Shown one piece after another: positions 1 to 36,244 of a stretch of 36,244 nt of DNA. Position numbers and translations under genes: made by a program. Within the stretch, counting starts at the first letter, position 1, and each line of letters starts with the position of its first letter. The notes beneath the pieces are model-generated. The model saw nothing but the letters and a program-made list of their open reading frames with translations, did not search any database and had not been told where the DNA came from. Origin of the DNA: Sulfurospirillum sp. (lineage in GTDB: Bacteria > Campylobacterota > Campylobacteria > Campylobacterales > QNZT01); contig QNZU01000071.1 of the NCBI GenBank assembly GCA_003978405.1, positions 1-36,244 on the forward strand. The letters are read 5' to 3'.

Positions 1-37
1 ATGCAAAATTTGGATTAAAAAATATAAGTAGGAATAG

Positions 38-1264
38 ATGTTACTTATCAAAAATGCAAAACTGACTCAAAAAGATGGTGAAAAAATTTGTGATATCTTG
101 ATAAAAGATGGCAAAATTACAAAAATCCAAAAAGATATCAAAGGTATTGATTGTAAAACTATTGATGCTAAGAATAAGTATCTGCTTCCAGGAATCGTTG
201 ATCTAAATGTCAATCTAAAAGATAGCAGTTTTACATTGGAAAATATACAAAGATTGCAAGAAAAAGCAAAAAGATCGGGTGTTAGTTCACTTATAGTAAG
301 ACCTGATTTTAAACCAAAAGTAGAGAATAGAACAGTTCTGGAACTTTTAAATGAAAAATTGAAAGATTTCGATTTGGATATAAGGTTTGCCGTTGATGCT
401 ATCAAAGATAATGAACTTTTAAATGATATTGCCATCATGCTTGATTATAACAATTCAGCCACAATAGCTGCAAAATCTTTTATAAACAGCAATTTGCTAA
501 GAAGAATCCTACAATACTCACTAATGAAAAACAAGCCATTGTCAATCACTTGTGACAATCCTGACCTAAATGATAATGGGGTGATGCACGAGGGTAAAGT
601 ATCATCAAAACTTGGACTTTTTGGAAGAAGTGCAGTAAGTGAGATCAGTGAAGTTGCAAAGGTTGCCTATATGGCAGAGTATTATGGTGCAAAGACAATA
701 TTTTCCTCACTCTCAACAGCAAAGTCAGTTGAACTGATTTATCATCTAAAATCAGATGGGACACCACTATACAGTGAAGTGTCAATTTTGCATCTTATCT
801 TTGATGATACTGCCTGTGATGATTTTAATACATTTGCAAAAATAGATCCACCGTTAAGAGAGCAAGGTGAAAAAGAGAATTTATTAAAAATGGTGATTGA
901 TGATAAAGTTGACATAATCACATCTCTTCACAGTGCAGTATCACTTTCTAAAAAAGATGTGGCATTTAATGATGCAGAGTATGGAGCTGATGTGCTTGAT
1001 AATTATCTTTCATTATCTTATACATATTTGGTTAAAAGCGGTCACATTACGATGCATAAATTGATGCAACTGCTTAGTTATAATCCTGCCAAAATATTGG
1101 GCTTGAATGATATTGGTGAAGTCAAAGAGGGGTTTAGAGCAAATTTGATGCTTTTTGATCCTAAGCAGATGATATCTATTGATGATAAAAACTCTCTTTT
1201 GCATAATCAAAGACTTTTTGGTAGGGTTACTGATACTATATACAATGGCAGACTCTTAAAGTGA
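38..1264 (+). CDS. Dihydroorotase-like amidohydrolase-fold protein, probably non-catalytic (PyrC-prime type)
   Basis: 408-aa ORF with SD AGGAA upstream. DHOase-like N-terminus (IKNAKL..ILIKDGKI..LLPGIVD), but the HxH metal motif reads D-L-N-V-N (nt 200-214) and the late DHAPH-type motif reads TSLHSAV. Confidence 0.75.
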   Translation: MLLIKNAKLTQKDGEKICDILIKDGKITKIQKDIKGIDCKTIDAKNKYLLPGIVDLNVNLKDSSFTLENIQRLQEKAKRSGVSSLIVRPDFKPKVENRTVLELLNEKLKDFDLDIRFAVDAIKDNELLNDIAIMLDYNNSATIAAKSFINSNLLRRILQYSLMKNKPLSITCDNPDLNDNGVMHEGKVSSKLGLFGRSAVSEISEVAKVAYMAEYYGAKTIFSSLSTAKSVELIYHLKSDGTPLYSEVSILHLIFDDTACDDFNTFAKIDPPLREQGEKENLLKMVIDDKVDIITSLHSAVSLSKKDVAFNDAEYGADVLDNYLSLSYTYLVKSGHITMHKLMQLLSYNPAKILGLNDIGEVKEGFRANLMLFDPKQMISIDDKNSLLHNQRLFGRVTDTIYNGRLLK

Positions 1265-1434
1265 TACAATTTGTAATTTTTAAACTAAATGATATATTTA
1301 TCAAATTGGGACTTTTTTATATAGTTGAATAATTATCCATTTTAATATCACTTTTTCACAAACTGATATTTGAGCAAATATTTTTAACTCTATTTTATAT
1401 ATATTTTGTCGATCTATTACTAGTAAGGTAAAAG

Positions 1435-1839
1435 ATGAATTTTAAAGAACTTAAAAATAGATGCGAACATATAACACTTTTGTATGTTGAAAATGATAAT
1501 GAGATAAGAGAGTTGAAATATTCGATTTTTAGAGATATTTTCAAAAGTGTCTTAGTAGCAAAAGATGCCCAAGATGCCCTAAAGATATATCAATGCAATC
1601 AAATTGATCTTATCATAACTGAGCTTTTTATGCTCAATATGAGTGGTTTTGATATGGTAAAAAAGATTAAAGCAATAGAACCTGATGTGAAAGTAATTGC
1701 TTACTCTTCATTTAGTGAAACTGAATATCTAAGTAAATTTAATTTAAGTGAATTTGATGCTTATATAAGAAAGCCTATAGAAAAAGAGAAACTATTCTCA
1801 ACGATTTATGATGTTATTTCAAGGGAGCGTGTAAATTGA
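1435..1839 (+). CDS. Stand-alone CheY-like receiver domain protein (atypical, Glu at acceptor position)
   Basis: 134-aa ORF with SD AAGG. Receiver landmarks are VEND (acidic pocket), DLIITE-LFMLNMSG (acceptor position is E63, GAG at 1621-1623), IAYSS (Ser/Thr) and YIRKP (Lys-Pro). No output domain. Confidence 0.85.
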   Translation: MNFKELKNRCEHITLLYVENDNEIRELKYSIFRDIFKSVLVAKDAQDALKIYQCNQIDLIITELFMLNMSGFDMVKKIKAIEPDVKVIAYSSFSETEYLSKFNLSEFDAYIRKPIEKEKLFSTIYDVISRERVN

Positions 1840-1844
1840 AAGAG

Positions 1845-1872
1845 TCAAGTCGACTTTTAAAAGCCGACTTGA
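1845..1872. terminator. Hairpin between convergent genes (putative bidirectional terminator)
   Basis: TCAAGTCG (1845-1852) pairs perfectly with CGACTTGA (1865-1872) around a 12-nt A/T-rich loop. It lies between the stops at 1839 (+) and 1889 (-), with T/A runs on both sides. Confidence 0.55.
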
Positions 1873-1888
1873 TAATTTTAAAGTTTAA

Positions 1889-3262
1889 TTAGAAGTTAAC
1901 ACCCAAAGATTTCATAACCTCATGAGTCAAACCACCAATAGCAAGACCATTTTGTTTTTGGTATGCTTTAACTGCCTCTTTAGTAAGTGTTCCATAGATT
2001 CCATCAATTGGTCCACTATATAGACCTTTTGCTTTAAGTGATCTTTGAACACCTCTGATAGTTGATGTTCCCATACTTGATTGACATACAACTTTTTTCC
2101 ATACCACTTTGCTTGGAGATACCATCTCTCTTTTTGTGATAGTTGAGTATTTCTCAGGAATTGTAATTCTCTTAACCTCTGCAGGTTGAACAAGTTTTGT
2201 AACAGTGATGTTTTTGTAAACTGCAGGAATCTCAGTCTCTTTAGTAGTTGCAGGTTTATCAACAACAACTTTTGAAATTGTTCTGTATTGTGCAGGAGTT
2301 ACTATTTTACATACTTGATGACCTGTATATTTTCCGTTAGCTTTCTCTCCAACTTTTACCCATGAGAAAGTAGGATCAGACACTTTTGAAGTAATCGTAT
2401 AAGTTGAAGTTTGCTCAGCTACTGGAACTCTCTCTACAGTTGCAGGTGCAGCAAGCTTTCTAACTTTGATAGTTTTGTAAACCGCTGGAATATCAATAAC
2501 TTTTGTAGTAGCAGGTTTATCAACTACTCTTTTTGTGATAGTTTTGTATCTAGCTGGGATAGTAACTAAACACATTACGCCACAATCATTGTTTCTTCCG
2601 TTACATTGTGATTTTTTCCACATTGTTTTCTCTGGCTCAACAAGAATTTTCTCAGTTACAGTTTTATAAGTAGCTGGAATTTTTACAATTCTTTGACTTG
2701 CCTCTTTTACAAGAACTTTCTCTTCCTCATAAGTATATTTTGCAGGAACAACTTTTAGTTTCTCATAACCCTCTTTAGATACATATGTTTGAGTCTCACT
2801 CTTATATTTTGCAGGAGTAAAATACTCTCTATAACATGTACCTGGAGCCATACTATCGATATCAGCTCCACCTGTTTTAGCAGCTGCTAAGATCTCTGGA
2901 GATACAGGTATACCATTTTTAAGACCTGTTTGCCATTTTACTTCTTCCTCTTTTACAAGAACTTTTTCAGTTGTTGTTTTAAATGTTGCAGGAATAACTG
3001 ATAGTCTTGTTGAAGCTTCTTGAACTAGAACTTTCTCAGTTCCTGTTCCATACTTTGCAGGAATGATTTGTAATCTTTCACTTGCCTCTTGTGATAAAAC
3101 TTTTTCTGTGTGAGTTTCAAACTTTGCGGGAATGATAACTTTTGCATAACACTCACCCGGCTGAGCATTTGGTATTACTACCTCCATGTCGTCAGCAACT
3201 AGACTACCTGTTGCTACAGTCAAAGATACGGCTAAGACTGCTGATAATTTGTAATTCTTCAT
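1889..3262 (-). CDS. Secreted repeat protein with C-terminal peptidoglycan-binding (PG_binding_1-like) domain
   Basis: 457-aa ORF with SD AAGGA 6 nt upstream. Signal peptide MKNYKLSAVLAVSLTVATGSLVA-DD, about 11 copies of [IVT]P[AE]x[YF]xTxTEKVLV-like units, and C-terminal GLYSGPIDGIYGTLTKEAVKAYQKQNGL typical of PG-binding domain 1. Confidence 0.9.
   Translation of the reverse strand: MKNYKLSAVLAVSLTVATGSLVADDMEVVIPNAQPGECYAKVIIPAKFETHTEKVLSQEASERLQIIPAKYGTGTEKVLVQEASTRLSVIPATFKTTTEKVLVKEEEVKWQTGLKNGIPVSPEILAAAKTGGADIDSMAPGTCYREYFTPAKYKSETQTYVSKEGYEKLKVVPAKYTYEEEKVLVKEASQRIVKIPATYKTVTEKILVEPEKTMWKKSQCNGRNNDCGVMCLVTIPARYKTITKRVVDKPATTKVIDIPAVYKTIKVRKLAAPATVERVPVAEQTSTYTITSKVSDPTFSWVKVGEKANGKYTGHQVCKIVTPAQYRTISKVVVDKPATTKETEIPAVYKNITVTKLVQPAEVKRITIPEKYSTITKREMVSPSKVVWKKVVCQSSMGTSTIRGVQRSLKAKGLYSGPIDGIYGTLTKEAVKAYQKQNGLAIGGLTHEVMKSLGVNF
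2087..3151 (-). repeat. Intragenic degenerate tandem repeats (coding)
   Basis: Residues 38-392 of the 1889-3262 protein. The repeat is visible at DNA level too, e.g. gtagttgcaggtttatcaacaac near 2240 versus gtagtagcaggtttatcaactac near 2505. Four super-modules each run from a Cys-x(3-5)-PAx[YF] start to a [VMS]W[QKV]K end. Confidence 0.8.
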
Positions 3263-3295
3263 TCTACATCCTTTTAAATTTTTATAGACTCGGAA

Positions 3296-3301
3296 ATTAT
3301 A
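3296..3301 (-). promoter_or_regulatory. Putative -10 box (TATAAT) for the repeat-protein gene
   Basis: The reverse complement of attata at 3296-3301 is TATAAT, preceded by TG. It lies about 33 nt upstream of the ATG at 3262. Confidence 0.35.
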
Positions 3302-3612
3302 CAGTCATAATCTTAGATTGACAATAAAATTATTTGAATAATTAAATAGTTTAAAATATATTTAATATTACAGTTTTTTATGTTTTGTATTTACTTTTAA
3401 ATTTGTAATATTTGAAAATATGATTAAATGAGCTTATTTCTACTATTTATATTATATGTATAGAAAAGTTTGAATTATTTTAGTATTTGTTTGAGAAAAA
3501 ACCTGTTTAATTAGATTTATATTATCTCTAACTTATGTAAGATTTCTCCTTTTCAAAGATAGGAAAGAAAAAGCTATATTGTTGTAAAATCCCAAAAATT
3601 GAATAAAATTAA

Positions 3613-4647
<1,035 letters not shown>

Positions 4648-4660
4648 ACAGAGGATCAAC

Positions 4661-5464
4661 ATGGGTGAAGTTATCACAATTACCTCAGGAAAAGGTGGAG
4701 TAGGAAAATCAACACTTTCTGCAAATTTGGCTGTAGGATTGGCAGAAAAAGGCAAAAAAGTAGTTGCGGTCGATTTTGATATAGGTCTTAGAAATCTTGA
4801 TATGATTTTGGGACTTGAAAACAGAATAGTATATGATGTTATTGATGTGATGGAGGGTCGTTGTAATCTCTCTCAAGCGTTGATCAATGATAAAAGAAGT
4901 AAAAATCTCTATTTTTTACCTGCCTCACAAACAAGTGATAAAAATATTTTGGACAAAGAGAAAGTTGAAAAGTTGATAAAATCACTAAAAGAGGAGTTTG
5001 ATTTTATTGTATTGGATTCACCTGCCGGTATCGAAAGTGGTTTTGAACACTCTATATTTTTGGCTGATCGAGCTATTATTGTAACTACTCCGGATGTAAG
5101 TGCTGTTAGAGATGCCGATAGAGTGATTGGTATCATAGATGCAAAGAGTCAAAAAGCAAAAGATGGACAAGAGGTATTAAAGCATATTATTATCAACCGT
5201 ATAAAACCTGAAATGGTAAATAGTGGAAGTATGCTTAGTATTGATGATGTATTAAGTATATTGGCACTTCCTTTGATAGGTGTTATACCTGATGATGAGG
5301 GAATTATCACTTCTACAAATGAGGGTGAGCCGATCTATTACAATGAAAAATCAGCTGCAGGTGAAGCCTATAGAAGAATTACAAAAAGGGTATTGGGGGA
5401 AGAGGTATCATTTATGGATATCAAGCCTGAGAAAAAAGGATTCTTTAAAAGGTTATTTGGATGA
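4661..5464 (+). CDS. minD: Septum site-determining ATPase MinD
   Basis: 267 aa. Deviant Walker [11 protein letters not shown] and a C-terminal amphipathic tail [17 protein letters not shown] upstream. Confidence 0.96.
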
Positions 5465-5709
5465 CACTGTTTGAGAGAATATTTGGTACCAAAAAGAAAG
5501 ATGAGTCTGCAAATAAGGCAACTTCAAGACTCAAAGTCATGTTGGCAACCGAGAGGGCTGATTGTAAAATACCCTACCTTGAAGATCTGAAAAAAGAGAT
5601 TATTGAAGTTGTAAAAAAATATACCAGTACCGCTGATGTAAATATAAAGACTGAAAAACAGAATGACATAGATATGCTTGAGCTTGAGATCTCCTTGGGT
5701 AAAAATTAA
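5461..5709 (+). CDS. minE: Cell division topological specificity factor MinE
   Basis: 82 aa, ATGA overlap with minD. The N-terminus FERIFG..KK..SA..A..RLKVML is typical of MinE. Confidence 0.9.
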
Positions 5710-5715
5710 GGTTTT

Positions 5716-6717
5716 ATGAAAAATAAAATTATCGGTGCAATATTAATAGCCCTATTTATTATTGCACTGATTACTACTGCCACATTTATTTATCTTTCAC
5801 TTTTTCACGATAATATTGAAAAAAATAGTGCTACCAAAAATAGTGGTACCATTTTACAAGAGTTAAATAAGACAAAAAAAGATATAGATTTGCCATTAGA
5901 AACTACGATTCTAGAGGTAAAAGCATCTAAAAATATATTGGCAACAGAAGTTATAGATTATGAGAATGCAAAAAAGATTAATTTTAAAGAGAGTAATAAT
6001 TCAAAATTTATATCAAAATGTCAAATAAAACAGGATAAAAAACCATTAAAACCAAAAGTCTTTAATGACAAAACAGCAAGACTTGTAATCATCATGGATG
6101 ATATTGGGAATAGTAGACAGGTTCAACATTTAAAAGAGTTAGGTATGAAAATTACACCATCTATTTTTCCTAGTACCAAATCTCATCCAAATACCCCAAA
6201 GTTTGCAAAGAGTTTTAAATGCTATATGGTTCATGTCCCTATGGAAGCATACCATTTTAACAGAGTTGAAGAAAATACACTAAAAGTTAGTGATTCACTA
6301 AATAAAATAGATCAAAAGATCTCCTCAATACACAAAGATTTTCCAAATGCAGTAGCCATCAATAACCACACAGGTAGTAAATTTACATCAAACATTGAAG
6401 CTATGGACAGACTCTTTTGCACACTCAACAAATACCATATACATTTTATTGACAGTAAAACAGCACCCCACACACTAGGGGAAAAGATGCAAAAAATTCA
6501 TAAAAGTTTAGTATATACTAGAGATGTTTTTTTAGACAATAAACCAGATGTAGATTATATCATCACTCAAATATTAAAAGCGGTAAAAAAAGCTAAAAGA
6601 AAGGGTTTTGCCATAGCAATTTGTCATCCAAGAAAAGAGACATTTAAAGCACTAAAGAGTGCAAAAAATCTCTTAGAAGATGTAAAACTGATATATGCAA
6701 AAGAGCTTTATGAATGA
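5716..6717 (+). CDS. Divergent polysaccharide deacetylase family protein (YibQ-like), membrane anchored
   Basis: 333 aa with an N-terminal TM helix. Motifs RLVIIMDDIG, VHVPMEA and AINNHTGSKFTS resemble the YibQ/PF04748 family. Confidence 0.75.
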   Translation: MKNKIIGAILIALFIIALITTATFIYLSLFHDNIEKNSATKNSGTILQELNKTKKDIDLPLETTILEVKASKNILATEVIDYENAKKINFKESNNSKFISKCQIKQDKKPLKPKVFNDKTARLVIIMDDIGNSRQVQHLKELGMKITPSIFPSTKSHPNTPKFAKSFKCYMVHVPMEAYHFNRVEENTLKVSDSLNKIDQKISSIHKDFPNAVAINNHTGSKFTSNIEAMDRLFCTLNKYHIHFIDSKTAPHTLGEKMQKIHKSLVYTRDVFLDNKPDVDYIITQILKAVKKAKRKGFAIAICHPRKETFKALKSAKNLLEDVKLIYAKELYE

Positions 6718-7472
6718 GAGAGCTAAATGAGTTACCAAAAGAGTTTGAGAAACTTAAAAACAGACCCAAAAACCTTTTTTATAAAGGTGATATTTCACTT
6801 TTAAATAGAGCCAAAATTTCCATAGTTGGTACCAGAAGACCAAATCAATACACAAAAGCAAGAACCGAAGAACTCTCTAAAAAATTAGCCAATATCGGAT
6901 ATGTGATTGTAAGTGGTGCGGCAATGGGAGTGGATGCAATTGCCCATAAGGGAGCATTCCCAAATACAATTGCAGTGATGGCAAACTCTCTTGATATCAT
7001 CTATCCTGCAGTAAATAGAGCTTTGATAGAAGATATATACAGCAATGCTTTGGCAATCAGTGAGTATGGCTCTGCCACAAAGGCTACAAAATACTCATTT
7101 GTGCACAGAAACCGTTTAGTAGTAGCTCTTGGTGAAGTCTTAATAATTACTCAGGCAGATTTAAAGAGTGGGAGTTTAAGAAGTTTTGAGTATGCAAAAC
7201 AGATGGGAAAAGAGGTTTTTGTTCTATCGCACAGAGTAGGGGAGAGTCTTGGAACTCAAAAATTGATAAAAGATGCTGAAGCGAAGGTGATTGTAGATAT
7301 TGATGAGTTTGTATCACAGTTTGGTACCATTGAAAAGTGTGAAGATGAATTTAGTTTTTTAGATACACCAAAACCTCTCAAAGAGGCACTAAGCATATAT
7401 GGAGAAGAGTTATATATGATGGAGCTTGAGGGTAAAGTGGTGATAGAGAATCTAATGGTAAGAAAAGCATGA
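6714..7472 (+). CDS. dprA: DNA processing protein DprA (short form)
   Basis: 252 aa, ATGA overlap with the upstream gene. Motifs GTRRP..Y and [16 protein letters not shown]. Same position as in the H. pylori ilvC-minDE-dprA-ruvX locus. Confidence 0.92.
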
Positions 7473-7855
7473 GATATGCATCTTTGGATATAGGTCTAAA
7501 AAGAATTGGGATTGCTCTTTCACTTGATGGAAAAATCGCTCTGCCTCAAGATGCAATATTGAGAAAAAATCGAGTCCAGGCTGCAAAAGATGTGAGTCTT
7601 TTTCTAAAAGAGTGGGAGATTGACAAGCTAGTAGTGGGAGTTCCTCTTGGAGGAAGCAGCGAGGAGGAGATGAGAAGAAGAATTGAGCATTTTGTTTCAC
7701 TGCTTGAATATGATAAAGAGATTGTATATCAGGATGAAGCGGGAAGCTCTTATGAGGCAAAGGATCTGATAAAAGGGGTTAGAAGAGACAAAAGAGACGG
7801 CAAACTTGACTCAATCGCCGCAAAGATTATCTTGGAGAGGTATTTGGGGTGTTAG
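7469..7855 (+). CDS. ruvX: YqgF/RuvX-family putative pre-16S rRNA nuclease / Holliday junction resolvase-like protein
   Basis: 128 aa, ATGA overlap with dprA. N-terminal [13 protein letters not shown] and C-terminal [13 protein letters not shown]. Confidence 0.9.
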
Positions 7856-8280
7856 GACCTAGCTTTTTGGTATTTTTGCAGTTTGCATCAATTGCTTGGA
7901 TTTTGTATCCTAAAAATAGCAGTGAGATATTTAGCTTTTGGTGGGTATTGGTTCTGTTTTCTTTAATATTTTCTGTTTGGATCTTTTTGCACAATAGAAT
8001 TGGAAATTTCAATATCACACCCCAGATCAAAGATGGTGCCAAATTTGTCAGTAGCGGTCCATACAGATATATCAGACATCCAATGTATTTTGCTTTGATA
8101 GTAGGAGTGTTTGGAGTATTGACGAGACTCTTTTCATACTCAAATCTAATCGCCTTTTTGCTAATGATAATAGCAGTTTATCTAAAAGCTAGAATTGAGG
8201 AGAGATTGTGGATAGATCATCACAAAGAGTATAAAGAGTATTTAAATAGTACCAAGATGATTATCCCGTTTGTTTTATAA
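7849..8280 (+). CDS. Isoprenylcysteine carboxyl methyltransferase (ICMT/PEMT)-family membrane protein
   Basis: 143 aa with a GTG start overlapping the ruvX stop. Multi-TM with a [15 protein letters not shown] motif. Confidence 0.7.
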
Positions 8281-9309
8281 GATAAGCATTGCATCTCCAT
8301 AAGAGTAAAACCTGTAATCTTTTTTGATCGCCTCTTCATAAAGCTTTAGAGTCTTCTCTATCCCTACAAATGAAGCTACCAACATTAAAAGAGTAGATTT
8401 TGGAAGATGAAAATTTGTCAGAAGATGATCTACCCTAAGTGGTCTGTTTTGTGGGTGTAAAAAGAGATCAGATTTTCCAGACTCTTTTTTTGTTCTTGCA
8501 AAATACTCTATAGTCCTTGTGACAGTGGTACCAACAGCCAAAATAGCTTTATCGGACAAGATCACATCTTTACTGCTTGGTGGTATATGAAATATCTCTT
8601 CATGCATTTTATGATCTTTTATACTCTTGGCAGTTACTGGTTTAAAAGTCCCAGCTCCCACATGCAAAGTGACATAGTAGCTATCAAAGCTCTCTTGCAT
8701 TTTTTTTAGAAGCTCTTTTGTAAAGTGCAATGAAGCAGTGGGTGCCGCAACTGCACCAAGCTGCTTGGCAAACAGACTCTGGTAGTCACTCTCATCATCT
8801 TTGTTATCTTCTCTGTTGATATATGGTGGTAGGGGGATGTGACCAATTTTCTCCAAAACAGAGTTTAACTCCTCAAATGATAACTCTTTTTGATCTTTGA
8901 AAAATTTGACTACTCTTGTGCCGTCACTGTTTAATCTCTCTATTTTAGCTTTTAAATTTTCATCAAATAAAAGCTCTAATCCCTCTTTTACTCTGCCCTT
9001 TATATAGACTAAAAATCTATTATCTTGAAGTGGAGAGTTTAAAAGAAGCTCGATCTTTCCACCGCTTGGCTTTTCCCCAAAAATTCTAGCTTTTATCACT
9101 TTTGTATCATTTAAAAAAATGGCACATTCATTTGGGATAAAATCTAGTATATCTTTAAAAATAGCATGAGTGATCTTATCTTTTTTCCTATCATAGATGA
9201 GCAGTTTAGCACTATCTTTTGGATTTGAGGGGGTTGTGGCTATTAAGTTTTGGGGTAGCTTATAGTCGTAAGAATCAACTATAAGCGGATCGAGGCTACT
9301 ACTGCTCAT
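8275..9309 (-). CDS. queA: S-adenosylmethionine:tRNA ribosyltransferase-isomerase
   Basis: 344 aa. Motifs YDYKLPQNLIA, PLPPYI, VTLHVGAGTF, VGTT and TNFHLPKSTLLMLV. Confidence 0.95.
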   Translation of the reverse strand: MSSSSLDPLIVDSYDYKLPQNLIATTPSNPKDSAKLLIYDRKKDKITHAIFKDILDFIPNECAIFLNDTKVIKARIFGEKPSGGKIELLLNSPLQDNRFLVYIKGRVKEGLELLFDENLKAKIERLNSDGTRVVKFFKDQKELSFEELNSVLEKIGHIPLPPYINREDNKDDESDYQSLFAKQLGAVAAPTASLHFTKELLKKMQESFDSYYVTLHVGAGTFKPVTAKSIKDHKMHEEIFHIPPSSKDVILSDKAILAVGTTVTRTIEYFARTKKESGKSDLFLHPQNRPLRVDHLLTNFHLPKSTLLMLVASFVGIEKTLKLYEEAIKKDYRFYSYGDAMLIL

Positions 9310-10033
9310 CTTTGTTTTTTGATTCAGGATTTACACTCTTTGCTATTAGGATTGATAAGCCATACAGAAGTATCATAGGACCAGCCATAAGAAATTGGGT
9401 CAGGATATCAGGTGGAGTAAGCAAAGCTGAGACTAAAAATATGACAACTAAAGCATATTTGAAAAAATCTTTTAGAGTTTGATCAGTTACCAATCCCATT
9501 TTGGCAAGGACAAATGTGAAAACCGGCATCTCAAAAGCGAGTCCAAAACCAAGCATAAGCTTTGTAAAAAAGCTTACATACTCACCGATACTAGGAAGTG
9601 CGGTAAAGAGTTGTGAGCCAAAATTTACCAAAAATTCAAAGCCAAATGGTACCACTACATAGTAAGCAAATGCACCACCTATTAAAAACATCACTGTAGC
9701 ACCCACAGCAAATGGAACCACCATTTGCTTCTCATTCTCATAAAGTCCTGGAGCTATAAAGAGCCATATCTGCCAAAAGATAACAGGAAGTGCCGCGATA
9801 AAGCCGGTAAAAAAAGCCACTTTTAGTGCTGTAAAAAAAGGCTCTTGAATCTTTGTAAATATCACTTTACTACCCTCTGGTAAAACCTCTTTTAGAGGCA
9901 TAACCATCCAATCAAGTATCGGCTGCCAAAAAGCAAACATCACAAAAAAGAGCACTATCACTGCAGCCACACTAATAGCAAGTCTTTTTCTAAGTTCACT
10001 CAGATGAGGTTTCATCTCTTCAAACATCCTCAT
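9299..10033 (-). CDS. tatC: Twin-arginine translocase subunit TatC
   Basis: 244 aa, six TM segments, HLSELRKRL N-terminus. Overlaps tatB (14 nt) and queA (11 nt). Confidence 0.93.
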   Translation of the reverse strand: MRMFEEMKPHLSELRKRLAISVAAVIVLFFVMFAFWQPILDWMVMPLKEVLPEGSKVIFTKIQEPFFTALKVAFFTGFIAALPVIFWQIWLFIAPGLYENEKQMVVPFAVGATVMFLIGGAFAYYVVVPFGFEFLVNFGSQLFTALPSIGEYVSFFTKLMLGFGLAFEMPVFTFVLAKMGLVTDQTLKDFFKYALVVIFLVSALLTPPDILTQFLMAGPMILLYGLSILIAKSVNPESKNKDEQ

Positions 10034-10445
10034 CTCCTTTCTTGGCTTTTTTCTTTTTCTTCTGTTTTTTCTTTTTCTTTTTTGGTTTTTCTATCTGAGC
10101 TAACTCATCCTCTTCTAACTTATCAAATGATATATCATTGATAGAGTTTTTGATATCAGTAACTTCACTCCTAAGATCATCAGCTATATTTAGATCATCA
10201 TCAATCTCTACTTTATATTCATGGACAACATCTTCTAAATCTTTTTTATATGAAAGAGCCTCCTCTTTGAGTTCACTTAGGTGAATCTCTTTCTCAATCG
10301 TCTCTTTTGTTTCGTGGATACTCTTTTTGATGCCTCTAAAAAATTTTGCAACCTTTACCATGGCCTCCGGTAATTTATCGGGACCAATAAATAGTATTGC
10401 AATGATAGCGATCACTAATATTTCGCCCAAACTCATTCCAAACAC
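10020..10445 (-). CDS. tatB: Twin-arginine translocase subunit TatB (with poly-Lys C-terminal tail)
   Basis: 141 aa. GTG start 5 nt after SD AAGGAA. N-terminus MFGMSLGEILVIAIIAILFIGPDKLPE (GP..LP is TatB-like), and the tail is KPKKKKKKQKKKKKAKKGDEDV. Confidence 0.85.
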   Translation of the reverse strand: MFGMSLGEILVIAIIAILFIGPDKLPEAMVKVAKFFRGIKKSIHETKETIEKEIHLSELKEEALSYKKDLEDVVHEYKVEIDDDLNIADDLRSEVTDIKNSINDISFDKLEEDELAQIEKPKKKKKKQKKKKKAKKGDEDV

Positions 10446-10534
10446 TGCTATTCCTTAGTTGATATTGGTGTGAAACCCTCTTGTAAACCATCTTGTAAAA
10501 TGATTTTTGTAGTAGGGTTCAATGCTCTATTGTA

Positions 10535-11620
10535 TCACAAAATTATATAAAGAGTTATCTCATCAGCTAAAAACAGATCATTTGAGTAGTATCTTTCATT
10601 ATCTTTTTTTAGTTTTCTCTCTTTCACTAAAAACTCTGCTTTTTCTCTCTCTTTTTCATTCAATATGCTTGATTTAAAACCGATAGTAGATCTAAGTCCC
10701 AAAAGAATCTTCTCTCTTTTTATATCCTCAAAGCAAAGCTTTTCAATATCCCTATAAAAAGGATCATCTATATAATCTTCTATATCTTTGGAGGGATAAA
10801 ACCTTCTATTTTTTAAAAATCCTACAGCTCCTGCTCCAATCCCAATATAGGGCAGATATCTCCAGTATCCCTTGTTGTGATATGATTCATATTCTCCGAA
10901 ATTACTCACTTCATATTGATTGAAACCTCTTTTGATGATCTCATCTTTTATCCAGTTTGCAAACTCTTCATCATCCTTTTTCACATTTGGCATTGTGAAA
11001 AATTTCGTTCCCTCCTCAAGTGTGAGAGCATAGGCACTTAGATGATCTATAGGAAGCAAAAAGGCAGTATCAAGATCATTTTTTAACAACTCTTTTGTAT
11101 CGAGTGCAGTTGCATAGATTAGATCGATGGATATATGACTAAAGCCAACACTTTTAGCATCTTCCACTGCTTTGATTGCCATCTCTTTTGAGTGAGATCT
11201 GTTTAAAAACTCTAATTTTTTTTCATCAAAGCTTTGCACTCCAAAACTGACTCTGTTTACTCCAAGCTCTCTCATCCCTTCTAGCCATTTTTTAGTAGCT
11301 GAGTTTGGATTGGCTTCAGTTGTGATCTCTATATCTTTTTTAATGTATGGGGATATTTTTTCAAAAAGAGGTTTATAAAGTTTTGGTGCTATAGTTGATG
11401 GAGTTCCTCCTCCGATAAAGATAGACTCGATACTTTTTCTTTCAAGCTCAAATCTCTCTATCTCTTTGTCAAACTGCTTTACTATTGCCTCCATATACCT
11501 ATCTTGCAAGTGGTGCAGATGGGTGTAGGAGTTAAATGCACAGTAGTGGCACAAGCTATCGCAAAAAGGGATATGGATATAAAGTAGCATTTTCAAATCT
11601 TTTTTTGGATAGTATATCAC
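10535..11620 (-). CDS. hemW: Radical SAM heme chaperone HemW / HemN-like (oxygen-independent coproporphyrinogen oxidase family)
   Basis: 361 aa with a CxxxCxxC radical SAM motif (IPFCDSLCHYC). The start is uncertain: GTG at 11620 or ATG at 11590 (MLLYIHIPFC). Confidence 0.85.
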   Translation of the reverse strand: MIYYPKKDLKMLLYIHIPFCDSLCHYCAFNSYTHLHHLQDRYMEAIVKQFDKEIERFELERKSIESIFIGGGTPSTIAPKLYKPLFEKISPYIKKDIEITTEANPNSATKKWLEGMRELGVNRVSFGVQSFDEKKLEFLNRSHSKEMAIKAVEDAKSVGFSHISIDLIYATALDTKELLKNDLDTAFLLPIDHLSAYALTLEEGTKFFTMPNVKKDDEEFANWIKDEIIKRGFNQYEVSNFGEYESYHNKGYWRYLPYIGIGAGAVGFLKNRRFYPSKDIEDYIDDPFYRDIEKLCFEDIKREKILLGLRSTIGFKSSILNEKEREKAEFLVKERKLKKDNERYYSNDLFLADEITLYIIL

Positions 11621-11639
11621 AAAAATAAGAGGAGAGTAA

Positions 11640-12113
11640 ATGAAAAAAAAGCTTCGTTACAGACCAAATGTTGCTGCTGTTATTCTCTCTTCAAAATATC
11701 CCTTAGCAACTGAAATTTTAGTTGCAAATAGAATTGATATCAAGGATGATGCTTGGCAATTTCCCCAAGGTGGTATAGATGATGGAGAGGATCCAAAAGA
11801 TGCACTCTTTAGAGAGTTAAAAGAGGAGATAGGAACAGATGAGGTTGATATCATAGCTGAATACCCAGAGTGGATCAGTTATGAGTTTTTAAATAAAAAT
11901 TCTAAAAAAATGTATCCATATGATGGACAGAGACAGAAATATTTTTTGGTCAAGCTAAAGCCTTCGGCACAAATTTCTCTAAATACAAAGATACCAGAAT
12001 TTACAGAGTATAAATTTCTCTCTTATGAGCAAACTCTAGAACAGATTTCATATGTAAAAAAGCCTATCTATAAGAAAGTATTAACATATTTTAAAAAAGA
12101 GGGATATTTATAG
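11640..12113 (+). CDS. rppH: RNA pyrophosphohydrolase (Nudix)
   Basis: 157 aa with SD AGGAGAG. Nudix box GGIDDGEDPKDALFRELKEEIG, and YRPNVAAVI N-terminus. Confidence 0.9.
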   Translation: MKKKLRYRPNVAAVILSSKYPLATEILVANRIDIKDDAWQFPQGGIDDGEDPKDALFRELKEEIGTDEVDIIAEYPEWISYEFLNKNSKKMYPYDGQRQKYFLVKLKPSAQISLNTKIPEFTEYKFLSYEQTLEQISYVKKPIYKKVLTYFKKEGYL

Positions 12114-13315
12114 TGTTGGTTGTTCAAAAGTATGGTGGGACTAGTGTTGGTGATTTGGAGAGGATTGAAAATGTTGCCAAAAGAGTAGCAAAGAGCAAAG
12201 ATGAGGGCAATAGTATTGTAGTAGTTGTTTCGGCTATGAGTGGGGAGACAAATAAACTCATCTCTTATGCGGAGCATTTCTCATCCAATCCTCCAAAAAG
12301 AGAGATGGATATATTGCTTAGTTCTGGGGAGAGGGTAACTTCTGCACTTTTAAGTATCGCTCTTAACCAGATGGGTTATAGTGCAATCGCACTTACAGGA
12401 AGACAAGCAGGAATGGTAACAAATAGCACTCACACAAGTGCGAGGATAGAGAAGATTGAGACTGACAATATTCAAAAAGAGTTAGATAAAAACAAGATTG
12501 TCATAGTTGCCGGATTTCAAGGTATTTCAAAGGAGGGAAATGTCACAACTCTTGGTCGAGGAGGGAGTGATCTTAGTGCCGTGGCGATTGCCGGAGCATT
12601 GGGAGCCGATCTTTGTGAGATCTATACCGATGTGGATGGAGTCTATACCACAGATCCTAGAATTGAGCCAAAAGCCAAAAAAATAGAGAAGATCTCTTAT
12701 GATGAGATGCTTGAGTTTGCCTCACTAGGAGCCAAAGTGCTTCAAAACAGATCGGTAGAGTTGGCAAAAAAACTAGATGTCAATCTTGTAACTAGAAGTT
12801 CATTTAACAACAATAGCGGAACACTTATAACCAAGGAAGAGAATATTATGGAAAAGCCTATAGTTAGCGGAATAGCACTCGATAAAAACCAAGCTAGAAT
12901 TACCCTAAGAGGGGTTGTTGATGAGCCTGGAATTGCTGCAAGTATATTTACAAATCTTGCAGATGAGGGTATCAATGTAGATATGATTATCCAAAATGTG
13001 GGTGAGGATGGATCGACAAATCTTGGATTTACAGTTCCAAGAGATGAGCTTGAGCGTGCAAAAAAAATTATGCTTGAACTAAATCCCGCAAAAAATCTTG
13101 AATTTGATAGCAATATTGTCAAAGTATCGATTGTGGGAGTTGGTATGAAATCTCACAGCGGTGTGGCAAGTAAAGCCTTTGAGACTATGGCAAAAGAGAA
13201 TATCAATATAGAGATGATAAGCACCAGTGAGATAAAAATCTCTATGGCGATAGAACAGAAGTATGGTGAGTTGGCTGTTAGGGCCTTACACGAGGCATAT
13301 GAATTAGATAAATGA
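12113..13315 (+). CDS. lysC: Aspartate kinase (two C-terminal ACT domains)
   Basis: 400 aa, GTG start overlapping the rppH stop (TAGTG). Motifs VQKYGGTSVG and TTLGRGGSDL. Internal in-frame SD+ATG at 12848. Confidence 0.96.
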   Translation: MLVVQKYGGTSVGDLERIENVAKRVAKSKDEGNSIVVVVSAMSGETNKLISYAEHFSSNPPKREMDILLSSGERVTSALLSIALNQMGYSAIALTGRQAGMVTNSTHTSARIEKIETDNIQKELDKNKIVIVAGFQGISKEGNVTTLGRGGSDLSAVAIAGALGADLCEIYTDVDGVYTTDPRIEPKAKKIEKISYDEMLEFASLGAKVLQNRSVELAKKLDVNLVTRSSFNNNSGTLITKEENIMEKPIVSGIALDKNQARITLRGVVDEPGIAASIFTNLADEGINVDMIIQNVGEDGSTNLGFTVPRDELERAKKIMLELNPAKNLEFDSNIVKVSIVGVGMKSHSGVASKAFETMAKENINIEMISTSEIKISMAIEQKYGELAVRALHEAYELDK

Positions 13316-13866
13316 TTCAAAGTTTATCTTCTTGGACACTTGAAGAGATCCGTAAAAGCCACTGTATGGATTGGATGGAAGAGAAGAGGATAGAGTGGGT
13401 TAGTATTGTAGCCTCTTCTTTGTCTGATCTGATCAATGCAAAGCCTATTATTGTTATCACCGATCAAAAGAGAGAGTGGTTTGGTGATTATCTAATCCAA
13501 AGTCTAAATTCCTCAGATTTTAACAGACCACTTTTACCTCTGTTTGTTTTAAAATCGCTCTTTAAGCATATAGACTCATTGGAAGATGAGCAAAATCTTG
13601 AACTCTTAAATGATATGTTAGAGATTTTGTTTCCAAACGGTTATCGGTTTTTCTATATTGGCTCAGGTGAAGATAGAAGAGCCAAAATTGCCAAAGAGTC
13701 TAAATCCTCAATGTTATGGATGTATGATAAAAAAGATGATGGAGCTTTCTATATGGGGATTGATGAGAGTGTGAGTGATACCAAACTGATTCAGCTTTTA
13801 GAGCTATTTGATAAGAGTATAGATGCTGTTTTGTTTGGTGAAGTAGATATCTTGGGATCATTATAG
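13312..13866 (+). CDS. hobA: HobA-like DnaA-binding replication initiation factor
   Basis: 184 aa, ATGA overlap with lysC. It sits between lysC and holB exactly as H. pylori HP1230. Segments IIVITDQKREWFGDYLIQSLN and DTKLIQLLELFDKSIDAVLF resemble my recollection of HobA. Confidence 0.75.
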   Translation: MIQSLSSWTLEEIRKSHCMDWMEEKRIEWVSIVASSLSDLINAKPIIVITDQKREWFGDYLIQSLNSSDFNRPLLPLFVLKSLFKHIDSLEDEQNLELLNDMLEILFPNGYRFFYIGSGEDRRAKIAKESKSSMLWMYDKKDDGAFYMGIDESVSDTKLIQLLELFDKSIDAVLFGEVDILGSL

Positions 13867-14477
13867 TGAATAGCAAAATTGTTATTACTTCCAATCTTGA
13901 AAAATTGAGAGAAAAGTTAGTCAATGAGATCGATTCAAAATTGACAAAAGAGTTTATCTGCGATGAGTTTAAGATAGATGATGCAAAGGCTGTAACTGCT
14001 GAAGCATATATCGCCGAAGAGGGAGTCAAGCATATTATTGTCTTAGCAAATGTTTACAGAGTTGAAGCTCAAAATTCGCTTTTAAAGCTTTTGGAGGAGC
14101 CACCTAGAAATATTGTTTTTATTCTTATTGGAAAGAGTAAAAATGCATTTTTGCCGACAATCAGATCAAGAATGAGTATTGAAATAGATGATGTGGTACC
14201 ACTTAGAGTTGATCTGGATATTGATCTTTTAAAAATGCAAACAGATGAGATGTTTAGTTTCATAAAAAGATATAAATCAGCCAAAAAAGAGGAGTTAAGA
14301 GCTATTGTCCAAGAGCTCTTAAAACAGAGTATAAGTAGCGGCAGTATAAATTTTAATGAGAGTGAACTTGATATGTTTGAAAAGTCACTGGCTTTGGTAA
14401 ATTTAAACACAAGATCTCAAACAATTCTTGCAAATTTACTGCTTTTAATCTATCATGCAAGGGGTAGAGAGAGTTGA
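13866..14477 (+). CDS. holB: DNA polymerase III delta-prime subunit (short form)
   Basis: 203 aa with the NSLLKLLEEPP clamp-loader motif. Synteny lysC-hobA-holB-folP. Confidence 0.85.
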   Translation: MNSKIVITSNLEKLREKLVNEIDSKLTKEFICDEFKIDDAKAVTAEAYIAEEGVKHIIVLANVYRVEAQNSLLKLLEEPPRNIVFILIGKSKNAFLPTIRSRMSIEIDDVVPLRVDLDIDLLKMQTDEMFSFIKRYKSAKKEELRAIVQELLKQSISSGSINFNESELDMFEKSLALVNLNTRSQTILANLLLLIYHARGRES

Positions 14478-15622
14478 GAGTAAAAAGAATTTCCAATGAT
14501 ACAGATACAAAAGAGTTACTGAGAAAAATTGATGTCTCAAAAGAGGGCATAAAGATCATCTCTTCAAAGATGAAGCATATGAGTTTCTTCATAGAGCAGA
14601 TAAGAACACCAGCAGCTAATATCTTAAAACAGGAGGCTTTGTCAATTGGAGCTGAATTTGCGGTACCAAAAGATACGATACTATGTAAAGATGAGAGAGT
14701 TGATGGAGTTTTGATAATTAATCAAAAAGAGTTAAATTACCTTTGCCAAAAATTAAAAGCCCAGCCGTTTGGACTTAAAGATCTTTCACTCAAATTAAAA
14801 GATCATCTAAATACAAAAAGTTTCCAAGATATTAAAATCATGGGTGTATTAAATATAAACAGTGATAGCTTTTATGCAAAGAGCCGCTTTGATAAAAACG
14901 AGGCACTAAAAAGAGTTGTAGATATGGTAGAAGATGGTGCCAATATCATAGATATAGGTGCACTATCATCAAGACCAGGCTCCGATAAAATAAGCGAAGA
15001 TGAGGAGTTGGAGCGAATTAGAGATATCATCGATCTAATCTATAAAAATAGACTTTATGAGAGGGTAAGATTTAGTCTTGATAGTTATTCTCCAAAAGTG
15101 ATCTCTTATGCATTGCAAAGAGGTTTTCAAATTGTAAATGATATCACCGGGCTTGAAAATGATGAGGTTTGCAAACTGATCTCCCAATACGATGCAAGTG
15201 CAGTGATTATGCATAAAAAAGGCGATCCAAAAACGATGCAAGATAATCCTTCTTATGTAGATGTAATTGATGAAATTGATCAATTTTTTACTCATAGAAT
15301 CAAAAAGGCTGAAGCATTTGGTATCAAAGATATTATATTAGATGTAGGTATTGGCTTTGGAAAAAGATTGCAGGATAATTTGGTACTGATAAAGCATTTG
15401 GAGCATTTTAAACATTTTAATAAAGAGCTTTTGATAGGTGCTAGTAGAAAGAGTATGATTGATGATATTATGCCTACACAGGTAGAGGATAGACTCAGTG
15501 CAACACTTGCTTTGCATTTAAGAGCAATTCAAAACGGAGCATCAATTATACGGGTTCATGATGTTTTGGAGCATAAAAGAGTGTTAAGCATCTTAAGAGC
15601 TTTAGATGAAACCACTATATAA
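14474..15622 (+). CDS. folP: Dihydropteroate synthase with about 118-aa N-terminal extension
   Basis: 382 aa with a TTGA start-stop overlap. The pterin-binding domain starts at IMGVLNINSDSFY, then DIGALSSRPG, LDSY, NDITG, DVGIGFGK and GASRKS. Confidence 0.93.
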   Translation: MRVKRISNDTDTKELLRKIDVSKEGIKIISSKMKHMSFFIEQIRTPAANILKQEALSIGAEFAVPKDTILCKDERVDGVLIINQKELNYLCQKLKAQPFGLKDLSLKLKDHLNTKSFQDIKIMGVLNINSDSFYAKSRFDKNEALKRVVDMVEDGANIIDIGALSSRPGSDKISEDEELERIRDIIDLIYKNRLYERVRFSLDSYSPKVISYALQRGFQIVNDITGLENDEVCKLISQYDASAVIMHKKGDPKTMQDNPSYVDVIDEIDQFFTHRIKKAEAFGIKDIILDVGIGFGKRLQDNLVLIKHLEHFKHFNKELLIGASRKSMIDDIMPTQVEDRLSATLALHLRAIQNGASIIRVHDVLEHKRVLSILRALDETTI

Positions 15623-15757
15623 ATTTATTTAAATATTGAGTAAAAAAGTAATATAAAGATTAAAATACCTCCAAAATATAAACAAAATCATTGACTAAAG
15701 TAAATATATATTACCTTTGACGATATTCCTTTTACAAATAATAAAAAGGGATTTTAT

Positions 15758-16246
15758 ATGAAAAAGTTTATCATAGCAATGGCAATAGGAGGAGTTTTTC
15801 TAAGCAGTGCATATGCAGAAGGTATGCTTGGTAAGATAGAAAAAGAGAGTGATAAAGAGGTTTATAACAGAGTTTTTACACTTGCAAAAAGTGGTGATAT
15901 CAATTCACAAACTCTTTTAGGAGAGATGTTACTTGATGGGATTGGTGTAAAAGCCGATTTGGATAAAGCATTTTACTGGATATCAAAAGCCTCAAACAGT
16001 GGTGATGCTGATGCTTCTTATCTTCTTGGATTTATGTATGAAAATGGAATCAAAGTTCATGTCAATCTACAAAGAGCCGCAACACTTTATGAAAAAGGTG
16101 CAAGAGAAGGCAGCCTAATGGCAAAATTCCATTTGGCATTTATGTATCACAAAGGAATTGGAGTTCAAAAAGATAACAAAAAGGCTATTTCATTACTAGA
16201 AGAGATAAAAAAAGAGAAATCAAAAATAAGACTCTCAAGAAGTTAA
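15758..16246 (+). CDS. Secreted Sel1-like repeat (SLR/Hcp-like) protein
   Basis: 162 aa with a signal peptide MKKFIIAMAIGGVFLSSAYA. Three SLR units (LGEMLLDGIGVKADLDKAFYW, LGFMYENGIKVHVNLQRAATLY, LAFMYHKGIGVQKDNKKAISL). Confidence 0.85.
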   Translation: MKKFIIAMAIGGVFLSSAYAEGMLGKIEKESDKEVYNRVFTLAKSGDINSQTLLGEMLLDGIGVKADLDKAFYWISKASNSGDADASYLLGFMYENGIKVHVNLQRAATLYEKGAREGSLMAKFHLAFMYHKGIGVQKDNKKAISLLEEIKKEKSKIRLSRS

Positions 16247-16248
16247 AA

Positions 16249-16274
16249 ATATCGGATCAGAATTGATCCGATAT
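16249..16274. terminator. Perfect 11-bp hairpin between convergent genes (bidirectional terminator)
   Basis: ATATCGGATCA-gaat-TGATCCGATAT, flanked by A-run/T-run context, between the stop of the Sel1 gene (16246) and the stop of ftsZ (16291). Confidence 0.7.
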
Positions 16275-16290
16275 AAAAGAGGAGTTAGAT

Positions 16291-17418
16291 TTAGTCCATT
16301 TGTCTTCTAAGAAATGTCGGATAGTCCAAATCTGTTGTATCAGAGATATATTCTCCACCACCACTTATCTTAATGCTCTTTTTAACAATCGGAGCTTCTT
16401 CTTTAGTAGTCTGATTTGAAGGAAGATCAGTACCATTGATCGGTTTTAACTCTTCTTTACCCTCAAATCCAGTTGCTACAATTGTGATTTTGACTTCATT
16501 TTCACCAAAACTCTCATTTGTAGTGGTACCAAATATCACATCAGCATCCTCATCCGCACTGTCATAAATGCTATCCATTGCCATTTGAATCTGAGTAAGA
16601 GGGAAATTTGGATGAATATGAAAATGAACAAGAACACCCATTGCACCGTTGATATTCATATTATCTAGCAGTGGAGACTCAATAGCATTTCTGACTGCCT
16701 CAATTGCAGCATCGTCACCCTCAGCCTCTCCGACTCCAAGAATTGCCATTCCTTTGTGGCTCATTACTGTTTGAACATCAGCAAAGTCAAGATTGATATC
16801 ATTTGCTCCATGAGAAAGTACCACGGCACTCATTCCACCTACTGCTCTAGCCAAAATATCATCAACAAGTTTGAAACTCTCTTTGATACCTAGGTTTTTA
16901 TCAACAATAGCCAAAAGCTTGTCATTTGGAATAACTACTATAGAGTCACTCTCTTGTTTTAAATCATTTATACCCTCTTGAGCCAACTGTGATCTTTTTC
17001 TACCCTCAAATGCAAATGGCTTTGTTACTACTGAAACTGTAAGAGCACCAACCTCTTTGGCAGCTTGAGCAACTATCGGAGTAGCTCCGGTTCCTGTTCC
17101 GCCACCCATTCCTGAAGCGATAAATACTATATCTGCACCTTCAAGTGCTTCTTTGATATTTTCAAAGCTCTCTAATGCAGCATTTTTACCAACCTCTGGT
17201 TTCATTCCAGCTCCCAGTCCTCTAGTTAGTCTCTCACCAAGTTGAATCTTTGTTTGTGCTAATGAATCTTTTAAAGCTTGTGCATCAGTGTTTGCAACGA
17301 TCAACTCAATCTCACCGACTCCCTGACTGATCATTTGGTTGACCATGTTTCCACCACCGCCACCGACTCCGATAACTTTTATCTTTGCACCAATGACTTG
17401 TGACTGATTATTTGACAT
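16291..17418 (-). CDS. ftsZ: Cell division GTPase FtsZ
   Basis: 375 aa. Motifs GVGGGGGN and the tubulin signature GMGGGTGTGATP, with C-terminal peptide DYPTFLRRQ. Confidence 0.98.
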   Translation of the reverse strand: MSNNQSQVIGAKIKVIGVGGGGGNMVNQMISQGVGEIELIVANTDAQALKDSLAQTKIQLGERLTRGLGAGMKPEVGKNAALESFENIKEALEGADIVFIASGMGGGTGTGATPIVAQAAKEVGALTVSVVTKPFAFEGRKRSQLAQEGINDLKQESDSIVVIPNDKLLAIVDKNLGIKESFKLVDDILARAVGGMSAVVLSHGANDINLDFADVQTVMSHKGMAILGVGEAEGDDAAIEAVRNAIESPLLDNMNINGAMGVLVHFHIHPNFPLTQIQMAMDSIYDSADEDADVIFGTTTNESFGENEVKITIVATGFEGKEELKPINGTDLPSNQTTKEEAPIVKKSIKISGGGEYISDTTDLDYPTFLRRQMD

Positions 17419-17448
17419 TTTTTCTCCTCTTTTTAAATTTAATTTTTT

Positions 17449-18819
17449 CTAAAATAGTTGTGAAATTTTATTCCACAGTTTTTTAAATGGCCCCTCACTG
17501 GAGTCGTTATCTGCTAAATCATCCAAACCGAAAGGTTGAGATATATCATCGCTCTCATATTCATCATCTATTATTCCTTTATTGATAAATTCACTCTCTT
17601 CATCCAAAGGATTGGTACCACTTACAGATGGGGAGATCACTTCATCTTTGTATCTTAAGTTTCTGCTAGAATCCATCTCATATGGAGTAAATCTTCCTGC
17701 TCCATATAAAACAAGACCTATTGATGTGGCAAATTCAGGTCCTTTTAAAGTGTCAAACATTCCCTCGATTTGACTTTCATTTGGTCGTGCTAATCTTACT
17801 GGCATATTGTTAAATATAGCTTGTGCCAACTCTTTAATTCCGTCAAGTTTGGTTAAGCCACCAGTTAGTACTACTCCAGCACCAAGCTGGTCAGAAAAGC
17901 CACTGTCTTCAATCGATTTTGCTATGATCATCAAAGTCTCTTCAACCCTTGCATAGATGACATTTGAGACAATTTCAAGTGAGACATCATTGCTACTATT
18001 TTCATCACCAATACTTGGTAATTCTATAGTATCATTAGAGTCACTTTTTAAGCTTCCATAATCTATCTTGACTCTCTCAGCAGCACCGATTGGTGTGTGA
18101 AGTGCCATAGATAGGTCATTTGTTACATTGTTGCTTCCAACTCCTAAAAAGTCATTGTATCTGATTGAATTTCCCTGATGTATGACAATATTTGAAGTAG
18201 CGCCACCAAGATCTACCACAGCAACTCCAAGCTCTTTCTCATCTTCATTAAGCACAGCTATACTTGAAGCATAGCCGTTTAAGACTATATTATCTATCTC
18301 GACTGATGCTGATTTTACAGCTTTTTTAAGATTGTTCAGGCTAGATTTTAATACTGTTATGATATGAACTTGCACCTCAAGTCTTGATCCGTTCATGCCA
18401 AGTGGATCATCAATATTTGCATGATCATCAACTCTGAAATTATAAGGAAGAACATGAAGTTTTTCATACTCATTTGGTATATTGGCATTATGATCAGCCA
18501 TCTGTAAGACTCTATTGATCTCTTTGATGCCGATCTCTTTGTTAGGGACATTTACTACCCCATAACTGTCAACACTTTTTGTATAGGCTCCAGATATTGA
18601 TACTATCACTCTGTCGTAGTGGGTACCAGCTACTCTTTTTGCATCATTGATAGCATGTTTTATTGTTCTAGAGGCTAACTCTATATTTGTAATAATACCC
18701 TTTTTTATACCTTGGGATTTGGATATACCAGCTCCTAGTATCTTAACACTATCTTCATTATGCTGAGCAATAATGGCACACACTTTTGTTGAACCGATAT
18801 CGACACTTAAGACAATCAT
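17449..18819 (-). CDS. ftsA: Cell division protein FtsA
   Basis: 456 aa, actin-like ATPase (VDIGSTKV, VDLGGATSN, VLTGG). Immediately upstream of ftsZ. Confidence 0.95.
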   Translation of the reverse strand: MIVLSVDIGSTKVCAIIAQHNEDSVKILGAGISKSQGIKKGIITNIELASRTIKHAINDAKRVAGTHYDRVIVSISGAYTKSVDSYGVVNVPNKEIGIKEINRVLQMADHNANIPNEYEKLHVLPYNFRVDDHANIDDPLGMNGSRLEVQVHIITVLKSSLNNLKKAVKSASVEIDNIVLNGYASSIAVLNEDEKELGVAVVDLGGATSNIVIHQGNSIRYNDFLGVGSNNVTNDLSMALHTPIGAAERVKIDYGSLKSDSNDTIELPSIGDENSSNDVSLEIVSNVIYARVEETLMIIAKSIEDSGFSDQLGAGVVLTGGLTKLDGIKELAQAIFNNMPVRLARPNESQIEGMFDTLKGPEFATSIGLVLYGAGRFTPYEMDSSRNLRYKDEVISPSVSGTNPLDEESEFINKGIIDDEYESDDISQPFGLDDLADNDSSEGPFKKLWNKISQLF

Positions 18820-18826
18820 AATTTAA

Positions 18827-20305
18827 CTACCCTTCCTTTTTACTAAGCTGTACTAACTGTTTGATTTCATATCTGTTTTTTAACTGTTTGATCAACCCTT
18901 TTTGAACAGAGTCTCTTTTAAGGTCAGCAATATTTTTTGAAAGCACCGCATCCTCTTTTTTAAGTCCGTCACTATCGAGTAGTTTTTGGGCTTTGATTTT
19001 ATATGCTATTACACTGCTCTTGGTTGAAGCAGTTCCACTCTCATTTTCATTTGTAAATATGGCTTGAGCTAGTGCATTTGATTCCTGCGGGTTTAGCTTG
19101 TCACTCTTTTGGAGTTGAGAAATTGTTAAAAATCCTAATTCAACTCCATCTTCAATACCATTTTTTGCTAATGTATTTGCCTTTTGTCTTAACTCTTTCA
19201 TGCCTTTCTCTTTTGCAAGGTCAGCTTTAGCTAAAACTTTTGCCTTTTCAAATGGAAGAGCTTTTGGTTTGTTGATAGAGACAATCTTTCCTGTTAGGTA
19301 ACCATCCTTTAAAGCAACAGCTTTAATATAATCTCCCTGCTTCAAAGAGGATATTTTTGAAAGATCAAAAGGAGCATTGTCAGCATCCACTGTGATGGTC
19401 TCATCAGCTTTTATCTTCCCTTTTTTAAGTTCCAGATATTTTTTTAATGCTGCTTTTTTGATCTTTTTTAGAGCATAAGCTTTTTTTACATCCTCTTTTA
19501 CATCTTCAAATTTTTTGATTTTTCCATCACTGTTTTTAAACTGGAGTCTGTTTTTTTGGTAAAACTCTTCAAGACTCTTATCATCAACATCAATATCTTT
19601 TGCCAATACTCTTATTGCTTCAATTGTGTAGCTTAGTTTAGATTTGTAACTCTCTTTGTGGTTTTGCCAAAACTTTTGAATCTCTTCATCGTTTAAGCTT
19701 ACACTTTGTGGATCTAATGTGAGCTTTTTTATGACAATATCTTTTTTCAGGTTTTTACCGGCATAAAGTGCCTCTTTTTCAAGAGGTGTAGCTTTCATTT
19801 TTAGCAAGTTTGTCAATTTTCTAAGGATGATTCCCTTTTTAACCTCTTCTTCAAACTGCTTTTTATTTATACCTTTTGATCTGAGTATCTGCTCTAATCT
19901 TGATTTACTAAACTTCCCGTCAACCCAAAAAGCTTTGATTGAGGTAAACTCTTTGATCACTTCATCATCAAGTGCAGTTATACCAAGCTCATCAGCATAA
20001 TTTAGAAGAATATTATCATCAATCAGTTTTGCAAAAGCCTGTTCTTGCAGATGCATTTGATTTGCCATCTCTTTTGTAAACTTTCCTTGAAAAACAGAGT
20101 TGTAGTAACTGTACAGGTTGTTTAAGGTTGATTGCATATCTGAGTTTGTGATATATCGGTCTCCAACCTTGGCAATTTTATCTCCACCTGCATTGCCGTA
20201 TTTGTATGCACCCCATCCAACAGCACCCGAACCTATGAAGGCAATTGCACTGATCCAGAGCGTAGGGACTAAAAATTTTCTGTTTTTTTGCATCCAATCA
20301 ATCAT
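18827..20305 (-). CDS. PpiD/SurA-N-like periplasmic chaperone, membrane anchored
   Basis: 492 aa with an N-terminal TM (FLVPTLWISAIAFIGSGAVGWGAY) and Lys-rich helical periplasmic domains. Position upstream of ftsA as in Campylobacter/Helicobacter. Confidence 0.7.
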   Translation of the reverse strand: MIDWMQKNRKFLVPTLWISAIAFIGSGAVGWGAYKYGNAGGDKIAKVGDRYITNSDMQSTLNNLYSYYNSVFQGKFTKEMANQMHLQEQAFAKLIDDNILLNYADELGITALDDEVIKEFTSIKAFWVDGKFSKSRLEQILRSKGINKKQFEEEVKKGIILRKLTNLLKMKATPLEKEALYAGKNLKKDIVIKKLTLDPQSVSLNDEEIQKFWQNHKESYKSKLSYTIEAIRVLAKDIDVDDKSLEEFYQKNRLQFKNSDGKIKKFEDVKEDVKKAYALKKIKKAALKKYLELKKGKIKADETITVDADNAPFDLSKISSLKQGDYIKAVALKDGYLTGKIVSINKPKALPFEKAKVLAKADLAKEKGMKELRQKANTLAKNGIEDGVELGFLTISQLQKSDKLNPQESNALAQAIFTNENESGTASTKSSVIAYKIKAQKLLDSDGLKKEDAVLSKNIADLKRDSVQKGLIKQLKNRYEIKQLVQLSKKEG

Positions 20306-20433
20306 GTTTCTATTAAGCCTATTTCATTTTATTTGTTATTGCGACTATTATATTGAATAAGTTCAAAATTTATCTATAATATTTACTAAGCTATAACTTA
20401 TTTATTAGATTAGATTTGATATTAAAATTATAA

Positions 20434-21000
20434 TTAAGATTTTTGGTATTTAATCAGTTTGCAACTGTTCTCTAAAATAGCAATTTTTTTAATCATAGAG
20501 GTCAAATCTCTACTATATGAGAATAGTCCATAACCTTTTATGATCAAAATATCTCTTTCACTTTTTTTTAGCTCTTTATATATCTCATCTGAAGCTCTTT
20601 TATACCAGGTATCAAAATCCTTAGGATCGTAAATATCGAGCTTTCCTATGTATTTGTAACCAAAAAAATCTTTTGGCAAAAAGTGATCATGATCTAAAGA
20701 GTATGAGGTGATGAAAGGGGGCATTGTATAAGCAACATACTTTGCTTCAGAAATATTTTGATAGATCTTTAGATGTATATCGGCATCTATACTTGCATCA
20801 TTCCATCGGTAATCTTTTCTCTCATAAAGTGTAATAAAATCACTATCTTTAAGATTGTTAAATACAGCATCTTTTGTATTGATAATAAATTTGTCATCTT
20901 CAATCTTAACCGATATGGAGCCGTGAAATATTCCAAGAAAATTTTTAAAAAACATTGAGTTTGATGCAGACTTTAGTTCATTTATAAGATACTTTTCCAT
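20434..21000 (-). CDS. Class II aldolase/adducin-fold protein lacking the zinc-binding histidines
   Basis: Aligns by eye to FucA-type aldolases (GSISVKIEDDKFIINTKD ~ GNVSVRYQDGMLITPTG, and IHLKIYQNISEAKYVAYTM ~ FHMAAYQSRPDANAVVHNH). The ORF track extends to a TTG at 21015, but the ATG at 21000 (MEKYLINE) fits the family N-terminus better. Confidence 0.55.
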   Translation of the reverse strand: MEKYLINELKSASNSMFFKNFLGIFHGSISVKIEDDKFIINTKDAVFNNLKDSDFITLYERKDYRWNDASIDADIHLKIYQNISEAKYVAYTMPPFITSYSLDHDHFLPKDFFGYKYIGKLDIYDPKDFDTWYKRASDEIYKELKKSERDILIIKGYGLFSYSRDLTSMIKKIAILENSCKLIKYQKS

Positions 21001-21019
21001 ACAAGATGATAGCAAATAG

Positions 21020-21028
21020 TGCTATAAT
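21020..21028 (+). promoter_or_regulatory. Extended -10 promoter TGcTATAAT for rsmH
   Basis: TGCTATAAT at 21020-21028, with SD AAGGGG at about 21038-21043 and a TTG start at 21050. Confidence 0.5.
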
Positions 21029-21049
21029 GTTGCATAAAAGGGGTAAAAA

Positions 21050-21958
21050 TTGAAAATTCCGCACATTCCTGTTCTATTAGATGAGATTGTAGAGGTATTT
21101 AAGGATATCAAAGGAGAGTATATTGTTGATTGTACTGTCGGATATGGTGGGCACAGTGAGGCACTGTTAAAAAGATATCCCGATAAAAAGCTCATTTGTA
21201 TAGATCAAGATGATGAAGCACTCAAGTTTTCAAAAGCAAGATTAGCTCCTTTTAAAGATAGAGTTATTTTCAAAAAAGGACGCTTTTCTTCACATATTAG
21301 CCAACTCAAAGAGCTTGATATAGGTGGAATTTTGGCAGATATTGGGGTATCTTCACTCCAATTAGACCAAGCTGATAGAGGGTTTCGATTTGATTCAAAT
21401 AGACTTGATATGAGAATGGATACCAATATAAATTTTGATGCAAAGCAGTTGATAAACAGTTACACTCAAAGTGATCTTCAAAGAGTGCTAAAAGAGTATG
21501 GTCAGATAAGAGAGTATAAAAAGATGGCTTCACTGATCATACAAAACAGACCTTTTGATTCAGCCAAGGAGTTGAGTTCGCTTATAGCCAAACATTTTAG
21601 AAGTTCAAAAATTCATCCTGCTACACTTCTTTTTCAAGCTCTAAGAATTGAGGTCAATGATGAGATAGGAGAGTTAAGAAGACTGCTTCAATCTATCAAA
21701 AATTTAAACATATCTAATTTAGTAGTAGCTATAATCTCTTTTCACTCACTTGAGGACAAAGAGGTAAAGAGTGCATTTAAAGAGTGGAGCCAAAACTGTA
21801 TCTGTCCAAAAGAAGCGATAAAGTGTGAGTGTGGCGGTGATTCCTCTTTGGGGAAGATCTTAACAAAAAAGCCCATTACCCCTACAGGAGAAGAGATTGC
21901 AAACAATCCAAGATCAAGAAGTTCAAAACTCAGAGCATTTAGATTTGCCGATAGATGA
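21050..21958 (+). CDS. rsmH: 16S rRNA (cytosine1402-N4)-methyltransferase
   Basis: 302 aa with a TTG start. Motifs HIPVLL, TVGYGGHS, IDQDDEAL, DIGVSSLQLD, SFHSLEDK and NPRSRSSKLRA. Confidence 0.95.
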   Translation: MKIPHIPVLLDEIVEVFKDIKGEYIVDCTVGYGGHSEALLKRYPDKKLICIDQDDEALKFSKARLAPFKDRVIFKKGRFSSHISQLKELDIGGILADIGVSSLQLDQADRGFRFDSNRLDMRMDTNINFDAKQLINSYTQSDLQRVLKEYGQIREYKKMASLIIQNRPFDSAKELSSLIAKHFRSSKIHPATLLFQALRIEVNDEIGELRRLLQSIKNLNISNLVVAIISFHSLEDKEVKSAFKEWSQNCICPKEAIKCECGGDSSLGKILTKKPITPTGEEIANNPRSRSSKLRAFRFADR

Positions 21959-22262
21959 AAAAGAGATTTTGCTTGAAGAGTATGATAAAGAGCAAAGCAG
22001 AGTTAAAAATATAACATTTAAAGAGCTTCTATTTTTATATCTTCTTATAGTGATAATTTTATCGATAGTGGTACCAAAGATCTATTTTAGCAATCAAATA
22101 TACTATATTTCAAAAGAGATAAACAGTATGTATCATAAATATACTGCCTTAAAAGAGGAAAAAGATGCACTCTTAAGAGAGATTGAGGCCTTGAAATATA
22201 GGATCAATGTCCAGGATGAACTCTCTAATGACAATGAAGAAGAGAGCGATTTGGATCAGTAA
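21897..22262 (+). CDS. FtsL-like small bitopic division protein (start uncertain)
   Basis: Follows rsmH as ftsL does in dcw clusters. It has a single TM (LLFLYLLIVIILSIVV), a heptad-like LKEEKDALLREIEALKY segment and an acidic tail. The ATG at 21897 overlaps rsmH by 62 nt, and an in-frame TTG at 21945 is an alternative start. Confidence 0.55.
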   Translation: MQTIQDQEVQNSEHLDLPIDEKEILLEEYDKEQSRVKNITFKELLFLYLLIVIILSIVVPKIYFSNQIYYISKEINSMYHKYTALKEEKDALLREIEALKYRINVQDELSNDNEEESDLDQ

Positions 22263-22932
22263 TAAAATTATAACCGTTATAGATAGTAAAGATACCGTAA
22301 GCTATCACAGTCAATGATGCCAATTTTAAGATTAGATTTCTTGTAGAGCTCTGCTTTAAAAATCCTACAAAAAAGCCCATACCAAACATTGCAGGAATGG
22401 TACTAAGACCAAAGAGAAGCATTACTAAAGCTCCCCAAAACGGACTTGCCGTGCTTGCTGCTGTGATTGCAAAGAAATAGACAAATCCGCAAGGCAAAAG
22501 ACCGTTTAGCATCCCAAGCATGAAAAATGAACCAAGAGATTTTGATCTTAAAAATGTTCGAAAACTATCTTGGTACCACTTGCTTTTTGAAAAAGTGTGC
22601 TCAATCAAAGTCAAAAACTTTACCTTGCCAAGCAGTGATAGTCCGGTTAAGATCATCAAAACCCCGGCAATTACCAAAAGTGTTCCGTTTGTGTAGTTGT
22701 TAAATGTAGCTACACCTCCAATATATCCAAATATCGCTCCAAGTATTGTGTAGGTCAAAACTCTTCCAAATGAGTAAAAAAGATGGGATAGAATTTGATT
22801 AAGTTTTGATACTTTATCATCAATCTTGGTACTTGAGTATGCCACTACTATTCCTCCACACATACCAACACAGTGACTAAATGATCCTAGAAAAGCTATT
22901 GTTATGATGGTTAGTAGATTGATTGCATCCAT
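22225..22932 (-). CDS. DsbD_2/UreH-like (often annotated TauE/SafE) membrane protein with HCxxMCGG motif, putative metal transporter
   Basis: 235 aa, about 6 TM. Motifs GSFSHCVGMCGGIV and NGLLPCGFVY, and a C-terminal ..LLHCH. Confidence 0.7.
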   Translation of the reverse strand: MDAINLLTIITIAFLGSFSHCVGMCGGIVVAYSSTKIDDKVSKLNQILSHLFYSFGRVLTYTILGAIFGYIGGVATFNNYTNGTLLVIAGVLMILTGLSLLGKVKFLTLIEHTFSKSKWYQDSFRTFLRSKSLGSFFMLGMLNGLLPCGFVYFFAITAASTASPFWGALVMLLFGLSTIPAMFGMGFFVGFLKQSSTRNLILKLASLTVIAYGIFTIYNGYNFITDPNRSLLHCH

Positions 22933-22935
22933 TTT

Positions 22936-23430
22936 TTAAATTCCAAGTACCTTTTTCCTAATGATTGGATTTGTCAAATCTTCACCTCTTAGAACTCTGT
23001 TTTTCATCTGGTTAAAATTTATATATCCATCTTTTTTCATCCCATAAGCTCCAAATCCGTGTCTCATAGGGGTTGCTTCATTGATGCTGTACCAAGCCTT
23101 GGTCGCGTCGATCCAACTATTTTTATCTTTTGCCCATACCCACATCTTTGCATGATCGAGTTTTTTATCTTTTAGCCACAAGATCATACACCCTACATCA
23201 TCAAATACCCATGTTTTACCACTTTTTGAAGCAACTTGAGCAGAGTGTGAAATATCATCTATGATCATTTTGCATTGCGGATCTTGAAGATGATGCAGAT
23301 TTAGATCGAGAGGTTTTTGCTCCAAATTTCCCTTATAGACACTGACCATCTGCTCCTTTTTAGAGAGTGAGACAAAGATCAGTGCCACAATTGCTATAAA
23401 GATAAATATAGGAATCAGTTTTTTTAACAT
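22936..23430 (-). CDS. Membrane-anchored NosL-like protein (single-Cys variant)
   Basis: 164 aa with an N-terminal TM anchor. QCKMIIDD...SGKTWVFDDVGCMILW resembles the NosL CxxCGM...FDDIGCM pattern, with the first Cys missing. Confidence 0.5.
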   Translation of the reverse strand: MLKKLIPIFIFIAIVALIFVSLSKKEQMVSVYKGNLEQKPLDLNLHHLQDPQCKMIIDDISHSAQVASKSGKTWVFDDVGCMILWLKDKKLDHAKMWVWAKDKNSWIDATKAWYSINEATPMRHGFGAYGMKKDGYINFNQMKNRVLRGEDLTNPIIRKKVLGI

Positions 23431-23431
23431 C

Positions 23432-24598
23432 TTAGTCCAAAAGTCTTACACTGATGATACCCTCTATTTTGATCAGCTCAACTAGTGTATCATTTGAAAT
23501 ATCACCCTCTATATCAATGAGGTTATAGGCAATCTCATCTCTGCTTTTGTTTAGCATATCTATGATATTTATCTGCTTGTTTGCCAAAAATGTTGTGATA
23601 TTTCCTATCATATTTGGAATATTCTCATTTGTGATACATATTCTTTTGTTTCCACATTTAGGCATAGAGCATTGTGGGAAATTGACAGAGTTATTGATAT
23701 TTCCGTTTTCAAGAAAATCTTTTATCTCATCAACAGCCATAACAGCACAATTCTCTTCACTCTCAATTGTAGAGGCTCCAAGATGTGGGATTGCGATAAC
23801 TCCATCGGTATTTAAAAGTTCATCTTGAGGAAAATCTGTAATATATTTTTTGACCTTTTTATTTTTAATCGCATCAAAGATATCTGCATTGTTAACCAAT
23901 TCACCTCTTGAAAAGTTGATGATACTAACACCATCTTTCATCATCGCAAGAGTTTTGGCATTGATCATCTCTTTGGTACTATCAAGCAAAGGCACATGTA
24001 TTGTGATGTAATCGACCTGTTTTAAGAGTGTCTCCAGACCTGTTGCTTTTTCTACTTCACCAGAGAGCATCCATGCAGCATCTACTGATATATATGGGTC
24101 ATAACCTATCACTTTCATTCCAAGAGAGAGTGCATCATTTGCCACAAGTGCTCCGATAGCTCCTAGACCTATAACTCCCAAAGTTTTGCCCTTGATCTCA
24201 TTACCTGCAAAATTTGATTTGTTCTGCTCTACAAGAGCGGGGACATCTTCACCTTTGCCTTTTAGAGAGTTAACCCAGTTTACCCCACCTATGATATCTC
24301 GACTTGCCAGAAGCATTGAAGCAATCACGATCTCTTTAACAGCATTTGCATTAGCTCCTGGGGTATTGAAAACGACAATTCCCTCTTTGGTGCACTTTTG
24401 AACCGGAATATTGTTTGTTCCCGCACCGGCTCTTGCTATCGCTTTTAGGTTTGGACCAAATTTATAATCGTGTAGTTTGAAACTTCTAAGCACGATAGCA
24501 TCAGGATCACTAAACTCACTTGCCACCTCATATCTATCTTTATCAAATCTATCAAGACCTTTTGGTGAAATCTTATTTAGAGTTAAGATTTTAAACAT
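23432..24598 (-). CDS. serA: D-3-phosphoglycerate dehydrogenase (with C-terminal ACT-like domain)
   Basis: 388 aa. NAD-binding GVIGLGAIG, plus ITIHVPL and RGELV motifs. TGATG overlap with serC. Confidence 0.93.
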   Translation of the reverse strand: MFKILTLNKISPKGLDRFDKDRYEVASEFSDPDAIVLRSFKLHDYKFGPNLKAIARAGAGTNNIPVQKCTKEGIVVFNTPGANANAVKEIVIASMLLASRDIIGGVNWVNSLKGKGEDVPALVEQNKSNFAGNEIKGKTLGVIGLGAIGALVANDALSLGMKVIGYDPYISVDAAWMLSGEVEKATGLETLLKQVDYITIHVPLLDSTKEMINAKTLAMMKDGVSIINFSRGELVNNADIFDAIKNKKVKKYITDFPQDELLNTDGVIAIPHLGASTIESEENCAVMAVDEIKDFLENGNINNSVNFPQCSMPKCGNKRICITNENIPNMIGNITTFLANKQINIIDMLNKSRDEIAYNLIDIEGDISNDTLVELIKIEGIISVRLLD

Positions 24599-25677
24599 CA
24601 GCTATTCTCCATTTGAAATTTTTTCATCAATTCAACCAAAGCTTCAACTCCTTCAATAGGCATAGCATTGTAAATAGAAGCTCTAAGACCTCCGATACTT
24701 CTGTGTCCTTTGAGTCCTATCATACCAGATTTTGTAGCCTCATCGATCAGTTTTGCCTCAAGCATCTCATCTTTGTCTTTGATATTAAACGATACATTCA
24801 TCAGGCTTCTTGATCCCTCTTTTGCATGGGCTACATAAAAACCCTCAGAATTGTCAATCGCATCATAAAGCAGTTTAGCCTTGATCTGATTTAGTTTGTC
24901 AATCTCTTCTATTCCGCCTTTTGATTTGATCCAGTGTAGTATCAAATTGAGTATATAGATGCCAAAAGTAGGAGGTGTGTTGTAGAGTGAGTTTGCATCT
25001 GCATGGGTTTTGTATTTTAGCATTGATGGAGTGTTCTTTTTTGCTCTCTCAAGAAGTGCATTGTTAATAATGACAATTGTCACACCTGAAGGTCCCGCAT
25101 TTTTTTGGGCTCCGGCATACAAAAGATCAACTCTGTTCCAGTCAACCTGATACGAGAAGATATCACTTGAAGCATCGACAACCAAAGGTGCAGCAGTTTC
25201 TGGATACTCTTTGTATTGGGTGCCGTATATGGTGTTGTTTGAAGTAATATGACAAAAATCAGCCTCATCACTAAAAAGCACTTCAGGTATATGATCATAA
25301 CTGCTATCTTTTGAACTTGCAACAATTCTGTGCTCAATTCCCTGAATTTTTGCCTCTTTGATAGCTTTTGTTGACCAGCTGCCTGTATCTGCATATTCAG
25401 CCACTCCTCCATTGGAGAGATTCATTGGTACCATTGCAAACTGCATCGAAGCCCCGCCTTGCAAAAACAAGATTGAGTAATCCTGCGGAACTTTATACAA
25501 CTCTCTAATAAGAGATATAGCTTCATTGTGGACATCATCATAAAGTTTAGATCTGTGTGATGCCTCCATAATCGACATACCGCTACCTCTAAAGTCAATA
25601 AGCTCCTCTTGAACCTGCTCTAAGACCTCCAAAGCTATTGTTGAGGGACCTGCTCCAAAATTATAAACTCTATGCAT
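24598..25677 (-). CDS. serC: Phosphoserine aminotransferase
   Basis: Starts MHRVYNFGAGPS, with SD AGGAG 5 nt upstream of the ATG at 25677. The track ORF extends to 25734, but that would run across the TGCTATAAT promoter box. Confidence 0.93.
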   Translation of the reverse strand: MHRVYNFGAGPSTIALEVLEQVQEELIDFRGSGMSIMEASHRSKLYDDVHNEAISLIRELYKVPQDYSILFLQGGASMQFAMVPMNLSNGGVAEYADTGSWSTKAIKEAKIQGIEHRIVASSKDSSYDHIPEVLFSDEADFCHITSNNTIYGTQYKEYPETAAPLVVDASSDIFSYQVDWNRVDLLYAGAQKNAGPSGVTIVIINNALLERAKKNTPSMLKYKTHADANSLYNTPPTFGIYILNLILHWIKSKGGIEEIDKLNQIKAKLLYDAIDNSEGFYVAHAKEGSRSLMNVSFNIKDKDEMLEAKLIDEATKSGMIGLKGHRSIGGLRASIYNAMPIEGVEALVELMKKFQMENS

Positions 25678-25701
25678 CAACACTCCTAAAATTTTTTGCT
25701 T

Positions 25702-25710
25702 ATTATAGCA
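25702..25710 (-). promoter_or_regulatory. Extended -10 promoter TGcTATAAT for serC-serA(-downstream genes)
   Basis: The reverse complement of attatagca (25702-25710) is TGCTATAAT. It lies 24 nt upstream of the serC ATG and 7 nt after the stop of the upstream membrane-protein gene. Confidence 0.55.
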
Positions 25711-25717
25711 AGATTGA

Positions 25718-26686
25718 CTAAAGCCAAACACCATTTCTAATATAGTAACTAATTGGAAAATATATTAAAATAGTTAAAAAAATAATAATCAGATATATAA
25801 AATAGACAAAGTATGAATTTTGGGTTTTGCCTATAAAGAGTTTTAAAAAAGCATTTGCATTTCCCAAAATCAAAAGTGCCAAAAGCACTCCCCAGATGAG
25901 ATATCCTATGTAGTAGTATTGAGATTGGAGCATACAAAATGGGCAGATATGTGTCGGTACCTCATATATATAGATACCAAAAAAGTAAAGAACGGCATAA
26001 TATGCACAGATTGAAAAGAGTATGGTACCAAATGAGAGTGCAAAACTGTTTTTAAAATATGCAAAATAGATCGTTAGAGTAGCCAGTAGAAACAAAATTA
26101 TCAAAAGTTTTGTATTATCCAAACCAAACGGCAGAGCATTATCTCCGCTTAGACCGAAGATTACCGAACAGCAACTGACACTTCTGTTTAAATCGATATG
26201 GAAAAAGTAGGCAATTTGAAGATAAAAGCTAAAAACCGCAATAGCATAGATGAAGATAAAAAGAAGATATTTTCTTTTTATGAAAGGATAGTCATAAGCC
26301 TTTTGATCCTCGTTGTTGATAAAGAGCCAAAACATTCCAAAAACTATAAAAACAATCCTGAAAATCTCCAATACTCCTCCATAACCATTCTCTTTGATAA
26401 CTCCAGCAGCACACATGGCTCCTGGTACTATATCGCTTAGTGAATCGATCGTATATGCAAAATAGGGAAGTAAAACTATCTTTGATACCAGTGCGACAGT
26501 GATGATTAAGCTAATTAGATAGTTTTTCATTTGCAATCGGTACTGCTTTTTTGTATTGTTATGAAAATCCCAATCTTTAAGAATAAAAAGGGCATTTACA
26601 AAAGCAAAAGTTAGAGTAAGCAGTATCACAAAGTCAGAAAAAAGAAGTATCAAAAGCGGTGTTTGAAGGAGTAATTTGCTATCCAT
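25718..26686 (-). CDS. Polytopic (about 8 TM) membrane protein of unknown function with CC and CPFC motifs
   Basis: 322 aa with an 8-nt overlap with the ABC ATPase gene. Loop cysteines are C92 (GAMCAAG), C172-C173 (SVSCCS) and C248/C251 (HICPFCM). I recognise no family. Confidence 0.8.
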   Translation of the reverse strand: MDSKLLLQTPLLILLFSDFVILLTLTFAFVNALFILKDWDFHNNTKKQYRLQMKNYLISLIITVALVSKIVLLPYFAYTIDSLSDIVPGAMCAAGVIKENGYGGVLEIFRIVFIVFGMFWLFINNEDQKAYDYPFIKRKYLLFIFIYAIAVFSFYLQIAYFFHIDLNRSVSCCSVIFGLSGDNALPFGLDNTKLLIILFLLATLTIYFAYFKNSFALSFGTILFSICAYYAVLYFFGIYIYEVPTHICPFCMLQSQYYYIGYLIWGVLLALLILGNANAFLKLFIGKTQNSYFVYFIYLIIIFLTILIYFPISYYIRNGVWL

Positions 26687-27347
26687 CTGTAATCTTTACT
26701 ATCTTGGCTTTTTCTATATAGACTCTTTTGTCAACAAAATCGATATGATCAAAGATTGGATCATGAGTTGCTACGATGATGGTCTTGCCCATCTTTTTGA
26801 AATCTTTAAGCATATTTATAACTGTTTGTGAATTTTCCTGATCCAAACTAGCTGTCGGTTCATCAAATAGTAAAATTTTGGGATCGTTGGCAATAGATCT
26901 TGCGATTGCAACTCTTTGTCTTTCACCTCCTGAGAGGTTTTGAACGATTGAGTCTTTCTTATGTTCAATATTTGCCAATCTTAAAACCTCATTTACTCTT
27001 GTATCAATCTCTTTTTGGGAGAGTCTAAGTGGTATCAGAGGGATTGAGACATTCTCTTTTGCACTTAAATTTTCAATCAAAGCAAAATTTTGCAAAGTAA
27101 ATCCTATATGATTTAATCTAAATTGACTTGCATGGTGATCAGGGAGTTTGGATGTTGAAACAGAGTCGATTTTTACCTCCCCGCTGCTTGGCTTCATCAA
27201 AGATGCTATGATTGACAGTAGTGTTGATTTCCCGCTTCCACTTACCCCCTTTAGGATTACAAACTGGGAAGTTGGGATTATAAGATTGATATTTTTTAAT
27301 GCACTAAATTCGTTAAAGTTTTTATTTATATCGATTAACTCTATCAT
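26679..27347 (-). CDS. ABC transporter ATP-binding protein (MacB/LolD/FtsE-like)
   Basis: 222 aa. Walker A GVSGSGKST, signature LSGGERQRVAIARS, Walker B ILLFDEPTASLD. ATGA overlap with the permease gene. Confidence 0.93.
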   Translation of the reverse strand: MIELIDINKNFNEFSALKNINLIIPTSQFVILKGVSGSGKSTLLSIIASLMKPSSGEVKIDSVSTSKLPDHHASQFRLNHIGFTLQNFALIENLSAKENVSIPLIPLRLSQKEIDTRVNEVLRLANIEHKKDSIVQNLSGGERQRVAIARSIANDPKILLFDEPTASLDQENSQTVINMLKDFKKMGKTIIVATHDPIFDHIDFVDKRVYIEKAKIVKITDG

Positions 27348-28498
27348 TTTACCGCCTCTGTGGGATCAGTTATGGCAATTTTCCAGATTGGTACCAATTG
27401 AGATAAAAGATAAGGAATAATAAAAAGAAGAAAAATTTCAAAGAGCAAAAGTTTATTGATATACGGATAAAAGATATACTCTTTTGGCAATCCGTTAAAG
27501 CCCAAAAAGATTTGACTCAAAAACGGGGCATTAAGATAATAGACATAAATATATGCCAAAATCACACCGATAACAAATGCCAACACTCCTATCATCAAAG
27601 ATTGAGTCAATTTTAGTTTGATTATATCTCCAACACTCCAGCCAACCATCTTCAAAATAGCCACATCTCTTTTTTGACTGGAGTTTGCAACTGTAAATCT
27701 TTGATACAAAAGCAACATAAAGGTAAAAATAACAATCATATACAAAAGCAAAAATATACCGCTTTTAAAATTAAAAAAATTCTCATAAGAATTTATCAAA
27801 TCTCTCTTGTCAATTACCAATGCGTCAAAAAAGAGGGACTTTAGTTTGTATTTTATAGTATCTAATTCACTTTTGTTTGGAACAAAAACTGTGATATCAC
27901 TAAAATAATCCTCTTTGGTACCAATTATATCTCTTGCTGTATTTGAGTTCGTTATTACAATATCACTCAAAGAGATGAAACTGTTTTTTGGCAAAAGAGC
28001 TTCTGTTTTTACCTTTATCTTTTTTCCTTCAGGTGAGAAAAAGTGGTAATACTCTTTAAAGTAGTGTTTTTGCATATACTTTTGAAAACTTGGTGAGATA
28101 AGCATAGTGTTATTTTCAAGCTGATCTTGTTGAGTCAAACCAGACAATATCTTCTCATCAGAGTCTATGCCCCAGATGGTAATAAAATAGCTACTGTTTA
28201 AAAGATGGTATCTTCCGTAAACTCTTCCCTTTGCCTTGTAGACTCCTCTTATCTTTTCAATCTTTTTCAGACTCTCTTTTTCGATATCTATATTGTGACC
28301 GCCCCTAAATTTTTGGATGATAAAATCTCCCTCATTTACAAGAGCATTTTTTAGTGAATATTGAAGTGAAGAGCTCAAAAACAAGAATGAACAAAGAAGA
28401 GTAACAAAAGCAGTTGATATAAAAAATACCCCGATATCTCTGGAACGATGCTTGTGAAGATCGAGTATGACAAAGTTGAAAAATGGAATTTTACTCAT
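27344..28498 (-). CDS. FtsX/MacB-type ABC permease (TM1, large periplasmic domain, 3 C-terminal TMs)
   Basis: Topology and C-terminal FtsX-like region (VAILKMVGWSVGDIIKL...) fit the family. The ATG at 28498 has SD GAGGGG 7 nt upstream, while the track start is the ATG at 28513. Confidence 0.85.
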   Translation of the reverse strand: MSKIPFFNFVILDLHKHRSRDIGVFFISTAFVTLLCSFLFLSSSLQYSLKNALVNEGDFIIQKFRGGHNIDIEKESLKKIEKIRGVYKAKGRVYGRYHLLNSSYFITIWGIDSDEKILSGLTQQDQLENNTMLISPSFQKYMQKHYFKEYYHFFSPEGKKIKVKTEALLPKNSFISLSDIVITNSNTARDIIGTKEDYFSDITVFVPNKSELDTIKYKLKSLFFDALVIDKRDLINSYENFFNFKSGIFLLLYMIVIFTFMLLLYQRFTVANSSQKRDVAILKMVGWSVGDIIKLKLTQSLMIGVLAFVIGVILAYIYVYYLNAPFLSQIFLGFNGLPKEYIFYPYINKLLLFEIFLLFIIPYLLSQLVPIWKIAITDPTEAVK

Positions 28499-28688
28499 AG
28501 ACAAACCCCTCATAATCTATCTCTTTTACAATAGGCGTTGTTTGGTACTCAAAAATCATTTTGCTAAAGATTCCATCAGGAGATCGATAAAAAAGGTATT
28601 TGTGATGAGGTTGGCAGGATAAGAGGTAAAAGAATATTATAAAAACTGCACTAAAAATAGATAGATATATCTTGCTAAGTGTGGTAAT
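28491..28688 (-). CDS. Candidate unannotated 65-aa lipoprotein with ATT start
   Basis: Open frame between TAA (28692-28694) and TAA (28491-28493). SD AAAGGA (28700-28695) lies 6 nt before the ATT at 28688. Predicted ITTLSKIYLSIFSAVFIIFFYLLS-C, i.e. a Lys n-region, a hydrophobic core and an LLSC lipobox. The first ATG in frame is only at 28559. Confidence 0.35.
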   Translation of the reverse strand: MTTLSKIYLSIFSAVFIIFFYLLSCQPHHKYLFYRSPDGIFSKMIFEYQTTPIVKEIDYEGFVYE

Positions 28689-28700
28689 GTTTTATCCTTT

Positions 28701-29132
28701 TTAATAAAGCATATCTTTTGTGATTTGTGAAAATCTTATCACTCTTTTGCCCTCATGATCATCTTTAAAAGCTTTGGCATCATCCTCTGTTAAAAAGGGA
28801 ATCAACTCAACACCCATAGGTCCATACACATTTGAGCCACTCACATAGTAAGCCTTTTTTGCATCGATACTTTTAAGGGAGTAGTAATCAATAACCGTTA
28901 TGGATGAGATCTTTTTTATCTGGTGCTTAAAACGGGTCGGTTCAAGATAAAACTTCATCATATCCTTTACCCCGTCAAAATAGAGCGAACTATTATCTTC
29001 ATATCTGATTGTTGCTACCCATTTTGGATATTTTGACACCCACATTCCGCACACTGGACATTTTGCTTTTTTTGGTATCGTATCGGCTTGAAGAAGACTC
29101 ATTGATAGAACTAATGCCAAAAATAGTCTCAT
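28701..29132 (-). CDS. Periplasmic NosL-family (copper chaperone-like) protein
   Basis: 143 aa with SD AAGGAAAA. Signal peptide MRLFLALVLSMSLLQA, then KCPVCGMWVSKYPKWVA...YFDGVKDMMKFY, a NosL-like CxxCGM pattern. Confidence 0.65.
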   Translation of the reverse strand: MRLFLALVLSMSLLQADTIPKKAKCPVCGMWVSKYPKWVATIRYEDNSSLYFDGVKDMMKFYLEPTRFKHQIKKISSITVIDYYSLKSIDAKKAYYVSGSNVYGPMGVELIPFLTEDDAKAFKDDHEGKRVIRFSQITKDMLY

Positions 29133-29242
29133 ATCAGATTTTCCTTTTTGATTTTAGTTTATCACAGTTGTGTTAAAACAGTGTTAAACATTTTACTTGA
29201 ACTTTGATAGAATTGTAATACTAAGTTATAAAGGAGACAATA

Positions 29243-29584
29243 GTGAAAAAGAGTATTCTATTTGCAGGATTTTTTCTGTTTTTGGTGATTGGTTGTACCC
29301 AAGAGACACAAAACAAACTAGGAAGAGCTATCCAAAACTGGACAGGAACCAATGGTGTGCTTGAAGTCTATGCCGGTGAGAAGCTGGTAAAAAAGTTTAT
29401 TAAAATAGACAAACTTTCCACTGCAGTTAGCACTGAAGGAGATGAGAGTCGTCCATATCGGTTTGGATACGGAGTTTTGGATGAGAACTTCAATGGCAAA
29501 GAAGACAAGGGTGAGAAGAGGGTCTATTTTGAGTTTTCTGATTATTCGACTTCATATATATTTTATGAGGATCCTCACCACTAA
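29243..29584 (+). CDS. Small lipoprotein of unknown function
   Basis: 113 aa. Strong SD AAGGAG and a GTG start, with lipobox LVIG-C. TAATG overlap with dapE. Confidence 0.75.
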   Translation: MKKSILFAGFFLFLVIGCTQETQNKLGRAIQNWTGTNGVLEVYAGEKLVKKFIKIDKLSTAVSTEGDESRPYRFGYGVLDENFNGKEDKGEKRVYFEFSDYSTSYIFYEDPHH

Positions 29585-30678
29585 TGGATATTTTGGAACT
29601 TTTTAAAAAGATTTTATCTTTTAGATCAATTACTCCCGATGATGGGGGAGCTTTTGAGTTTATTGAGGAGTATCTAAGCGGTTTTGAGGTGATAAAACTT
29701 GATATTGAGGGTGTAAAAAATCGCTTTTTTTATAAAAAATTTGGTGATGGAGAGCATCTCTGTTTTGCCGGACACATAGATGTGGTACCTCCTGGAGATG
29801 GATGGAGCAGTGACCCTTTTGCTCCAACCTTAAAAGATGGCTTTATCTATGCAAGGGGTGCTCAGGATATGAAGAGTGGATTGAGTGCATTTTTAAAATC
29901 GGTTCATGATGCCAAAAATTTTAACGGCACTCTTTCTGTTTTGCTCACCTCAGATGAGGAGGGAGATGCAAGATATGGTACCGTTAAAATGCTTGAACAC
30001 TTAAAAGATATAAATTTTCTTCCCGATTTTGCTATTGTCGCCGAACCCACCTGTGAAGAGCGGTTTGGAGATACTATAAAGATAGGTCGCAGAGGCTCTA
30101 TTAACGGAATAATTGAAAAAATGGGTGTTCAAGGTCATGCGGCATATCCCAATAAAGCCAAAAATCCTATACATATCGTCTCAAAAGTTCTTCCTCATAT
30201 GGCGGGAGCATTGCTTGATGAGGGCGATGAGAATTTTGAGCCAAGCCAATTTGTCGTAACTGATATCAGAGCCGGTATGGAGGTTACAAATGTTACACCT
30301 GCAAGTTTGAAGATGATGTTTAATGTCAGAAACTCCACCAAGACTACCGCAGAAGATGTCAAAAATTTTGTCGATCGCTATTTTAGCGGTATGGATTATA
30401 CCCTGGCTTTAAATCAGAGTGCAAAACCCTTTGTGACAGAGAGAAATTCAAAGGTGGTAAAGGTGATAAGTGAAGCTATTTTTAATATTGTCGATATAAG
30501 GGCAAAGCTATCTACTGCCGGGGGGACAAGCGATGCCAGATTTTTCGGTGAATTTGGTGTGGATACGGTAGAGTTTGGAGTAAAAAATGATACTATTCAT
30601 GCTATTAACGAAAGAGTTGGAGTTGATGAAGTTATAGAGCTTGAGAGAGTTTTTTCAAAAGTGATAAAAGAGTTTTAA
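29584..30678 (+). CDS. dapE: Succinyl-diaminopimelate desuccinylase
   Basis: 364 aa M20 peptidase. Motifs GHIDVVPPGDGW, SDEEG and the GGTSDARF tail region. Confidence 0.9.
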   Translation: MDILELFKKILSFRSITPDDGGAFEFIEEYLSGFEVIKLDIEGVKNRFFYKKFGDGEHLCFAGHIDVVPPGDGWSSDPFAPTLKDGFIYARGAQDMKSGLSAFLKSVHDAKNFNGTLSVLLTSDEEGDARYGTVKMLEHLKDINFLPDFAIVAEPTCEERFGDTIKIGRRGSINGIIEKMGVQGHAAYPNKAKNPIHIVSKVLPHMAGALLDEGDENFEPSQFVVTDIRAGMEVTNVTPASLKMMFNVRNSTKTTAEDVKNFVDRYFSGMDYTLALNQSAKPFVTERNSKVVKVISEAIFNIVDIRAKLSTAGGTSDARFFGEFGVDTVEFGVKNDTIHAINERVGVDEVIELERVFSKVIKEF

Positions 30679-30688
30679 GGAAAGTTAA

Positions 30689-31966
30689 GTGTTTGAGTTT
30701 GAAGACTATTATAAAATCGATATGGATGAATCACATAAAGCTGAAGCTTACAGTGCTTTAAAAGAGGAGCTTGATGGTGGTGAAGTAGGGTACTATTTGC
30801 TGCCTGAAGATATCTCGTTGGTGGCTAATATAGAATCATATATACTTGAGAAAAATTTGGCTTCAGATAGAATTGAGAATGTCGTGATATTAGGAATTGG
30901 TGGTTCATCTCTTGGTACCAAGGCAATTGATAGACTTTTGGAGTATAGTACCAAAAGAGATGAAAATGCCATTAGAAGAAGAAACAATAAAAATCTTATA
31001 TTTCTTGAAAATGTAGATCCAAATGAGATAGAAGAGTCACTAAAAGGGGTTAGAGTTGATAACTCTGTTTTTATAGTGATCAGCAAATCAGGCGGAACTA
31101 TCGAGACGACATCATCATTTAAATTTTTGTTAAAACGATTTGGGCTTACATTTGATGATGAGGTTTTTCAAAACAGTTTTATAATCATTACCGATAAAAA
31201 TTCACCTTTGGATCAATTTGCGAACGATTTTAATCTGAAAGTTTTTCATTTACCGACCAATGTAGGGGGAAGATTTTCGGTTTTAAGTGCTGTCGGATTG
31301 TTGCCGTTGGCATTGGTAGGATATGATATTGGTGAAATTTTGGCAGGAGCCAAAGAGTTAAAAGAGTCATTTTTTGCCAAGAAAGAGGATATGCTTATCA
31401 AAAAAGCTTACTACTATGCAATAAATAGAGAGAAGACTCCAATCAATGTCCTCTTTTCATACTCAAGTGCATTTAAATTTTTTAATGAGTGGTTTGTGCA
31501 GCTTTGGGCAGAATCTCTTGGGAAGATAAATCGTGACGGAGAGCATGTAGGACTAACTCCTGTGGGATTGATAGGCTCAATCGATCAGCACTCATTTTTA
31601 CAGCTAATCATAGAAGGGCCAAAAGATAAAAATGTCACGATGATAAAAGTGAAAAATTTTGACAATGACCTTATGATTCCAGATATTACTTTGCCACATC
31701 TAGAAAAAACTGATTTTATCAATAATCACACCTTCAATGAATTGATCAATGCACAGTGTGATGCTACGATGCAGAGTATTTTGGATCAAGATATTGGGCT
31801 TGATAGGATAGTTATTGACCGTCTTACAGAAAAGAGTGTTGGATATTTGATACTCTATTTTGAACTCTTAACTTCACTGACAGGATATTTTTTGAATCTA
31901 AATACCTATGATCAGCCGGGAGTTGAGCTTGGTAAGAAGATCTTACAAGAGAGATTTAGTAAATAG
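30689..31966 (+). CDS. pgi: Glucose-6-phosphate isomerase (short bacterial/archaeal type)
   Basis: 425 aa, GTG start after SD AAGGAAAG. Motifs GIGGSSLG, ISKSGGTIET, GGRFSVLSAVGLLP and QPGVELGK. Confidence 0.92.
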   Translation: MFEFEDYYKIDMDESHKAEAYSALKEELDGGEVGYYLLPEDISLVANIESYILEKNLASDRIENVVILGIGGSSLGTKAIDRLLEYSTKRDENAIRRRNNKNLIFLENVDPNEIEESLKGVRVDNSVFIVISKSGGTIETTSSFKFLLKRFGLTFDDEVFQNSFIIITDKNSPLDQFANDFNLKVFHLPTNVGGRFSVLSAVGLLPLALVGYDIGEILAGAKELKESFFAKKEDMLIKKAYYYAINREKTPINVLFSYSSAFKFFNEWFVQLWAESLGKINRDGEHVGLTPVGLIGSIDQHSFLQLIIEGPKDKNVTMIKVKNFDNDLMIPDITLPHLEKTDFINNHTFNELINAQCDATMQSILDQDIGLDRIVIDRLTEKSVGYLILYFELLTSLTGYFLNLNTYDQPGVELGKKILQERFSK

Positions 31967-32704
31967 ATGAATTTTATCATCTTTACTGATCTTGACGGAA
32001 CACTTTTAAATCACGATGACTACTCTTTTAGTGATGCTTTGCCACTGATAGAAAAGATCAAAGCTAGAAATATTCCACTTATATTTACAACTTCCAAAAC
32101 AAAAAAAGAGTGTGAAATACTACAAAACAAAATGGATATAGATATGCCTTTTATAGTAGAAAACGGTGCGGCTGTCTATGGAATGGGAGATGTTGATATT
32201 TTGGGAGTTAGGGTTGGTTTGATTAGAGAATTTTTGGAGCCTCATAAAGATAGGTACCACATCAGAGCATTTTATGATATGAGTGTAGAAGAGATTATGA
32301 AGCAGACCGGATTTGATAAGGAAAATGCAACCCTAGCAAAAGATAGAGAGTTTTCTCAACCCTTTTTGATTGAAGATGAGAGTGAGCTTGAAGAGTTTAG
32401 ACTATTGGCAAAAAAGAGTGGATTTAAGATACTAAAGGGAGGCAGGTTTTATCATCTTGTATCTCAAGATCAGGATAAGGGCAGGGCAGTCTTAAGAGTC
32501 TTAAATAAGATAGGAAAAGGTAAAAAATCTATCGCACTTGGTGATAACTATAATGATCTTGATATGTTAAAAGTTGTAGATATTCCTATATTGGTACCAT
32601 ATAAAAAAGATAGCTTTATAGATGCTAAACTGCCAAATATGATAAAAGCTCCATATACCGGTGCAAAGGGGTGGGCTAAGGCTTTGGGAGAGATCATTGG
32701 ATAA
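31967..32704 (+). CDS. HAD-IIB phosphatase of the mannosyl/glucosyl-3-phosphoglycerate phosphatase (MPGP) family
   Basis: 245 aa. Motif I is IIFTDLDGTLLNHDDYSF, followed by IFTTSKT and GDNYNDLDML. The context next to a GpgS-like gene favours a GpgP role. Confidence 0.8.
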   Translation: MNFIIFTDLDGTLLNHDDYSFSDALPLIEKIKARNIPLIFTTSKTKKECEILQNKMDIDMPFIVENGAAVYGMGDVDILGVRVGLIREFLEPHKDRYHIRAFYDMSVEEIMKQTGFDKENATLAKDREFSQPFLIEDESELEEFRLLAKKSGFKILKGGRFYHLVSQDQDKGRAVLRVLNKIGKGKKSIALGDNYNDLDMLKVVDIPILVPYKKDSFIDAKLPNMIKAPYTGAKGWAKALGEIIG

Positions 32705-33932
32705 AAAACAACTACTTAAAGAGCTTTACAGAGTCGGTGTTGAGGCTGTAATGCCCAAAAATTTTATACCTTTAAATATCTCTTTGGAAGATAATATTTT
32801 AAAAATAGCCAATTTAAATTACAACCTTGAAGAGTATGAAAATATCTATGTGATAGGAAGCGGAAAAGCCTCTATAGATATGGCTTTGGAATTAAAAGAG
32901 ATATTAAAAGATAGAGTTAAAAAGTATCTTGTAGTTTCAAATTATCAAAAGAGTGTTGAGGGTATCAAAATCATTCAAAGCTCACACCCAATCATTAGCC
33001 AAAAGAGTATCAAAGCAGCCGAAGATATTATAGATGAGTTTACTATGATGAGTGAGAGAGATTTGTCTATCTATCTGCTCTCTGGTGGAACATCTGCTTT
33101 GATTGAAAAACCGGTTGATGGAGTTAGTTTGGATGAGCTTAGTGAGCTTGGAAAGATGCTTTTAGAATCTGGTATGGATATCTCAAAGATGAATGTTATT
33201 AGAAAATCACTCTCCAAAATTAAAGGTGGCGGATTACTTGAGTATGCCAAATGTGACGGAGTAGTCTTGGTTTTGAGTGATGTGATAGGAGATGATCTTG
33301 ATACAATCGGTTCGGCTCCTCTTTTTGCCAAGCCAAATGATATTTCAGCCATCAAGATTTTAAAGGAGTTTCATCTTTGGGATAGGGTTACTGATGGCAT
33401 AAAGGAGGCTCTTTTAAAAGATAATCCCAAAAATCCAAAGAGAAGTTTTCCTCACATCATCATGGCTTCAAATTCTCATGCTTTGCAGATGATAGACAGA
33501 TATGCCAAAGAGTTGAATATCAACTCAAAAATTGTTACAAACTCACTAAATGGTGATGTTAAAGATGTAGCAAAGAAGATAACAAAGAGTGTGAGTGACT
33601 TGGAATATGATCTGCTTCTTTTTGGAGGAGAGAGCACAGTTAAAGTAGCAGGTGTAGGTAAAGGTGGAAGAAATCAGGAGCTTTGTCTTTGGGTTTTGAA
33701 GCAGATGAGAGAAGATTTGAATTTTTATTTTTTGTCTGCCGGAAGTGACGGAATAGATGGAAACAGTGATGCAGCCGGTGGGGTTGTGGGGATTGATGAT
33801 CTTGATGAGAGCATAGATGAATATCTAAAAAACAACGACTCATATCACTATCTTTTAAAACATAACTCTTTGGTAAAAACAGGTGATAGCGGAACCAATG
33901 TGATGGACATAATGATAGCTTTAAAGGAGTAA
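32697..33932 (+). CDS. Glycerate kinase, MOFRL family (glycerate 2-kinase type)
   Basis: GGESTVKVAGVGKGGRNQE and SAGSDGIDGNSDAAGG motifs. The TTG at 32697 follows SD GGGAGAG, while the track start GTG at 32661 has no SD. Confidence 0.85.
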   Translation: MDKKQLLKELYRVGVEAVMPKNFIPLNISLEDNILKIANLNYNLEEYENIYVIGSGKASIDMALELKEILKDRVKKYLVVSNYQKSVEGIKIIQSSHPIISQKSIKAAEDIIDEFTMMSERDLSIYLLSGGTSALIEKPVDGVSLDELSELGKMLLESGMDISKMNVIRKSLSKIKGGGLLEYAKCDGVVLVLSDVIGDDLDTIGSAPLFAKPNDISAIKILKEFHLWDRVTDGIKEALLKDNPKNPKRSFPHIIMASNSHALQMIDRYAKELNINSKIVTNSLNGDVKDVAKKITKSVSDLEYDLLLFGGESTVKVAGVGKGGRNQELCLWVLKQMREDLNFYFLSAGSDGIDGNSDAAGGVVGIDDLDESIDEYLKNNDSYHYLLKHNSLVKTGDSGTNVMDIMIALKE

Positions 33933-33934
33933 AT

Positions 33935-35143
33935 ATGTCAGATTTTTTTCAAAATGGAGTGATTACAACTATACCAAGATTAGGGAATAGATCGCTTGAA
34001 GATATGGAGAGTGAACTTGATAAACTCTCAAAAAGAAGAAATATGGTTTTAATTTTACCGGCACTTTATAGTGAGTTTGAAACACCTGCTATGCACAATA
34101 TTATAGAGGAATTAAAACATATTAAATATCTTTATAAGATAGTTTTGGGACTTGATGGGGCAAACAAAGAGCAGTTTGAAGAGGTGAAGCAGATCATGTC
34201 AGTTTTGCCGACTCCTGTTGATGTGATTTGGAATGATGGTCCAAGAGTTATGGAGCTTAAAAAAGAGCTTGATGAAGCTGGTTTTCAAAGCACAGATGTG
34301 AAGGGAAAAGGGTTGAATGTTTGGATGATGATTGGCTATGTGTTATCTGATTCGAATGCTTATGCGATAGCACTTCATGATTGTGATATTGTAAACTACA
34401 CAAGAGAGATACCAGCACGACTGTTTTATCCGATAGTCCACCCTGCATTTGACTTTGAGTTTAATAAAGGTTACTACTCAAGAGTTACCGATAAACTTCA
34501 TGGAAGAGCTACAAGGCTCTTTTATACACCACTTCTAAAATCTATAGAGAGGGTTTTTGGTAAGAGTAGATATCTTGATTATATGTCATCTTTTAGGTAT
34601 GCACTCTCAGGTGAGTTTGCCTTTATCAGATCACTTGCTCGTGGTATTAGAATCTCTCCAACTTGGGGACTAGAAGTCTCTACACTTTCAGAAATCTACA
34701 ACAACACCTCAAAAAAGAGGATTTGCCAGAGTGAGATTATGGAGAGTTATGAGCATAAACATCAAGAGATGGGAGAAAACAGCAACAGTGGTGTATCAAA
34801 GATGGCAAAAGAGATAGCAGAAACTATCTTTAGGATCATGTCGCAGTCTGGAGTTAGTTTTGGAAGTGCCAAATTTAATGCACTTTTGACCACTTACTAT
34901 GAGGAGTCAAGAAGAGCTATTGAGCAGTATTCAGCCGTCTCAGAGGTAAATGGTTTAAAATACTCAAGAAAGAGTGAGATAGAGGCGATCAGAGGTTTTG
35001 TTGATGCTCTAAGAGAGGCAAATGAAGAGTTTAACAAAGATCCTATGGGTGTCCCTTCACTTGCTGCTTGGACAAATGTCAGAAGTGTTTTGCCAAGTTT
35101 CACATACTACTACAACAAGGCGGTAAGGTTGGATAACAGATGA
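33935..35143 (+). CDS. Glucosyl-3-phosphoglycerate synthase-like retaining glycosyltransferase (GT81-like)
   Basis: 402 aa with SD AAGGAG. FFQNGVITT N-terminus and an ALHDCDIV DxD-type motif. Neighbours are an MPGP-type phosphatase and a glycerate kinase. Confidence 0.65.
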   Translation: MSDFFQNGVITTIPRLGNRSLEDMESELDKLSKRRNMVLILPALYSEFETPAMHNIIEELKHIKYLYKIVLGLDGANKEQFEEVKQIMSVLPTPVDVIWNDGPRVMELKKELDEAGFQSTDVKGKGLNVWMMIGYVLSDSNAYAIALHDCDIVNYTREIPARLFYPIVHPAFDFEFNKGYYSRVTDKLHGRATRLFYTPLLKSIERVFGKSRYLDYMSSFRYALSGEFAFIRSLARGIRISPTWGLEVSTLSEIYNNTSKKRICQSEIMESYEHKHQEMGENSNSGVSKMAKEIAETIFRIMSQSGVSFGSAKFNALLTTYYEESRRAIEQYSAVSEVNGLKYSRKSEIEAIRGFVDALREANEEFNKDPMGVPSLAAWTNVRSVLPSFTYYYNKAVRLDNR

Positions 35144-36244
35144 GTTGTGATTTAAGTTACAAACAAAAGACTATTTTTGAGAGGTTGCTTTGTCTATATA
35201 GTAAAGATGAAGCTTTAAAGGCTGAGAAAGAGATTAGTGAACTTATAGAAAAATATAAGAGCAAAATCGACTCAAAGCCCTACAAAATGAGTCAAAAGGA
35301 TGTGATCTTGATTACTTACGGAGATCAGGTCGTCACTGCTGATGAGCCACCTCTTCAAACCCTAGATCGATTCTTGCAAAGATATCTAAAAGAGATAATA
35401 AATACAGTCCATATCCTTCCATTTTATCCATACTCCTCTGATGATGGTTTTTCTGTGATTGATTATAAGGATGTATCTCCAAGAATGGGCTCGTGGGATG
35501 ATATAGAAATACTCTCAAAAAATTTTAGATTGATGTTTGATGGGGTAATAAACCATATATCTCAGTATTCATATTGGTTTAAGGCATATTTGCAAAATGA
35601 TCCAAATTTCAAAGATTTTTTTATAGAGCTTGATCCTAAAGTTGATCTCTCAAAGGTTGTCAGACCAAGGGCATTGCCACTAATTCATGAGTATAAAGAT
35701 AAGGATGAAAAAAGCAGATATATTTGGACCACATTTTCAAAAGATCAAGTTGATCTAAACTATGCAAACTATAAGGTGATGGTGGCAATCCTTGATGTGC
35801 TTTTGTTTTATGTGCAAAAGGGAGCCAAATTGATTAGACTTGATGCAATAGCTTTTTTGTGGAAAGAGATAGGAAGTAACTGCATACATCTTTCTCAAAC
35901 TCACGAAGCGATACAGCTTATGAGAGATGTGATACATAAAATTGCACCAGAAGTTGTTATGATAACTGAGACTAATGTTCCGCACAAAGAGAATATATCC
36001 TACTTTGGAAGTGGTGATGATGAGGCACAGATGGTCTATAACTTTGCTCTCCCGCCACTTGCAGCTCACACTCTTTTAAGCTCTGATACTTCAAAACTAA
36101 AATCTTGGGTGGATAGCTTGACTCTTCCAAGTGACAATGTCTGCTTTTTTAACTTTATAGCCAGTCATGATGGTTGTGGTCTTAGACCAGTTAGCGATAT
36201 CCTTGAGCCAAAGGAGATTAAAAGAGTAATCGATTTTGTAGAGG
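35140..36244 (+). CDS. Sucrose phosphorylase-like GH13_18 glycoside phosphorylase, 3-prime truncated by window end
   Basis: Not in the ORF track because it has no stop in the window. ATGA overlap with the upstream gene. My translation gives MSCDLSYKQK...ILITYGDQV...VHILPFYPYSSDDGFSVIDY...NHISQYSYWF...IRLDAIAFLWKE...ITETNVPH...IASHDG, which are GH13 catalytic landmarks. Confidence 0.8.
   Translation, partial: MSCDLSYKQKTIFERLLCLYSKDEALKAEKEISELIEKYKSKIDSKPYKMSQKDVILITYGDQVVTADEPPLQTLDRFLQRYLKEIINTVHILPFYPYSSDDGFSVIDYKDVSPRMGSWDDIEILSKNFRLMFDGVINHISQYSYWFKAYLQNDPNFKDFFIELDPKVDLSKVVRPRALPLIHEYKDKDEKSRYIWTTFSKDQVDLNYANYKVMVAILDVLLFYVQKGAKLIRLDAIAFLWKEIGSNCIHLSQTHEAIQLMRDVIHKIAPEVVMITETNVPHKENISYFGSGDDEAQMVYNFALPPLAAHTLLSSDTSKLKSWVDSLTLPSDNVCFFNFIASHDGCGLRPVSDILEPKEIKRVIDFVE

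Follow-up and report, generated by a model that had tools for sequence, protein, structure and literature searches.

The window, i.e. the whole stretch of 36,244 nucleotides that was analysed, contains five tightly packed minus-strand genes. ORF analysis reproduced the co-directional arrangement of the original prediction, coordinates and both overlaps included: the FtsX stop and the ABC start share 4 nt (27344-27347), and the end of the ABC ATPase gene shares 8 nt with the start of the 322-aa TM8 gene (26679-26686). The 3' end of the small ORF lies inside the FtsX start region. The features are as follows.

28701..29132, minus strand: NosL-family periplasmic metallochaperone, 143 aa (PF05573 and PDB NosL matches)
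28491..28688, minus strand: hidden small ORF, 65 aa, probable ATT start (conservation across related loci)
27344..28498, minus strand: FtsX-type permease, type VII ABC, MacB/LolCDE fold (PF02687, AF2/Foldseek)
26679..27347, minus strand: ABC ATPase, FtsX partner, 222 aa (PF00005)
25718..26686, minus strand: TM8, 8-TM protein of 322 aa (AF2 model, homolog alignment; no Pfam or NCBIfam family)
23432..25677, minus strand: serC (phosphoserine transaminase) and serA-like dehydrogenase (NCBIfam)
22936..23430, minus strand: N164, membrane-anchored protein with a predicted, divergent NosL fold, 164 aa (sub-threshold PF05573 and profile-profile comparison)
22225..22932, minus strand: DsbD_2-family polytopic membrane protein, 235 aa (PF13386)

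The longest FtsX ORF spans 27344-28513. We set its start at M6 (28498), where the database gene call P0418 (384 aa) also begins; the ATG at 28513 is an alternative. The window had been predicted to lack nosZ, nosD, nosR and nosY, and Pfam scans of its large ORFs (excluding 33935-35143 and 31967-32704) agree: none of the four was found, and the other large ORFs scanned are housekeeping genes only. The longest ORF of the window has 492 aa, which is too short for NosZ.

The first product had been described as NosL-like, with a CPVCGM motif behind a signal peptide, and a match to PF05573 had been named beforehand as the test. The match is clear (113 bits versus a cutoff of 24). The N-terminus is signal-peptide-like, has no lipobox Cys and is followed by the motif (C25-P-V-C28-G-M30), and the PDB matches are the NosL entries 7og7 and 7osf (E 1.6e-9). 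C25, C28, M30 and M106 align with Cys59, Cys62, Met64 and Met145 of S. denitrificans NosL (SdNosL), in which Cys62, Met64 and Met145 are the strictly conserved Cu ligands (PMC8457098). Judging from this alignment, the module NosL retains the Cys and the two Met that ligate Cu(I).

The small ORF has no ATG, GTG or TTG start codon. The reading frame begins with ATT (28686-28688), two codons downstream of an in-frame stop and 6 nt past an AGGA, and this ATT is its probable start. Near-cognate starts (ATT here; ATC, ATA or ACG elsewhere) are seen in 30 out of 67 loci. We note that the small protein is thus often made from a weak start codon. An ORF at the same position is present in 65 out of 71 related loci, far above chance, i.e. 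the ORF is real. Its product has a TM helix at the N-terminus, ends in a conserved tail (...IDYEGFVYE), and is by sequence a predicted bitopic (single-pass) membrane protein. The hidden mini-lipoprotein of the original prediction therefore exists as a gene, and its assignment as a lipoprotein is rejected: the Cys of the small protein is not conserved and a lipobox-like Cys occurs in only 2 out of 67 homologs.

TM8 belongs to a new family. As had been suspected for the 322-aa protein, profile searches found no Pfam or NCBIfam family, and its AF2 model (pLDDT 88, pTM 0.86) has no structural neighbour in the PDB (best E 0.3); the family comprises 985 clusters at 50% identity. C92, C172-C173, the C248-x-x-C251 pair and the Lys/Arg-rich loops are at the positions first described. 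M91-C92, C172-C173 and C248 are invariant, i.e. four Cys are kept across homologs of ~25% identity, and H246 of the H246-x-C248 motif is conserved in at least 90% of these. C251, the second Cys of CPFC, is kept in Campylobacterota but not in distant homologs. The K+R sums of 34 homologs are 11.1 in the odd loops versus 3.5 in the even loops, and all Cys motifs sit in the even, K+R-poor loops (2, 4 and 6). This points to an N-out/C-out topology with loops 2, 4 and 6 predicted to be periplasmic, so that the Cys motifs would share one face, in accordance with the original prediction. We note that the four invariant Cys, if periplasmic, could equally form two structural disulfides. The suggested likeness to DsbB or VKOR did not hold up: Pfam, profile comparison and fold gave no similarity to DsbB, VKOR, DsbD or CcdA, and the CPFC pair is not a family-wide feature.

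The transporter had been read as a MacB/LolCDE-like FtsX permease with its ATPase, which is borne out by family matches (PF02687, 34 bits; PF00005, 114 bits) and by fold. The permease has four TM helices, with a large domain in the periplasm between TM1 and TM2. The best Foldseek matches of its AF2 model (pLDDT 82) are LolE, LolC, MacB, YtrF, HrtB and BceB (E 4e-14 to 1e-8), and the model agrees with LolCDE, MacB, YtrEF, HrtBA and BceAB over its full length, periplasmic domain included. In terms of homolog conservation, this domain has no conserved Cys and no obvious metal site; M137 alone is conserved there. The pair might also be a generic MacB/Lol-like exporter of a lipoprotein, peptide or bacteriocin that adjoins NosL by chance, since the ATPase scores best with the lactococcin-972-type, FtsE and LolD models of NCBIfam and some sources name the permease a 'lipoprotein release permease'. 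However, these scores are far below the cutoffs (LolCE 33 versus 362 bits), and the order NosL-small-FtsX-ABC-TM8 persists in different phyla even where TM8 identity is down to ~25%, which cannot be put down to chance. We disfavour this reading as very improbable.

Several bacterial phyla share the cassette. FtsX, ABC and TM8 adjoin one another in 70 out of 71 Campylobacterota loci, and a close NosL homolog is upstream of FtsX in 51 out of 69. The five-gene order is also found in Nitrospirota, Desulfuromonadaceae, Desulfatiglandales and Geobacteraceae MAGs, Desulfobacterota included; it is the TM8 proteins of the Nitrospirota and Desulfobacterota MAGs that are ~25% identical. Co-conservation in related genomes, also named as a test in advance, thus holds even across phyla. 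Poseidonibacter-type loci have the small-FtsX-ABC-TM8 core without adjoining NosL, N164 or DsbD_2.

The neighbourhoods are informative in other lineages. In Sulfurovum loci, with the complete CS9 genome among them, the module directly follows nosH-nosF-(NosL-like lipoprotein)-nosY-nosL. In the nos clusters of S. cavolei, five genes are inserted behind nosL (hypothetical, ABC permease, ABC ATPase, hypothetical, hypothetical; PMC4794192). Their order matches that of the module, which is apparently present there too. The description of the module as an orphan is therefore valid for the window, where no nos genes were found, but not for these species. Many loci, the window included, have no nearby nos genes. 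SCO1/SenC is upstream of the cassette in Geobacteraceae, and TM8-Sco fusion or adjacency exists. An HMBD gene lies upstream in one locus (L088), which also has thioredoxin genes, and thioredoxin-fold genes adjoin relatives of the cassette.

These data bear on Cu/Ag (soft-metal) detoxification, in which the type VII ABC would expel or sequester the Cu(I) that NosL and TM8 have captured in the periplasm, in the style of MacB, rather than supply enzymes. The MacB/LolCDE fold of the permease, the HMBD gene, which is typical of Cu/Ag efflux contexts, the occurrence of the cassette in strict anaerobes with few cuproenzymes and a weak match of the DsbD_2 protein to an ArsG efflux-permease model are consistent with it. 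We nevertheless consider it unlikely: no membrane-fusion adaptor or outer-membrane channel gene was seen beside the cassette in any locus examined, no metal-sensing regulator consistently adjoins it, and the repeated embedding in nos biogenesis clusters together with SCO1 adjacency favours supply over removal.

Downstream of TM8 in the window lies an inserted housekeeping pair outside the conserved module, serC (NCBIfam, 491 bits; probable start 25677) and a serA-like dehydrogenase (PGDH, 249 bits). This arrangement occurs only here and in one further locus (L007) among 82, and it displaces N164 and the DsbD_2 permease to 22225-23430. N164 falls below the PF05573 threshold (17.9 bits), but profile-profile comparison with the module NosL (96.9% probability, E 1.4e-10) identifies it as a predicted NosL fold. 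Its conserved residues are C53-x-M55, D77-D78-x-G80-C81 and M122, and it comes immediately after TM8 in 61 out of 75 loci. The DsbD_2 permease (PF13386, 178.7 bits) follows N164 in 39 out of 70 loci. H20-C21-x-x-M24-C25, H50, M93, C148, M171 and C234 are invariant in it and H112 is kept in 95% of homologs. The five genes first described are thus present and co-conserved, and in Campylobacterota the module has seven genes, not five.

The DsbD_2 gene also brings up a thiol-redox or sulfur relay, with TM8 as a membrane carrier of thiol-disulfide or persulfide, DsbD_2 feeding reducing equivalents and the ABC pair driving partner exchange; such a relay would keep chaperone Cys reduced or deliver sulfide, e.g. 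for CuZ [4Cu:2S], whose sulfide has to our knowledge no known source. The invariant C92, vicinal C172-C173 and C248 on the predicted periplasmic side, DsbD_2 next to the module in Campylobacterota and the thioredoxin-fold neighbours of relatives would fit. We hold the relay to be improbable given the dissimilarity of TM8 to known thiol-redox membrane proteins, the CxxC pair that is not conserved family-wide and the lack of DsbD_2 in the cross-phylum core and the Sulfurovum loci; moreover, the Met and His flanking the TM8 Cys suit metal ligation. The superfamily of DsbD_2 includes various metal permeases, and the same machine could serve another thiophilic metal (Zn, Ni, Co or Cd). This we find distinctly unlikely, as the Cu(I) ligands are kept in the module NosL and every informative neighbour (nos, SCO1/SenC, HMBD) is copper-related. 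S. denitrificans NosL binds Zn(II) as well (PMC8457098), but the Cys88 that ligates Zn there is an Asp in the window NosL.

We give about an even chance to the reading that the cassette encodes an envelope machine, so far uncharacterised, which handles Cu(I) or another cargo of similar thiophilicity on the periplasmic side of the inner membrane. Copper as the cargo is inferred from just NosL homology and the neighbouring genes; nosFYL, SCO1/SenC, HMBD, thioredoxin and DsbD_2 in other lineages point to copper/thiol chemistry. A literature search found no paper describing the NosL-small-FtsX-ABC-TM8 cassette. The original prediction of an undescribed periplasmic metal or thiol system powered by a type VII ABC is thus strengthened by the family-less TM8, the cross-phylum synteny, the single predicted Cys face and NosL, while the function is our interpretation.

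The mechanism that we favour, by analogy and with roughly balanced confidence, is an ATP-driven mechanotransducer that powers the relay of Cu(I) between chaperones of the NosL type and TM8. The secreted NosL would bind Cu(I) at its retained Cys/Met site, and TM8 would offer, on its periplasmic surface, a site rich in thiolates to which three loops contribute (M91-C92, C172-C173 and H246-x-C248). The FtsX2-ABC2 transporter would act without passage of cargo across the membrane, and as its periplasmic domain has no conserved Cys, its role may be to force the tightly held ion to be taken up or let go in the exchange between TM8 and NosL. The small protein, translationally coupled to FtsX, may be an adaptor between motor and partners; this role and the direction of transfer are guesses. 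In Campylobacterota, N164 and the DsbD_2 permease might add a route between cytoplasm and periplasm for metal or reducing equivalents. The cassette would probably supply Cu(I) to cuproenzymes of the periplasm or membrane, e.g. N2O reductase, in anoxic or sulfidic habitats with little free Cu.

Several known systems resemble the cassette in part. The P19/Ftr1-linked Cj1660-Cj1665 genes of C. jejuni (FetABCDEF) encode a periplasmic metal-binding protein, FtsX-type ABC components, a polytopic membrane protein and thioredoxin-fold proteins; compared by general description only, they differ in the metal-binding protein (P19), the membrane partners and the iron-uptake context. The CopC/CopD uptake pair (PcoC/PcoD, YcnJ) joins a periplasmic Cu chaperone to an inner-membrane protein with eight predicted TM helices (PMC7558416). 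Neither CopD nor any Pfam family shows detectable similarity to TM8, the conserved ligand-type residues of TM8 are Cys-rich, and the cassette, unlike this pair, includes an ABC motor. In the Mer relay (MerP to MerT/MerC) a periplasmic CxxC protein likewise hands a soft metal to vicinal Cys of a membrane protein, and NosL is mentioned as a structural homolog of MerB (Taubner 2006, cited in PMC7558416). Yet TM8 is unrelated to MerT or MerC in sequence and fold, its conserved Cys are all predicted to be periplasmic with no cytoplasmic acceptor pair, and MerT needs no ABC motor.

With type VII ABC systems (MacB, LolCDE, FtsEX, HrtBA, BceAB, YtrEF) the cassette shares the four TM helices, the periplasmic TM1-TM2 domain and the separate ATPase. 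These systems are mechanotransducers, and the same logic would be expected here, i.e. cytoplasmic ATP hydrolysis driving periplasmic work on a partner or outer-leaflet substrate. The cassette differs in being far below every equivalog cutoff and in having no MacA/TolC, LolA/B, EnvC or BceS-type partner; its fixed partners are NosL, the small membrane protein and TM8, a combination that we did not find described. The closest parallel is NosDFY-NosL, which Mueller et al. are said to have described in Nature in 2022 as an ATP-driven Cu relay. In both, a Cu(I) chaperone of the NosL family is encoded beside an ABC ATPase and permease whose work is, or in the cassette would be, done in the periplasm without solute passage across the membrane, and the two are also close in place in Sulfurovum and apparently S. 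cavolei. By contrast, the cassette permease is of the FtsX/MacB type instead of the ABC-2-type NosY, the small bitopic protein and the Cys-rich TM8 stand in place of the NosD beta-helix carrier, NosL is a non-lipoprotein, and the cassette is also present at a distance from any nos gene and in lineages with none seen nearby. In other words, the cassette parallels NosDFY-NosL in design but uses another class of ABC transporter and a membrane partner that is new.

All of the minus-strand genes named in the original prediction are present in the window, which is a contig from a Sulfurospirillum sp. MAG, and the overlaps between them, i.e. 4 nt at 27344-27347 and 8 nt at 26679-26686, are as described there. 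In the order of transcription, the cassette and the genes that follow it are arranged as listed here.

Genes of the cassette and of the region following it
28701-29132, minus strand: NosL (PF05573)
28491-28688, minus strand: small ORF, a 66-codon frame between NosL and FtsX that opens with ATT
27344-28513, minus strand: FtsX permease (the database gene call, P0418, starts at M6, i.e. at 28498)
26679-27347, minus strand: ABC ATPase, the partner of FtsX
25718-26686, minus strand: TM8, the 322-aa product with eight transmembrane helices, identical to NCBI DSZ06_03615
23432-25734, same strand as the cassette: serC and a serA-like dehydrogenase gene, between TM8 and the N164/DsbD_2 pair
22936-23430, minus strand: N164, a membrane-anchored protein with a divergent NosL fold
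22225-22932, minus strand: DsbD_2 permease (PF13386)

The absence of nosZ, nosD, nosR and nosY from the 36-kb window, which had been read from the sequence, was borne out by Pfam scans of the large ORFs other than 33935-35143 and 31967-32704. Outside the cassette, the large ORFs scanned have housekeeping functions only, e.g. ilvC, tatC, queA, folP, ftsA/Z, hobA, dapE and pgi (Pfam). Between 21900 and 29400 promoter-like sites (33 found vs 28 expected) and terminator-like sites (3 vs 3.7) occur at chance level, and Rfam and tRNA scans of the window gave no match. The gene at 29243-29584 (plus strand), which is transcribed away from NosL and borders on a gene for a dapE-like M20 peptidase, encodes a 113-aa predicted lipoprotein whose signal sequence ends in LVIGC and which has no family match. 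The serC/serA-like pair lies on the strand of the cassette and is tightly packed with it, therefore the serine-biosynthesis genes are apparently co-transcribed with the cassette; the pair also occurs at 7629-9883 of L007, a locus from another Sulfurospirillum MAG. The separation of TM8 from N164/DsbD_2 by these genes is common to the window and L007 only, and such co-transcription appears to be limited to this Sulfurospirillum lineage.

The conservation of the gene order was investigated in Campylobacterota loci fetched with TM8 (82 non-redundant loci, designated by L and a number; three duplicate contigs were set aside). FtsX, the ATPase and TM8 are contiguous in 70 of 71 loci, and the sole break is a stretch of about 3.2 kb between the ATPase and TM8 in L065 (2892-6128). 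The small ORF is found upstream of FtsX in 65 of 71 loci and a close NosL upstream in 51 of 69. On the other side, N164 (164-167 aa) directly follows TM8 in 61 of 75 loci and is itself followed by a DsbD_2 gene in 39 of 70; the window copy of the latter scores 178.7 bits against the PF13386 cutoff of 24.9. Outside Campylobacterota the order NosL-small ORF-FtsX-ABC-TM8 is kept in Nitrospirota, Desulfuromonadaceae, Desulfatiglandales and Geobacteraceae MAGs, with TM8 at about 25% identity. The five genes that had been proposed as a module are thus exactly an ancient conserved core, and N164 and DsbD_2 are Campylobacterota additions to it. Loci of the Poseidonibacter/Aliarcobacter type keep only small ORF-FtsX-ABC-TM8, with NosL, N164 and DsbD_2 not nearby (L058, L030, L052, L057, L059, L063, L064, L067 and L083), so this core may work with partners other than these three. 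A 327-aa beta-propeller-like protein is encoded two genes upstream of the core in L058.

The assignment of the first gene to the NosL family holds: its product matches PF05573 with 113.2 bits against a cutoff of 24, and it matches solved NosL structures in the PDB (E 1.6e-9). Residues C25, C28, M30 and M106 align to Cys59, Cys62, Met64 and Met145 of SdNosL, the NosL of S. denitrificans. Of these SdNosL residues, Cys62, Met64 and Met145 bind Cu(I) and are strictly conserved (PMC8457098), and their counterparts C28, M30 and M106 are invariant in 20 NosL proteins of the module. Next to these ligands, the possibility that the cassette does the same work with another thiophilic metal is, in our opinion, a slim one. 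The window NosL does not have the lipobox of canonical NosL, i.e. there is no Cys ahead of C25, and judged from its sequence the N-terminus (MRLFLALVLSMSLLQA/DT) resembles a type I signal peptide. The protein is 143 aa long vs 222-232 aa in many relatives, and the longer NosLs (L002:3222-3899, L004:2739-3437, L029:6184-6852) are extended at the N-terminus by about 80 aa. N164 is a divergent, membrane-anchored version of the NosL fold (hhalign 96.9%, E 1.4e-10). In Sulfurospirillum multivorans, a 'NosL family protein' (SMUL_3232) was 31-fold higher in cells adapted to pyruvate fermentation (PMC6242987).

The description of the module as an orphan holds for the window, where the NosL gene is not accompanied by nosZ or nosDFY, but not for its relatives, which adjoin nosFYL. 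Sulfurovum loci, among them that in the complete genome of strain CS9, carry the module directly downstream of nos genes, in the order cytochrome c, NosH-like 4Fe-4S protein, nosF, N164-like lipoprotein, nosY and nosL, with genes for a PAS protein and two additional NosL paralogs between nosL and the module. The N164-like lipoprotein between nosF and nosY in nos clusters of the Sulfurovum type (L029:2890-3462, L002:41-526, L048:2751-3224, L068:1444-1923) carries a C-x-x-C-x-M motif and has a divergent NosL fold; we know of no named nos accessory gene that corresponds to it. Copper-related genes are found beside the cassette elsewhere as well: the Geobacteraceae cassette is preceded by a SCO1/SenC gene and an additional NosL, and one TM8 cluster holds a TM8-Sco fusion or adjacent pair. 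Upstream of the cassette of a Desulfatiglandales-like MAG (L088:316-4274) there are genes for an HMBD protein, a 303-aa protein with two NosL-type CxxC-x-M modules, a second FtsX permease (423 aa) and a thioredoxin-fold protein. A further occurrence may be present in the literature. The nos clusters of S. cavolei contain a five-gene insertion after nosL, left unexplained, in the order hypothetical, ABC permease, ABC ATPase, hypothetical, hypothetical, and in that comparison NosB is shown as an ORF distinct from the inserted hypothetical genes (PMC4794192). By gene order alone, we infer that this insertion is small ORF-FtsX-ABC-TM8-N164. Besides this sole trace, our literature search found no paper describing the cassette. 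Detoxification or efflux would also be conceivable for a transporter among copper-related genes; given its position in or beside nos clusters in some genomes, we rate this alternative as rather improbable.

The permease is, as proposed, a MacB/LolCDE-like type VII ABC protein. It matches PF02687, its AF2 model (pLDDT 82) finds LolE, LolC, MacB, YtrF, HrtB and BceB with Foldseek (E 4e-14 to 1e-8), and the matches extend over full-length LolE/LolC/MacB and also include periplasmic domains solved on their own. Secondary structure of the model and the Foldseek matches indicate four transmembrane helices with a large periplasmic domain between TM1 and TM2, and distant homologs of the cassette also match MacB_PCD. 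The ATPase gene overlaps FtsX by 4 nt and lies next to it in 70 of 71 loci. Among 64 homologs the periplasmic domain of FtsX has no conserved Cys, M137 being its only conserved residue. Membership in LolCDE, MacAB or FtsEX was rejected because the scores are far below the NCBIfam cutoffs (LolCE 32.9 vs 362, LolC 22 vs 473, FtsX_actino 20 vs 250 bits) and because the partners are missing, i.e. none of the loci examined encodes LolA/B, MacA plus TolC, EnvC, an adaptor or an outer membrane protein within or next to the cassette. An unrelated exporter would fit the fold of the permease, but with these low scores and a gene order kept across phyla we consider it highly implausible.

TM8 belongs to no known family, as had been suspected: neither Pfam nor NCBIfam has a model that matches it, and Pfam searches at E up to 5 with 34 diverse homologs gave no consistent family. 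Its AF2 model consists of eight long helices (pLDDT 88, pTM 0.86), for which Foldseek found no neighbour in the PDB (best E 0.3, TM about 0.2). With hhalign no internal repeat was detected between the N- and C-terminal halves, and there was no relation to FtsX or to DsbD_2 (probability 0.3% for the latter). CopD/PcoD, DsbD/CcdA and DsbD_2 were considered as candidate families and rejected, with no Pfam match to them at E up to 5 in the 34 members. At E up to 1e-3 the family comprises 985 clusters at 50% identity.

The conservation of residues in TM8 is concentrated in its cysteine motifs. Within Campylobacterota there is no variation at C92, C172-C173, H246, C248-P-F-C251 and M252. In the comparison across phyla the same holds for C92 (in G-A-M-C), C172-C173 and C248, and H246 is kept in at least 90%, whereas distant homologs have D, N or A in place of C251, the second Cys of the CxxC. 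The Lys plus Arg count in the 34 homologs is 11.1 in the odd loops vs 3.5 in the even loops, from which both termini are predicted to lie outside (N-out/C-out) and every Cys motif to face the periplasm, in agreement with the single periplasmic face that had been proposed. TM8 is thus a new family of eight-helix membrane proteins with invariant Cys and Met and nearly invariant His residues in predicted periplasmic loops. The proposed likeness to DsbB or VKOR was not sustained: there is no Pfam match, DsbB/VKOR are absent among the Foldseek matches, the CxxC is not kept, and VKOR was matched by only one of the 34 homologs (E 0.015). A thiol or sulfur relay would agree with the invariant cysteines and with thiol-related neighbours, but in view of the loss of the CxxC we regard it as an unlikely function. 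The four invariant cysteines could also form structural disulfides instead of a metal site.

The small ORF contains no ATG, GTG or TTG, which is why it is missed by a standard ORF listing, and it ends within the start region of FtsX. Its ATT opening is found 6 nt past an AGGA and two codons past a stop. The product had been described as a mini-lipoprotein, but of 67 homologs only 2 (the window and L015) have a lipobox-like Cys, and the closest relative, L007, has LLSIPHP where the window has LLSC. It is therefore a bitopic membrane protein rather than a lipoprotein. The homologs share an N-terminal transmembrane helix and a C-terminal motif, roughly EPR...YP...I..FVY, i.e. we are dealing with a conserved membrane protein, encoded by a gene that is coupled to FtsX.

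A canonical start ahead of the transmembrane helix is lacking in 30 of the 67 loci. Twenty-five of these 30 have a conserved Ile codon (ATC, ATA or ATT) at an I-[TS]-x-L-S-K N-terminus, which is preceded in 23 cases by an SD-like motif (AGGA, GGAG or AAGG) at a distance of 5-9 nt and in L007, L052, L058 and L063 immediately by an in-frame stop. The other five loci have a conserved ACG-AAA, located 6-7 nt past GGAG in four and past AGG in L041. The most economical reading is that the small ORF initiates at near-cognate codons (28686-28688 in the window; also L007, L052, L058, L063, L015, L016, L018, L028, L041 and others), and the gene is consequently unannotated here. This pattern suggests selection for weak or regulated initiation. 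If true, the starts at AUU, AUC, AUA and ACG make this small subunit a clean natural case of non-AUG initiation.

In summary, we classify the cassette as a putative ABC-powered periplasmic copper-chaperone system, in which one protein represents a new family and another had escaped annotation. The evidence comprises the intact Cu(I) ligands of NosL, the type VII fold of the ABC permease, the conserved TM8 residues and small membrane protein described above, synteny across phyla and copper/thiol neighbours. In the proposed mechanism, FtsX-ABC would act as a mechanotransducer that drives the hand-over of Cu(I) between TM8 and chaperones of the NosL type, with the small protein as a possible adaptor, and N164 together with DsbD_2 would provide a link to the cytoplasm in Campylobacterota. 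Its purpose would be the supply of periplasmic cuproenzymes such as NosZ in copper-poor, sulfidic settings. We put the chances of this ABC-driven Cu(I) hand-over for cuproenzyme supply at about even. A bolder version is more doubtful, namely a phylum-spanning metal relay in which the type VII ABC, tuned by a non-AUG-initiated small subunit, loads or unloads a tetrathiolate TM8 of new fold and is the missing step that brings Cu(I) or the sulfide of CuZ to NosL-type chaperones and cuproenzymes in anaerobic, sulfidic bacteria.

The cassette is relevant to the delivery of copper to NosL and other chaperones of the periplasm, above all in places where sulfide leaves hardly any free copper, and to the source of the CuZ sulfide in N2O reductase, an enzyme whose maturation limits a major greenhouse-gas sink. 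It combines NosL with a motor driven by ATP and with a Cys-rich membrane protein of a new kind, and several Campylobacterota have it in or beside nos clusters, which makes it a concrete and genetically testable candidate for the missing step. If confirmed, the mechanotransmission principle of type VII ABC proteins would extend to metal trafficking, and a new family of membrane proteins, with about 1,000 clusters at 50% identity and without a fold relative in the PDB, would be added. In terms of known systems the cassette would work in a similar way to NosDFY-NosL, but with a different class of ABC transporter and a new partner.
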